NCBI GenBank assembly: GCA_963696385.1
Contig: CAVOKF010000004.1
Coordinates: 992,001-1,056,000, forward strand
Direction: 5' to 3'
From: an uncultured delta proteobacterium
Lineage (GTDB): Bacteria > Myxococcota_A > Polyangia > Polyangiales > Polyangiaceae
Length of the DNA stretch: 64,000 bases
Shown here: positions 1-64,000 of the stretch, one piece after another
Layout: each line of letters begins with the position of its first letter
Position numbering within the stretch: position 1 is the stretch's first letter
Translations under genes and position numbers: made by a program
The notes under the pieces: generated by a model
Told to the model about the DNA's origin: nothing
Database searches by the model: none
The model's input: the letters and a program-made list of their open reading frames with translations, nothing else

Positions 1-49
1 GGTCCGTAGGCGCGTAAACCCCATCCATCATCGTGAAAGGAAACGTTCG

Positions 50-454
50 ATGAGCTCTATTTCGTCAACCACGGAACATATGGCCGACCGCGCGAAAAGC
101 GCGGTGAAAGTGGCTCGCGGTTCGCTGGTCGAACTGGGAACGCAAGTGCTTCGTCTCATGAACAATCTGAGAGAGCGCGAGTCGTACGGTTTGCTTTTGC
201 GCGGCCTCGGACGGCGCCGCGCACCGAGCCCTCTCTCGTCCGTCTTGTGGTTCGTCGCGGGCGCGGCCGCTGCCGGAGGCGCGGCGGTCTTCTTCGGGCC
301 TCAAGGGCGCCCCTTGCGCGAGAGGATCGGAACCGCCGTGAGCAGTGCTCAGAACCAGGTCACCGCTTACCTTCGTGATACCGAAGCCAAATTGACCCAC
401 GAAGGGGCCAGGAAAGCCGATAACGAGCCGCTCCACTTCGAAACGGGCCGGTGA
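50..454 (+). CDS. Hypothetical small membrane protein (YtxH-like)
   Basis: 134-aa ORF with RBS-like GAAAGGA and one hydrophobic segment (VLWFVAGAAAAGGAAVFF). Confidence 0.55.
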   Translation: MSSISSTTEHMADRAKSAVKVARGSLVELGTQVLRLMNNLRERESYGLLLRGLGRRRAPSPLSSVLWFVAGAAAAGGAAVFFGPQGRPLRERIGTAVSSAQNQVTAYLRDTEAKLTHEGARKADNEPLHFETGR

Positions 455-509
455 CGCCGCCCCCGAGCGCGTTCGCCCACGACCTCGGGGCCTCAGGAAG
501 CGGTCGCGT

Positions 510-1778
510 GTGAGCCGCCCAGGTGGGGCACGTCGTGTGGCAAGCGTGCTCGTTGCGGCGTCGCCGGCCATCTCGGCATCCGCAGGTGGGCAGAACCTGC
601 TCAACTCGAGCGAGAAACCTTCAACCGCAGCGACGAAGTTGCCTCCAACCGACGGCAAGGACGAGTTTACGCTCGTCCCCGCGGCTGGGGGCAGCACCGA
701 CATTGGCGTTGCAGTCGGGTACTTCACCGCTTTCACGCGCATTCAAAAGCGGTATATCCCCTACGTCTGGAACCTCGAAAGTGCCGGTCTCGTCTCTTTC
801 GGTCTCAAGAACGGCAGCGTCGATTTGCCGTACATCGATGTCTACGGCAAGCTCACCGTACCGCGTTTTTTGGAACGTCCGATCGAACTGGAGGTCCGTC
901 CGTCGTTTACGGACGAGCAAGCGCTGTACTATTACGGCATGGGCAATGTCTCGAGCGACATCGCTCCTCGAGGACAATCGACGACGTATTTCGAATACGG
1001 GCGCATTCATCCGTCTTTTCTCGCCGATGTGAGATTCGCGATCCGCGATCACATCGGCGCGATCACCGGCTTTCGCTATACCGGCAGCTCGCTCGATATT
1101 CCCGCGAGCTCGAGCCTGGCTCAGGCTTTGGTGAGCGGGAGCCCCGAGGTCCGAAGGCTCATCGGTCCAACCGCTCCGAACCTGGTAGCCTTGTTCATTT
1201 ACGGGCTGCAGCTCGATACCCGCGACAGCGAGGTGACCCCGCATTCCGGTACGTTCGACGAGGCAAAGTTCAAGTGGAGCCCCGGCGGCAACGGCATCTT
1301 GCCCTTCCGTTATGGCGAAGCCAGTCTCAACATGCGGGGATACGTGCCGATCGCGAAGCGGGTGACCCTGGCGGGACGGGTCATCGGGGACGTCCTTTTC
1401 GGAAGCCCTCCCTTCGCGGAACGGCCCCGTTTCGAAGACACCTATTTCGGCGGCAACATCCGCGGAGTGCCGGCTCAGCGGTACTACGGGAAGGTGAAGA
1501 TCATCGCGAACATCGAGGCCCGGGCGCGCGTTTTCGACTTCCACGCCTGGTCCAAGCCCATGTCGCTCGGCTTCGCAGCCTTCTTGGACAGCGGGCGTGT
1601 CTAGGCAGACACGAGCGCGCACCCCGAGCTCGACGGAACCGCCGTGGGGCTGAAATACGGGCTGGGCGCAGGCCTTCGGCTCACCTCGGGGACCGCATTC
1701 GTGCTCCGAGCGGATCTAGCCTGGTCACCGGACGCCATGCCCATCGGTGCCTATGTGACGGCCGGCGAGATGTTCTGA
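510..1778 (+). pseudogene. Omp85/BamA-TamA family outer-membrane beta-barrel with an in-frame TAG at 1602-1604
   Basis: IRG motif (GGNIRGVPAQRYYG) and FLDSGRV; the frame continues past the TAG for 57 aa to a C-terminal Phe (...AYVTAGEMF). Confidence 0.75.
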
Positions 1779-1948
1779 CCGAGCGTCGAAGCGATGCCGA
1801 CGGGGATCCTCGCGGAGGGCCATGCCAAGGCCGAACCGAGGGCTTCCATCAATGCGGGAGCTCGGCCTCGCAAGGACGGCGAGCGCAAAGGTCCCGGTTC
1901 GCCGGCACGGATGCCGACATCTCCGGCCCGCGCCTGGTATTCGTGCGC

Positions 1949-4900
1949 TCAGTATCGCGTCTGCCAAAGCACGTCGAAAATCGTGGTTCCGGCATCGCCC
2001 AGCGTGGACGCGAGAGACCACTTCGAAAGAAAGCGCCAACCCAGCGTAAGAAGCGTGTGGTCGGGATTCACGCCCGGCGGCGGTTGGCCCAGAACTACGG
2101 CAATCTGGACCGAGATGTCCCGGGCGATTTGGACCTCGACTTCGGGCTTCGGAGTTTCGGCTTGCGACGTGTCGACGTTTGCGGACACCGCACCCAACCC
2201 CAGCTGGTTGAGCATGTGATTGAGCGGCTGTGCCGCCTCTCCGCCAGCGGTAGCGATCGCGCTCGTGGTCGGATCGGCGGAAGGCGATTGCACTTGCTGT
2301 CCGGTCGCCGTTCCGAACATCAACAGTTCGACGATCTCCTGCTGAGGCAAGGTCGGCTCGGAGGTCAATGTGACCTTGCCCGTTTTCAGCGGCCCCACGA
2401 AGTTGGCGTACACGATTGTCCCGTCCGGAGCCGTCCACCCGGCCTTGACGACGACCTCGGGGTTGGAGGGGTCCGAGACCATCGTGACGGTGCCGTTCTC
2501 GACCGAAAAGTTGCGGCCCTGGACCGAGATCATGCCGCCCTTTTTGAGGTGAATCTGCCCCTCCACGTCGGTCGCCACTCCGGTCTTGACCTTCAAGCGA
2601 CCGTCGAGATCGATCTGGATGTCGGTCCCTCGTACCACTCGCACGTCGCTCAGGTCCGTCGCGATCGTCAGGGACGACGACGCGGCTTGCTTGGGCCCAT
2701 CGGACCTTTTTATCGGATCGATGGGAAGCAGGACGAACGTGGCGGGATGCCCTTGGTGCGCGCCGATGCGAACTGCACCGTCCATGGGCCCGAGAGACAG
2801 CGCATGGGTCGTGGAGCTGTCGGGAAGCACGACGCGCAACTGAGGCACGTTCACGCGAACGCTCGTCGCGCCATTTTGGCCATCCACGGCGGATTCGCTG
2901 ATTTCGAACCGTCCGTCGATCGTGCCGATTTCGGTGCCGTCCACATTGAGCGGAACCGCCGAACGGCTGGGGATCACAATCGTGCCCTTCGCGGACTGTA
3001 GGTTCGTTCCCGCCATGCGGGCCGACGCCGTCGCTTGGAAAGCGCCGGTAACCCCGGAAGCCTTAAGCTCGTCGAGCGTGATCGTTCCATCGGGAGAGAA
3101 GCGAACATTCGCCGAGATATCGTGGAATTCGCCGCCGCCCGCCACCGCTTCGAGCTTGCCTGCGCGGAGCGCGAGCGAGCCCGAGAGCGTGGCGCCACGA
3201 GTCTTCGGGTCGAGCGCGACGCGAGCCTCGCCGTCGAGGCGCCCATCGAGCTCGGCGAGCGAGGATTGGACGAAAGGCCAAAGGGCCGCGATTCGAAAAT
3301 TCTTGGACGACAGGCTCATAGCGAGGGGCTTTGAAGGATCGAGGGCGGGCGCGACATTCGCGCCCCAGTCGATCGCGCCGTGCGCCTTTGCGTCGGCGAA
3401 GCCGTCCGTTTGGTCGACGTGGATCACGGCGTCGAGCTGGCGACCGCCCGCCGCGAGCTCAATGCGTCCCGATTTGTACGGGACCGTTGCCACTTTGAGG
3501 CGGTCGATAGCGAGTGTTGCGAACGCTCGAGCGTCCTGATGCAAGTTGTCGATGGTGCAATCTCCGTCGAGTTGCCCCGATACCCCCTTGTCGTCCAGGA
3601 ACGCGATGGTTTGCAGCGGGAATTCGGAAAAATGCGCTTTCGCGGAGGCGCTCCACGGCGGTGCGGCCGCGCCTTCGATGAATGCGGCGATCGGGGCTTG
3701 CCAGTTCGTTTCGACGTCGAGTGTGTCGTGCCCACGGAAACGGCCTTTGAGCACGGCGATCGCTTCGTGGCCGTCGTAGTGGGCATGAACGTCGAAATCG
3801 ATCGGCGCCGTGCGGCTCGACAAGCGCGAGCCCTTCAAGGTGGCTGTCAAATCCAAGGTCGGTGCCAGGATGGTTCCGTGAAACGTGACGTTCGCCTGGA
3901 GCCTGCCGTCGACGATGTCTTGCTTGAGCCCATCCGGCCATGTTCCAAGGTCGCGCTCGGGGACGGCCCAACGGAGGTCGAAAGGCGTGTCGCGCAGATC
4001 GGTCGACAGACGGCCGGTTCGCACAAACGCGTCCTCGTAGGGGAAGTTCGCCGACCGGACCTCCAAATCGGCCAACGCGCCCGTCCTGTCCCGAGCCTCG
4101 GTCGACAGCTCGAGAACACCCGTGTGGCCGTCGAGACTCGCGTCGGCCTCGAAGTCGACCCCTTGGAGATGCCAGCGCGGCGCCGGCAGAACGACTACGC
4201 CGTCGATCGCGCGCTCCTTCGATGTCCGGGGCGCGAGCTGCAGATTCGTCGTCGTCATCGAAATGCCGACGTCGGGCGTCAAGGCGCCACCCGGATCGCG
4301 GGCCCCGTGCGCTTTGAAGGTGACCTCGCCATGAGCCTCGAGCGGTATGTCCTCGGACGGGACGAGCGCCGCCGCTTCGGCGAGATCGACATGGCCCTCG
4401 ATTCCGAACCACCCGGAAGCCTCTTTCCAGGACGAGCGAGTCAGAGGGCCCGCTCCTGCGAACGCGACCTTCCGGGCGTCGATGTCCACCGACCCGACCC
4501 TGACGGCTTGCGCGTGCGCCTTGCCCGTCAGCCTGCGACCTTCGAGCTCGAGATCGAGATGCGCAGCGGCATCGTTGACACTCGCAATCGCTGCCCGGCT
4601 CAACGTGAAGCTCGCGCGCCCGGTCGCGCCATCCGTTCGGGCGGTCACGTCGGCATCGAACGCCAGGGTCCCGTTGCGGAGCGTCTTCTCGACGTGCAGC
4701 AATCGACCGACCCGCGCCAAGTCGACCCCCTCGGTCGCGGCCTCGACTCGCATCCGCCGGGGGGATGTCGACCACGTCGCCGTCACGGGTTGTCCGATCC
4801 CTTCGACGCGTGCGCCTTGGACGCGAATGTCGCTCCCGTCGATGCTCACGTCCTGCGCCATCACGATGGCGCGCTCACCCGACCGCGCCAGCACGACGCG

Positions 4901-6700
4901 CGGCGTGCGAACCGACACGCCGCTCTTTAGCGATAGGTCTGCACTCGCGTCGACGTCCGGCACGTCCTGGCCGCGAACCGACGCGGTGACGTGAGGGGCG
5001 CTCGCCCGGCCCGTGGCCGTCACGTCGGCGCGGCCGAGATGCCGCCCGGCGATCGCCACTCCTTGAGTGTGGAGGACGAGGTCGATCCGCGGGCCAGACG
5101 CTGCTCCGCGGAGCCCAGCATCCAAGACTGCCGTGTCGACGCGCGTCGATCCCTCGACGATGTTGGCGGCGCGAGCGTGCACGACGCCATGGACGAGCGA
5201 CCGCCCGAGGTCGAGTCCCCCGTTTGCCCGAACGTGCACCGCACCTCGTAGGAGGTGCTTGAGCTGCGGCACCCGATCCAGATCCGGGACGTCGGAGCTC
5301 AGATCGAAGTCGAGTATGGACGACGGGCCCATGGCGGAGGCGGCTAGCGCGAGACGCGTCGGTGCAGCGGGCTCGTCGACGACCACGTCGGCGTGCGCGG
5401 CAAGCGTGTTGGGATTCGTACGCCGGGCCGTCGCCGTGATCGATACGGGCGGTGCGTCGTAGGCGCCTAGGCTTCCGCCGCGAAGGCGGACGCCGAGGTC
5501 CACGTCGAAGGTGCCGTCGGACTTCGCGGCCCCACGGGCGACCCCGTCAAGACCGAGACGCGACTTCGGCGCCAAAGCGGCAAACTCGTGGACGTCGATG
5601 TCAGCCGCCTCGAAGGACACCTGCGCGCGCTTCTCGTTCCCTAGGGACGTGCGGGCCTTCGCGGTGAGGCGAGCATTTCCCAACGCCGCGATCAGTGTTG
5701 CGTCGACGTCGGGAAGAATGCCATGCACCTCGGCGTGAATCGTGCCCGCTCGGTCGATCGGGGAAGCGGCCCATAGCGCGCGGATGCCTTCGGGATCGAT
5801 CCTCGATACGTCGACCGTGGCATCCACCTTGTCTTGTGTGAGGGTCGCGTGGATCCCATGTGGCATGCCGGCCACGAGCCCTTGCCAGTCGACCCACGCG
5901 TCCATTTTCGCCTTCGGGTCCGACGGTTCTCGAACGTGGCCGTGCAGCGTCCCGGTGACGTCGGCGTCCATGGCCAGGCGGCGAGCGGCTATCGTGGCGC
6001 GCGATACGTCCCCCTCGAGGACGTCGGGCGCGTAGGTGAGAGTCCCGGCAAAGTCGTCCATGGCGATGTCGAGCGAGGGGGCTCCCGCCATCTGCCCGTG
6101 CGCCCACGCGTGCCGCAGGGCGAGAGATCCGATGACGAGGCGCAGGCCGCGTGCGCTCGGAGCCGCCGGGGTGCTCGGGGTGCTCGGCGTTTTGGAAGCG
6201 AATGCATCGAGCAGATCGAGCTCGCCCGTGGAATCGGTATCCAAACGGACGTCGAGCTCATCGACACCGACCTGCTTCAAGTCGATCGTGAGGGGGTCCT
6301 TGGTATCGAGCCACGCCGACCGCATGGCGGCGAGGGTGGCGACCGTGACGCGAACGCCGCGCGCCACAAGCACGGGACGACCCGTCGGATCGTCGATCGT
6401 CACGTCCGTGCGCGCGAGACCCAAGACCCCGAGGGCACCCAGTCGGTCGACATGGACGCGCCCCTGGAGCAAAGGTCCGAGAACCCCATTCACCTCCGCG
6501 GCGACGACATTGCGAACACATGGCGTGTCGAGTTGGGTGATCAAACCGACCCCGGCGCTCAGGGCGAACAGGACCGCGGCGCCGACGAACGCTCCGAGCC
6601 ACCGAACAATGCGGATCGGGCTCACGCGATGCGGGTGCCGTTCGGCTGCAGGCAAAGCCCGCCCCGACTCGACACGGCGCGATACGGCCGACGTCGACAT
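1949..6700 (-). CDS. tamB: Translocation and assembly module TamB
   Basis: 1583 aa, N-terminal membrane anchor, beta-rich body, DUF490-like C-terminus, directly downstream of a TamA-like gene. Confidence 0.85.
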   Translation of the reverse strand: MSTSAVSRRVESGRALPAAERHPHRVSPIRIVRWLGAFVGAAVLFALSAGVGLITQLDTPCVRNVVAAEVNGVLGPLLQGRVHVDRLGALGVLGLARTDVTIDDPTGRPVLVARGVRVTVATLAAMRSAWLDTKDPLTIDLKQVGVDELDVRLDTDSTGELDLLDAFASKTPSTPSTPAAPSARGLRLVIGSLALRHAWAHGQMAGAPSLDIAMDDFAGTLTYAPDVLEGDVSRATIAARRLAMDADVTGTLHGHVREPSDPKAKMDAWVDWQGLVAGMPHGIHATLTQDKVDATVDVSRIDPEGIRALWAASPIDRAGTIHAEVHGILPDVDATLIAALGNARLTAKARTSLGNEKRAQVSFEAADIDVHEFAALAPKSRLGLDGVARGAAKSDGTFDVDLGVRLRGGSLGAYDAPPVSITATARRTNPNTLAAHADVVVDEPAAPTRLALAASAMGPSSILDFDLSSDVPDLDRVPQLKHLLRGAVHVRANGGLDLGRSLVHGVVHARAANIVEGSTRVDTAVLDAGLRGAASGPRIDLVLHTQGVAIAGRHLGRADVTATGRASAPHVTASVRGQDVPDVDASADLSLKSGVSVRTPRVVLARSGERAIVMAQDVSIDGSDIRVQGARVEGIGQPVTATWSTSPRRMRVEAATEGVDLARVGRLLHVEKTLRNGTLAFDADVTARTDGATGRASFTLSRAAIASVNDAAAHLDLELEGRRLTGKAHAQAVRVGSVDIDARKVAFAGAGPLTRSSWKEASGWFGIEGHVDLAEAAALVPSEDIPLEAHGEVTFKAHGARDPGGALTPDVGISMTTTNLQLAPRTSKERAIDGVVVLPAPRWHLQGVDFEADASLDGHTGVLELSTEARDRTGALADLEVRSANFPYEDAFVRTGRLSTDLRDTPFDLRWAVPERDLGTWPDGLKQDIVDGRLQANVTFHGTILAPTLDLTATLKGSRLSSRTAPIDFDVHAHYDGHEAIAVLKGRFRGHDTLDVETNWQAPIAAFIEGAAAPPWSASAKAHFSEFPLQTIAFLDDKGVSGQLDGDCTIDNLHQDARAFATLAIDRLKVATVPYKSGRIELAAGGRQLDAVIHVDQTDGFADAKAHGAIDWGANVAPALDPSKPLAMSLSSKNFRIAALWPFVQSSLAELDGRLDGEARVALDPKTRGATLSGSLALRAGKLEAVAGGGEFHDISANVRFSPDGTITLDELKASGVTGAFQATASARMAGTNLQSAKGTIVIPSRSAVPLNVDGTEIGTIDGRFEISESAVDGQNGATSVRVNVPQLRVVLPDSSTTHALSLGPMDGAVRIGAHQGHPATFVLLPIDPIKRSDGPKQAASSSLTIATDLSDVRVVRGTDIQIDLDGRLKVKTGVATDVEGQIHLKKGGMISVQGRNFSVENGTVTMVSDPSNPEVVVKAGWTAPDGTIVYANFVGPLKTGKVTLTSEPTLPQQEIVELLMFGTATGQQVQSPSADPTTSAIATAGGEAAQPLNHMLNQLGLGAVSANVDTSQAETPKPEVEVQIARDISVQIAVVLGQPPPGVNPDHTLLTLGWRFLSKWSLASTLGDAGTTIFDVLWQTRY

Positions 6701-8940
6701 CAGAAGGCCTGGCCGATCCCGAAGGCCAGCGCGATCGGTTGTCCAAAAATTCTAGGTTGAATGCCGCCGGTGGGTTGCTTGTCCGGCGAATCGGCATATG
6801 CCGCTTCGGTCTCGTTTTTGAAACCGATCACTTGCAGGGGCGGAACGCGGTAGCCGATGTCGAGTCGAATCGGGCCTACCGGGGTGTCGTATGCGGCGCC
6901 CACGCCGCAGGACAGGTGAAGATGGCTGAAGCGAATGTCGTTTTCTCGAGGCGATACGTCGCTCATATCACAAAAGAGAGCGCCCGACAGCGGCCCGGAG
7001 ATGTCCAAGCGAACAGCATTTTGGAATTCCCAAAGCGTGAAGCCTCCCACGGGCAAAAAACACGATTGCGCAGAAGCCATCGAGCTCGGCGTGAAGTCCG
7101 CCGGGTTGCAATTGAATTGAACCTGCTGCGCGGCAGTGCCCGGGTTGAGAAACGGCACCACGCCGTGCGGCGAGACACCGAGAAGCGGATAGCCTCGATT
7201 CGTCGCGGGCCCACCGGAGAAAAAGCCTCGGAAGTACATCGTCTCGACGTCACGTTCCAGGTTGAGACGGGCCGGCGACGCCCCGCCCGCCGCGATCGTG
7301 GCCGACCGGTCCAGCTCTGAAGCCCACTGTTTGCCGTAGTTCGATGCCCAGAGAAAGCCCACGGAGGCTCGCGTCGCAAACGTCACGCCACGCGCGATGG
7401 GAACGTACGTTCGGACTTCCGGCTGCACCCGCACATCCGTCGCCGTTCCCCCGAAAACGCCACCCGCGGCCTGAAGTACATTGCCTAGATAAATGCCCTT
7501 GTGAGGACGGACTGCACTGTCGCGAAGGTCCAGATGGACGGTCAGCTCGGGAAAAGAAATGAACAGGGTCCGAATATCCGGATCGAGCGGGTAAAGGTAC
7601 GAGAATGGGTCCTCCACCTGAAGGGTGTAGTCGAGGGCCACGTAGAGCTTCTTCCATAGGGTCCGATCGACGCCGGCCACGAGCTTGACTTCGCGAAACC
7701 CCGGGACCGGTGAATTCGGCGGCGGATCCACCTCCACGAGCATCGGGAAGACGTTGAACTCCGGACGAATGAAGCCTGTCGTCCGCGCTTCGATGAAGCC
7801 GGGCTGTCGGAGCTCGGTCTTCAACCACTCTTCGGGAATCGGGTGAAAGGTCCCGCTCCAATTGTCCACGCGGTACGGGTAGAAGACGAGCCCGGGTTTG
7901 AACTGGACGCTGAAGTCGCGAAGTCCGCCGAGGAAGTCGTGATCTTCCCACCCGGCGACACCATGCAGGTCGGTCTTGATCTCGTCGAGCTCGAGTCCTC
8001 CACCCAGCTTGAGCTCGCGCAGACGCGTGGGTTCCACCTTGACGGTCAACGGAACGACCGCGTCGGCCGGCGGCGGATTCGAAAGCGACGGAACGATGCG
8101 GACCGCCGACAATACCTGCAGGTCCAACAGCGCTTGGGTCGCCGAGTCCACCTGGGCCGTCGAGTAGACGGCTCCCGGTTGGATATCCATGGCGCGCCGC
8201 AGAGGGGCTTCGGGAATCTCCGCCTTTCGGGGCCCGTTGCCGTCCGGATCGAGCCCCTCGATCGCAATCGCCCCGAAGACCGCAGGAGGTCCGGGAACGA
8301 CTTTGAATCCGTAATCGGCGGCGTGCGCGCCAATATCGACCTCGGCCTGGGCATCGACCTTCGCGTAGGCGTAGCCCCGATCCGTGAGCGCTCTGGTGAC
8401 GGCGGTTTTGGAGTCCTTGAACTTGGCCTCGTCGAATCGGTCGCGGTAAGCGAGCGCATCCCGTCCCGCTTGTCGAACGGCGTCCGCAATCCGCGGCGGC
8501 AGTCCGTCGAGGCCCACGATCGTGACATTTCGGTTGAGAGTCGCCGGGCCCTCGTCGACCACGATCTGCACCCGAACGTGCTTGGAATTGACTTGGAAGA
8601 CCCGCGCGACCCGCGCGTGCGCATCGAAAAAACCCTTCGATCGATAGAACCGCTCGACGCGCGCCATATCGCGTTGCAGCGTGGCCTCGTCGTACGTCGA
8701 GTAGTCGTACGCAATGCCCTGAAACAGGAATAAAAACTTCGCCGACGCTGCTGTCGCGATTTGGTCTTCGGTCTGGCTCGCTTCAATCCCTTTCGCGTCG
8801 AGAATGGAAACGGAGTCTACGGCCGAACGACCGGGCGGAATTTTGCTGCACGCCACCGTCACGAGAAGACTCATAACGGCCGATCCCCGTGCCACCGGAG
8901 CGAAGCGGGTTCGACGGATTGCTTGTAGGGGTCCAATCAT
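6700..8940 (-). CDS. tamA: TamA/BamA-family outer-membrane protein with POTRA domains (start uncertain, 8940 or 8874)
   Basis: POTRA motifs (RFYRSKGFF, LTDRGY), FFSGG..NRGY, TPVGPIRLDIG, C-terminal IGQAF; overlaps tamB by 1 nt. Confidence 0.85.
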   Translation of the reverse strand: MIGPLQAIRRTRFAPVARGSAVMSLLVTVACSKIPPGRSAVDSVSILDAKGIEASQTEDQIATAASAKFLFLFQGIAYDYSTYDEATLQRDMARVERFYRSKGFFDAHARVARVFQVNSKHVRVQIVVDEGPATLNRNVTIVGLDGLPPRIADAVRQAGRDALAYRDRFDEAKFKDSKTAVTRALTDRGYAYAKVDAQAEVDIGAHAADYGFKVVPGPPAVFGAIAIEGLDPDGNGPRKAEIPEAPLRRAMDIQPGAVYSTAQVDSATQALLDLQVLSAVRIVPSLSNPPPADAVVPLTVKVEPTRLRELKLGGGLELDEIKTDLHGVAGWEDHDFLGGLRDFSVQFKPGLVFYPYRVDNWSGTFHPIPEEWLKTELRQPGFIEARTTGFIRPEFNVFPMLVEVDPPPNSPVPGFREVKLVAGVDRTLWKKLYVALDYTLQVEDPFSYLYPLDPDIRTLFISFPELTVHLDLRDSAVRPHKGIYLGNVLQAAGGVFGGTATDVRVQPEVRTYVPIARGVTFATRASVGFLWASNYGKQWASELDRSATIAAGGASPARLNLERDVETMYFRGFFSGGPATNRGYPLLGVSPHGVVPFLNPGTAAQQVQFNCNPADFTPSSMASAQSCFLPVGGFTLWEFQNAVRLDISGPLSGALFCDMSDVSPRENDIRFSHLHLSCGVGAAYDTPVGPIRLDIGYRVPPLQVIGFKNETEAAYADSPDKQPTGGIQPRIFGQPIALAFGIGQAF

Positions 8941-9358
8941 CCATCGCGGGAAGCGCGTGCAGGCGTCCATCGGAACTCGAAGTCTCGGCACTCGTTGTGG
9001 CTGAACCGAAGTTGGCAACGGAACGTGGTGGGACGCCGGCTCGGGGACGAGACGAAGCGCTCGACGCGAGACAAGCCCTCTCGGTTTCGGCGCCCCGACG
9101 TGCCACAGCCTCGAACAAGCACTCGGCGTGCCAGGCGCCGTAACGAGTGGCTGCAACGCCGTCGGTGCGACGGCTGTCGGCGTAGCCGCGGCCCACGGAG
9201 AGCACCGGACACCGTGAGCTCCACGCAGAGCACCGGATGTCCCGAGCCGAATGGCACCGACATGCGGTTTCGGTCGGACGGCATGTCCCGTGCGAGCCCG
9301 TGGCTTCGTCTGCGCCGCCAAGGGCTGAACCGACCTCGACGCCTCAACGGAAAATGCA

Positions 9359-9601
9359 ATGACCCGAAATTGGATCGTCCTCATCGGACTCGTCGTCGCT
9401 TTCGCCGCGCTCGTGACCAGTCACGTCACACTGACGATCCACCTCGCTCGTAGCAGGCCGCGATGGCGCGCCCCCGTCGCATTCTTCGTCGCCCCCCTCA
9501 CCCCATGGTGGGGCTGGCACGAACGCGCGCGCATCCGAGCCGTCGTGTGGGTCTTGGCCGCGGTCGGCTACGCGGTCACCTGGGTGTTGGCCCGTCGCTG
9601 A
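9359..9601 (+). CDS. Small membrane protein
   Basis: 80 aa with 2-3 hydrophobic segments. Confidence 0.6.
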   Translation: MTRNWIVLIGLVVAFAALVTSHVTLTIHLARSRPRWRAPVAFFVAPLTPWWGWHERARIRAVVWVLAAVGYAVTWVLARR

Positions 9602-9798
9602 GCTCGTGGACGATCTGGAAAACGGTGGGCGCTCTGTCGTTCTGGTTCGGGTCTTGCTCTACGATTCGGCGGGGATTCTGTCTCCGCGGCCACGCCATCG
9701 CTTTTTCACGTCCTCCAGGGCAAGGCTGTCTTTGCCATTCCCGGACCGATCAAGACGTGTCCGACAGCCCCGTCACCTGTCTCCCTCTCGAGGTCGCC

Positions 9799-10065
9799 AT
9801 GAACCGCAGCGCTCTCTTTGCGATCGTTTTTCTCGCGCCGTCTCTCGGTGTCATTGGCGCCACAGGTGCGGCGGCAATCGACAGGCCCCACGTGCGGCAG
9901 CCCGGGCAGCCCGCGCCGAACCCATGGCCCCCGCCGAATCCGGTTCCCACGCCCCCGGCGCCGACCCCTACCCCGCCGGCTCCCACCCCGACGCCTCCAC
10001 AGCCGGGGCCCGCGCCGACTCCTCCGACCCCCGGGCCCACTCCCACTCCCCCGCCGCCTCCTTAG
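9799..10065 (+). CDS. Secreted Pro/Thr-rich small protein
   Basis: GAGG RBS, signal peptide MNRSALFAIVFLAPSLGVIG, then PTPP repeats. Confidence 0.55.
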   Translation: MNRSALFAIVFLAPSLGVIGATGAAAIDRPHVRQPGQPAPNPWPPPNPVPTPPAPTPTPPAPTPTPPQPGPAPTPPTPGPTPTPPPPP

Positions 10066-10150
10066 TACACCGCCGGACTCCTTCCGACACGCCGTCGCCG
10101 CATCGATGAAGCCGGGCCGCAGCCCGCCCCCCCGAGGGTCCGCGTCGGAG

Positions 10151-12310
10151 TCAGCCTTGCTTCGCGACGCCGGACGGGGGGGCGAGCGTGATCCTCGGAC
10201 CCTGGGCCTCGCGGGCGAACAGCTTGAGCGACCGCGCCTCCAACCGCGTCGCGGCGTGGGGACCGAGCGTCCCGGTCGCGTTGTCGTCGTTGGTGTCGAG
10301 AAGCAGTGTCCAAACGGGAGCTGCCAAGTCGGTTGCCGGCGCCGTGAAGTCGAGCGGTTCGTGTCCCGCATTGATGATCAGCAACAGGTCGTCGTCGACG
10401 ATGGGGTCACCCCATTCGTCGACCTCGTCGATGCCGAGCCCCGCCACCTGCATCTGCAGAGCGCGCGTATAGGCCGTATTCCAATCCTGGTCGGTCATCT
10501 CCTCGCCGTCGTAGCGGAACCACATGATGTCCCGGATGTCGGCGCCGTGGAGAGCGCGGCCTTTGAAGAACTTCGCGCGGTGAAGGGCGGGATGACTCAG
10601 CCGCACCTGGACGACCTTTCGCGTAAAGGCGAGGAAAGCCTTCCGTTCGTCGTCGAGTTGCCAGTCGTACCAACTCGTCTCGTTGTCTTGACAATAGGCG
10701 TTGTTGTTTCCGTTCTGCGTTCTACCGATCTCGTCTCCACCGCAGATCATCGGTGTTCCTTGTGACAAGAGCAGGGTGGCAAGCATGTTGCGCTGCTGTC
10801 GCGCCCGAAGCCTCAAGACGGGGTCGAGTTGCGTCGGCCCCTCGGCCCCGCAGTTCCACGACGCGTTGTCGTTCGATCCGTCCTTGCCTTCTTCGCCGTT
10901 GGCCTCGTTGTGCTTGTGGTCGTACGAAACGAGATCGCGCAGGGTGAAGCCGTCGTGAGAGACGAAGAAGTTGATGCTCGAATAGGGACGTCGCCCATCG
11001 TTCTCGTACAGGTCGCTGCTCCCGCTCAGTCGGTAGGCGAGCTCACCCGATAGACCGCCGTCTCCTCTCCAGAAGGCGCGCATGGCGTCTCTGTACTTTC
11101 CGTTCCATTCCGTCCACCGAATCGGAAAATTGCCGACCTGGTAGCCGCCCTCGCCGACGTCCCAGGGCTCGGCAATCAGCTTGAGCTGGCTCAACACGGG
11201 GTCTTGGTGGATGATCGTAAAAAAGCTCGAGAGCTGATCCACGTCCTGCAGGGATCGGGCGAGCGTCGACGCCAGATCGAAGCGGAACCCATCGACGTGC
11301 ATTTCGATCGCCCAGTACCGTAGCGAATCCATGATGAGCTGCAGCGTCTGCGGATGGCGAACGTTCAGGCTGTTTCCCGTCCCTGTGTAATCAAAATAAT
11401 AGCGTCGCTGGTCGTCCAACCGATAGTACGTGGGGTTGTCGATGCCCTTGAACGAAATGGTCGGCCCGCGGTGATTGCCTTCGGCCGTATGGTTGTAGAC
11501 GACGTCGAGAATCACTTCGATGCCGTTCCGATGGAGTTCTTTGACCATCTGCTTGAACTCGCGGACGCCCTCGCCCGGAATGTCGACCGTGCGGTATCGG
11601 CTCTCGGGCGCGAAGAATGCGATGCTGTTGTAGCCCCAGTAGTTGCGCAGTCCTCGATCCAGTAGCGTTTTGTCGTCGACGAATGCGTGCACGGGCAAAA
11701 GCTCGACGGCGTTGATTCCGAGCTCCTTGAGGTGTCGGATGACGGGTTGGCTCGCGACGCCCGCGAACTTGCCACGAATCCGCTCGGGGACTTCGGGGTG
11801 GCGCATCGTCAGGCCCCGAACATGGGTTTCGTAAATGATGGTCCGGTGGAACGGGATGTTCGGCCGCGCGTCGTTCTCCCAATCGAAAGACGAATCGATG
11901 ACGACTGCGCGGGGCGCTCCGAGGGCGTCTCGCTCGCCCTTGGTCAGATCCGCGTCGTCGCCGCCCGGCTCGTGGGCGAACAACCCGTCGTCCCAGCGCT
12001 CGTGTCCGTCGACCGCCTTTGCGTACGGGTCCAGCAGCAACACCCGGTCGTTGAAGCGCAGACCGTGGACCGGGTCGTAGGGGCCCTTCACCCGGTAGCC
12101 GTAGCGCGTCCCTGGACGCACGCCTGCCACGTGCGCATGCCAGACGAACGCGGTGCGTTCGCGAAGCGCCAAGCGCGTTTGGTCGCCGGAGTCGTCGAAC
12201 AGGCAAAGCTCGACCCCCGTTGCAGCCTCGGAGAAGAGGGCGAAGTTCGTGCCTTTTGCGTCCGGCGTGGCGCCCAGAGGATACGGAAGACCGGGAACCG
12301 TCTTGGGCAT
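10151..12310 (-). CDS. glgX: Glycogen debranching enzyme (isoamylase)
   Basis: [47 protein letters not shown]. Confidence 0.97.
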
Positions 12311-12358
12311 GCGGGTAAAGAAGCATCGGACGTGCCGGGTTGGCTTGAGTCGACCGCG

Positions 12359-14181
12359 CTACGAGCGGCCCGCCGTGTGCAGCCATGCCACCGGAAAGTC
12401 GCCGAGGGTCGCCACGCCTCAGTGTCAGGCTGCTGGAAGCGCATCGCGAATCGGACGGCCGCCTCGCTAGGGTGCTCCAGAAGAAGCACTTCGCGCACGA
12501 ATTGGAAGATCGACGGATCGAGGGTCGGGTTGCGACGATACGCCGTCTCGGTGGCCGCAACGATGCGCGACTCGTCGCTCTCTTCGCGCGTGCCATCGGC
12601 CCGCACGTAGGTCCGATAGACATCGAGCGCGGCGATCGTCTCCTGAATCGCCCGCAAGAGACTGGACAAGGTGAAGGCGCAGGCGTGCCGCGACGACTCC
12701 GCGACGCGCTTCAGGGCATGGCCCAGCAGGTGGACTTCGCCGGAAAAGGTCTCCGACATCACGTCGACTTTCGATTGGTACGCGACACGCGGATAGTCCC
12801 GCTCGCCCCCGGCGAAGCGCTGGTACAGATCGTCGAACGCCGCCGCCGCCTCGGGATCGACCCATAGCGCATTGATCGCCGCCAGAAAGTCGTACCCATT
12901 GGTGCCCGAAATGGCCCACGAACGCGGGAGACCCTCGCCGGCTGCCAAGATTTTCTCGGCGACGACGTACGATGGCAGGCCGTCGTCCTCGCGGCGCCGA
13001 GCGACCGCCTGGCGGATGCCCTGCTGGAGCGCCTGAAAATAGGCTTGAGGGTCGTACAGGCCATCGGTGTGATCGAGACGCAAGCCCGTCACCCGACCCT
13101 CGGCGATGAGTTCGAACACCAGGCCATGGGCCGCGGAAAAGACGGCGGGGGCCTCCATGCGGATCGCCGCCAGGTCATTGACGTCGAAGAACCGCCGGTA
13201 GTTCGTTTCCTCCGTCGCAACCCGCCAGAAACTGAGGCGGTAGTTCTGCTCTGCGAGGAAGCGCTCGAGCCCGTCCGGGCTCGACATGACGGCATGAATC
13301 GCTTCGGCGACGGCAGTCGCGACCTGCCGACTCGCGAGACAGACATCGGCCAGCCGGCGTTGGATGACCTCCTTTTCCCGCGCCCGTTCGCGACGCTCGA
13401 ACGCATCCACGGTGGATGCGTCGGGCAGGTGTCGTATCGCTGTCAGGATGCTTTCGACCTCGCGCCGGGCAGGGTTCTCGTCGCCGAGAGCCAGGCGTCC
13501 GGCGGCGCGATCGAGGATCATGGCGTAGCTGCGGGGAGATGCCGGAAAGCGCCGATCGCCATAGGTGACCCAAAGGCGGCCGCAGTCCCGCACGAGAGCG
13601 ATTTTGCCGTCGTCGACTTCTTCCCCGAACGGACGGCGGAGCACGGGCAGCAGGACCTTGCCCCGAAGGACTCGCTCGGGGGATTCCCATTCGATATCGA
13701 AGAAGTCGGCGAATGCCGAACTCGGTCCGCTCTCGAGGACGTCGTTCCACCACGGATTCTCGCCCGTGCCGACGCCTACGTGGTTCGGCACAAAGTCCAT
13801 GATGTGGCCCATGCCCGACGCCATCACCGCATCGCTCCAGATGCGAAATTCGTCGGCGGTCCCGAGCTCGGGGTTGAGCGTGGCGTGGTCCACGACGTCG
13901 TAGCCGTGCAGCGAGCCGCGCTGCGCGCGGAGAACGGGTGACGCGTAGACGGGGCCTACGCCCAGCTTCGCGAGATAGTCTGCGACGGCCGCGGCGTCTC
14001 GAAACCCGAAGTTGCCGTGCAGCTGAAGACGGTAGGTCGACGTCGGGACGCCGCGAACCGCCTTGGGGCCACGAGGGCCCACAGCCGTCCGAGCAAGGAG
14101 CTGCAACGAGCGCGGACCGACCTGCGCGCGGGCGCCCAGAGGGCCGGTGGTTCCGGCAGGGAGGCGAAGGACGGAATCCAT
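12359..14181 (-). pseudogene. treY: Malto-oligosyltrehalose synthase with a large internal deletion
   Basis: STYRLQ, GSLHGYDVVD, DFVPNH, NYRRFFD, GLRLDH, VAEKIL; after RFQQ (~12429) it jumps out of frame to the C-terminal GDFPVAWL tail. Confidence 0.85.
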
Positions 14182-14220
14182 GGCGTGCGAAGCAGAGGCA
14201 AAAGGAGTTGCCTGTACGGC

Positions 14221-15120
14221 TCAGGCGACTCGGCTCGAACCGGGTGCGCTCGCGATCGTCAGCGGTTCCGACTCGCGAGCCCATGGCCATGGCTGGCTCG
14301 GCCGCCCAGACCCTGCGACGACTTCATCGGTCCACACCCGGAAGCTCGTGAGCAGGCTCGGCCCAAACGACGTACTGATGGCTACGTCCGCGGCGTCACG
14401 CCCTCTTGCGATGAGTATGCGCCCGACGCGCGGCGTGTTGTGCCGTGCGTCGAACGTGTACCACCTACCGTCCAGGTAAGCCTCGAACCAGCCGGAAAAG
14501 TCCATAGGCGCGTCCGAAGCTGGCACGTCGATGTCTCCGAGGTAACCGGTGCAGTAGCGTGCCGGAATGTTCATCGACCGGCAGAACGCGATGGCCAAGT
14601 GAGCAAAGTCGCGGCACACGCCCGCCCTCTCTCGATACACGTCCCACGCCGTCTTCGTCGATCGCGCATGTTCGTATCCGAACTGAATGTGGCCATGAAC
14701 GAAGTCGCAAATGGCCTGCACGCGTGGCCAACCGGTGGGCGTATTCGCGAAAAGCTGCCACGCAATGGGCGCCAGCACATCCGTCTCGCAATACCGGCTG
14801 GCGAGCAGAAAGCGGATGGCGTCGTGCGGAAGAGCTTCGATCGACGCCTGAGGAACACCCCACGCGACGGGGTCCGGCCGTCCGTCGTCATCGACCAGTG
14901 CGTCGGTGAACACGCGGAATTCGCCCGGCGGCGCCAAAACGCGTGTGCAGTCATTTCCAAAGGAGTCTCGATAGCCCGTGAGCGTACACGACGGTTGCGT
15001 GCACACCCTATCCGAAACAAGAATATCCGCAGCCCGGGAAGGGTGGATGCTGAGCATGAAGATCATGGGTATCGGCTGGGGACAGCTGTAGATCAATTCA
15101 TAACCGACGCGAATGTGCAT
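14221..15120 (-). CDS. Transglutaminase-like family protein
   Basis: SRYCETD, GVCRDFAHL, ARYCTGYLGDI, RGRDAADV. Confidence 0.93.
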   Translation of the reverse strand: MHIRVGYELIYSCPQPIPMIFMLSIHPSRAADILVSDRVCTQPSCTLTGYRDSFGNDCTRVLAPPGEFRVFTDALVDDDGRPDPVAWGVPQASIEALPHDAIRFLLASRYCETDVLAPIAWQLFANTPTGWPRVQAICDFVHGHIQFGYEHARSTKTAWDVYRERAGVCRDFAHLAIAFCRSMNIPARYCTGYLGDIDVPASDAPMDFSGWFEAYLDGRWYTFDARHNTPRVGRILIARGRDAADVAISTSFGPSLLTSFRVWTDEVVAGSGRPSQPWPWARESEPLTIASAPGSSRVA

Positions 15121-15165
15121 GGCGGACCGGCTTTCCTCTTTCGCTCGCTCTCGGATGGTCGGACG

Positions 15166-15648
15166 TCAGAACGTTCCCAGGGCGATCATTCCGTAGCCGC
15201 CTCCGAGCTTCGCCGCCCCAATGCGGAGTGTGGGTCGACGATCGGCCGTTCTCACGACCCGCTCATGGATGGGCAGGAGAAAGCCCCCGACGACGGTCAC
15301 GGCGCCAATCGCCTGAAATACCCCGTCCGCAATCACGAGAACCTTGGCCGTATTCTCCGAGTCGCACGAGGCGGCCGGCGCACAACCTGGGCGCTGAGCC
15401 AGGTCGATCCAGGGCCCGGCAAGCGGCACATAAAGAGTTCGGTCGGGATGGAAGCCGCTCGTGGCACCGACCACAACCGCCGGCACGTAGGAAAGAGCGA
15501 AGATGCCGACGCCGCTGCTGACCATGGCCATGTTCGGTCCCGTCGCCGCCGTCGTATCCACGGTTGCCGGCTGCGCCGCGGCATCGCCGGGTCGAACGGT
15601 CCAAATCGCAAACGCGAGCGCAAAGCCCGTTGCCGTCGAGAGTTTCAT
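15166..15648 (-). CDS. Secreted/membrane hypothetical protein
   Basis: GGAG RBS, signal peptide, LYVPLAGPW motif. Confidence 0.7.
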   Translation of the reverse strand: MKLSTATGFALAFAIWTVRPGDAAAQPATVDTTAATGPNMAMVSSGVGIFALSYVPAVVVGATSGFHPDRTLYVPLAGPWIDLAQRPGCAPAASCDSENTAKVLVIADGVFQAIGAVTVVGGFLLPIHERVVRTADRRPTLRIGAAKLGGGYGMIALGTF

Positions 15649-15676
15649 GATGTCTGCTCCTTGCCCGAAGCCGTTT

Positions 15677-15692
15677 TGCAATCGTCGATCCA
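15677..15692 (-). promoter_or_regulatory. Candidate sigma54 promoter
   Basis: TGGATC-GACGA-TTGCA about 30 nt upstream of the 15648 start. Confidence 0.45.
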
Positions 15693-15909
15693 GCCGGCCA
15701 CCATGCAGACGATCCCAAGTCCGAAGCGAGTCGGCAGCCGCCGGTTGCCAAGCGCGGCACTTTCCGAACCGTGGTCGCCTGACACACTGTGGTGCGCACC
15801 TGCATCTGCGCGCGCCGGTGTGCCAGGACGTGGCGATCCCCCAGCCGAACCGGTGGCTCCCACGAGAACACCCCCCGTTGCTCGGATGCGTGGTCCCGAA
15901 GAGGTGCCG

Positions 15910-17239
15910 GCTCGGGCGGAGTCGGGCGTTCGTCTTCACGAGACACCGGAGAACCTCGGCTACGCTCCACGCTTGCGCGATGCACCCACGAGGCACAAAC
16001 GGGGCTTCTGCGTCGAAGGTCTCGCTAATCGAGCCAAAATCGAGCCAACGCCCGCCTCTCTCAGGTGTGCCGCAAACCCTTCGATCATGTGCCGGGCCGT
16101 CGCGCGGTCACCGCCGACTCTGAGCCACGCGTCTACGAAGGGCCCGATGAGCCACGCCCACACGGTACCCTGGTGGTACGCGAGATCGCGCGCGCGAAGG
16201 TCTCCAAAGTATTTGGGTTGGTACGCGGGATGGTCCGGGGCCAGCGTTCGCAACCCGAAGGGGGTCCAGAGCTGTCGGTGCACCTCGGACACGACCCGTT
16301 GCCAGCGCGTCGGGTCCAGGATGGGATGGGGAAGAGCGACGGCGAGGATCTGGTTCGGCCGCAAGGACTCGTCGTCGCCGTGTTCTCCGTCCACGAGGTC
16401 GCGAAGGTAGCCTCGTTTTTCGTCCCAGAAACGCCGGTTGAACGAAGCCTGCGCCTGATCGGCGAGACTTGCATAGCGCTCGGCGCGGCCCGTCTCTCGT
16501 TGATCCAACCACGAGACGAGCAGGCGAAGCGCGTCGAACCAGAGTGCGTTGATCTCGACGGCCTTGCCTCGCCTGGGAGTGACGACGAGGTCGCCGACTT
16601 TTGCATCCATCCAAGTCAGCGCGTACCCCTCGGCGCCCTGTGAGAGCAGTCCGTTCGCCGGGTCTACATGGATGGAGTAGCGCGTCCCTCGGATGTGGCG
16701 CTCGACGATGTCGATCAATTGGGGCAATAGGAGGGTCAACGTCGCCTGGTCTTGTGGTAGGCAATGCGGCGGCGAGCAAGCGCGTGCGTCGTTCGCCTTC
16801 GGCCGTGCGCGCTCGTGCGGGCGGCAACGCGTCGATGACTTGCCAGGTCTCCGTCGACGCCACGAACGTGGCCCTCGTGCCCCTGGAGAGCGTGAGCCGA
16901 AAGAAGCCCGGACTGTAGAGTTCGCCCATCGAGTCGTAGCCTCGAACGAGCTCCGCGTGGTACCGGACGTCGCGCACCCGTTTCTTGTCGATCGTGAAGG
17001 CGCTGGAGTCGTGGTCGATGCGCATTCGCAACGGCGGATAGCCGTCGGCCGACACGTCGTACCAATCGTCGACGACCGTAAGCGCGTAGGGATCGGAGGC
17101 CGGCGCATCGAGCGCCCCGGCGTGCGACCAGCCACTCGCGGGTGATGAAGGGGCTCGTGGGGTCCTCCGTCCCAGCGAGCTCCTGCAGTACCCGAGACGG
17201 GCTCGACGAGGGGGCCACTTCGATGAGGGGAACGCTCAT
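15910..17239 (-). pseudogene. Amylo-alpha-1,6-glucosidase fragmented by deletions and frameshifts
   Basis: Pieces in different frames: ITREWLV; ELYSPGFF; LTWMDAKV..TPRRGKAVEINALW..LRPNQ..GLRTL..AYHQGTVWAWL; PRGCIAQAWSVAE. Confidence 0.85.
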
Positions 17240-17241
17240 CT

Positions 17242-17529
17242 CTAGCGGCGATCGTGATCGCGGGCGATCTCTCGCGGGCGGTGGGCGTAGGCCACCCAAC
17301 GGCCACCGTGCTGGTGATACCAACGACCGTGAACGTCGTAGACGTAGCCATCGTGGAACCGATAGCGAGGATACGCCTCAATCCCGGGCGGGGCCGCCTC
17401 CACGTACATTCCGTCGTATCCGTCAATGCTCGCGGTTCCGGCACACGCCGACGAGACGATCAGCACGCCGACCCCGGACGCCATGCACACCCCGCGGCGA
17501 AGTTTCTCGATGCTCCACGATCTGTCCAT
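17242..17529 (-). CDS. Small lipoprotein
   Basis: AGGAGG RBS, lipobox-like SSAC, Tyr/His/Arg-rich mature part. Confidence 0.65.
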   Translation of the reverse strand: MDRSWSIEKLRRGVCMASGVGVLIVSSACAGTASIDGYDGMYVEAAPPGIEAYPRYRFHDGYVYDVHGRWYHQHGGRWVAYAHRPREIARDHDRR

Positions 17530-17555
17530 AGGGACCTCCTGTAAACAGGATGCCG

Positions 17556-17571
17556 TGCAATCCCGAGGCCA
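17556..17571 (-). promoter_or_regulatory. Candidate sigma54 promoter
   Basis: TGGCCT-CGGGA-TTGCA just upstream of the lipoprotein RBS. Confidence 0.55.
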
Positions 17572-17747
17572 GGGTTCCGATCGAAACGGCCAAAAGGGCG
17601 AATCGCCACACCGGCCGCAACGCTGCCACAGTCGGGGCGGCCACAGCCTCCGACGCTCAGCGCTCGCAACTCGAGAGAGCAAACCCTTGACGGTCGAACG
17701 GGGACCCCCCCGACGGTCGCGGTACACCTCCTGCTTGGCTCGCCTCG

Positions 17748-19540
17748 GTGCCCTCTCGAATCGAGGACTACGCCCTGGTCGGCGACTGTCAGGCCGCCGG
17801 GCTGGTCGACCGCCAGGGCTCGATGGATTGGCTCTGCTTGCCGCGTTTCGACTCGGACGCGTGCTTTGCCGCGCTGCTGGGCGGCCCGGAGCACGGTCGC
17901 TGGCTCGTCGCCTCTCGCGAAGAGGTGCGGCGTACGACCCGCCGCTACCGAGATGGCTCCCTGGTCTTGGATACCACGGTCGAGACAGAGGCAGGTGCCG
18001 TCAGGGTAACCGATTGCATGCTGCTCGGGGCCGACACCCCGACGGTCGTCCGCCTCGTGAGCGGGGTGCGCGGTCGCGTGGCGATGCGAACCGAGCTGGT
18101 CTTGCGCTTCGATTACGGCTCGATCGTACCGTGGGTGCGCAAGCAGGGGGAAAACGGTGTGTATGCCGTTGCCGGACCGGATGCGGTCTACGTGCAGAGC
18201 GATGTCCCCCTTCGGGGCGAGAACATGACGACCGTCGCCGACTTCGAGGTCGGTCCCGAGCAGTCCGTCTCGTTCGTGTTGCGCTGGCAACCTTCCCATC
18301 TCGGTGCACCCTCCGATGTGGATGCGCATGCGGCGGTCACCGCATGCGAGCTCGATTGGCGACTATGGTCGGCCCAGTGTACCTACGAGGGCGAGTGGCG
18401 CGACATCGTGTTGCGGTCGCTCGTGACGCTGAAGGCCCTGACGCATGCCGTCACGGGCGCGATTGCCGCTGCGCCGACGACGTCGCTTCCTGAAGCGATC
18501 GGGGGAGTCCGAAACTGGGACTATCGCTACTGCTGGGTGCGCGATGCCACGTTCACGCTACTCGCCTTCGCGCACAACGGGTTCATCGAGGAAGCGCGAC
18601 AATGGCGGGAATGGCTGCTTCGCGCGGTCGCGGGTGACCCGTCCAAGCTCCAGATCATGTACGCGATCGACGGACGACGTCGAATCGAAGAGCGAGAAAT
18701 TTCGTGGTTGCCAGGCTACGAGAATTCGTCCCCGGTACGCGTCGGCAACGGGGCATTTCAGCAACGACAACTCGACGTATATGGCGAGGTCATGGACGCC
18801 CTCCATCAATGCCACCGGTGGGGGATCGGCAGCGAGCCGAACGCCTGGGCTTTGCGCCGAAAGATGCTCGAGGTTCTCGAAAGCGGCTGGGAGCGGCCCG
18901 ATGAAGGCATCTGGGAAGTGCGCGGTCCGCAGCGGCAGTTCACTCATTCGAAGGTGATGGCCTGGGTCGCGTTCGATCGAGGCATTCGGCGCGTCGAGGC
19001 CGCCGGGGGGGCGGACCGATCGAGCGCTGGCGAATTGTGCGCGAGCGCATCCATGACGACGTATGCCGCCAGGGCTACGACGCCGAGGTCGGCTCGTTCG
19101 TGCAGTTTTACGGCTCCAAAGACGTCGATGCGAGCTTGCTCATGATCCCGCTGGTGGGCTTCTTACCCCCCTCCGACCGACGCGTGCAGGCCACGGTGCG
19201 AACCATCGAAAACCGTCTGCTCGACCAAGGCCTGGTGAGAAGGTATACGCCCCGGCGCTCGGTGGATGGTCTGCCCGAACGCGAAGGTGCGTTTCTACCG
19301 TGCAGCTTTTGGCTCGCCGACAACTGGTCGCTGCAAGGTCGGCACGACGAGGCACGCGCGATGTTCGAGCGGCTGGTCGGCCTTTGCAACGACGTCGGTC
19401 TGCTGGCGGAGGAATACGACGTCCGGTCAGGCCGATTGGTTGGCAACTTCCCTCAAGCCTTTTCTCACGTGTCTCTCGTGAACACGGCGCTCAACCTGAG
19501 CACGCATCACGCGAGTCCTGCCCGCCAACGTCGGGGTTGA
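17748..19540 (+). pseudogene. GH15 glucoamylase/trehalase, frameshifted at a G7 run (19005-19011)
   Basis: IEDYALVGD, RNWDYRYCWVRD, QLDVYGE, DEGIWEVRG; a second frame continues GPIERW..GLLAEE..GNFPQAFSH. Confidence 0.88.
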
Positions 19541-19655
19541 CGATGGGTGCCGTCCTTTCGTTGGGGCGCTGGGCGCCCGGATCTCACCGGCACGCGGTTC
19601 GCACCCGCGTGAACCGATGTACGACGCCAAACCGCGGGGCCTCCCCGCCGTGCCC

Positions 19656-19910
19656 ATGAACAGGACGAACGGGACCCGTCGTTCGGACGGAACTTCCGAT
19701 TCGCCGCTCGCCGCGGAGTCGACGATCGGTGCTCGCTCCCCGCCGCCGCACGATCCGAGTGTCGAGGAGCTTCGCGTCTGGGACACGATAGGCCTCAATC
19801 CGGCGACGAGAATTGCCGATGTCTACCGTCTGATCGAACCGCTCGGCATCGGAGCGATGGGTACGGTGATGCTCGCGCAGGATGAAAGCCCGGGTCGGAG
19901 CGTAGGTTGA
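19656..19910 (+). pseudogene. N-terminal remnant of a Pkn-type Ser/Thr protein kinase
   Basis: YRLIEPLGIGAMGTVMLAQD (subdomain I) and a stop before VAxK. Confidence 0.7.
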
Positions 19911-20142
19911 GAGCGGTGACGGTCCCGCAGCCCGCGGAGCCAAGGAGACGTCCTGTGAACACGTTCCCCCGTTTTGGATTCGTCGTTGCCTACGTGAATG
20001 ACTTCGGCGTGCTCGACCCGGACGGGCAGGCGCGCTACGTCCTCGAGCTGTCCGCGACCCGGCCAAGCCGCGAGACAAACGCCTGACCCGGGCGCTCCGA
20101 TCGGGCTCGACACCGCGGCACCCCGGGTGTGAGCTTTGGCCT

Positions 20143-20934
20143 ATGGACCTAGAGCTTGAGGGCAAGCGCGCCGTCGTCAGCGGTTCGACGGCGGGTATCG
20201 GCTACGCCATCGCCGCGGCGCTCGCGAGAGAGGGCGCGGCGGTCGTCGTCAACGGGCGGACCGCGGCGCGGGTGGACCAAGCGGTGAAGCGCCTGCGCGC
20301 CGATCATGCCGGTGCCACCGTCGAGGGCGTGGCCTGCGACCTCGGGAAGGGCGCCGGCGCCGACCGGCTTTTCGAGGCCGTGGCGGATGCCGACATCCTC
20401 GTCAACAACTTGGGCATCTTCGAGCCCAAAAGCTTCGCCGAGATCCCGGACGAAGACTGGATGCGCTTCTTCGAGGTCAACGTGGTGAGCGGGGTCCGCC
20501 TGAGCCGCCGCTACCTACCGGGCATGCTGGCGCGCAAGTGGGGCCGCATCGTGTTCATCTCGAGCGAGTCGGCGGTGCAAATCCCGGCCGAGATGATCCA
20601 CTACGGGGTCACGAAGACGGCCCAGGCTCTCGCTCGTGGGCTGGCCGAGTCGGTCGCCGGCACGGGAGTGACGGTCAACAGCGTCCTGCCCGGTCCAACG
20701 GCGTCGGAAGGGGTCTCGACGTTCGTAGCCGGCATGAGCCGCACGCGCGGCGTCGACGCGGCGACCGTCGAGCGGGAGTTCTTCCAGACCGTTCGGCCGT
20801 CGTCGCTCATCCGGCGCTTCGCCACGCCCGACGAGGTGGCGTCGATGGTCGTCTACGTGTGCAGCGGCCTGGCCTCCGCGACGACCGGATCGGCGTTGCG
20901 CGTCGACGGCGGCGTGGTGAGGGCGATCTTCTAG
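20143..20934 (+). CDS. SDR family oxidoreductase
   Basis: SGSTAGIG, LVNNLG, YGVTK, LRVDGG. Confidence 0.95.
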   Translation: MDLELEGKRAVVSGSTAGIGYAIAAALAREGAAVVVNGRTAARVDQAVKRLRADHAGATVEGVACDLGKGAGADRLFEAVADADILVNNLGIFEPKSFAEIPDEDWMRFFEVNVVSGVRLSRRYLPGMLARKWGRIVFISSESAVQIPAEMIHYGVTKTAQALARGLAESVAGTGVTVNSVLPGPTASEGVSTFVAGMSRTRGVDAATVEREFFQTVRPSSLIRRFATPDEVASMVVYVCSGLASATTGSALRVDGGVVRAIF

Positions 20935-20992
20935 AGTCCAGCGGACTACCCGCTCCCTTCGGTCGTCTTCCACGGAGCCACCCCGAGCCGGT

Positions 20993-21401
20993 GTGCGTGC
21001 ACGCACGCCCGCACGTGCGGGCCGTTCGATCGCACGTTCGCCCGACGCAGATTTCCCGGTGTTTTTGCGAGATCGACCGATCGGAACGATTGGCCCCGAC
21101 CTTGCGATAGCCGTGCCTCGAAGGCGCGAACGGCGCCGGGAGGACAGTCATGCGAAAAGCGTTGGTCTTTGTGGGGATAACGGCGATGGGTTTGGGGGGG
21201 TGCGCCACGACGTTGCGAGCTCCCGTGCCGCCGATTCATTCGGACGCCGAGGCCGGAGCCGGCTCCCCGGCAGGGTTTGGATGCACCGTCGAAGGGGCGC
21301 CCCGCGTCGTGGCAAACCAGGTCGATCGCTCCGCCGGCGTCGTCGCCGAAGCCGATGACTCGCGTGTGTGGCTGCACTTCTCGATGGATCGTGGCGCGAA
21401 G
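20993..21401 (+). repeat. Copy 1 of a ~410-bp diverged duplication (promoter plus lipoprotein 5' end)
   Basis: Aligns by eye with 25418-25819. Confidence 0.9.
21091..21106 (+). promoter_or_regulatory. sigma54 promoter of the lipoprotein gene
   Basis: TGGCCC-CGACC-TTGCG. Confidence 0.6.
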
Positions 21402-22004
21402 CCTCGGGCTCTGGCGGTCGATCCGCTGTCGCTCGACGCGGCGGAGGGCGGCGAGTCCTCGTTGCCCGGTCTCGCGAACGCCGGCACCCGCGCGGAGGGT
21501 CTCGCCGCCGAGATCACGCCGGTGCGCTGGCAATCGACGGGCCCGTGGGCCGCCGACACGGGTCACGTTCGTCCCGCCGTCGCGCAGGTCCACGAGGCAT
21601 CCACGTTGCACGCGTTGCAGCTGCGGCTTCGGAGCGCGCTGTCGGCCGCCCCGGTTTCGTCGATGTCCGGCGATGCTCGGGCCACCCATCCGGTCGTCGC
21701 CCGCTTGGACTCGGAGAGCTCGGCGGCGGTGTGGAGCGAAGGGTCGATTTACAGGGGTCTCGACGTTCATGTCCAAAGGATGGACCGGCACGGCCGCCCG
21801 ATCGGATCTCCGGTGACGCTGGCGACCGACGGCCGCGCCTTCGGCACGCCGACGGTGGCCGTCGGCCCCTCCGGTCGGGGCGTCGTCGCGTTTTTGCAGG
21901 AGACCGACCAAGGCTTCGATCTCGCCGCCGCGTCCATTGATTGCCATGTCTCCGCGTCGCGCGACGCGCCGGCCGAATGGGCCATGCAGACGGCGCGCCG
22001 ATAA
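21150..22004 (+). CDS. Lipoprotein of unknown function
   Basis: GGGAGG RBS, lipobox LGGC. Confidence 0.75.
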   Translation: MRKALVFVGITAMGLGGCATTLRAPVPPIHSDAEAGAGSPAGFGCTVEGAPRVVANQVDRSAGVVAEADDSRVWLHFSMDRGAKPRALAVDPLSLDAAEGGESSLPGLANAGTRAEGLAAEITPVRWQSTGPWAADTGHVRPAVAQVHEASTLHALQLRLRSALSAAPVSSMSGDARATHPVVARLDSESSAAVWSEGSIYRGLDVHVQRMDRHGRPIGSPVTLATDGRAFGTPTVAVGPSGRGVVAFLQETDQGFDLAAASIDCHVSASRDAPAEWAMQTARR

Positions 22005-22177
22005 CGCCGGCCGGCGATGGGCTCGTCGGTTCCGAATCGAAAGCGTCGAACGCCCGCGATCCAGAGACGCACTCGAAGGCCATAGGAAAGTGCGTACTGG
22101 CGCACCAACGGTCTTCGCCCTGCTCTCACGGGTTGTCACATGGTTCTTACAGGCGCGAAGTGCGCCGGGAGGTCGAG

Positions 22178-23014
22178 ATGCAAGCAGGGTTGGCGTACGT
22201 GGAAAAATCGAAGCTTGGGCCCTTGTCCGGGACGTGGCGAGACGCCGATGGTTTCGGCATCGAGGCCGCGACGCGCCGCGCGATCGTGGCGGCGCCCCCG
22301 AGTTCCGGTCGGCTTCGACCCGGAGGGCTACCCGGGGACTTGCACCTGGTTACCCATGAGGTCTACTCAAGCCTGATCGTGGTGAGCTTCTCGTTGGGTC
22401 TCCTGAGATCGCTCAGCCCCGCGGAACTCGAGGTCGCCCGGTGGGCAAGCAACGGCCACTCGAACGCCGACATTGCCCGCAGGCGGCAAACCTCCAGACA
22501 CACGGTGGCGAGGCAAATGGCCAGCGTATTGTCCAAGCTCGGCATCGAAGCCCGATTGGGGCTTGCCACGATCCCCGAGCTCTGCGCCTGGTCGCCCACC
22601 CGTTCGGGGCCTGACGCGCCGGAGGATTCGCCCGACCGCTCCTTTCTGTGGGCCAAGGGCATGGAGGTCGAGGCACCCGAGGCGTTCCGCATCTGGCGCG
22701 AGATCGTAGCGGGCCAATGGAGCACCCTCGCCGGCGTCGATGCCGCGGGCACGCGCCACGCCGTCATGAGCCGAGTATCTGCGAATCCGGTCGACTGGCT
22801 CGCGCTGAGCAAGCTGCATGGGGCCGCGCTCGCTCTGTTGGCGCGCGGCGACGCGCCCAAGGTCGTTGCGATGAAACTCGGCCTGGCCCCCTCGACCGTG
22901 TCGTCCGCCTTGGGCTCGGCCCGCCGGCGACTGGGCTTTGAGTCGTCGAGTCAGCTCCTTCGGGCCTACTGCGCGCTCGGGGTCGATCGCGAGACGTACT
23001 TTCGCTCGGAATAG
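22178..23014 (+). CDS. Regulator with two LuxR-type HTH domains
   Basis: LSPAELEVARWASNGHSNADIA and ARGDAPKVVAMKLGLAPSTV. Confidence 0.8.
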   Translation: MQAGLAYVEKSKLGPLSGTWRDADGFGIEAATRRAIVAAPPSSGRLRPGGLPGDLHLVTHEVYSSLIVVSFSLGLLRSLSPAELEVARWASNGHSNADIARRRQTSRHTVARQMASVLSKLGIEARLGLATIPELCAWSPTRSGPDAPEDSPDRSFLWAKGMEVEAPEAFRIWREIVAGQWSTLAGVDAAGTRHAVMSRVSANPVDWLALSKLHGAALALLARGDAPKVVAMKLGLAPSTVSSALGSARRRLGFESSSQLLRAYCALGVDRETYFRSE

Positions 23015-23049
23015 AGTGACTGTTGGGCGAGGCCGGATAAGGCCATGGT

Positions 23050-23558
23050 GGCTCCCGCACGGCGCGGCCGTGACGTTCGGCGAGGCGCTGGACGCGATGA
23101 TCACGCTCAAGAGCGAAGGCAAGATCCGCCACCTGGGCCTGAGTAACGTGACGCTCGCGCAGATCCAGGAGGCGCTCCGCAAGACGCCGATCGTCACGGT
23201 CGAGAACCTGTACAACGCGGCAGCGAGCGGCGAGAAGCTGGGCCAGAGCTTTCTCGGCAACACGGCGGGGCAGGAGGAGATCGTCGCGTTCTGCACCGAG
23301 CAGGGGATCGCGTACCTGCCGTACTTCCCGCTGAACGTTCCGGGGCCAAGCCCCGTCGAGCGCCCGGTCATCCGGAAGATCGCCGCCTCCCGCGGCGTGT
23401 CCGAAACGCAGGTCGCGATCGCCTGGCTGCTCGCTCGCTCGCCCGTGATACTGCCCATCCCCGGCACGAGCTCCGTGGCGCACCTGGAAGACAACTGGGC
23501 GGCACGCAAGCTCGCGCTGACCCGTGACGAGATCGCCGCGATCACCGAAGCGCGCTAG
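23050..23558 (+). pseudogene. Aldo/keto reductase, C-terminal half only
   Basis: GKIRHLGLSN, PIPGTSSVAHLEDN; N-terminal catalytic region absent. Confidence 0.8.
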
Positions 23559-23593
23559 CACCGAGCTCGCTCCCGCAAAAAAAAAGGGACAAG

Positions 23594-25060
23594 CTATTGC
23601 GAGGGCTCGCCGCCGATACCGTGTTTCTTCATCAGGCGATACAGGGCGAACCGATTCGCGACGCCCAGAGCGCGCGCTGCCTTTCCGACGCTCCCACCGA
23701 CCGCAGCGAGTGCGGATCGGATATCGTCGGCCGAAGGCTCCACCACGACACGCGTTGGCGTGGCCGGGGTGGCGGCCGTCCCCGCGGGAGGCTGGCTCGG
23801 CCCCTCACCCGGGGCGACGATTTCGCTGCCGGTCGCTTTCGAGATGCCCTTCCAGAGCAGCGCCTCGAGTTGCCGAGTGTTGGCCGGCAACGGCTGTCGC
23901 AGGACGTAATCGATGAAGCTCGGCGCGAAGCAGGCATCGGGCCGCCCCGCCGAGTCGCGGGCGACGAAGCGACCGGCTACCTCGGGACTTTGCTGGGCCG
24001 CGCGCACGAGCAAGTGCCGAGCGAGCAAGGCAATGTCTTCGCGCCGGGATGCCAGCGGGCTCAACTCGACGAGCGACGCGAGCCGAGCGAGCACGTCGTG
24101 CTTGAGCGTCGAAGGGTCGCGGTTGGTCGCTCCGATCAGGCGAAAGTTCGAACGGCGCGTCGTCGCTTCGCCCAGGCGCTGGTATTCGCCTCCGCTGTCG
24201 AGCACCCGAAGCAGGTGCGCCTGTTGTTCGGCGGGCAGCTCTCCGATTTCGTCGAGAAAGAGCGTCCCGCCGTCCGCCTGGCCGATGAGGCCGGGCCGCT
24301 CGGGCAGCCCCGCGTTCGGATAGTTTCGCGCGCTCCCAAAGAGCTCCGCATCGACGAGACCAGGCGGCAACGTGGCGGCGTTGCGCGCCACGAACGCTCT
24401 CGAGGCGCGCGCCGATAGGCCGTGAATGGCGCGCGCGGCAAGCTCCTTGCCCGTTCCGCTCTCGCCGACGAGAAGCGCGTGGGTCGCCGATTTGGCGACG
24501 AAAGCGAGCCGTTCACGCAGATGCCAGGTCGCCGGCGATTCTCCCAGAATGCCGTGAGCATCCGGCTCGCCGAAGTCGCCCCAGGAGTCCCTCGGAAAGT
24601 AGCGACCCATCGGAATCAACGCCGCTCGTCGCGTGCAGAGAAGCAGGATTTGACGGCGCAGGTACATCGTGTCGCCGGGACGAACGAAGGCCCTCTCGCA
24701 CGGAAGGCCGTTGACTCGCAGCTCGCACCGGCCCACACTCTCGACGACCAAGCCGTCGCCCTGCGCGGTGAGCACGAGCTGCCGACGCGACAGCCCGGCT
24801 CCGGCGAGCCCGGGGCCCGACCCCAGGGCGCCCGGTCGTTGGCGGCAGAAGCGTAGCCGCGCCTCGTCGGTATCGCCTTCCCCGCGGCCGAGCACCTGCG
24901 GGGGCCCGGAGGGCAGGATCACCGCGACTTCGCCGACGCGATGCGGCTCCTCCGCGGACCATGCCAGAGCAAGCACGGTAACCTGGCCGGGGTCTGCGCC
25001 TTCGCCGCCAGGCCCCGAGCGCATATCGCTGGAAACGGGAAGAGTGGTGACACCAGGCAT
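23594..25060 (-). CDS. sigma54-type AAA+ regulator (FHA-like N-terminus, Fis HTH)
   Basis: GESGTGKE, GGTLFLDEIG, ATNRD, C-terminal HTH; GAFTGA replaced by RNYPNA. Confidence 0.9.
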   Translation of the reverse strand: MPGVTTLPVSSDMRSGPGGEGADPGQVTVLALAWSAEEPHRVGEVAVILPSGPPQVLGRGEGDTDEARLRFCRQRPGALGSGPGLAGAGLSRRQLVLTAQGDGLVVESVGRCELRVNGLPCERAFVRPGDTMYLRRQILLLCTRRAALIPMGRYFPRDSWGDFGEPDAHGILGESPATWHLRERLAFVAKSATHALLVGESGTGKELAARAIHGLSARASRAFVARNAATLPPGLVDAELFGSARNYPNAGLPERPGLIGQADGGTLFLDEIGELPAEQQAHLLRVLDSGGEYQRLGEATTRRSNFRLIGATNRDPSTLKHDVLARLASLVELSPLASRREDIALLARHLLVRAAQQSPEVAGRFVARDSAGRPDACFAPSFIDYVLRQPLPANTRQLEALLWKGISKATGSEIVAPGEGPSQPPAGTAATPATPTRVVVEPSADDIRSALAAVGGSVGKAARALGVANRFALYRLMKKHGIGGEPSQ

Positions 25061-25417
25061 GGGACGCGAGGGGCAAGACGGGGAGCCATGGCCGCCGTGG
25101 ATGACCTGCCATGGAGCGGGCGCGGGGATCTTGCTCCTTCAATCCTAGCTCACCCGCGATTCTCGTTGGCGCTCGTTGCGCGCTCGGACGGCCGCTTTCC
25201 GGGGCCCCCGGTCGCAGCCCGGAGTCGCTCGGAATGGGCGGCTCCAACGAGGCAGCACGTAGTTTCGGCGACGGTCGGCGGGCGTCGCCTTCAGCGGTTT
25301 CGACGTCGAGATTTCGGCAGGCACCCTCGCCGTCTCCTAGTTTCGGCGTCGCGATCTCGGCAGGCACCCTCGCCGTGGCGGGCCGAATGGCCACGAGGGC
25401 AAGACACCGGGCCCGGC

Positions 25418-25819
25418 GTGCGTGCACGCACGCCCGCACGTGCGAGCCGTTCGATCGCACGGTTGCCCGACGCAGATTTCCCGGTGTTTCCGCGCGATCG
25501 ACGGACCGGAGCGATTGGCCCCGACCTTGAGATGGCCGTCCTCGAAGGCGCGAACGGCGCCGGGAGGACAATCATGGGAAAAGCCTTGGTCTTTGTGGGG
25601 ACAACCGCGATGGGTTTGGGGGGTGCGCCACCGCCTTGCGAGTTCCCGCGCCGCCCGTTCATCCGGACGCCGAGGCCGGCTTCGCGGCGGGGTTTGGATG
25701 CACGGTAGAAGAAGCGCCGCGCATCGTGGCCCACCGGGTCGATCGCTCCGCCGGACTCGTCGCCGAAGCCGACGACTCGCGCGTGTGGCTGCACTTCTCG
25801 ATGGATCGTGGCGCGAAGC
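25418..25819 (+). pseudogene. Copy 2 of the duplication: frameshifted lipoprotein truncated at the IS
   Basis: MGKALVFVGTTAMGLGG at 25574; homology to copy 1 ends at 25819. Confidence 0.85.
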
Positions 25820-25939
25820 AAATTGACTCTGAACCGGTGGCGTGGGCAAGGGTTTTCGCGCAGAGAGTTTTCTTTTTTTCGTTTCGGAGTGAGCTGGGTT
25901 CTTAGAATTCAATGGACGTTTCCCTTCTCGGCGCTTGAG

Positions 25940-26190
25940 GGCGCCGGAGCACGGTGACAGTAAGGGGAGCGCTCCGAACGCGCGGCTTGGCGAGCTACCT
26001 CTCGATTGACTCTTCACGTGCATCGGGCAGCGAAGTTCGCGTCCAAGGCCCGAGACGTAGATTTGGATTCGAAGCGGTGGAACGAGACGCAATTTTTCGC
26101 ACGAAGTACAGTCACGTCTCCACCGGAGCGGAGATCGCAAGAGCTTCTACCAATTTGTCGCGTTCAACGTTCCTCCAGATGGGGTGCTCT
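25940..26190 (-). ncRNA. Candidate bridge/seek RNA of the IS1111 element (boundaries approximate)
   Basis: Stem GAGACGTG/TACGTCTC encloses GCGAAAAAT and CCAAAT (target-matching); a second loop has AGAGTCAAT, identical to the element end. Confidence 0.7.
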
Positions 26191-26232
26191 TAGGCTACGC
26201 GCTCAAGGCGCATCGGAGACGGTCGTGACGAT

Positions 26233-27384
26233 TCATGTCATGGCGACGTCCTCCGAAATCTTGTTGCGGCGAGGAGCCCGCCGTTGGAGTTTCTTGGCGG
26301 AGCGTTCGAGCGCCTCCGCATTCGCGTTTTTCGAACGAGCCTCTCTGCGAGTGCCCTTTGCGCTCGCCTTGGCCTGTCCCACCGGATCGTAAGCGGTGCC
26401 GTCGCGCCACATCGCCCAGAGGACGCCGGCGAGTTTTCGTGCGATGGCGATGGCGGCGATTCTCTTGCCTCGCGTCTTGGCGATGCGGTCGCCCCACTGG
26501 CGAATCGGGTCGTCCATGTCGCGTGACCTGAGGATGAGCCACGCCGCTTGGACGAGCATTTTTCTCGCATACGTGTTGCCCTGCTTGGTGATCGAGCCCA
26601 GGCGCCGCTTTTCAGGTCCGCCTGTCGTCAACTCCGACGGCACCAAACCAAGGTACGCTCCGACTGCCTGCGCATTGCGAAAGCGCTTCGCCTCGTCGAT
26701 CACCGAAACGAAGGTGGACGCCACGATAAGGCCGACGCCAGGAGCGGTGGCGAGAAGTTTCGTGATGGGCTCACGCATCGCCATCTCCGAAAGCGTCCGT
26801 TCGACCTGGGTGAGCTCTTCTTCGACTCCGACGAGCACGGCAAGGAGCGGCGCGATGAGCGTGCTCGTCGCGTCGTCGAGCGAGCTCTCGCGAACCTTGT
26901 TCACAAAGTTCTCGGTTGTGCATGTGGGAAGGAGCACGCCTGCCGCGCGCCCGAGCCCGCGTATCGTCGTCACATACTGCGCACGTGTTTCGACCAGCGC
27001 GCCGCGCACGCTCAACTGCGCGCGCAGGGCTCGGCGGGCGGGAGACAGAATGTGCGCCTCGGGGATCCGTCCTTGGTCTACGGCACGTGCGGCCGCCTCA
27101 GCATCGAGAGCATCGTTTTTGCGCTTGTGATGCGCGACGCCCATCGCACGCACCCGCGTCGTATCGATCATCTTCGCATCGTGCCCCCACGACGTGAGGG
27201 TATCGTGCACGTGCCATCCTTCACGCGACGCATCAAACGCAATCCGCGCAGGTGGACAGTCGGGGCCGATTCGCGACTTGAGTTGGTCCAGCCTCTTCAC
27301 AGAGGTCCGATCGATGACCTCTCCGTTCCGTATCTCGCAATACGCAATGTGGCGCGCTCCAAGATCCAATCCTATGCTCCGCAT
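26233..27384 (-). CDS. IS110-family transposase/recombinase
   Basis: IGLDLG, KNDALDA, PGVG, YLGLVP, ITKQGN, AIARKLA. Confidence 0.95.
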   Translation of the reverse strand: MRSIGLDLGARHIAYCEIRNGEVIDRTSVKRLDQLKSRIGPDCPPARIAFDASREGWHVHDTLTSWGHDAKMIDTTRVRAMGVAHHKRKNDALDAEAAARAVDQGRIPEAHILSPARRALRAQLSVRGALVETRAQYVTTIRGLGRAAGVLLPTCTTENFVNKVRESSLDDATSTLIAPLLAVLVGVEEELTQVERTLSEMAMREPITKLLATAPGVGLIVASTFVSVIDEAKRFRNAQAVGAYLGLVPSELTTGGPEKRRLGSITKQGNTYARKMLVQAAWLILRSRDMDDPIRQWGDRIAKTRGKRIAAIAIARKLAGVLWAMWRDGTAYDPVGQAKASAKGTRREARSKNANAEALERSAKKLQRRAPRRNKISEDVAMT

Positions 27385-27599
27385 GATCGATCTCCCTTCG
27401 GCCCCCACTTCGCTTTGTGCCTTTGAGCACGCCGGGGTGTCGGATGGATAATCCAGCGGGAGGTCGGTCGCTATTTTCGATGACCGACGACCGGCACGGG
27501 GGCTGCTCTCGAGACGCCCCGCGATCGATCTCGAGGCTGCGGCACCCGTGCCGCGCGGCGTGCCTGGCGGTCCAGGACGCGCCGCCACCGGTTCATCTA

Positions 27600-27705
27600 A
27601 TCTTTCGCCGATTCAGTGATAACGAACGCCCCTAAGACGCGATATGTTTCCGCGCCCGCTTCCGCGGCTCTTCGTTGACCGATACCCTTTCGACTGGCTA
27701 CTCGC
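27600..27705 (-). repeat. ~110-bp repeat, copy A (inverted, interrupted by IS1111)
   Basis: Reverse complement is near-identical to 31129-31236. Confidence 0.9.
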
Positions 27706-27719
27706 TCGGGGGCAGGAAC

Positions 27720-28718
27720 ATGCTCGGACATACTCGTCTCGCCGGGTTTACTCTCTGTAGCGTTGGCATCCTGGCCTGCGGCACCCATTCGGGTACCCGC
27801 GATGCGGGCGCGGCTTGCCAGACCGTCGGACCTCCTCCGACGTCGCAGCTCCCACACGTAACCGTCTCCGGCGCGACTGCGATGGCGATTCTGCAGGCCC
27901 TGGACGCGATATGCGCGTCGCAGACGCCGCCAGTATCGCCGGGCGCGGCCTATTCGCTTCCGAGCCTCGATTGCAGCGATATTGCCGTGCCCGGAGACTC
28001 CGGGTTCGAGTGTCTGCTCGCGCTTGGAGCCGACGGTGGCTCGCAGATTGACGTGAGCGACATCACGGCATCCGCCGCGGGGGCCACGGACGCGGGCGAG
28101 GACACCGACGCGGGCGGAACCATGCTCGCGCAGAACCTGTTCAATGCGCTCGCGGCGACGGTGTCCATGCCCTGCGTCGATCCGCATGGCGTGCATGTGC
28201 AGCTTCAGAACGTGTCGGTGACCGCAAGTGGAATCCAGTTCGACGACGCCTCGAACTACGCAACCTTTGAGGCGCCGAATATTCAGGTTCGCGGGCCTGA
28301 CGCGCAAAGTCTCATCAGCGCGTTCGCCGCCGCGGGGCTCGACGACTGCGACCCGACGCGCAACCTCTTCATCGTCTGCAATACCCAGGGCGGCGCTCCG
28401 GGCTGCGGTCACGAATGGATGACCCTTGCGACCGTGGGCGCGTCCATATTGGAGCCGGCCTGCGGTCCGGGCGGGGGCACGCAGGCCGAACCGCCGTTTG
28501 ATGCCCCGACGTCGCTCGCGATCTGGAACGCCATCATAAAGGCCGCCTCCGACGCCGGGTTTCAGCCGATGAACGGCACTATCGCGCAAACCACCGTCAT
28601 CAACGCCGACTATTTTACGTGGGACGGCACGACCCTGGCCTTCTTGCTCGTTGCCGACGACCCCACTCTGCCGCCCTCGCCCCCGGGCTTCGCCAGCGAC
28701 GGCGGCGCGGACGAATAG
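27720..28718 (+). CDS. Cys-rich lipoprotein of unknown function
   Basis: AGGA RBS, lipobox ILAC, DAG linkers. Confidence 0.75.
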   Translation: MLGHTRLAGFTLCSVGILACGTHSGTRDAGAACQTVGPPPTSQLPHVTVSGATAMAILQALDAICASQTPPVSPGAAYSLPSLDCSDIAVPGDSGFECLLALGADGGSQIDVSDITASAAGATDAGEDTDAGGTMLAQNLFNALAATVSMPCVDPHGVHVQLQNVSVTASGIQFDDASNYATFEAPNIQVRGPDAQSLISAFAAAGLDDCDPTRNLFIVCNTQGGAPGCGHEWMTLATVGASILEPACGPGGGTQAEPPFDAPTSLAIWNAIIKAASDAGFQPMNGTIAQTTVINADYFTWDGTTLAFLLVADDPTLPPSPPGFASDGGADE

Positions 28719-28827
28719 CGACCGCCAGCACGTGCGATGAAATTCACATCGCGACGAGCGCGGCTCCGGTACAGGCCATAGGGATCACGAGGAGGGGTTG
28801 CGAGTCCATTATAGATATACAACTAGC

Positions 28828-29299
28828 CCCAACCCGACAATGTTGAGGCGAGTCTAACTGACAAAAGAAGACTGGAAGGGCGGTTTCGTGCGTGCTTTGT
28901 TTCGAGTTGCGAGAAACGAAACGTCACGACGAAAGGCCACTTCCAGTGCGGATAGGAAAGCGCGGCTTTGAGGCTCGGGTCAAGGGCGACTTGACCCTCC
29001 GTTTCGGACACGAGAGGCTCACGTCGCACGCGGGACTGGAGTTGGTCCGCCGGTTTCTTGCAAAGGGTCGGCTTGTTCGGCGCCCTTCGCGAGAGCGAGG
29101 GCAAACTCGCCGTGGGCGGGGACTTCTCCTTCGGTAGGTGGTGCTCGCGGTGGTGGCGATGCTGCTCGTCGGCGCGAAGCGACTGAGACACCTGGCCTTC
29201 CTCGGCAGCGACCCGCTCTTTTTGCGATTCGCCGGTATGTCGCGAGCTCCGACGGAGCGTTCCCTCGGTCGAGCGTTGACGAGGATGGGATGGCGCACG
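28828..29299 (+). mobile_element. IS1380-family remnant (left end plus frameshifted transposase 5' part)
   Basis: LRFGHERLTSHAGLELVRRF, then LLVGAKRLRHLAFLGSDPL; cut at repeat D. Confidence 0.65.
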
Positions 29300-29420
29300 G
29301 CGAATAGGTGAAGCAAAGCCTGGCGGACGACGAAGAGCCGCGGAAACCACCGCGGTCCCATATAACGCCTTTGGGGCGAGTCCGTTGTCACTGCAACAGC
29401 GAACCGATTTGGCTACTCGC
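29300..29420 (+). repeat. ~110-bp repeat, copy D
   Basis: Differs from copy E by one base up to GATTTG; ends in CTACTCGC, the inverse of the left motif. Confidence 0.9.
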
Positions 29421-29479
29421 CAGCGCTCTTGGGCGAATAACAGCCCCGTTCCTATGCGAACAACGCCCGCCTTTGTCCC

Positions 29480-30673
29480 TCACTGGTTGCCTGCGGCCAG
29501 CGCCGCGATTTCAGCACCGGACAGAGCTCGTGAATACCACCGGATTTCGTCCAGGTCCCCAGCGAAGTACGTATCATCATACGCAGCTCGGGACGCATTG
29601 TGGGCAAAGCACAGCGAGCCGTTGTTGTTTGAGATGTCCCCCGACGCTACTTGAGAGGCATCAAAAAGCCCGTCAATGTAGATGTTCTCGTTGGCGCCGT
29701 CGTAAGTTGCGGCAACATAGTGCCAGGTATTGAATGACAACGCAGTGGCGGAGATGAGGTTGGCTCCTGGACTCGTCAACTCAAACAAGTAAAAGACAAT
29801 TTTGCCGTTGGCGTTGATCCCTGTGAACTTATCTTCAAGCCCGTTGACCCACTTATTAATGAGGATTGTATTATCAGCAGAGGGGGCTGCCGGGATGTTG
29901 ATCCAGAACGCGATCGTGTAACCGGCCGCCAGGTTCAGCGTGGTGGACGTGGGTATCAAGACGTCCCCGGTCGTGCCGTTGAATGAGAACGCTTGCCCGA
30001 ATTTCCCGGTCACGAACGTGACGCCTCCATCGCCACCCTGGAGGGTCCCATTGTTCGGGCCCACGCTGTCGTTCGCGTTCCCTTCGCCATGCCACAAGCT
30101 GACGAGGCCCTGGGTCAGGGTATCGGCGTCGGCTGCATCCCCGTCCCCGGCTTCGCTATCTGGCTCCTCGATGACGTCCGGGTATGGTGCACAACAATCG
30201 AGTGCATCCGGCTCGACGTCCGGTACCGTCCCGTCCTCAGCGTCTGGTTCTGCGTCCTGTACCGTCCCATCCTTGGCGTCTGGTTCCGCGTCCGCTTCCA
30301 CGTCTGGTTGAGCGTCCGAGACAGTTGCATCCTTGCCCCCGTCCCCGGCGTCCAGTTCACTCGAGGACGAGCTTGAAGTGCTCGTCGAGCTTGAACTCGA
30401 ACCATCGGATGCGTCCGGCTCGGATCCGTCAGACGCGTCGACGGATCCGTCGGACGCGTCCGTGCCCGCGTCCAATTCACTCGAAGACGAGCTTGAAGTG
30501 CTCGACGATGTTGAGCTCGAGGATGGTTCGCTTGAGCTTGAAGAGCTCTCGGGGGAAGCGTCGGACGGCCCCGTCGAAGAGCTTCCACAAGCGGACAGAG
30601 CCGCAAAATGTCCGGTTACGACCGCAAATGCGCCGATTCTGAACCACTCTCGCTTCAAGACATACCTCCGCAT
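29480..30673 (-). CDS. Lipoprotein with Ser/Asp-rich repeat linker and C-terminal LamG/concanavalin-like domain
   Basis: LSAC lipobox; GLVSLWHGEGNAND, WHYVAATYDG..IYIDG, FAGDLDEIRWYSRALS. Confidence 0.88.
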   Translation of the reverse strand: MRRYVLKREWFRIGAFAVVTGHFAALSACGSSSTGPSDASPESSSSSSEPSSSSTSSSTSSSSSSELDAGTDASDGSVDASDGSEPDASDGSSSSSTSTSSSSSSELDAGDGGKDATVSDAQPDVEADAEPDAKDGTVQDAEPDAEDGTVPDVEPDALDCCAPYPDVIEEPDSEAGDGDAADADTLTQGLVSLWHGEGNANDSVGPNNGTLQGGDGGVTFVTGKFGQAFSFNGTTGDVLIPTSTTLNLAAGYTIAFWINIPAAPSADNTILINKWVNGLEDKFTGINANGKIVFYLFELTSPGANLISATALSFNTWHYVAATYDGANENIYIDGLFDASQVASGDISNNNGSLCFAHNASRAAYDDTYFAGDLDEIRWYSRALSGAEIAALAAGNQ

Positions 30674-30956
30674 TCATCGACGTGGAGAGCCGACAGTGGT
30701 GCCAAGAGGCGCACAAAGTGGACCAAGCTCGAGTGGCACGCGCTGCAACAAAAAGTTCAACAGGCTCGGATAAATCATGCCAACTCAGCTTTGACACGGT
30801 CTGGGAGAGGATCTGGAAGAGCTCCTAATGTGGCACGCGAAGCTACATGTGGCGCATGGCGCTACTTTGTGGCTTCGCGTACCACACACGTAGGTGGCGC
30901 GGCAGTGTCCGGTCTCAGGTGCTTGATCGGCTCCCTCCGCGCCTGTACTTCGGGCA

Positions 30957-31162
30957 TGAACCCGTTTCGTGCGCTTCCCGACGACGCCCCGGCCACCATC
31001 CCCGCGCCACCGCCGTCCGAGGCTCTGTGCAGCCATTCTGGACCGATCGCCTCGATCCGGACTTGCGTGGTCTGCGGCAAGCCCATCAAGGGCCGCGCGG
31101 AAAAACGGTCGTGCTCTGGCCGTTGCCGGCGAGTAGCCAGTCGAAAGGGTATCGGTCAATGA
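30957..31162 (+). CDS. Small Zn-ribbon protein, 3' end overlapped by repeat B
   Basis: CVVCGKPI..KRSCSGRCR. Confidence 0.45.
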
Positions 31163-31236
31163 AGAGCCGCGGAAGCCACCGCGGAAACATATCGCGTCTT
31201 AGGGGCTTCCGTTGTCACCGAGCGGCGAAAGATTTG
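31129..31236 (+). repeat. ~110-bp repeat, copy B
   Basis: GCGAGTAG...CCGCGGAAGCCACCGCGG...CATAT-CGCGTC-TTAGGGGC...GCGAAAGATTTG. Confidence 0.9.
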
Positions 31237-31301
31237 GCCAGCCCGGGACGCGAACGCGCGGGCGCTTGATCTTTCCCTCAACGGGTCCGATGCTAGCCGC
31301 C

Positions 31302-31502
31302 ATGACTGGCAGCCCAGTTCCGTCGTATGAGCACGAGGACTCACCCGAGGTGGCGGCCCTGCGTAAGCGCATCCGTGGCGAGCCGCTCTCAGCGGCGGAA
31401 GACGCCCTCCTCGCGTCCGCGACGCGCAAGCCGTCCGGGCCCGGTGTACTGCACGCCGAGGTGATGGCCGAGCTCGCCGAGCGCGAACGCCGCGGCGAAT
31501 GA
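31302..31502 (+). CDS. Putative antitoxin
   Basis: 66 aa, ATGA-coupled to the following RelE-like ORF. Confidence 0.5.
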   Translation: MTGSPVPSYEHEDSPEVAALRKRIRGEPLSAAEDALLASATRKPSGPGVLHAEVMAELAERERRGE

Positions 31503-31717
31503 TTGTAGTTTGGGACGAGTCCGCCCTCGAGAGCTGGCGCCGCTTGTCGCTGAGCGATGCGAGGGCGGTCGCCGAGGCTGTCGAGCGATGGGCGCAGACG
31601 GGACAGGGTCTCGTCGTAGCCGTCGACGGGGAGTTCCAGCTCTTCGTCGGTCAACACGTCGTCGTGATGCTCGTGGCCCGCGATACGCTCTACATCGACC
31701 GCGTGCGCCGGGCTTAG
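31499..31717 (+). CDS. Putative RelE/ParE-like toxin
   Basis: MIVVWDESALESWRRL...FQLFVGQHVVV...LYIDRV resembles the RelE pattern. Confidence 0.55.
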   Translation: MIVVWDESALESWRRLSLSDARAVAEAVERWAQTGQGLVVAVDGEFQLFVGQHVVVMLVARDTLYIDRVRRA

Positions 31718-31901
31718 GCCCTCAGCAGCTCCGGGGGAGCCCTGCCGCCATCCGCCGGAAGCAGTATCGGCTTCGTGAATGGTCAGTCGGCGTGTCTCAG
31801 CGCGTCCAACTTCCGCTCGGAGGCTCGCGCCGAATCGCGTTGATCAGTCGCCCGGCGAGGCGAAACGGGCGGCCCGAGCTGCTGCCCATTACGCTTGAAG
31901 G

Positions 31902-33059
31902 ATGTGGTGCGAGCGATCCGCGCGGCGGTGCCCATGGCGCGCGGTTCGTGCAGGAGGCATCGCCGTCCTCTTGGCACTCGTTGCCTTGGCTGTTTCCGGC
32001 GCGGTCTACAACTGGTTGGCAGTTCGACATCTTCGCAGCATCTACCCGCCTCCGGGCAAGCTCTACGCCGTGAACGGCAAGGCGATGCATCTGTATTGCA
32101 CCGGCGAGGGAGCTCCAACGGTCGTCCTCGAAGCAGGCATGGGCAATGACTCGCTCATTTGGGTGAAGGTGCAGCCTCCCCTCTCCAAGACCACCCTAGT
32201 ACCTCGATTCCGCGGAATGGAAGGGTCGTTTTCCGCGATATTCCCGACGGGATCGGGTGGTCTCACCCCTCCGTTTCATGGAATCGGGGTACTAGTTTGC
32301 TCGTACGACCGCATCGGCGTTGGCTGGAGCGAAGCGCAAGACGGAGGACACGACTCCAACAGCGTCGCCGATCGACTGCATGTTCTTCTATCGGAGGCAG
32401 AAGTTCGAGGATCGATCGTGTTGATGGGGCACTCCATCGGCGGAATTCACATCCGATCTTACGCCTTCCGCTTTCCTCGCGAGGTAGCGGGGTTGGTCCT
32501 CGTTGACTCTCCCACGCCGCTTGAAGTGACGAACGTTTCCGCTGAGGTTCGAGCGCTCCGCCACGACGCCGACAGGGACATCTCGATGAGAAAGTGGCGA
32601 ACTGCGCTGGGTATGGCACGCCTGATGGGCGAGTGCTCGCGGGTGCAGTCGGGGTTCGAGCCCTATACCGATTGGGTCAAGGCGGATAGCTGTATTCCGT
32701 CGCAGTTCGACGCCCTCTTGGCGGAGGCTTCGGCAAGCGAAGCGTCCGGACAGGAGACTCTCGGCACGGGTCCATTCGGGGATCTGCCCGTCCTTGTCGT
32801 CTCGTCGGACCTGACCGTATCGCCCCCGGGTTCGCCTTTTTCAGCCGAAGTCCTTCAGCGAATGGCCACTGTCCGGAACGCGGGACAGGAAGACCTCAAG
32901 AAGCTATCGACACGCAGCCGCCGCATCATCGCGAAAGGCAGCGGTCACTACGTCCAGATCGATCGGGCGGACCTGCTGAACCGCGAGGTGCCGGTCTTCA
33001 TCGACGAGATCCGTACCCATGCGATGCCATCCAAGAACGGCACGACGGAGACAGAGTGA
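31902..33059 (+). CDS. Alpha/beta hydrolase with an in-frame 32-codon MITE insertion
   Basis: PTVVLEAG, VCSYDR, GHSIGG, SGHYVQ. Confidence 0.9.
   Translation: MWCERSARRCPWRAVRAGGIAVLLALVALAVSGAVYNWLAVRHLRSIYPPPGKLYAVNGKAMHLYCTGEGAPTVVLEAGMGNDSLIWVKVQPPLSKTTLVPRFRGMEGSFSAIFPTGSGGLTPPFHGIGVLVCSYDRIGVGWSEAQDGGHDSNSVADRLHVLLSEAEVRGSIVLMGHSIGGIHIRSYAFRFPREVAGLVLVDSPTPLEVTNVSAEVRALRHDADRDISMRKWRTALGMARLMGECSRVQSGFEPYTDWVKADSCIPSQFDALLAEASASEASGQETLGTGPFGDLPVLVVSSDLTVSPPGSPFSAEVLQRMATVRNAGQEDLKKLSTRSRRIIAKGSGHYVQIDRADLLNREVPVFIDEIRTHAMPSKNGTTETE
32200..32291. mobile_element. 92-bp MITE with ~27-bp imperfect TIRs and CTAG target duplication
   Basis: CTAG at 32196-99 and 32292-95; left end TACCTCGATTCCGCGGAATGGAAGGGT versus reverse-complemented right end TACCCCGATTCCATGAAACGGAGGGGT. 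Confidence 0.85.
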
Positions 33060-33189
33060 CCAGAAATCGGGTCTTCCCGCTCTGCCTCGACAGACCTTCG
33101 TGACGGGCCTTCGTTTTCAGTGAAGCGCCGTCTGCTCGGCGCGGTCTCGGCATTTTCGGCTAGGCTTTGCTCACGAAGGGGAAAGCCAA

Positions 33190-33328
33190 ATCGGATTCTG
33201 AACCGGTGGCCGTGGCAGAGAGTTTTCTTTTCTTCGTTTCGGAGTGGGCTGGGTTCTTGGAATTCAATGGCCGTACCCCTTCTCGGCGCTTTGTCGCGTT
33301 CAACGTTCCTCCAGATGGGGTGCTCTTG
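33190..33328 (-). mobile_element. Remnant right end of a second IS1111-type element
   Basis: Homologous to 25828-25937 joined directly to 26154-26190; same TGAACCGGTGGC IR. Confidence 0.8.
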
Positions 33329-33391
33329 GACTATAGACTAGCCCTGGGAAGGCGGACGACCGCTCTCACGCTTTAACTCCCGTAATCCTAG

Positions 33392-33696
33392 CCCTACTTT
33401 CGCAAAATCGCGACGCGGAGCGAGGCATTGCCGTCACGGGAGGCTTACGTTTGCGGCGTTTTCTCTTTCCATCGCTAGCGACACGGGATAGTGGAAAGAA
33501 ATGCACTTCACGGAGAAGGTCGTCAATGGCAACCGTTACCGCATCGCTGCGCAAGCGGTCTGGGACGCGGCCGCCGGGCAGTCGTATTCTCGGCAGCTTG
33601 GACCGGCGGAGATGCCCGTGAGCGTGAAGCTCGCACAGCTGCGGACGGTGGGCCGACGTCCTATCGGCGACGTTGGGGCTCTGGTCTGGGTGGCGG
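33392..33696 (+). mobile_element. IS1634-like remnant (left end plus transposase N-terminus)
   Basis: MHFTEKVVNGNRYRIAAQAVWD...GDVGALVWVA; cut at repeat C. Confidence 0.55.
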
Positions 33697-33807
33697 GCGA
33701 GTAGTAAGCCCAAAGCACGTCGGTCGACGAAGAGCCCGCGGAAGCCACCGCGGAAACATATCGCGTCTTAGGGGCGTTCGTTATCGCTGAATCGGCGAAC
33801 CGATTTG
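33697..33807 (+). repeat. ~110-bp repeat, copy C
   Basis: Same conserved blocks as copies A and B. Confidence 0.9.
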
Positions 33808-33839
33808 AGCTCGCCGCGGAGACCGAGGCGGATTAGACT

Positions 33840-34085
33840 TTGATCACGATGCAACCGCTCAAGGCCCGCGTGCACAACGGACGTCTCGTGCTCGATGAGC
33901 CTACCGAGTTGCCCGAGGGTGAGATTGTCGAGCTCGTGCCGCGCGAGCCCACGCTCGACGACGAGTTTGACGACGAAGAGCGCGCGCAGCTCCGCCAGGA
34001 GCTCGACGAGGGCATCAAGCAGATGAAGGCCGGCCAGACGATCGACGTGGCCGAAGCGATGGCCGAGTTACGCGCTCACCGATGA
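33840..34085 (+). CDS. Putative antitoxin
   Basis: LKARVHNGRLVLDEPTELPEG; ATGA-coupled to the toxin. Confidence 0.65.
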   Translation: MITMQPLKARVHNGRLVLDEPTELPEGEIVELVPREPTLDDEFDDEERAQLRQELDEGIKQMKAGQTIDVAEAMAELRAHR

Positions 34086-34393
34086 GGCTGCGCCTCGTCC
34101 GGCGCGCACTCGCGGACGCCAAGCGCAGGAAGACCTGGTGGCAGCGTAACCGGCCTGACGCCACCCACCTCTTCGAGCAGGAGCTCGGGGCAACTCTCGA
34201 ACGCATCGCCGCGTCGCCCGGAATCGGACAGCGAGTCGAGCAGCGTGACGGAGACGTCTGGGTGCGCCGGTGGCTGATGCCGAAAACGCACAACCACGTC
34301 TACTACGCGATCGAGGGGACCGAGATCGTCGTGCTCGCCATCTGGGGGGCCCCGAGGGGCCGCGGACCCAAGCTGTGGCTCTCGATCGAGTGA
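34082..34393 (+). CDS. RelE/ParE-family toxin
   Basis: IAASPGIG...HVYYAI...IVVLAIW. Confidence 0.8.
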   Translation: MRLRLVRRALADAKRRKTWWQRNRPDATHLFEQELGATLERIAASPGIGQRVEQRDGDVWVRRWLMPKTHNHVYYAIEGTEIVVLAIWGAPRGRGPKLWLSIE

Positions 34394-34419
34394 TTTCGGT
34401 CGGCCACGTGCTGCGCGAG

Positions 34420-34712
34420 GGGAGATCCGTGATTTCGATCGCCTGACTCTCGTTACCTCGCTTACACACCGCGACGTTGCGGTTGTCGCCGCGATGTTCA
34501 ATCGCCTCGACGGCAACGCGCACGCCAAGCACCTGAGTCTCGAACGGCAGATCGAGATGGTTCTCGAACATCGTGAACCGGCCCATGACCTGTTCGGACT
34601 CGTCGTGCGCGTCGACCGTCGCCTCCTCGATCATCTCGGCGAGCCTCGCCGCACTGATCCCGCTCCGCGTTTTGCGAGCCTTCGCGTTCTTCCTCGTCTT
34701 GCCCATCGTCAT
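34420..34712 (-). pseudogene. 'Calcium-binding' family hypothetical protein, 3'-truncated
   Basis: MIEEATVDAHDESEQ..LPFETQVLGV..ITDLP, then the similarity stops. Confidence 0.6.
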
Positions 34713-35308
34713 CACGGCACCCACTCCGCGAGGTCGTCGTCCCGATCCGTCGCCGATTCGTGATCCAGCGCGCGGAGCACATCCTCGTCGTACTCGATGA
34801 TCAGGTCGTCCTTCGGCTCGGCGTAGCCGAGCGGGGCCTCGCCGCGCGCGTAGCCGATCGCGCGGTACCCCCGGAGCCGTTTCTCGAACATTCGGAGGAG
34901 CATCGGCACCTCGCGATCGACATAGTCAAAGATGCGGACCTCGCGCTTGCCCGGATGGAGCCGATGCAGCCGTCCCGTGTACTGCACGAGCGTGCCCTTC
35001 CACGAGACGGGGAGCGCGAGGAAGAGCGTGTCGAGCCGCGCGTCGTCGAAGCCTTCGCCGATGTAGCGCCCGGTCGCGAGCAGGAGGCGCTCCTCGTTCG
35101 GCGGAATCGCCTCGAGCCGCGCGCGCACCTCGCGATCCGCTTTCGCGCCCATGCCGCCTTGGAGCACGACGAGATTCCGTGCCACGCGCTCGAGGCGGCT
35201 CGCGAAGTACTCGATGTGGTCCTTGCGCTCCGTGAGGAGGATCGGCGAGCGCCCTTCCTCGAGCGCGCGCACCACGTCGTTCAGGATCATCGCATTCCGC
35301 GATTCGTC
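34712..35308 (-). pseudogene. C-terminal fragment of an SF2 (DEAD/DEAH-like) helicase
   Basis: LATGRYIGEGFDDARLDTLFL, QYTGRLHR, IFDYVD; 5' part cut at repeat E. Confidence 0.85.
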
Positions 35309-35420
35309 GCGAATAGGTAAAGCAAAGCCTGGCGGACGACGAAGAGCCGCGGAAACCACCGCGGTCCCATATAACGCCTTTGGGGCGAGTCCGTTGTCAC
35401 TGCAACAGCGAACCGATTTG
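35309..35420 (+). repeat. ~110-bp repeat, copy E
   Basis: Near-identical to copy D. Confidence 0.9.
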
Positions 35421-35588
35421 AACACATCCAAAGCACACGTCGCCCGTCGACGCTCTGGCCGCGTTCCGCCAGTTCCGGCAAAGCCTCCCGCGCCTCGCGC
35501 TCCGTCCACTGTTCCCAGGGCCCAGGTACGTCAAAACGCCCTCCCGTTGGCAACCATCTCCGACCCGCATCTGGCGTATCGTACCCCG

Positions 35589-36236
35589 ATGATTCGAGTC
35601 CTCCTCGTCTGCGGGAGCCTCCAGCGAACCTCGACGAACCGCGCCGCGCTCGACGTCGCCCGCGTGGCGCTGTCGGCGCATGGCGTCGAGGTGAGCGCGT
35701 TCGAAGGTGTCGGGTCGATTCCACCGCTGAATTCCGATCGCGACGACGACCCTGGCGATGCAGTGCAGGCCTTTCGCGCTCAGATCCGGGCCGTCGACGC
35801 CGTGCTGATCGCCGCGCCCGAGTATGCCGGCGCGATCGCCGGCGTGATGAAGAACGCGCTCGACTGGATCGTGGGCTCCGGCGATCTTTACGGCAAGCCG
35901 GTGGCGCTCCTCAGCGCAGGTACGAGCGGCGGCGCCTTCGCCCGGAGGGACCTCATGCGGACGCTGAGTTGGCAGGGCGCGCACGTGGTCGCGAGCCTCG
36001 GCATTGACGCAGCCAGCTCGAGGTCGGTGACCGACGCCAACGGGATGCGCCGGTTTACGGATCCGACGGCCCTCAACGACATCGGACAACTGGTGTCGTC
36101 TCTCCTGGCGTCGGTTGCCAAGAAACCTTCCGATCGGTTCGCCGATATCACTCGGCTCGCGCGCGACGCAGGCATCGAGCAAGGCCCTCTGGCCGACCAC
36201 ATTGCCGCGCAGGACGAAGCCTGGCTCCGGCGTTGA
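35589..36236 (+). CDS. NADPH-dependent FMN reductase
   Basis: CGSLQRTSTN, APEYAG...MKNALDW. Confidence 0.92.
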   Translation: MIRVLLVCGSLQRTSTNRAALDVARVALSAHGVEVSAFEGVGSIPPLNSDRDDDPGDAVQAFRAQIRAVDAVLIAAPEYAGAIAGVMKNALDWIVGSGDLYGKPVALLSAGTSGGAFARRDLMRTLSWQGAHVVASLGIDAASSRSVTDANGMRRFTDPTALNDIGQLVSSLLASVAKKPSDRFADITRLARDAGIEQGPLADHIAAQDEAWLRR

Positions 36237-36552
36237 TTTTGCGGCGTACGAGCCGACCCGCCGAACTGGCCCACCTCCCGCCGGTCCATGATGCGCGTTC
36301 GCTCCGATGGCCCCAAGCCGCGCGCGCAACCCTTCCGCGTCGCATAACCAGATGCCGACCGCGACCTGACCCCGACCTCGACGCTTGAGATTGTTCGTTC
36401 AACTGCCGCGACTTGCACACGAGCTCTTCGCGACGGCCGATCGATACACCGACCGGCTTCGCGTGGAGCGTCGTTCCAATCGCGGCCAGCGTCGCCACCG
36501 CGATCGTGCTCGCGCGCACATGGGGTAGCGAAATGCTCTTCAATGGGTCAAT

Positions 36553-36828
36553 ATGACCTTTATGCGAAAGACCTCCGTCGCGAACGCCAAAGCCCACTTT
36601 TCCGAGCTCGTCGACCTCGCTGAACACAAGGGGCAACGCATATTGATTCTTCGTCATGGCAAGCTTGCAGCAGCCATCGTCCCGGTGAACGTTGCGATGG
36701 GAAATCGTCCGCGCCTGAGCCTCGATGCGTTCGACACGCTGATCGATCGCATGACCGCGGAGGGGCCCGAGACCGCGATGACGATCGAGGAGGCGCTCGG
36801 GCGCGATCGACTCGACGGGATCGGCTAA
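36553..36828 (+). CDS. Phd/YefM antitoxin
   Basis: SVANAKAHFSELVD...ILRHGKLAA. Confidence 0.9.
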   Translation: MTFMRKTSVANAKAHFSELVDLAEHKGQRILILRHGKLAAAIVPVNVAMGNRPRLSLDAFDTLIDRMTAEGPETAMTIEEALGRDRLDGIG

Positions 36829-37232
36829 TGCGGCTCGTGCTCGACGCTAGCGTTGCCGTCGCGTCGCTTCGGCCGCATGAGCCGGATTACCGCGCCGCTC
36901 GAGCCCGTTTGCGCAGGATAGCGAACGGTGACGATCTCGCTGTCGTTCCGTCGATCTTCGTAACGGAGGTTGCAGGAGCGCTGGCGCGACTCGGGTTCGA
37001 GAGGGCGGCCATCGACGCATTCGTCGCAGCGCTCACGAGCACGCCGCACGAAGTGATGACGATCGGGCCAAAGCGCGCGCTCGCAGCAGCCGGCATCGCG
37101 GTATGTACGAAGCTTCGTGGAGCGGACGCGATGTACGTGTGGCTCGCGGCTCGCGAAGGGGTCCCGCTATGCACGCTGGATCGTGAAATGCTCGCGCGGA
37201 GTGCAGCTATTTGCGAGGCGATCGTTCCCTGA
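36828..37232 (+). CDS. vapC: VapC/PIN toxin
   Basis: VLDASV, EV, LRGADAMY, TLD. Confidence 0.9.
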   Translation: MRLVLDASVAVASLRPHEPDYRAARARLRRIANGDDLAVVPSIFVTEVAGALARLGFERAAIDAFVAALTSTPHEVMTIGPKRALAAAGIAVCTKLRGADAMYVWLAAREGVPLCTLDREMLARSAAICEAIVP

Positions 37233-37251
37233 GAGAAACTGTTGGCGCCCC

Positions 37252-37782
37252 ATGACCGGAGACGATATCGCTGTGCTGCTAGGTTTCCTTGCGGGCGCCA
37301 TTGCCCTGGCTGGATTCGCTGGAATCGTCACGTCCATCGACCGAGGGGCAGCCGTTGCCTCCAACGAGGTCATCTCGTTTCGGGTGCGCAACCTCGTCAC
37401 TTCCGCGGTGGCGCAGGTCTTTCTGTCCCTGCTGCCAGTCCTGCTCGAAGCGCTGGAGCTATTTCGGTCCAGCCTCTGGCAGTGGTGCTGTGTCGTCTCC
37501 GCCCTCGGCATCAGCGCACTCCTCTTCTCGTTGCTGTCGGCGCGGCTCCGGATGAGGGGCGGCAAGGACGCCGGACTGTCGCATTCTCTGTTTGCCGCCA
37601 ACATGACGTTCGGCGCGCTCGCGCTCGGTGTACTGATCGCCGGTGCGTCCGGAGCCGTTGCCGGGCGGGGCGCCTACTTCACGGGGCTCTGTTACCTGAT
37701 GTACCTCATGTGCACGTTGTTCCATCGTATGGTCGCCATGGCCGACGCCGCCGCAAGCCATGCGGCGAAAAGGAAGCCGTGA
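37252..37782 (+). CDS. Multi-pass membrane protein
   Basis: About 5 hydrophobic segments. Confidence 0.7.
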   Translation: MTGDDIAVLLGFLAGAIALAGFAGIVTSIDRGAAVASNEVISFRVRNLVTSAVAQVFLSLLPVLLEALELFRSSLWQWCCVVSALGISALLFSLLSARLRMRGGKDAGLSHSLFAANMTFGALALGVLIAGASGAVAGRGAYFTGLCYLMYLMCTLFHRMVAMADAAASHAAKRKP

Positions 37783-37852
37783 CCCTAGAGTCGCGAGCGT
37801 TCGGCCACGCTGATGTTCCCGAATGACCCGAGGGTCATCCAGGTGAGCGCTT

Positions 37853-37900
37853 CAAATCGGTTCGCCGTCCAGTGACAAGGGACGCCCCAAAGGGATCTTA
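37853..37900 (-). repeat. Partial inverted repeat, copy F (similarity ends at the 6-bp spacer)
   Basis: CAAATCGGTTCGCC..CAGTGACAAGG-GACGCCCCAAA-GGGATC-TTAG. Confidence 0.75.
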
Positions 37901-37988
37901 GCGTCGACCCACATCTTGCTCTCCGACGCGATCGCGGGCGGGCTGACGACGCGCGCGTTCAGGGCGTGAGTGATGCGGGGATGCGACG

Positions 37989-38899
37989 TCAGAGGCCTTC
38001 TTTCGCCACGTACTCGCGCACCGTGGTTGGCCGAATGGTGGGGTAGCGGTCGTTCATGAGCCCCCCGAGCTGCCCCTCGCCGCTCATGATCGAACGGAGG
38101 TAGGTGAGCGGTAGGTATGCGATGAGGTTGTGCGGGTTCGCTTCGCGGATCGCCGCGATGCGCGCGCTGAGGTCATCAACGGACCCGAGCCGCTCGATCT
38201 TGAGCTTCTTGTCCGAGCCCGCTTCGTACTCGGCGACCAGTTGGTCGAAGTCGAGGATGCAGCCCGCAACGTACAGTTTGCGCGGCACCGGGCGCTCGTC
38301 GGTTGCGGCTTCGGCTGTGTAGCGTGCGGTGTCCGCGTACGTGGTCCAGGCCATCGGCGCCTTCCCGTCGCCCCAGACGTAGGCGGTCTGCTTCTCCGCA
38401 TCGATGACACGGATGAAGCCGAACAGCACGCCGCGATCCATGAAGCCACCGTTGAGCACGTGGACCACCTCCACGTCGCCGCGCTTCTTTTCCTCGAGCA
38501 GCGCAAACTGGCGGCGCATCTCGGAGGTAAGGATGTTTCCGGGCTTCACGTCGAAGAGGTCGAGCGAGTAGTCGGAGGGGATGAAGCGGTGCACGCCCGC
38601 GTCGCGTGCTGCGCTCACCAGGCGTCGCTGCCCTCGACGATGACGTCGGGGCCACCCTGCACCGCCGAGACGAGGGCGAAGCCCCCCTTGCAGAGCGCGG
38701 CGAGGGCTGCGCCGTCTTCGGCTCCGAGCCCGCCCTCGACGACCTCCGCGCCACGCTGCTCGAGCCCTCCGACCTTCGCGCGACTCCCAGCGCGAACGAG
38801 GAGCCGGAGCTGCACGTCGGGCTTGTCGAGCAGCGCGTTGGCGATGAGGGCTCCGAGGTGGCCGGTGCCGCCTACGAGCGCGATGAGCTTCTTGGTCAT
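37989..38899 (-). pseudogene. NmrA-family protein with a 1-bp frameshift near 38625
   Basis: LVGGTGHLG in one frame; RFIPSDY in the next. Confidence 0.85.
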
Positions 38900-39085
38900 G
38901 GACTTCCTTCGAGGTTGGGCGTGTGCGTGATGAGCGAGGCCTCGGACGTGAGCGAGCCCATGCCGCCCGCGCGGTAGCGCTCGAAGGCTTGTGAGATCTG
39001 CTGCTCGGTGTTCATGACGAAAGGGCCGTGGGAGACGAGCGGCTCCCGGAGCGGCCGGCCCGCGAGCAGCCCAGCCACCGGTACA
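38896..39085 (-). pseudogene. Pirin C-terminal fragment
   Basis: LLAGRPLREPLVSHGPFVMNT. Confidence 0.8.
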
Positions 39086-39686
39086 GGCATTCCGCGCACT
39101 CGTTGCGTGGATAGAGCGCGCGTAAAGCCGGGGACGATTGGGCGACTGCGACGCCAATACGTTGGCGTCGACGGTCCTCGCCGCGCTACACGGCTGGGCG
39201 CTCACGGCGCGCGTCTGTGGTGAATCGACGGCTCCCTCCGCCGAAGGGCGCTTCGTCGAACGCTTCGTCACGCTGTTGTGGAACGGAATCGGCTTGAGCG
39301 CACGACGAGCTCTGGTCGTAGAGGATAGCCGCTCCGGAGTTTAGCAGTGAGACGATCCGCCAAGGACCGAGCCGTAGATCGACGATTCGACATTGATTGT
39401 CGACGTCGGCGCATAGATCATGCCGAAGAGTGAGCCGTTGCTGCGCCCTCGCCGAGGCCGGGCGTTTCGACGCTGCGAGCGGGCACGGCTGGAGCAACAG
39501 CCGCCGCGCAGGAAATGACATCCGGGTCGAGACAGGGGTAGACGACGGGAGGGCTCGCACGAACCGCCGTTCGCGGCCGCGGTCGGCGACAACGTGGAAA
39601 ACACAGAGTGGGGGCGCCCAGGCCGCGTTTGACCGACGCCCCGAGCCGGGTCAAGACAGGCACAATCGGGGTGGTACAGTACGTCC

Positions 39687-40178
39687 ATGCCGAGGTTGGG
39701 GCGCCACCTTGTTTGCTTCACGATGGTCCTGTCGACGGCCTGCGGCGGGTCCATCACGGCCACGGATTCCACGGATCACGTGGACGCTGGCGACGCGCAG
39801 GACGCTGGCGACGCGCAGGACGCGCAGATCGATGCGAGCCTATCCGCGGATGTTGCGGCGGATGTGCTCGACGGGGGCAATGCAGGGCAGTTCACTTGCG
39901 GAGATGCGATGTGCGAGGCGGCGCAGATATGTTTCCATCTGCCGCCCTGCATATCTTGGAGTGGCCCGAGCGACGGCGGAGACTGCCCTAAGGGGACGGA
40001 GTACTCGGACGCGCAGTCCGAATGCATCGGACTTCCACCGCCGTATTATTGCATTTCCCGGGAGGCTGCCGAGAACGCGTCGCTCAACTGTTCTCTTGCG
40101 GATGGATCTCCCTGCTCGATTGGCGCGTCGCTCAATCCTTCATTGCTTTGTAATAGGTGCACGGGAGCGTGCAACTGA
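39687..40178 (+). CDS. Cys-rich lipoprotein
   Basis: STAC lipobox, DAGDAQ tandem repeats, many Cys. Confidence 0.7.
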   Translation: MPRLGRHLVCFTMVLSTACGGSITATDSTDHVDAGDAQDAGDAQDAQIDASLSADVAADVLDGGNAGQFTCGDAMCEAAQICFHLPPCISWSGPSDGGDCPKGTEYSDAQSECIGLPPPYYCISREAAENASLNCSLADGSPCSIGASLNPSLLCNRCTGACN

Positions 40179-40214
40179 GCCGCTCCGGTCTCGCCGGAAC
40201 ATGTCGCCGCAAAG

Positions 40215-40490
40215 CTCTTTTCCGAAAAGGAGCGAAAGACGATCGAGGACGTAATCGCAGCAAACCCCGACCACTGGCCGGTCATTCCAGGTACCGGCGG
40301 ACTGCGCAAGGCCCGCGTCCCCAGGCCAGGCATGGGCAAACGCGGCGGAGCGCGCACGATCTATTTCTACTGGTCGGCAAGTCGGTCTTGTTGCTGCTCC
40401 ACGTCTACGCGAAGAACGTCCAGGAGGACATCGATGCACATCATCGCTCGCCATCCCGAGATCGTCCGGGAAGTGCTAGAACGGCGTGAA
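40215..40490 (+). pseudogene. HigB2/RelE toxin remnant fused to a HigA-like C-terminal remnant
   Basis: VIPGTGGLRKAR..GKRGGARTIY, VYAKNVQED, then IIARHPEIVREVL. Confidence 0.75.
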
Positions 40491-40558
40491 CCGCCGGCTG
40501 CAACGTGCTCATAGAGCACGGCGAAAGCGGACTGAACAACCGTTTATAGGACAAACGC

Positions 40559-40729
40559 ATGGTAGGAAGACAGGCCGTCGTCGTGCTCTACGTGCTCGCA
40601 CTCGTAACCGTCGTGGTCGGCGTGGACATCCTGTTCTTCCGGAACCGGTTCTGGGAGCGTCTGATGGCAAACGTCGGAATCGTTCTGGTATTCACGGCGT
40701 TTTATTTAAGGTTCTTGAAGCACCCATGA
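40559..40729 (+). CDS. 56-aa two-helix membrane protein (absent from the ORF track)
   Basis: AGGA RBS; MVGRQAVVVLYVLALVTVVVGVDILFFRNRFWERLMANVGIVLVFTAFYLRFLKHP. Confidence 0.7.
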   Translation: MVGRQAVVVLYVLALVTVVVGVDILFFRNRFWERLMANVGIVLVFTAFYLRFLKHP

Positions 40730-40849
40730 GCGCACGCAGGTGCCTCGGTTCCCCCGGTGCCTCAAAAAGCCCCCGGATCGGCGAACCGCATGCCTCCGTA
40801 AATCCGGGAACGAGCGACCCCCGCCAGCTGGATCTCGATCTCTGACCAG

Positions 40850-41233
40850 GTGCCAAATGTCGTCGCCCAGATCGATGGCAGCGGCAATCTCGTGGCGAGG
40901 TTTGTTTTCGGCAGCAAGCCCAAAGTGCCCGACTACTATTCGACCAACGCAGGCACGTTCCGCATCCTGAGCGATCACCTCGGCAGCCCCAGGGTCATCA
41001 TCAACGCGTCCACGGGTGCCGTCGTCGAGGAGATTGACTACGACGAGTTCGGAAACGTCACCAACGACACCAACCCGGGGTTCGTTCCGTTCGGGTTCGC
41101 GGGCTGGTTGTACGATCCGCACACGGGCTTGGTGAGGTTCGGTGCGAGAGATTACGACGCGAGCACGGGGAGGTGGACAAGTAAGGATCCGACCCAAAGG
41201 GTAAGGCTGTTTGGGACTGCACGGTCCCGTTGA
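40850..41233 (+). pseudogene. RHS repeat-associated core fragment
   Basis: [34 protein letters not shown]. Confidence 0.88.
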
Positions 41234-41278
41234 CGTCGATGAACCCGTTCCAGTCCACCGGGTCACCACCCGCTTATG

Positions 41279-42130
41279 TCATCGGAACGCGGCGACGTGG
41301 CGCTGCGCCCAATCATCGAAGGGCCGAGCCTTTCGGCCCGTCACCTTCTCGACGCCGTCGGTGACCACGTCGAGCTTGCCGGCCTTGATCGTCGCCATGA
41401 GGTCCAGCAGCGCATCGATCAGGACCGGGGGGAGGCTGGCCTTGACCAGCCCCTGACGCATCCCTTCGGCCGGAATGTCCATGAAGCGGACCGGCTTGCC
41501 GATCACCGAGGCCATCTTCGCTGCGTACTGCGCGGCACTCAGCGACTCCGGACCACTCAGTTCGTACGCCATGCCCTCGTGGCCTGGTTCCGTGAGGGCC
41601 TTGACGGCGCATGCACCGATGTCGGCAGGATCGATCGCGGCAAACCGCCCTTCGCCGGTCGGCTGGTAGAACGCTCCGTGGGCGCGGATGGTGTCACCCC
41701 ACTGCAGAGCGTTCGTCATGAAGAAGTGCGGGCGGAGCATGGTCCAAGCGAGCCCCGAGCTACGCAAGCGGGCCTCCGCCTGGGCGTGCCACTTCGAGAA
41801 CTGGTCGTGCGTCTCGGGGGCCTCTGCACCCACGACGGACAGCTTCACGACGTGCTTCACGCCGGCCTTCTTCGCCGCATCGATCGCGTTGCCCTCGAGC
41901 TCGATGGTGTGTGCCGCCGCCGAGACGAGATAGAGCCTCTCGATCCCCGTCATGGCGGCTCTCAGCGACTCGGGGCGGTCGAGATCGCCCTGCACGATGT
42001 CGGCCTTGCCCTCGAACGCGCCGGCCTTCGCCGGGCTCCGAACGAGCAGCCGCGGGCGTTGGCCCGCCTGAATCAGTTGCCGTGCGACTTCACCACCGGT
42101 CACGCCAGTTGCTCCGAGTACGAGAATCAT
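41279..42130 (-). CDS. NmrA/SDR NAD(P)H-binding protein
   Basis: ILVLGATGVTG, LRPHFFM. Confidence 0.92.
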   Translation of the reverse strand: MILVLGATGVTGGEVARQLIQAGQRPRLLVRSPAKAGAFEGKADIVQGDLDRPESLRAAMTGIERLYLVSAAAHTIELEGNAIDAAKKAGVKHVVKLSVVGAEAPETHDQFSKWHAQAEARLRSSGLAWTMLRPHFFMTNALQWGDTIRAHGAFYQPTGEGRFAAIDPADIGACAVKALTEPGHEGMAYELSGPESLSAAQYAAKMASVIGKPVRFMDIPAEGMRQGLVKASLPPVLIDALLDLMATIKAGKLDVVTDGVEKVTGRKARPFDDWAQRHVAAFR

Positions 42131-42242
42131 GGGTTTCTCCTTGGTTGTTCGTCGTCTGGGATTGTCGTCCGCGTTGCACGACGGAAGATGAAGCCGAAGG
42201 TCGCTTCGAACAATCATGTGAGTTCGCACTAGACTGGAACGC

Positions 42243-43160
42243 ATGCCGTACCAATCGGAGCGCTCTCTCGCGGAGCTCGCGGCGTTTGTCGCCGTCGTGG
42301 AATCGAACGGCTTCTCTGCTGCCGCGCGCGCGTCGGGCGCGAGGAAGGCCACTCTGAGCTTGCGTGTCTCGGATCTCGAGACGCGGCTCGGGGTTCCTTT
42401 GCTGGTGCGCACGACGCGCTCTCTCCGGTTGACGGAAGAGGGGCGCGCCTACCTAGAGCACGCTCGCCGCTCCCTCGCTGCGGCGCGGGACGCGGATGCC
42501 GTGGTGACTGCCGCCAAGTCGGAGCCGAACGGGCTACTGCGTGTTACTGCGCCAGGATCGCTCGCCGACATGCTGTTCAACGCCGTGGTCGTCGCCTACC
42601 TGACAAAGTATCCCGGCGTTTCGGTGAGTCTGGACACGTCGATGCGCCGCATTGATCTCACGCGCGAGGGCTTCGATCTCGCAGTGCGCATCGGTCCCCT
42701 TGCCGAATCCGGGCTCGTCGCTCGGCGGCTCGGGAAGACGAGCGGCGGCTACTACGCGAGCCCCCGTTACCTCGAACAGCGTGGCAAACCGCGTCGCCCC
42801 GCGGATCTACGCGGACACGATACGATCGCGATCGCCACGGCCGAAGGTCCGACGGAGTGGGCCTTCGTCATCGATGGCAAGCGAAGCTTCGTAGCAGTTC
42901 GACCGCGGTTGGTCGCGAGCAACTTCGAACTGGGGGTCCGCGCGGCTGCAGCGGCCGTCGGCATCCTTCGCGCGCCGCGGCACTTCGTCGAGCCGCTCCT
43001 CGCGAAAAGGCAGCTCGTCCCCGTCCTGCGTGAGTGGTCGCCCCCCGGTGCGGACGTGCATGCCGTCATGCCGCCGGGGGGCGCTCTCGTTCCGAAGACC
43101 CGCGTCTTTCTCGACATGCTCGTGGCGTGGTTCGCGAAACGGGAGAAGGCTGCTCAATGA
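42243..43160 (+). CDS. LysR-family regulator
   Basis: FSAAA, LLVRTTRSLRLTEEG; divergent from the NmrA gene. Confidence 0.95.
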   Translation: MPYQSERSLAELAAFVAVVESNGFSAAARASGARKATLSLRVSDLETRLGVPLLVRTTRSLRLTEEGRAYLEHARRSLAAARDADAVVTAAKSEPNGLLRVTAPGSLADMLFNAVVVAYLTKYPGVSVSLDTSMRRIDLTREGFDLAVRIGPLAESGLVARRLGKTSGGYYASPRYLEQRGKPRRPADLRGHDTIAIATAEGPTEWAFVIDGKRSFVAVRPRLVASNFELGVRAAAAAVGILRAPRHFVEPLLAKRQLVPVLREWSPPGADVHAVMPPGGALVPKTRVFLDMLVAWFAKREKAAQ

Positions 43161-43629
43161 GACCGTGTGAGCTCGGCTGCGCCTCGCGCCCGGATCCATC
43201 AGTCACGCCGAGGGCCGGCGGTGCTCGCAACGAGGCGCCCGCTCACCCTATCTGCCCGATTGCATCTCCCGCCCCGTCCCGTCGACGCGCTCGCGACCCT
43301 CGTCGGCAAACAGCCCGGGTACATCGCCTTGAGTTGTCTCAAGAGCAAGGACGGCCGTCGGATACGCCCGGTGGCGCAGCGGAAGCACGTCCGGGCCTAT
43401 CGCATCAACCCCGAGGTGGTCGAGTACTTCGAGGGAGTGCTTGCGGTGGCTCGTCGCGGCCCATGGTAACCGAGGCACGAAGTCTCCGCGGAAGCGCCAT
43501 CGGAATGGACGGCGTTCCACCTGGTTCCACACCGCCCCTTCGCTCCGTCCTTCCTTGCCTCCCCCCGGCGCGGTATCGCGACGACCGTAACCGACGCCAG
43601 CAACATGGCATCGCTCGCCGTGGACTGCT

Positions 43630-44100
43630 TCACTTCTCGCCAGCGCGTATGGCGGCAATCACGACTTCGGCTGCCTCGCAGAGCTCGCCCAAGGCTCGTT
43701 CGAAAAACGCGAGGTCGTCGTCGTCGTAGCGCGCCAAGACCCGCGTCACGGCCCGGCGCATTCGCTCGCGCCACGGATCGGCGCGCCGGGTCGCGGGCGT
43801 GCCGCCGACGATCACCTTGCGCCTATCCATCTCGTCTCTGCGGCGCTTGACGAGCCCGGCTCGCTCGAGCCGATCTATGGCACCCGTGATCGCGCCCGTC
43901 GTCAACCCAGTCCTCTCGGCAAGCGCACCGGCGGTTACGTCCGAGCCGAGAGCCACGAGGTCGAGGCACTCGAGGTCGGTCATGCCAACGCCCAACCGCG
44001 ACGCCATCGCCTCGCTGAAGAGAAGGGTGAGCCGGCTCACCTCTTTGATCTGCAGGTTGATCGCATCGAGCCGTGCCCGTCGATCGCGTGTCCGCGCCAT
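43630..44100 (-). CDS. MarR-family regulator
   Basis: GLTTGAITGAIDRLERAGLV..DRRKV. Confidence 0.92.
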   Translation of the reverse strand: MARTRDRRARLDAINLQIKEVSRLTLLFSEAMASRLGVGMTDLECLDLVALGSDVTAGALAERTGLTTGAITGAIDRLERAGLVKRRRDEMDRRKVIVGGTPATRRADPWRERMRRAVTRVLARYDDDDLAFFERALGELCEAAEVVIAAIRAGEK

Positions 44101-44191
44101 TGGCTCGCCTCTCGCTGGTGGTCCGTTGACGAATGTATCTTATCCACTAAGATACATGGGGGAAAAGATAACGGACCTGGAAGGCGGTGAG

Positions 44192-44653
44192 ATGGTTCCT
44201 GAATCCGTCGTGATCGTTCCGCTCGTCGCGTTGGCTTTGGGGGCCGTTTGCCTCGGCGGGGGCATCTACGAGACGCTCCTCGTCGACCCGGTCTGGCCAG
44301 GGAACCCCGCGATAATCCAACCGAGCCGCGGCGGCCTGGACCGCAAGCGCTTTTGGGCTCCGATTCACACGCTCTTCGAGATCGCGCTCCTCGTCAGCGC
44401 GTGGATGGCGTGGAGCGGGCCCGCGGCCCGCCCGTGCATCGTCCTTGCGTTGTCCGCGCACTTCGGGGCGAGGGTCTGGTCCTTCGCGTACTTCATTCCG
44501 AGGGCTCTACGGTTCGAGAAGATGGGCGAACTCTCGGAAGAACAAGTGCGCCTCGCCCGAAGATGGACGCGCCTCAGTCCCTGTCGCTCCCTCATCGAGC
44601 TCGTATCAATCGCGGCGCTCGGGGCGGTCGTCGTGCACCTGGGGCGCGGGTAA
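44192..44653 (+). CDS. Membrane protein (DUF1772-like)
   Basis: GGGIYE..PVWP; four hydrophobic segments. Confidence 0.7.
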   Translation: MVPESVVIVPLVALALGAVCLGGGIYETLLVDPVWPGNPAIIQPSRGGLDRKRFWAPIHTLFEIALLVSAWMAWSGPAARPCIVLALSAHFGARVWSFAYFIPRALRFEKMGELSEEQVRLARRWTRLSPCRSLIELVSIAALGAVVVHLGRG

Positions 44654-44810
44654 GCTTGGGGCAAGCGATTCTCGAAATTCCCATCGCCAAGCTCGCCTAC
44701 TCGATTGCAGCCGTCGTTCGACGGGTTTATCGATGTTGAGCCTCGGCGATCTTGCGCGTGACCGAGCCATGACAACAGGAGTCGCGAGACGGCCGCTACG
44801 GTGTGATGCC

Positions 44811-45422
44811 GTGCGCGAGCTCACGTTCCTCCAATCCAAGGTCCTGGAGTGGCGGGATGTTCCCGAGCCCACCTTGACGTCGGAAACGGACGCGATCGTG
44901 CGCCCTTTCATCGCCGCCCGATGCGACGCTGACCCCTTCTATCTTCGGCATAATTTTGAGCAGCTTCTTCGGGTCGGTGCCATGATGCATGTATTGGACG
45001 AGGCCTTTCGCGGCCCGTCTACCAATCCATTCGCCGCTCCCTTTGCCTACGGTCACGAAGGCGTGGCGGAGGTGATGGCATGCGGCGCAGAAGTGCGACG
45101 CTTTGGCATTGGCGACCTCGTAATCGTTCCGTGGGCGCTTTCTTGCGGCGCATGTTTTCCATGTGCGGCCGGATACACGACGAAGTGCGCGCCGGCGCGC
45201 GGCGACAAACCGCTGGCTGCCTTCGGTTTCGGCAAGGCGTTTGGTCGACACGGTGGAATGGTCAGTGACGCTCTGCGCGTCCCGTGGGCCGATGCGATGC
45301 TCGTGCGCGTTCCGGCTGAGGTCGAACCCTTGGCGCTGGCGAGTGCAAGTGACGATATTCCCGACGCCTATCGAACCGTCGCACCGTTTCTCGAACGAGG
45401 GACGGGGTCTCGGGCGATTTGA
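44811..45422 (+). pseudogene. Zn-dependent alcohol dehydrogenase, 3'-truncated
   Basis: GHEG, CGACFPC..C; stops before the Rossmann domain. Confidence 0.8.
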
Positions 45423-45536
45423 CCCCATCGGCATGACGTCGAAGGCGATCGGTAGTGAATTTCGCCAACGCCGGGCGCGTCCCCGTGCGATTCGAGCGTT
45501 GGCGCGCAGCGCGGTGCGTCATGGTACATCGGGGGG

Positions 45537-46346
45537 ATGCGATTCGCGCTGACGATGTCGTGTCTCTTCGTGGTCGCGTTGGCAAGCACACCGGCCAGCG
45601 CCAGCGACGTCCAAGTTGCCGTGGCCGCAAACTTCGATGCGCCGATGCAGCGCATCGCAAGCGAGTTCGAGAAAGAGTTGGGGCATCGTGTCCTGATCGT
45701 CACGGCCGCGACCGGCGCACTGTTCGCGCAAATCGAGAACGGCGCGCCATTCGAACTGCTGCTTGCGGCGGACGAAGCCACGCCGAGACGGCTCGAGTCC
45801 GACGGAAGGGCCGTCGCCGGGAGCCGCTTTACGTATGCGCTCGGCCGGTTGGTTCTGTGGAGCTCCCGCCCGGACTACGTAGACGGAAGCGGCGCGGTCC
45901 TTCGCGAAGGTCGCTTCGCGCACCTGGCCGTCGCCAACCCCGCCCTAGCCCCTTACGGCGCAGCGGCGTTCGAGGTTCTCCGAGCCCTGGGGCTGCTCGA
46001 CCCGCTGCGCGCGAAGCTCGTTCAGGGCGAAAGCATCGCCCAGACGGCCCAGTTCGTCGCGAGTGGCAGTGCGGAGCTCGGGTTCGTCGCATTGTCGCAG
46101 GTGGCCTCACAAGTGCAGGCGTCCGTCGGCAGCTACTGGCTCGTGCCTCAGCACCTGTACGCCCCGATTCGTCAGCAAGCCGTTCTTCTGCGCCCGGGCG
46201 CGAGCAATCCGGCTGCCCGGGCGCTCTTCGAGTACCTCCGGAGCGCCGCGGCGAAAACCGTCATTCGCGCGTTCGGCTACGGGCTGGAAGAGCCGGTGCC
46301 GACCGCGGGTGTCGAAGACGGCTCCAGTCCCAGCCCGAGGCTCTAG
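45537..46346 (+). CDS. modA: Molybdate ABC transporter substrate-binding protein
   Basis: VAVAANF, QIENGAPF, ANPALAPYG, PIRQQAVLL. Confidence 0.95.
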   Translation: MRFALTMSCLFVVALASTPASASDVQVAVAANFDAPMQRIASEFEKELGHRVLIVTAATGALFAQIENGAPFELLLAADEATPRRLESDGRAVAGSRFTYALGRLVLWSSRPDYVDGSGAVLREGRFAHLAVANPALAPYGAAAFEVLRALGLLDPLRAKLVQGESIAQTAQFVASGSAELGFVALSQVASQVQASVGSYWLVPQHLYAPIRQQAVLLRPGASNPAARALFEYLRSAAAKTVIRAFGYGLEEPVPTAGVEDGSSPSPRL

Positions 46347-46353
46347 GATCCGC

Positions 46354-47028
46354 GTGCCGAGCGACACCGATCTCGCAGCCGTCCTCGTCACGCTGAAGCT
46401 CGCGACGACCACCACGTTCGTCCTGCTCCTCATCGGGACCCCCATCGCGTGGTGGCTTGCCCGGTCGACGTCGCATTGGCGGGGGTCGATCGGCGCCGTC
46501 GTGGCTCTTCCGCTGGTGCTGCCTCCGACGGTCCTCGGCTTCTACCTTCTCGTTTTGCTGGGGCCGAACGGACCGGCGGGTCGGCTCACGCAAGCCATCG
46601 GGATGGGCACGCTGCCATTTACGTTCGGGGGGCTCGTCGTGTCCTCGACCGTGGCATCGCTGCCATTCGTCGTGCAACCCTTGCAGAACGCATTCGAAGC
46701 CCTGGGAGCTACGCCGCTCGAGATCGCCGCGACTCTCGGCGCGGGTCCTTGGGACCGTTTCTTCACGGTGGCCGTTCCCTTGGCGCGGCCGGGGTTCCTC
46801 GTGGCCTCGGTGTTGGGATTCGCACACACCGTCGGCGAGTTCGGCGTGGTGCTGATGATGGGCGGCAACGTTCCGGGCAAGACGCGCGTGCTCTCGGTCG
46901 CGCTCTACGACCACGTCGAGGCGATGGAGTACCCTGACGCTCACCGACTCGCGGGCGTCCTCGTCGCTTTCTCCTTTGCGCTGCTCGTCGCCCTCTACTC
47001 CCTTCGTGCTCCCGCCAAGCTCGTGTAG
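46354..47028 (+). CDS. modB: Molybdate ABC transporter permease
   Basis: LPLVLPPTVLGFYLL, FAHTVGEFG. Confidence 0.95.
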   Translation: MPSDTDLAAVLVTLKLATTTTFVLLLIGTPIAWWLARSTSHWRGSIGAVVALPLVLPPTVLGFYLLVLLGPNGPAGRLTQAIGMGTLPFTFGGLVVSSTVASLPFVVQPLQNAFEALGATPLEIAATLGAGPWDRFFTVAVPLARPGFLVASVLGFAHTVGEFGVVLMMGGNVPGKTRVLSVALYDHVEAMEYPDAHRLAGVLVAFSFALLVALYSLRAPAKLV

Positions 47029-47650
47029 TGCCGATCGAATTCGGGCGTCGCTTCGATTCGCCCGCGGCCGTTTTCAGCTCGGCGCCCAGCTGGACCTTTC
47101 CGGAAGGGAATCGCCGCGCTGTTTGGACCGTCCGGCTCGGGCAAGTCGACGTGCTTGCGCTTGCTCGCCGGACTCGATCGCGGAGTCGGCTCCGTCGAGG
47201 TTCTGGGCGAATGCTGGCAAGATGATTCGCACGGCATCTTCGTGCCCGTGCATCGCCGACCGCTCGGCTTCGCGTTCCAGGATCATGCCCTTTCTCGCAT
47301 GTGCGCGTAGCCTGCCATCTCGAATACGCGCGGGTTCGGGCGCGGGGCGGCTTTCTCTGGGTCGCACCCATCGAGCGCGCAGTCGGCTCCAAGGTCCGGG
47401 TGCGTGCGCGTGCAAGTGACATCAGCGTGGCGCTCGAAATGCCGGGGCCGTCGAGCATCCTGAACGTCCTGCCGTCCGGGTCATCGAAGTGAGCGATCGG
47501 GGGCCCCATCGCGTGTACGTTCGATTGAGCGTGGGCGACGGCGCCGTCCCCCTCGTCGCCCGCATCACGCGACGCTCCCAGGCGGAGCTCGGTTTGACCT
47601 CTGGGCTAGCGGTCGCGGCTCAGATCGCGAGCGTGTCGGTCGTGATCTGA
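47028..47650 (+). pseudogene. modC: Molybdate ABC ATPase with frameshifts and an internal deletion
   Basis: ALFGPSGSGKST and FQD followed directly by TOBE-domain sequence (SILNVLP, ARITRRS..LGL); signature motif and Walker B missing. Confidence 0.85.
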
Positions 47651-47709
47651 AGTCGGAAGGGGGCGCAAAGGGAATCTATCGACGAAGTCGGCTTGGAGAT
47701 CCGGAGTCG

Positions 47710-47919
47710 TCATTCGACGCCGATGATGACGTCCGACGACTTCACGATCGCCTTCGCCGCCTTGCCGACGGCAATCCCGAGGTCGTCCACAGACTCGTTG
47801 GTGATGGACGCGGTGATGACGAAGCCCGGTGCCACTTCAATCTTGACGTGGGCGGTGGTGGCCCCGCGGGTAACGGCGACGACTTTGCCCGGCATGACGT
47901 TTCGCGCGGAGAGCTTCAT
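47710..47919 (-). CDS. mop: Molybdenum-binding molbindin (TOBE)
   Basis: MKLSARN...ASITNESVDDL...VKSSDV. Confidence 0.92.
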   Translation of the reverse strand: MKLSARNVMPGKVVAVTRGATTAHVKIEVAPGFVITASITNESVDDLGIAVGKAAKAIVKSSDVIIGVE

Positions 47920-48073
47920 GGAACCTCGGCCTTGTTCGTAGCACGTGACGAGCTTTCGGAGCCACGGATCACGGGCAACGGCGAGAAATTGGAGCACGAT
48001 GGTTCGCGAAACCCTCTTTCGCAAACCATTCCATGGGCAAGAAGATCCAGCCGGGCCGCGAGAATCCGCGTGG

Positions 48074-49297
48074 TCAATGAGCGGCCCACTGCACGCTATC
48101 GAGGTCGATTCCCTCTTTGTGCATCTCGTAGAGCGGCGAAAGCTCGCGAAGGCGCGTCACCTTTTCGACCACCAGGTCGGCGACGTAGTCGACCTCCTCT
48201 TGCGTGTTGAAGCGGCCGAGACCGAAGCGGATGCTCGAATGGGCGAGCTCGTCGCCAACCCCGAGTGAGCGCAATACGTAGCTCGGCTCGAGGCTCGAAG
48301 ATGTGCACGCCGAGCCGGAACTCACGGCGACATCTTTGATGGCCATCATCAGACCTTCGCCTTCCACGAACTTGAAGCTCAGGTTCAGGTTGCCGGGCAG
48401 CCGGTGCTCGATCGACCCGTTCACGTAGACCTCGTCCAGTCTCTCCGTCACACGCGCGTGGAGCCGGTCTCGAAGGCTTCGCACGCGCGCCGACTCGGTC
48501 TTGCCCTCGTGCACGAGAATGTCGCACGCTTTTCCGAAACCCACGATCAGAGGCACAGCCAGCGTCCCCGACCGCATGCCCCTCTCGTGACCGCCACCGT
48601 CCATTTCGGCGACGACACGGACGCGCGGTCGGTTCCGCCGCACATAAAGCGCCCCGACGCCCTTCGGGCCGTAGATCTTGTGCGCCGAAAGGGACGCGAG
48701 ATCGACGTTCATCTTCTGGACGTCGAATTCGACCTTGCCGATGCCTTGCACGGCGTCGGTATGGAACAGAACGCCGCGGTCGCGCGTGAGCCGTCCGATG
48801 GCTTCGAGCGGCTGAACCGTGCCGATTTCGTTGTTGGCGAGCATCACGCTCACGAGGATGGTCCGCGAGCCGATGGCACGCTTCACGTCATCCGGATCGA
48901 CGCGGCCTTCCTTGCCGACGTCCAGGTAAGTGACCTCGTAGCCCTTCTTTTCGAGGCGCTTGCACGTGTCGAGCACGGCCTTGTGCTCGATCACGGTCGT
49001 GATGATATGGTTGCCCTTGTCCTTGTAAAACTCGGCCACGCCCTTGATGGCCAGGTTGTCGCTCTCCGTAGCGCCACTCGTCAGGACAATCTCCTTGGCG
49101 TCGCAACCACCGATGACGCGCGCGATGCGGTGACGTGCGCTCTCGATAGCTTCCTCCGCCTCCCAGCCGAACTTGTGACTTTTGCTCGCGGCATTGCCGA
49201 ACTTGGTGGTGAAGTACGGCCACATTTCGTCGAGCACGCGCGGGTCGACCGGCGTCGTCGAGTGGTTGTCCATGAAAATGGGGAGGTTCAAGGCCAT
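48074..49297 (-). CDS. iscS: IscS-type cysteine desulfurase
   Basis: [28 protein letters not shown]-terminal SPLYEM..QWAAH. Confidence 0.95.
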
Positions 49298-49493
49298 CGG
49301 CGGTCTCTGGGATAGAGGTCAACGAGATCGGGATCGACCCGCGGGTCCTCGCGAGGTCGGCTTTCGTACGATCGGTGGTCGTCAGGGAGGATCCACTGCA
49401 AGCCTCGGGCCCGATCCGAGAATGCAACGACGAGTCGAACGATTCGGCGTGTTTCTCGATTTGCGCCCATGCGGTTCTGCTGCGGGGTCCCGC

Positions 49494-50324
49494 TCATGGC
49501 CAACAGTCCTGGGGCGGCTCCGCCGAGCCCAGTGCGGCAAGGCGGATCCCCGCGGCCATTCGAACTTCCTGCTCGACGTCCTTGGCGAGGTGCCCTGCGA
49601 GTGCGCGGTCGGCGCGGCGGGCGACCTCCCAGCGAACCTCCCAAGCCGGGTCTTTTGCGAGGCGCCTCAGCAGAGCTGCACCGGCGCGCTCGGCGACGAG
49701 GCGACGCACGACCAGATCTTCGTCGCCGGCCAGCTGTTCGAGCAAGGCCGGCTGCACCCGGCGCGCAACCTCTTGCCGAACCTGGTCGTCTGGGTCGCCG
49801 GCCATCCGCGAGAGCCACTGGGGCGGCAGTCGCCGCGCGACCCAGGTTCGGACTCCGTAGTCGTCGTCGCAACAAAGGGCCGTCAGGAGACGTGGGGCGA
49901 GGCGCTGCGCAACCCGAATGCGCACCTCGCGATGCGGGTCCTTGGCCATGCGAACGAGCATTTTTTGAGGCAACCGCAGTGCGATCGATGCGCGCACGGT
50001 CTCGTCCGGATCGGTCATCAAGGCCGTGAGACGGAAGATCGTGGCGTGTCGCACAGAAATCGCCCGGACCTCGAAGTACGGGTGGCCGAGCCAAGCGTCG
50101 GCCGCGTCCGGATTCCAACGGAAGAATCGGTCCACCCGCCGCGCATAGCGATCCTGGACGCACGCGTGTCCGATCTGGCACGGCGCCCGATCGCGTTTGG
50201 ACGCGTGCGCGCATCGTGCACAGTCGACCGGTTGCCCCTCCCAGTCCACCGCCTCGGGCACGTCCCCTTGCGCGTCCGAGTCGACGGGCGGCCGCGTGGC
50301 GCCCCCTGAAGCTCTTCGCTTCAT
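49494..50324 (-). CDS. 4Fe-4S leucine-rich-variant (LRV) repeat protein
   Basis: VDWEGQPVDCARCAH...C..GHACVQDRY..FFRWNP, then D....VR..VA repeats. Confidence 0.9.
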   Translation of the reverse strand: MKRRASGGATRPPVDSDAQGDVPEAVDWEGQPVDCARCAHASKRDRAPCQIGHACVQDRYARRVDRFFRWNPDAADAWLGHPYFEVRAISVRHATIFRLTALMTDPDETVRASIALRLPQKMLVRMAKDPHREVRIRVAQRLAPRLLTALCCDDDYGVRTWVARRLPPQWLSRMAGDPDDQVRQEVARRVQPALLEQLAGDEDLVVRRLVAERAGAALLRRLAKDPAWEVRWEVARRADRALAGHLAKDVEQEVRMAAGIRLAALGSAEPPQDCWP

Positions 50325-50510
50325 GGCCTCGCGCCTCATCTGCCGCGTCAACGAAGTGGACTGAACGACGGCCGTACGCACACCGTCGCGCACGACATGG
50401 CTGCATTCGGGCTAGGGGACGGGATCGGGCGCGACATGAAAACCTTCGCTTCAGTCAGCTTTCGATCTGGCGCGGTCGGGGAGGCCAAAAGCTGCTTCTC
50501 CCAGAGGCTA

Positions 50511-50526
50511 CGCAATCGGTATGCCA
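50511..50526 (-). promoter_or_regulatory. sigma54 promoter upstream of the LRV gene (possibly also iscS-mop)
   Basis: TGGCAT-ACCGA-TTGCG. Confidence 0.75.
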
Positions 50527-50635
50527 CGCCTCTTCGAACCGCGCCGCGCCGGCCGGTTTCGCGGTGGACCACGCGCCGGTGCACTGCCAGGCTGCGTGGT
50601 CTTCGCACGAAGAAGGAACGAGCCCGTGTCGCCTT

Positions 50636-50651
50636 TGTCGAGTTCACAACA
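50636..50651. promoter_or_regulatory. NifA-type UAS
   Basis: TGT-CGAGTTCACA-ACA about 110 bp upstream of the -24 element. Confidence 0.7.
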
Positions 50652-50775
50652 ATGCCGTCCCCCCCAGGAGATTCGTCTCATGCCGTGACCTCCAGGCCAT
50701 GGCCCGGAAACACGGGACAGCGAGAGAGAGAGCCTGCTTGCCGACCGGTGCCATGGGGTGCTCTGGTGTGACGCC

Positions 50776-51255
50776 ATGAAGGGCGACCCACGCATCATCG
50801 ATTTGCTCAACGAGATCCTCACCGGAGAGCTGACGGCGATCAACCAGTACTTTCTGCACGGCAAAATGTGCCTCAATTGGGGTTACCAGCATCTGGGCAA
50901 GAAGATTTACGAGGAGTCCATCGACGAGATGAAGCACGCGAACAAGCTCGTGGAGCGGGTCCTCTTCCTCGACGGTCTGCCGAACCTGCAGAAGCTCGAC
51001 AGGCTGAACATCGGTCAGACGGTCATCGAAATCCTGAAGAACGATCTCACGTTCGAGCTGGGTACCGTGCCGCGCCTCAACAAGGGCATTCAGCTTTGCC
51101 GCGACGTGGGCGACAACGGGAGCGAGCACCTTTTAACCGGCATTCTGGTGGACTCGGAGGGACACGTCGACTGGCTCGAGTCGCAGCTCGAGCTCGTGAA
51201 GCAGGCGGGCGAGGCCCAGTATCTTGCCCAGCAGATTCGCGAATCGTCCTCCTGA
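50776..51255 (+). CDS. bfr: Bacterioferritin
   Basis: MKGD, ELTAINQYFLH, ESIDEMKHA (haem Met). Confidence 0.96.
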   Translation: MKGDPRIIDLLNEILTGELTAINQYFLHGKMCLNWGYQHLGKKIYEESIDEMKHANKLVERVLFLDGLPNLQKLDRLNIGQTVIEILKNDLTFELGTVPRLNKGIQLCRDVGDNGSEHLLTGILVDSEGHVDWLESQLELVKQAGEAQYLAQQIRESSS

Positions 51256-51320
51256 ACACGAGACCCTGAACACGAGACCCTGAACACGAGACCCTGAACA
51301 CGAGACCCTGAACACGAGAC
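51251..51320 (+). repeat. Five perfect tandem copies of CCTGAACACGAGAC
   Basis: Direct reading. Confidence 0.97.
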
Positions 51321-51366
51321 GAAGGGTGGCCGTGCGGTTCTCCGGCGAGAACGCTACCCTGGACTT

Positions 51367-51381
51367 TGAAAATGCTTTTCA
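51367..51381. promoter_or_regulatory. Fur-box-like palindrome
   Basis: TGAAAA-TGC-TTTTCA upstream of bfd. Confidence 0.7.
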
Positions 51382-51399
51382 CTATCCTTATCGAGTAGC

Positions 51400-51606
51400 A
51401 TGTACGTCTGCGTTTGCCGGGCAGTCACCGCGTGTGAGCTCAGGGCTGCGATCGACCGCGGGGCCACAACGGTGAAGACGGTCATCGAGCGCTGCGGTGC
51501 GGGAGATGACTGCGGTGCCTGTCATGGCGTCATCGAAGACATGATCGACGCGGGCATGCGATGCCTCGATCGGCCGCTCGGGACCGGGCGTGCTCCTGCG
51601 GCTTAG
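51400..51606 (+). CDS. bfd: Bacterioferritin-associated ferredoxin
   Basis: MYVCVC...GAGDDCGAC. Confidence 0.92.
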   Translation: MYVCVCRAVTACELRAAIDRGATTVKTVIERCGAGDDCGACHGVIEDMIDAGMRCLDRPLGTGRAPAA

Positions 51607-51769
51607 GCGTCGCCCATGAATTACGGACCTGTCCTCTCGCTCTCCCATATCGAGGAAAAGTCCGTCGGCACGCGCGGTCCTCAGAATTTCTCGACGTCGA
51701 TCGCGGGCCTTACGCACCGCGCAGTTAGGGGGGGAGCCGTGGCCCGCCCGCGAGCCATCGCCGCTCGAT

Positions 51770-52630
51770 TCAGGGCGTCGTCGCTATCGCGACCGTGCGA
51801 AGCTCCCCTTCGAGTGCGGGCTTGTGCGCGAAAATGGCCTCTACCACCGCAACCGCCAGTTCGCCATGGGAGGCTCCGGCGGTCGGAATCTGCTTCGCCT
51901 TCTCCGCCCGCGCAGGCGGTGCGAAGACGCTTTTGACAATGGTGGGCGAGCCGCGCAAGCCGCATTGGCCAAGATCAGCGATTCCGGCATCGACGGCACT
52001 CCACTTGACGACCTCGGCGCGCGCCGCGCGCAGGGCATCGCCAACCGTGCCTCGGCGGATTTCGTTCGTGCCCTCGAGCATCGTAATCAGGACCGGCAGG
52101 CGGCTCTGAAGCACCTGGGTGCCGCCTTCACCGCGACGCTGCACGCAGATGATGCCCGTCGAGCGGTCGAGGTCATCGATGCGCGAGACATAGGTGAGCT
52201 GGGTGAGCCCCAATCGCTTCGCGATCCCCGGCCCAACCTGCGCCGTGTCGCCGTCGATCGTCTGTTTGCCCGTGAACACAATCGACGGCGCTCCCCATGT
52301 CTCGGAGATCTTGCCGATGGCCGTCGCCAGAGCGTAGGTCGTCGCGAGCGTGTCCGAACCCGCGAACTGACGGTCGGTCAGAAGCACGGCACGGTCGGCG
52401 CCGAAGGTAAGCGCCTTGCGAAGCGCGTCCTCGGCCATCGCTGGACCCATGGTCAGGACGGTCACCTCTCCGCCAAGCCGGTCGCGGAGGACGAGGGCCT
52501 GCTCTAACGCAAAGAGATCGTAAGGGTTGATGATGGCCGGCACGCCCTGGCGCATGATGGTGTTGGTCACCGGATGCACGCGGATCTGAGCGCTGTCGGG
52601 GACTTGCTTCATGCACACGACGATTCGCAC
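51770..52630 (-). CDS. fixA: Electron transfer flavoprotein beta subunit FixA
   Basis: IVVCMKQVPDSAQIRVHPVTNTIMRQGVP, GKQTIDGDTAQVGPGIA, CGLRGSPT. Confidence 0.95.
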   Translation of the reverse strand: MRIVVCMKQVPDSAQIRVHPVTNTIMRQGVPAIINPYDLFALEQALVLRDRLGGEVTVLTMGPAMAEDALRKALTFGADRAVLLTDRQFAGSDTLATTYALATAIGKISETWGAPSIVFTGKQTIDGDTAQVGPGIAKRLGLTQLTYVSRIDDLDRSTGIICVQRRGEGGTQVLQSRLPVLITMLEGTNEIRRGTVGDALRAARAEVVKWSAVDAGIADLGQCGLRGSPTIVKSVFAPPARAEKAKQIPTAGASHGELAVAVVEAIFAHKPALEGELRTVAIATTP

Positions 52631-52632
52631 GG

Positions 52633-53943
52633 CTAGGCTCCCACCGCCGCGCGCACAGAGCGGGGGCCGATGACTTGCTTGTAGAACTCGAGGACCTCTG
52701 TGAGCCCGACGGGGTTCTTGGTAACGGCGGCTCTCGCACGAATCTGTTCGAGAACGAGAGCCACATCGCCCGGGGCGGCAACGACCCCCAACGAGCTCAG
52801 TGCGTGAGCGACCGCAGCGCGGCCCGAGTGCTTGCCGAGGACGATTCGGCGTGTTCGACCGAAGCGCTCGGGCCGCAGTGCCTCGTAGGACTGGGGGTCG
52901 CGCAGCAGGCCTGCGACATGAATGCCCGATTCGTGCGTGAAGGCGGCTGCCCCCACGATGGATTTGCCCTCCGGGATGGGGCGCCGTGCCGTCCGAGCGA
53001 CGAGCTCCGCCAACGCGGGCAGCTGATCGGTGCGAACGCGGGTCGTGCGGCCTGCGATTTCGTCGAGGGCCACAACGACCTCTTCGAGCGCGGCGTTGCC
53101 GGCCCGCTCGCCCAGCCCCAAGACACAAACGCTCACGTGGGTTGCGCCGCCCTGTACCGCGGCGAGCGTATTGGCGGTGGCCAAGCCCAGGTCGTCATGG
53201 CCGTGAAACTCAAGCTCCATGTCCGTCTCGCGGCAGAGACGGCGGAAAATGGAATACGCCTGGAACGGGTCGAGCACGCCGAGCGTGTCGGCGAAGCGAA
53301 ACCGGTGCGCCCCCGCGTCTTCCGCCGCCAGGACCACATCGCAGACGAAGTCGGAAGCGGCGCGGCTCGCGTCCTCGCCGCCCACCGAGACTTCGAAGCC
53401 GTGGTCGCGCGCGTAGCGGACCACGCGTCGAATTCGCGCGAGAACGTCGGCGTGCCTCTCTCCGAGCTTGGCCGCGATTTGGCGCTCGGAGACCGGCACC
53501 GATAGATGCACCCGGCGGAGGCCGGTATGCGTAGCCGCCTTGACGTCCGCCTCGGTCATACGGCACCACGCAATGGCCTGGGACCGATGGAGCGCCGTGC
53601 CAACCGCGGCGACGGCCTCGATTTCGGCGCGTCCCATGGCCGGAATCCCCGCTTCGATTTCTTCGACGCCGGCTTGCTCGAGGGCTCGCGCAATCGCCAC
53701 TTTCTCTTCGAGGTCGAACACGACTCCAGGCGCCTGCTCGCCATCACGTAGCGTGCTGTCGTTGACGACGACGAGCGGCGGCGCCATGCGCGAGACAAAC
53801 GATTGCACCCGATCGAGCGTGGCGGAGACGGCACTCGAGGATGCGCTCGTCGTTGGCTTGTCGGTGCGGCTTGCCCTTGTGCTGTCGGTCCGCGCGGCCT
53901 TGTCCTGCCGCTGGGTGGTCGGACGGTTCTTGCCGTGAATCAT
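52633..53943 (-). CDS. nifV: Homocitrate synthase
   Basis: DSTLRDGEQAPG, HGHDDLGLATAN, GERAGNAALEE, FTHESGIH, LGKHSG; adjacent to nifH. Confidence 0.93.
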   Translation of the reverse strand: MIHGKNRPTTQRQDKAARTDSTRASRTDKPTTSASSSAVSATLDRVQSFVSRMAPPLVVVNDSTLRDGEQAPGVVFDLEEKVAIARALEQAGVEEIEAGIPAMGRAEIEAVAAVGTALHRSQAIAWCRMTEADVKAATHTGLRRVHLSVPVSERQIAAKLGERHADVLARIRRVVRYARDHGFEVSVGGEDASRAASDFVCDVVLAAEDAGAHRFRFADTLGVLDPFQAYSIFRRLCRETDMELEFHGHDDLGLATANTLAAVQGGATHVSVCVLGLGERAGNAALEEVVVALDEIAGRTTRVRTDQLPALAELVARTARRPIPEGKSIVGAAAFTHESGIHVAGLLRDPQSYEALRPERFGRTRRIVLGKHSGRAAVAHALSSLGVVAAPGDVALVLEQIRARAAVTKNPVGLTEVLEFYKQVIGPRSVRAAVGA

Positions 53944-53978
53944 GGCGGTCGTTTCCTGTTCGGTATCGCCCCGGGTAA

Positions 53979-55286
<1,308 letters not shown>

Positions 55287-55388
55287 ACTCCGCTGCACCG
55301 CCGTCGGTCGGGGTCCTCCGGCCTCGGCCGGCGGCGCGCGCATTCGCTCCCTGTCTGATTCCCGTCTGAACGAAAAGAGAAACGTGCC

Positions 55389-56900
55389 ATGGGCCTCGAA
55401 TACTCGAACGATATCGAATTGCACAAGCGCCTCATCGCTCAGGTCCTCGAGGCGTATCCGGACAAGCTGAAGAAGAAACGCCAGAAGCACCTCGGCGTCG
55501 CCGCACCGGGAGCCCCCGCGGTCGGCTCGGAGCCAGAAGCCGATGAAGCGCATGCGGGGGGAACCGAGTGCGACGTCAAGTCCAACATCAAGTCCGTACC
55601 CGGTGTGATGACGATTCGTGGCTGCGCGTACGCCGGCTCCAAGGGCGTCGTTTGGGGCCCCGTCAAAGACATGGTGCACATCAGCCACGGGCCGGTCGGC
55701 TGCGGGCAATACTCGTGGTCGCAGCGGCGCAATTACTACATCGGCACGACGGGCATAGACACGTTCGTCACCATGCAATTTACGTCCGACTTTCAGGAGA
55801 AAGACATCGTCTTCGGTGGCGACAAAAAGCTCGAGAAGATCATCGACGAGATCAACGTTCTCTTCCCGCTCAACAAAGGGATCACGATCCAATCGGAGTG
55901 CCCTATCGGCCTCATCGGCGACGACATCGAAGCGGTCTCCAAGAAGAAGAACAAGGAAACGGGCAAGACCATCGTTCCGGTTCGCTGCGAAGGGTTCCGC
56001 GGAGTCTCCCAGTCGCTCGGGCACCACATCGCCAACGACTCGATTCGCGATTGGGTCTTCGACAAGCGGCCCGTGGAGCACGAGTCGACGCCGTACGACG
56101 TCAACGTTATCGGCGACTACAATATCGGTGGCGACGCGTGGTCGTCGCGCATTTTGCTCGAGGAAATGGGGCTGCGCGTAGTGGGCAACTGGTCCGGAGA
56201 CGCGACGCTCAGCGAGATCGAGCGGGCGCCCAAGTCCAAGCTCAATCTTATCCACTGCTACCGGTCGATGAACTACATCTGCAGGCACATGGAAGAGAAG
56301 TACGGCATGCCCTGGATCGAGTACAACTTCTTCGGCCCTTCGCAGATTTCCGACTCGATCCGCCGTATCGCCAATCTCTTCGACGACAAGATCAAAGAAG
56401 GTGCCGAGCGGGTGATTGCGAAGTATCAGCCTCTGGTCGACAAGATCATCGCGCGGTACCGCCCGCGCCTCGAGGGCAAGCGGGTGATGCTCTACGTCGG
56501 CGGCCTCCGGCCGAGGCACGTCATCACCGCGTACGAAGACCTGGGTATGCAGATCATCGGCACCGGCTACGAGTTCGGGCACAACGACGACTACCAGCGT
56601 ACAGGCCATTACGCCAAAGAGGGCACGCTCATTTACGACGACGTCACAGCCTTCGAGCTCGAGAAGTTCATCGAGACGCTGCGGCCCGACCTCGTGGGCT
56701 CGGGAATCAAAGAGAAGTACCCCGTACAGAAGATGGGCATTCCGTTTCGGCAGATGCATTCATGGGACTACTCGGGTCCGTACCACGGATACGATGGCTT
56801 CGCGATCTTCGCGCGCGACATGGACCTTGCCATCAATAACCCCGTCTGGAACTACTTCAAGGCGCCGTGGAAGGCCAAGGTCGCCGCGGCCGCCGAGTGA
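55389..56900 (+). CDS. nifD: Nitrogenase MoFe protein alpha chain
   Basis: [32 protein letters not shown]. Confidence 0.99.
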
Positions 56901-57109
56901 GTGCACTCGACTGACTTGTCTTCGCTTCGCAAGCGGGCCCCGCGGAAGCGGGGCGCCGGGGCCTCGTGAGCGCGCACAGTGGCTTGCCCGCGCGGCATGG
57001 CTCGCGCCGCCGCCACCCGTATCCCTCTGAAATCGATTGGACGACTCACGTGTAAGAAGGCGGTCGCGAAGGGCGACGCCCCGTTTCCAGGAAAGCCGAG
57101 GATTTGGTC

Positions 57110-58645
57110 ATGCCGCAATCAGCCGATGACGTGCTCGATCACGCGCCGCTCTTCCGAGAGCCGGAGTATCGCGAGATGCTCGCCCGAAAAGGGGCAACCG
57201 AAGGGATGCCGCCCAAGGACCAGGTGAAGGAGATCGCCGACTGGACCAAGTCGTGGGAGTACCGCGAAAAAAACCTGGCGCGCGAGTCGCTGACGGTCAA
57301 CCCGGCCAAAGCGTGTCAACCCCTTGGTGCGGTTTTTTGCTCCGCGGGTTTCGAGAAGACGATGAGCTTCGTGCACGGGTCGCAAGGCTGCGTCGCCTAC
57401 TACCGGTCGCATCTGGCGCGCCACTTCAAGGAGCCCTCGTCGGCCGTCTCGTCGTCGATGACCGAGGACGCGGCCGTCTTCGGTGGATTGAACAACATGG
57501 TCGATGGATTGGCCAATACGTTCAAGCTCTACGAACCGAAAATGATCGCGGTGTCGACGACGTGCATGGCAGAGGTCATCGGGGACGACTTGAACGCCTT
57601 CATCAACACGTCGAAGCAAAAGGGGTCGGTTCCCCAGGACTTCGACGTTCCCTTCGCGCACACTCCAGCGTTCGTCGGCAGCCACGTCACGGGCTACGAC
57701 AACATGCTCAAAGGAATTCTCGACAACTTCTGGAAGGGCAAGGAGCGGACCCCGGAGGAGAGAATCAACATCATCCCAGGCTTCGACGGCTTTGCCGTCG
57801 GCAACGTCCGCGAGATGAAACGCGTTCTCGACTTGATGGGTGTCCAGTACACCGTTCTGTCGGATGTCTCCGACCAGTACGACACGCCCTCGGACGGCGA
57901 GTACCGGATGTTCGCGGGCGGCACGACCCTTGACGACACCAAGGCCGCGTTGCATGCGACGGCCACACTGTCGATGCAAGAATATTGCACGAGCAAGACG
58001 TTGGAGTACGCGGCCAGTCACGGACAAGCGGTCAGCGCGCTCCACTACCCTATGGGCGTGGGGGGGACCGACGAGTTCTTGATGAAAGTCTCGGAGTTGA
58101 CGGGCAAGGCCATTCCGCCGGCGCTCGAGCTCGAGCGGGGGCGCCTGCTCGACGCCATGGCCGACAGCCAGGGGTGGCTTCACGGTAAGACGTATGGAAT
58201 CTACGGCGATCCCGACTTCGTCTACGGCATGGCGCGCTTCATCCTGGAGACGGGCGGCGAGCCCGTGCACTGTCTATCCACCAACGGGAGCAAGGCCTGG
58301 GCGGAGCAAATGCAAGCCCTCTTCGACTCGTCACCTTTCGGAAATTCGTGCAAGGCCTGGCCGGGCAAAGATCTCTGGCACATGCGGTCGCTGCTTGCGA
58401 CGGAGCGGGTCAACCTGCTCATCGGCAATAGCTACGGCAAATACCTCGAGCGCGACGTCGGCACGCCGCTCATCCGCCTCATGTTCCCCATCTTCGACCG
58501 CCATCACCATCATCGTTTTCCGGTCTGGGGGTATCAGGGCGCGCTCCGCGTCCTGGTCATGCTTCTCGACAAGATCTTCGACAAGCTCGACGACGACACG
58601 ATCGTCCCGGCCGAGACCGACTATTCGTACGACCTGACGCGTTGA
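57110..58645 (+). CDS. nifK: Nitrogenase MoFe protein beta chain
   Basis: [32 protein letters not shown]. Confidence 0.99.
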
Positions 58646-58728
58646 CGCGGCCCTCCGGTGCCGTCTGATCGACGGGCGCCCGTGGATTGCCCTGGTCTGC
58701 TGCCGTTTTGCCCTTTGAGGAGGACCCT

Positions 58729-60199
58729 GTGAGCGATGCACTGAAGGTCAAGATCGCCGATGTCTTCAATGAGCCCGGTTGCGAAAAGAACAAGGACAAA
58801 GGGGCGAAAGAGAAGAAGAAGGGGTGCTCCAAAGCGCTCACTCCCGGCGCCGCCGCAGGGGGTTGCGCATTCGACGGGGCAAAGATCGCGCTTCAGCCGA
58901 TTACCGACGTCGTGCATCTGGTGCACGGGCCTCTGGCCTGCGAAGGCAACGGATGGGACAATCGCCACGCCGCGAGCTCGGGGCCAACGACCTACAGGCA
59001 GGGGTTCACGACGGACATTTCCGAGATGGACATCGTGATGGGCAATGGCGAAAAGCGCCTTTACCGCGCGATCAAGGAAATCGTCAGCAAAGTACGCGCC
59101 GCCGGCCATTTTCGTCTATTCGACCTGCGTCACCGCGCTCATCGGAGACGACCTCGATGCCGTGTGCAAGCACGCGACCGAGAAATATGGAACGCCCGTC
59201 GTACCGGTGAACGCGCCGGGGTTCGTCGGATCGAAGAACCTCGGAAATAAACTCGGAGGCGAGGCCCTGCTCGACCACGTCATCGGAACGATCGAGCCCG
59301 ACGACGTGACGCCGCTCGATATCAATATTCTGGGCGAATACAACCTGTCGGGCGAGCTTTGGCAGGTCCTGCCGCTGTTCGAAAAGCTCGGGATCCGGGT
59401 ACGCGCGTGCATCACCGGCGATGCCCGCTACAAGGACGTAGCGTCGTCCCACCGCGCAAACGTCAATATGATGGTGTGCTCGACGGCGCTCATCAATCTG
59501 GCCCGCAAGATGGAGGAGCGGTACGGGATTCCGTACTTCGAGGGGTCGTTCTACGGGATCGAAGACACGTCGACGGCGCTCCGCACCACGGCGCGGATGC
59601 TGGTCGAACGCGGAGCGCCCCCGGACCTTCTGGCACGTACCGAAGCGCTCGTCGCGGCCGAGGAGGCGCGGGCCTGGGCCCGCATCGGCTCGTTCAAGGA
59701 ACGACTTCAGGGAAAGCGCGTGCTGCTCTACACGGGAGGCGTCAAATCTTGGTCGGTCGTGTCCGCTCTGCAGGAGATGGGCATGATCGTCGTGGGAACG
59801 TCGGTCCGCAAGTCGACCAAGGAGGACAAGGAGCGCATCAAAGAGATCATGAAAGGCGACCCGCACTTGGTCGAATCGATCCCACCGCGCGAGATGTACG
59901 CCCAGTTGAAGAGGGGCGATGCCGACATTTTGCTCTCGGGCGGACGCACGCAATTCGTGGCGCTCAAGGCCAAGATGCCCTGGCTCGATATCAACCAAGA
60001 ACGGCACCACGCGTATGGGGGATACGACGGGATGGTGGAGCTCGTCCGACAGCTCGACCTCGAGATCAATAGTCCGATCTGGGACGACGTGCGCCGGCCG
60101 GCGCCATGGGACTGCCCGGCCCCGAACGCGAGGCGAGACTCACAGGAGGGTGCGAAGGCGGACCGTGCGATGTCCCTCGCATCCACCGCTCGGAGCTAG
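58729..60199 (+). pseudogene. nifE: FeMo-co scaffold NifE with a +1 frameshift at ~59089-59091 (possibly an assembly error)
   Basis: GGCAFDGA and HGPLAC in one frame; TCVTALIGDD, GEYNLSGE, YTGGVKSWS, DINQERH in another. Confidence 0.92.
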
Positions 60200-60203
60200 C
60201 GCC

Positions 60204-61604
60204 ATGGGCCGTGTGACACCGTCGAAGAAAGCGTGCGCGGTCAATCCGCTCAAGTCGTCGACGCCGCTCGGGGCGGCGCTGGCGTACCTGGGTGTCGAAG
60301 GGGCCGTCCCGCTCTTTCACGGGTCGCAAGGTTGCACATCGTTCGCCCTGGTGCTGTCGGTTCGCCATTTCAAAGAAGCCATTCCGCTTCAGACGACGGC
60401 GATGGACGAGGCGGCGACCGTCCTCGGCGGCGCCGACAACCTCGAAGAGGCCATCATGGTCCTCAAGACCCGAATGAAACCATTGTTTATCGGGGTGGCA
60501 TCGACCGCCCTGGTGGAGACCCAAGGAGAAGACTTCGTAGGCGAATTGGCGTCCATCCTCGAGCGCCGGGGGCCCGAGCTCGAAGGCACGCAAGTCGTCT
60601 TCGCCTCGACCCCGGACTTCAAAGGGGCGCTCGAGGACGGATGGGCCAAAGCCACGACGGCGATTATCGAGGCGCTCGTCGCCGCCACCCCCTCGACGGG
60701 GCCCGCGGCCGCCTTGCCGAAGGTCAACGTCCTGCCCGGGGTGCACCAAACGCCCGCCGACATCGAGGAGCTCGCCGACGTGATTCGGAGCTTCGGGCTC
60801 GCCCCCATGTTTCTGCCCGACGTCTCCGGGTCGCTCGATGGCCACGTGCCCGACGCCTACGTCGGCACGAGCATGGGGGGAGCCCGCCTGGCAGAGATCG
60901 CGCGCATGGGCGAGGCGGTCCACACGATCGCCATCGGCGAGCACATGCGAGCGCCCGCCGAGGCGCTCGCCAAACGCACGGGCGGGACGGCCACGGTCCT
61001 CTCGACACTCACGGGATTGGAACCGTCGGACCGTCTGGTGGCGCTTCTGCAGGAGGTGTCGGGTCGGCCAGCCGGCGCGCGCTTGCGGCGGCAGCGCAGC
61101 CAGCTGATCGACGCGATGCTCGACAGCCACTTTCACTTCGGGGGCAAGCGCGTCGCCATTGCGGCAGACCCCGACCTTCTCTACACGCTCGTCAACCTGT
61201 TCGTGGCCATGGGCTCGGACGTCTGCGTGGCCATCGCGTCGACCGACGCCTCCCCGCTCCTGGAGCACCTGAAGTGCAACGTGGTGGTCGGCGATTTGGC
61301 CGACCTCGAGGAAGCTGCGGGGTGCGCGAAGGTCGACCTGCTCGTCGCCCACAGCCATGGCCGGCAAGCTGCCCACCGCCTCGGAATCCCGCTCTTTCGC
61401 GTGGGCTTTCCGGTCTTCGATCGGCTCGGCGTTCAGCATCGTTGCAGCGTGGGATACAGCGGAACGCGCCAGCTCATCACCGAACTCGCCAACATTCTCA
61501 TGGCCCAGATGCACGAGCACGCGCCGGCGGACTTCGCCGACGCCGTGCCACCCGATCCCATCGTGGAGGATACCCGGTATGGCCATGCGATTGCACAGCC
61601 TTGA
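60204..61604 (+). CDS. nifN: FeMo-co scaffold NifN
   Basis: NPLKSS.PLGA, HGSQGCTSF, PLQTTAM. Confidence 0.96.
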   Translation: MGRVTPSKKACAVNPLKSSTPLGAALAYLGVEGAVPLFHGSQGCTSFALVLSVRHFKEAIPLQTTAMDEAATVLGGADNLEEAIMVLKTRMKPLFIGVASTALVETQGEDFVGELASILERRGPELEGTQVVFASTPDFKGALEDGWAKATTAIIEALVAATPSTGPAAALPKVNVLPGVHQTPADIEELADVIRSFGLAPMFLPDVSGSLDGHVPDAYVGTSMGGARLAEIARMGEAVHTIAIGEHMRAPAEALAKRTGGTATVLSTLTGLEPSDRLVALLQEVSGRPAGARLRRQRSQLIDAMLDSHFHFGGKRVAIAADPDLLYTLVNLFVAMGSDVCVAIASTDASPLLEHLKCNVVVGDLADLEEAAGCAKVDLLVAHSHGRQAAHRLGIPLFRVGFPVFDRLGVQHRCSVGYSGTRQLITELANILMAQMHEHAPADFADAVPPDPIVEDTRYGHAIAQP

Positions 61605-62067
61605 AGTCACCGAGAATGGTTGCGACGAGGAACCGGGGCCGAGACTCCGTATCGCCATTGCAAGCCGTGATGGGCAAGCGCTCAACGCGCACTTCGGATC
61701 GGCCGAGAAGTTCATGGTTTACGACGTGAGCCCCCGGAGCCACGCATTCGTCAAGACGATCGAGATGAGCCAGGTGTCGGACGAATCGGGCGATCACAAG
61801 GCCGAGAGCGAGGACAAAAACGAGCGTAAAATCGCGTCGCTTGCCGGGTGCAACATCGTGTTCGTCCTCGCCATCGGGGGTCCGGTCGCGGCCAAAGTCA
61901 TTGCGGCCAAGATTCATCCCATCAAGATTGCCGAGCCCGAATCCATCGATTCGGTGATTTCGAACGTTCAGAAACTCATCAAGGCGGATCCGCCGCCGTG
62001 GCTTCGCAAAGTGCTCGCGACGAACCCGTCGCGGTCGATGACATTCTTGGACGACGACGACGGATGA
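61579..62067 (+). CDS. nifX: FeMo-co carrier NifX
   Basis: LNAHFGSA, AIGGPVAAKV, PPPWLRK. Confidence 0.95.
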   Translation: MAMRLHSLEVTENGCDEEPGPRLRIAIASRDGQALNAHFGSAEKFMVYDVSPRSHAFVKTIEMSQVSDESGDHKAESEDKNERKIASLAGCNIVFVLAIGGPVAAKVIAAKIHPIKIAEPESIDSVISNVQKLIKADPPPWLRKVLATNPSRSMTFLDDDDG

Positions 62068-62110
62068 CGGTTCAAGGATGGCGCGTTTGTGGGATACCGC
62101 ACGTTCTCTT

Positions 62111-62126
62111 TGTTGCACTCATGACA
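62111..62126. promoter_or_regulatory. NifA-type UAS
   Basis: TGT-TGCACTCATG-ACA; an imperfect second site lies at 62088-62103. Confidence 0.65.
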
Positions 62127-62166
62127 CCGCACTGCGCGAAATGCGTCGGAGCGCAGGTTTTTCGCT

Positions 62167-62182
62167 TGGCGCGAGGATTGCT
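62167..62182 (+). promoter_or_regulatory. sigma54 promoter of nifB
   Basis: TGGCGC-GAGGA-TTGCT. Confidence 0.8.
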
Positions 62183-62235
62183 CGTCTCTCGTGGCATCGT
62201 TTTTCCTGGACCCTCACCCTAAGGCGTAAACCCAC

Positions 62236-63840
62236 ATGGCTCAGCTCATTTCGCTTGATAGCCTCAAAGGCCCTGTGTCCAGCGTCGGCATGCAGCAGGC
62301 GGTCGCCAAGACGGCTTCGCCGATGGTGTCGCTCGACGCGTTGACCGGTCCCGTCACCTCCGAGGACATGCGCAAGGCCCTTTCGTCCAAGTCGGGGTGC
62401 GAGTCCACGTCGAGTTGCGGCACCTCGGACACCAAAGACGACATGGCGGCGGAGATCTGGGAGAAGGTCAAAGACCATCCTTGCTACTCGGAAGAAGCGC
62501 ACCACTACTTCGCACGCATGCACGTGGCGGTGGCGCCAGCGTGCAACATCCAGTGCAACTACTGCAATCGCAAGTACGACTGTTCCAACGAGAGCCGCCC
62601 AGGCGTCGTTTCGGAGAAGCTCACGCCGGAGCAAGCCATGCGCAAAGTGATCGCCGTCGCGAGCGAGGTGCCGCAGCTCTCGGTCCTCGGGATCGCAGGC
62701 CCCGGCGACGCTTGCTACGACTTCAAGAAGACCAAGGCCACCTTCGAGGGCATCGTCAAGCACATTCCCGACATCAAGCTCTGCATCTCGACCAACGGCC
62801 TCGCGCTGCCCGATCACGTGGACGAAATCGCGAAGATGAACATCGACCACGTGACGCTCACGATCAACATGGTCGACCCGGAGATCGGAACGAAGATCTA
62901 CCCGTGGATCTATTACAAGAACAAGCGCTGGACCGGCCTCGAGGCGTCCAAGATCCTTCACGAACGCCAAATGCAGGGGCTCGAGATGCTCACGGAGCGG
63001 AAGATCCTTTGCAAGGTCAACTCCGTCATGATTCCCGGAGTCAATGACGAGCACCTCGTCGAGGTCAACCAGGTCGTCAAAAAGAAAGGGGCTTTTTTGC
63101 ACAACATCATGCCGCTCATCTCCGCCCCGGAGCACGGCACCGTCTACGGCCTCAACGGACAGCGCGGACCGCGGGCCATGGAGCTCAAGGCCCTGCAAGA
63201 CAAGCTTTCGCACGGCACGAAGCTCATGCGCCACTGCCGTCAGTGCCGGGCCGACGCGGTGGGACTCCTCGGCGAAGATCGCGGGCAAGAGTTCACGATG
63301 GACCAAGTGCCCGACGAGGTGTCGTACGACCCGACCAAGCGCGAGAAATACCGCGAGCTCGTCGCCCAAGAGCGCGGCGAGCACGTGGCCACGCGAGAAG
63401 CAGCCAGCGAGCAGCTCGCCGGTCTGGCCCTGGGAGCCTCGGTCCTCGTGGCGATCGCCACGAAGGGCAACGGCCGGATCAATCAGCACTTCGGACACGC
63501 CAAGGAGTTTCAGGTCTACGAAGTGTCGCGCAAGGGCGTGGAATTCATCGGCCATCGCAAAGTCGACGAGTACTGCAAGGGCGGATGGGGCGAGGACGCG
63601 TCGCTGGACGGCGTGATTGCGGCCTTGGAGGGCGTCACGGTCGTCCTCTGCGCAAAGATCGGGGAGTGCCCCAAAGACAGCCTGACCCAGGCCGGCATTC
63701 AGGCGACCGACAAGTACGCGCACGACTGGATCGAGGGCGGCATCGTGGCGTGGTACGAGGCCACCTACGGATCCGCGCCCGCGCGGGCGTCCACACCGCC
63801 GACTGCAACGTCGGCTCCTACCGTGGCCCATGTCGCGTAA
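62236..63840 (+). CDS. nifB: Radical-SAM NifB with C-terminal NifX-like domain
   Basis: HPC, CNIQCNYC, ESRPG, AGPGD, CRQCRADA, INQHFGHA. Confidence 0.98.
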   Translation: MAQLISLDSLKGPVSSVGMQQAVAKTASPMVSLDALTGPVTSEDMRKALSSKSGCESTSSCGTSDTKDDMAAEIWEKVKDHPCYSEEAHHYFARMHVAVAPACNIQCNYCNRKYDCSNESRPGVVSEKLTPEQAMRKVIAVASEVPQLSVLGIAGPGDACYDFKKTKATFEGIVKHIPDIKLCISTNGLALPDHVDEIAKMNIDHVTLTINMVDPEIGTKIYPWIYYKNKRWTGLEASKILHERQMQGLEMLTERKILCKVNSVMIPGVNDEHLVEVNQVVKKKGAFLHNIMPLISAPEHGTVYGLNGQRGPRAMELKALQDKLSHGTKLMRHCRQCRADAVGLLGEDRGQEFTMDQVPDEVSYDPTKREKYRELVAQERGEHVATREAASEQLAGLALGASVLVAIATKGNGRINQHFGHAKEFQVYEVSRKGVEFIGHRKVDEYCKGGWGEDASLDGVIAALEGVTVVLCAKIGECPKDSLTQAGIQATDKYAHDWIEGGIVAWYEATYGSAPARASTPPTATSAPTVAHVA

Positions 63841-64000
63841 CGAGGCCAGGGATAGGTCGAAGCCTTCCGAGTCGCGGCGCGACGAAGCCGACGACATTGG
63901 CGAAAAGGTCGATTGGCTCGGCCAGCCCGTCCGTTGCTCGGATTGCCCTCACCACGGGCTTCGCGACGTGGGGGGCTGCCAGGAGGGCCGCGCGTGCGTG
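63830..64000 (+). CDS. Second LRV 4Fe-4S protein (partial, runs off the window)
   Basis: VDWLGQPVRCSDCPH...GCQEGRACV. Confidence 0.85.
   Translation, partial: MSRNEARDRSKPSESRRDEADDIGEKVDWLGQPVRCSDCPHHGLRDVGGCQEGRACV

Follow-up and report, generated by a model that had tools for sequence, protein, structure and literature searches.

The ~110-bp repeat that recurs in the window, the 64,000-nucleotide stretch of DNA analysed here, is best read as a non-autonomous end module of an ISCR-like transposon (IS91 superfamily) whose copies undergo Xer-assisted resolution, a combined reading to which we give a probability of roughly 60%. Each copy includes a mimic of the host's site for untangling its chromosome, which suggests that the jumping gene borrows the recombination enzymes of its host to reshuffle the DNA that it has cut.

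Copies of the repeat and the neighbouring transposase

A profile search of the 6.9-Mb genome gave 106 matches to the repeat at E ≤ 0.05, of which 48 were full-length; the repeats make up 0.22% of the genome. A preliminary description of this DNA had reported five full copies and one half copy in the window, and had asked whether copies cluster. All five full copies were recovered with profile E values of 3e-24 to 8e-32: A (27598–27705, minus strand), B (29300–29411), C (31129–31236), D (33697–33807) and E (35309–35420), the last four on the plus strand. The half copy on the right, F, matched at 37853–37899 (minus strand, E of 6e-4). Units B and E were 99% identical. Clustering was evident, as 47 of the 79 gaps between neighbouring copies were shorter than 6 kb, against a mean of 6.3 and a maximum of 18 in 1000 random draws; both the number and the clustering of the copies are far beyond chance. 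In a nucleotide search of 41 relatives the repeat was found only in G003, plus one weak match. Solo units with a sharp TG|purine inner end were observed in G004, G005, G044, G060, G079, G087 and G094.

The repeat is very probably the terminal 110 bp, on the oriIS side, of an IS91/ISCR-type HUH transposon, judging from its place beside the transposase genes. At all four Y2_Tnp loci of the genome the gene ended 174–177 bp from the outer end of a unit; PF04986 and PF14319 were present at the four loci, each of which adjoins a unit, and no Y2 HUH transposase was found in the window. The best NCBIfam matches of the transposase were ISCR clade Ia and IS91, both under their cut-offs, and its identity to the ISCR1 transposase was 37% over 404 aa. 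The ori end of ISCR1 reads GGGTATAGGAAG inward, and its counterpart in this family is G(C/G)G(A/G)GTAG(G)AAG, a terminal motif that is kept in relatives. In ISCR1 this end lies 232 bp past the gene (PMC6218425). With the transposase as query, matches were found in 20 of 31 and in 77 of 301 genomes. Full elements contained a stop-like point, GATTTG, between the gene and the ori, ~65 bp past the stop codon of the transposase gene, and solo ends outnumbered transposase genes by ~25 to 1. Upstream of the gene no clear terIS was found; over the first few hundred bases the upstream regions lost similarity to one another, each at a different point. Metagenome contigs of runs X1 and X10 showed the right arm joined to the ori start, a hint of a single-stranded circle with a ter–ori junction, although a tandem in the chromosome or an assembly-graph artefact could also give such a joint.

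Being short, dispersed and present in ~100 copies, the repeat could also be taken for a DDE-transposon MITE or a structured non-coding RNA. This is barely credible: the link to the transposase contradicts it, the two unit ends differ and form no terminal inverted repeats, and neither a target duplication nor an empty site was found. An Rfam covariance-model scan of 20000–45000, proposed earlier as a check, gave no match in the repeats and one chance match outside them, and the folding of seven unit strands was no better than that of shuffles (z of −1.4 to +0.1). Two of the findings that the preliminary description had set against its own reading bear on this. One, a match to a known IS end, was seen in kind, the end being of IS91/ISCR type; as for the second, dispersal with target duplications, the genome-wide spread was observed and no duplication was found. 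A serine resolvase adjoining one copy had led to a Tn3-type res reading, which was dropped because this resolvase is part of a large serine recombinase element that sits within the IS91 transposase gene.

Contig ends were found to share multi-copy repeats, and the GC skew was weak on several contigs. With contig ends overlapping in this way and such weak skew, these data fix no order of the repeat clusters relative to the terminus.

Junctions, flanks and cargo

Both ends of the solo units were sharp junctions that interrupt genes that are whole elsewhere. Most flanks were unique (67 of 70 on the outer side, 61 of 63 on the inner), and a purine stood at the flank in 63 of 67 and 58 of 61 of these, respectively; beyond the purine no shared flank sequence was detected. 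The IS91-type target tetranucleotide was absent, the target being only purine^(GC/AG/GT/AA). Simple insertion with target duplication was rejected, since an empty site could be rebuilt for none of the 20 testable units (41 units had both ends). Pairing of 67 outer with 61 inner flanks likewise gave no convincing join. In G003 the outer flank and the unit were as here and the inner flank was different.

Junctions with cargo coincided with the unit ends, ~50 bp from the core on one side and ~30 bp on the other, and did not fall in the spacer. Cargo genes were cut midway and their orientation was mixed, which does not fit an integron cassette array. At the left, an IS110-family element (25825–27598, minus strand, extent from multi-copy comparison), with its transposase ORF at 26233–27588 (Pfam and NCBIfam IS110), interrupts the inner end of unit A, whose oriIS end is at 27705. 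The inner end of B truncates another unit, of which an 8-bp ori stub is left (29413–29420, minus strand), and a LamG-domain protein is encoded next to it (29480–30673, minus strand). The ori end of C cuts a gene that is continuous in G003. The segment to the right of C (31237–32060, plus strand) has a 99.6% copy at C6:107857–108680, which stops at a new ori junction within the hydrolase gene; in the window this alpha/beta hydrolase gene (31902–33059, plus strand) carries a ~113-bp miniature insertion near 32181–32293. The ori end of D cuts the left end of a multi-copy insertion sequence (33388–33696, plus strand) that is uninterrupted at four other places, and that of E cuts a helicase C-terminal fragment (34712–35308, minus strand; weak Helicase_C match, E of 0.009). 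E is followed by ~25 bp resembling the native transposase-side continuation.

The cargo list given previously was largely borne out. A RelN/ParD-like antitoxin with a ParE-like toxin was found to the right of D (33849–34393, plus strand), and an FMN reductase, a Phd antitoxin, a PIN toxin and an ORF of no assigned family to the right of E (35589–37782, plus strand); the hydrolase also stood, and the supposed toxin–antitoxin pair was not confirmed, being a small gene pair at 31302–31717 without Pfam or NCBIfam match. The end remnant reported at ~33185 turned out to have no core because only the last 6 unit bases remain (GATTTG, 33187–33192, minus strand), fused to the right terminus of an IS110 element (33187–33291, minus strand). 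E and F do face inward as a pair, with spacers that differ and with most of the XerD arm missing from F.

An IS4-family element was found to target the unit core, its 10-bp duplication being centred on the spacer, and 15 of 31 IS4 ends abutted cores. Half-copies mostly adjoined IS4 ends or broke at the IS4 cut position, and the IS4 element largely accounts for them. Copy F (37853–37900, minus strand), which consists of TAA, the spacer GATCCC, the XerC arm and the inner end, had been likened to a crossover product. It keeps the TAA of the XerD arm and breaks at the edge of the IS4 duplication, so that the break is not a clean mark of an Xer crossover.

The dif-like site and the host dif

As previously described, the middle of the unit reads as an 11-6-11 core, which, judged by its bases, genuinely resembles the presumptive host dif. 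With a dif matrix built from nine other genomes, the best-ranked site of the genome was C3:50570–50596 (38.8 bits), taken as the presumptive host dif; host dif sites are presumptive, assigned as a single site without transposon context, and G008 has two candidates. Of the 19 sites reaching at least 15 bits genome-wide, 11 fell in repeats. In the window, the spacer GACGCG was present in A (27625–27652, plus strand, 9.2 bits, reading XerC arm, spacer, XerD arm), C (31182–31209, minus strand, 9.3 bits) and D (33751–33778, minus strand, 9.2 bits), and the XerC arms of A and D matched that of the host dif at 10 of 11 positions. The sites of B (29353–29380) and E (35362–35389), both on the minus strand with the spacer GGCGTT, were weak (3.0 bits, ~99th percentile of shuffles).

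The dif-like site was found at an equal position in transposons only 37–67% alike. Among 77 non-redundant transposase 3′ regions it was present on the gene strand in 16 and on the opposite strand in 2 (9 versus 0 at 15 bits). The other 61 of the 77 scored below 6 bits, implying that most relatives can do without the site or have a diverged one. In 8 of 8 comparisons no dif fitted the inner XerC arm better than that of its own host, for an 8-bp window picked post hoc; across all 11 bp of the XerC arm this was so in 7 of 8. The XerD arm did not track the host dif, and unit and host dif spacers shared 0–2 of 6 bases. Taken together with the analysis of the host below, these patterns suggest that Xer proteins probably act on the dif-like site. 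XerC- and XerD-like proteins are encoded at C3:320327–321247 and C3:185760–186692, with best matches to XerC and XerD slightly below the cut-offs.

The conserved A/T-rich bases might instead be an outward promoter, as in ISCR1, whose oriIS region has outward promoters (PMC6218425), or binding sites for the transposase, with a dif likeness arising by chance. An intact cargo ORF without Pfam match (27720–28718, plus strand) does begin 14 bp outside the ori end of A. This explanation is nevertheless decidedly improbable, because no sigma-70-type site was found in any unit (two in 27400–38000, 1.6 expected) and because the dif-site enrichment and host tracking speak against it.

The preliminary description had proposed a tyrosine-recombinase cassette system by comparison with pdif modules. 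This would be a stand-alone Xer system of the kind seen in Acinetobacter, in which the 80 bp around the core bind accessory proteins and the link to IS91 is incidental. The genuine dif likeness and the toxin–antitoxin cargo agree with it, as does unit C7:1361153, the one case of a parent switch at the XerD-arm/spacer border. A hint also comes from an X10 contig that joins the left flank of B to the right flank of E (joint 29310–35320), the pieces of the skipped segment being present in the same run. Against these stand the position of the unit at the 3′ end of four out of four transposases, the junctions at unit ends rather than in the spacer, the half-copies at IS4 positions and the copy orientation, which does not alternate (27 of 47 close neighbours direct, 20 inverted). 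The co-occurring tyrosine recombinase that had been suggested as a check was seen at 0 of the 77 transposase loci (XerC/D query, flanks of 1.5–3 kb); the query did match three other loci. The cassette explanation is very unlikely.

It could also be that the units are IS91/ISCR end miniatures in which the dif-like site is a non-recombining relic, or only binds Xer for regulation or protection, and that the ~100 nearly identical copies exchanged flanks through RecA, gene conversion or template switching. Signs of recombination are as frequent outside the core as across it (three four-gamete rectangles left of the core, three spanning it, none at arm/spacer borders), the XerD arm is decayed in the most abundant unit type (matching the host dif at 6 of 11 positions), most relatives have no scoring site, and Bardaji et al. 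view IS801 fragments mainly as homology patches (PMC3189936). We consider this unlikely all the same, because the host XerC arm was followed to the single base in a genus represented by three species and again in a second family, and because the spacer is free to vary and the inner arm bases are conserved. Moreover, in one subclade another palindrome, also 11-6-11-like, occupies the position of the dif site, never alongside the dif type (17 of 77); these elements form one clade of nine in a quick tree of 40 of the 77 transposase proteins.

Proposed resolution and known systems

In the preferred reading, that of an end module with Xer-assisted resolution, the transferred strand would run from the oriIS end GCGA(G/A)TAG through a hairpin and the dif-like site to the internal stop point GATTTG. 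The Y2 HUH transposase, provided in trans by the four loci, would nick at ori and join the strand to a loosely chosen target (a purine, then GC or AG), and then either read on into the transposase gene or neighbouring DNA or halt at GATTTG, leaving a solo unit. The anatomy of this step was observed, and we infer its chemistry from IS91. A new and an older copy might then recombine, by which one flank would be replaced and the DNA between them deleted, circularised or moved; such replacement would account for the lack of units in simple empty sites. The embedded site may be retained so that host XerC/XerD can perform or help resolution between copies with the same spacer, in a role like that of the res site of Tn3, while homologous exchange outside the core takes place as well. 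Units would not recombine with the chromosomal dif, whose spacer differs; the presumptive dif was intact, the nearest repeat on its contig (E ≤ 0.05) being ~430 kb off. Tentatively, and with somewhat less than even confidence, this widespread myxobacterial ISCR clade might be a two-enzyme system, in which the HUH transposase seeds host-matched Xer sites near-randomly and the intervening DNA is then excised, inverted and re-integrated by host XerC/D.

ISCR elements spread resistance genes, and it is still unclear where their ends lie and how a round of transposition is completed. According to PMC9376610, a rolling-circle mechanism has yet to be demonstrated for these elements. In the relative studied here, ~100 natural junctions fix both cut points to the base, and the embedded site follows the host dif from species to species. 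The units resemble IS91/ISCR elements (ISCR1, ISCR2/ISVsa3) in the Y2 HUH transposase with a zinc domain, in an ori end that lies 3′ of the gene and has a similar terminal motif, and in having no terminal inverted repeats, target duplication or clear upstream terIS. They differ in the fixed internal stop point, the excess of solo ends and the loose target; no dif-like site is evident by eye in the 232 bp of ISCR1. IS91 proper (IS91, IS801, IS1294) differs in its specific target tetranucleotide and upstream terIS, neither of which was found here. IS801 gives miniature right-end derivatives of 229, 360 and 679 nt via internal termination (PMC3189936). These are likewise ori-side fragments with an internal stop and mobility given transposase in trans, as presumed here; unlike the present units, they were trapped as insertions in one gene and are rare in genomes (PMC3189936), whereas here one fixed length is ~100-fold amplified, mimics a recombination site and was in an empty site in 0 of 20 cases.

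Acinetobacter pdif modules have alternating, inversely oriented sites (C and D modules) (PMC13141974). They share with the units the 11-6-11 XerC/XerD-type sites, varied spacers, toxin–antitoxin cargo and attraction of other IS (PMC13141974). Here, by contrast, the sites lie within a transposon end on long genomic contigs, cargo borders fall outside the site and C/D alternation is missing. The CR2-sul2 unit, which is moved by the GIsul2 integrase, is also an ISCR-type unit tied to a tyrosine-recombinase site; its att site is upstream of the gene and read by the island integrase (PMC9376610), whereas here a dif mimic sits in the ori end.

IMEX such as CTXphi and TLCphi are rolling-circle HUH elements that carry a dif mimic, use host XerC/D and integrate at the chromosomal dif; here, in contrast, no unit adjoins the presumptive dif and the spacer is another. 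In a literature search, no earlier description of rolling-circle transposon ends carrying dif mimics was found. If Xer acts on the units, rolling-circle transposition would be linked to chromosome-dimer resolution, a link that we did not find described; if it does not, they would be transposon scars of a familiar type that carry a peculiar relic. The 110-bp substrate makes the transposase and Xer halves both testable in the laboratory. Should the two-enzyme reading be true, the units would constitute a self-seeding dif-module system, a third exploitation of Xer besides plasmid pdif arrays and IMEX. It might then also answer how products are resolved in ISCR-type elements without terIS, and offer an origin for arrays of dif-like sites.

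The IS4 and IS110 elements probably used the units later as landing pads. The IS1202-family "dif hunters" are DDE elements described as homing on dif-like sites, 5 bp outside the XerC arm (PMC10132070); they differ from the case here, where the element is of the IS4 family and its duplication centres on the spacer. IS110 left ends followed GGCGAAAGATT of a unit in 6 of 6 cases in the genome, and the IS110 element at the left of the window sits at the GATT of the inner end of unit A.

Copies of the repeat and their junctions

The five full copies and one half copy of the ~110-bp repeat listed in the preliminary description were all found at the positions claimed, namely A (27598-27705, inverted), B (29300-29411), C (31129-31236), D (33697-33807), E (35309-35420) and F (37853-37900, inverted, inner half only). 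A profile made from the five full window copies and rebuilt with 33 full-length matches hit the 6.9-Mb source genome (G000) 106 times at E ≤ 0.05, comprising 48 full copies, 19 left halves, 18 right halves and 21 other fragments. The clustering that had been raised was observed, with 47 of 79 neighbour gaps below 6 kb versus a random mean of 6.3 (87 copies, E < 1e-5). No Rfam match lay inside the repeats, and folding of seven strands gave a stability not above that of shuffles. The observation as a whole was confirmed, with the corrections described below.

The anatomy of the unit is established: it runs from an outer end, GCGA(G/A)TAG, through an 11-6-11 core to an inner end, GATTTG. The outer end adjoined 67 distinct flanks among 70 copies, and the inner end 61 among 63. 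The junctions follow a rule: a purine stood just outside the outer end in 63 of 67 cases and just after the inner end in 58 of 61, GC or AG being commonest after the inner end (41/63). Because homologues of the flanks elsewhere continue without the repeat, the unit ends were found to cut genes. D truncates the left end of an IS that occurs in several copies and is whole at four other places, C truncates a gene that continues in the relative G003, and E truncates a helicase fragment. Neither inverted termini nor target duplication was present at the units. Among 41 two-ended units, an intact homologue of a flank existed for 20, and in none of these did the two flanks rebuild an empty site; nor did joining all 67 × 61 outer/inner flank pairs yield an intact site that was convincing. 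In G003 the outer flank and unit were as in the source genome with a different inner flank, and two copies in the source genome had a common outer flank and different inner flanks. These results suggested that a flank-replacing step accompanies or follows insertion. At C4:1140055-1140303, two facing units enclosed a 32-bp piece of a gene that is intact elsewhere.

The unit as an IS91/ISCR ori end

One recurrent inner flank was the 3' end of a gene directed toward the repeat, which encodes a Y2_Tnp plus Zn_Tnp_IS91 protein. This transposase was 37% identical to that of ISCR1 over 404 residues and 92% identical to a Polyangiaceae relative (locus L020). The genome contained four such loci, and in all four the stop codon lay 174-177 bp from the outer end of the unit. 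The repeat represents the ori end of an element of the IS91/ISCR type; of the earlier interpretation, the dif-like core stood and the tyrosine-recombinase gene-cassette system did not. According to PMC13181058, oriIS is the right end of IS91 and starts transposition, termination often fails and no target duplication is made; the oriIS region of ISCR1 is given as 232 bp in PMC6218425. At 232 bp past the annotated gene, ISCR1 reads GGGTATAGGAAG inward, which resembles the outer end of the family. No terIS was evident upstream of the transposase gene, since the copies diverge there at differing points. ISCR elements usually have no evident terIS. For some of them the boundaries are described as unclear in PMC9376610.

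Between ori and gene, an inner motif (TTG, then A(C/G)CA..TCCAA(A/G)GC) was conserved in many relatives, and solo units stopped exactly at its TG in the genomes G004 (at least seven solo copies), G005, G044, G060, G079, G087 and G094. Ori-side miniatures of 229, 360 and 679 nt are ascribed to early stopping of IS801 in PMC3189936. In its working the unit resembles the ori end of ISCR elements and the miniatures of IS801, while the core has the appearance of a pdif site. Taken broadly, the IS91/ISCR superfamily includes the unit, which is neither IS91 proper nor a pdif module array nor an IMEX. No description of a dif-like site within the end of an IS91/ISCR element turned up among the open-access papers searched.

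At two places (L011, C7:1399585-1401399; C2:127503-129317), a large serine recombinase element was inserted in, or replaced part of, an IS91 transposase gene. A gene upstream resembles one for a conjugative coupling protein.

Likeness of the core to the presumptive host dif

A first search with a short pattern of the dif type gave one strong site beyond the repeats, C3:50570-50596. The pattern built from this site had matches in 11 of the 31 genomes of the genus, nine with a single site and two with two, and its reversed control gave none. The XerD-side arm was identical in 10 of the 11 listed sites, and the spacer was variable. We regard C3:50570-50596 as the presumptive dif. A scoring matrix from nine sites of other genomes (own genome and G003 excluded) ranked it first genome-wide at 38.8 bits; two of the nine sites belong to G010 and G042, which are unpublished, and the bit scores rest partly on these. 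The repeats, 0.22% of the genome, held 11 of the 19 sites at ≥15 bits and 41 of the 98 at ≥8 bits. A, C and D scored 9.2-9.3 bits, and B and E reached just 3.0, shuffled units having their 99th percentile at 3.2. The proposed likeness stood, weakly for B and E, and by its sequence the core is an apparent mimic of host dif.

Among 77 non-redundant transposase 3' regions, sites of ≥6 bits were found on the gene strand in 16 and on the other strand in 2 (9 versus 0 at ≥15 bits). Of these 16 regions, five belonged to the own lineage and 11 to transposases 37-67% alike (best segment); the remaining 61 regions scored <6 bits. A different palindrome occupied about the same place in 17 of the 77, never together with the dif type. 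A quick tree was built from 40 of the 77 proteins. On it the dif label needed five changes, strong branches forcing at least three of them, and the palindrome type formed a single group of nine. Another family in the order carried own-dif-type sites in 5/5 genomes, with 17 in G094, 16 of which had one common spacer; its listed sites were located in the same kind of unit.

Eight element sites were compared with six presumptive host sites. For the XerC arm, the own host was best or tied in 8/8 over the inner 8 bp (G004 and G008 are equal there) and in 7/8 over all 11 bp, which may reflect host tracking but is a pattern rather than a test, the 8-bp window being post hoc and the genomes kin. The XerD arm gave no own-host tracking in this comparison, and element spacers equalled the own-host spacer at 0-2 of 6 positions.

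In the palindrome subclade, a TGTCAC...GTGACA type replaces the dif-like site (L035, L166, L146, L149, L128, L117 and others), with an 11-6-11 layout in L035 and L166. The element-borne dif-like site of L107 (G060) had a 7-bp spacer.

Secondary targeting, and possible recombination at the core

Other elements target the unit. For an IS4-family element, 15 of the 31 ends adjoined a core, and the 10-bp duplication had the spacer at its centre. Copy F, previously taken for a crossover product, started like at least two other right halves at, or one base off, the IS4 cut position. Since IS4 ends adjoin cores and right halves start at the IS4 cut, the evidence for Xer from half copies is weak. The supposed repeat remnant at 33185 turned out to be an IS110 end, and 6/6 IS110 left ends lay at the inner GATT of a unit.

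Host XerC-like and XerD-like genes were present among 32 tyrosine-recombinase matches. The idea that such a recombinase accompanies the element was not borne out within the fetched flanks (0/77 transposase loci). Close neighbouring units were direct in 27 of 47 cases and inverted in 20; in pdif modules, by contrast, alternation is obligatory and recombination occurs at identical or nearly identical spacers, according to PMC13141974. Metagenome contigs of four studies covered the region. One from run X10 joined the left flank of B to the right flank of E, and in contigs from X1 and X10 a right arm was linked with an ori start; these are hints only.

By analogy with IS91, the transposase would nick at ori and transfer one strand. 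It might then stop early at the inner motif, or read through and capture adjoining DNA; compare segment 31237-32060, whose copy on contig C6 is ended by a new ori junction but is also IS4-flanked, its route being uncertain. In a role comparable to that of res sites in Tn3, the cores might let host XerC/D separate the donor from the new copy, or rearrange the DNA lying between units with the same spacer. We tentatively give a probability of about 0.4 to the most far-reaching reading, a rolling-circle transposase planting a self-seeding Xer module system. The main rival reading is that the core is a non-recombining relic and that exchange goes by homology. In 46 unit haplotypes, three four-gamete rectangles were found left of the core and three across it; none was tied to the arm/spacer borders. 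In the unit at C7:1361153, the parent switch fell within the first two spacer bases.

Several further observations were made. An IS4 target outside the match list (C5:40110, 41582) was also dif-like in sequence. The 10-bp IS4 duplication occurred in tandem with 1-2 extra bases at C4:46443-46563, C2:103537, C2:74011, C4:81333, C6:60044, C7:1383982 and locus L074, and a core at C5:731703 had 10 bp missing; these look like excision footprints mended by end joining. One common sequence interrupted the unit at position 90 (C6:111860, C7:1356928, C2:75943; loci L067, L070, L081, L082); we take it to resemble a group II intron 3' end on the other strand, and it is possibly a third element targeting the unit. 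Five left halves (C6:48184, C6:58617, C7:94376, C2:119447, C2:75332) joined one common foreign sequence precisely at the XerD-arm/spacer border. In the window, the hydrolase gene contained a miniature element of ~113 bp whose ends are inverted (32181-32293); this element had at least 17 genome copies and was missing from the X1 and X7 contigs. A ~400-bp duplication (20988-21402 and 25413-25819, spacing about 4420 bp) and a 14-bp tandem repeat (51251-51320) were also observed.
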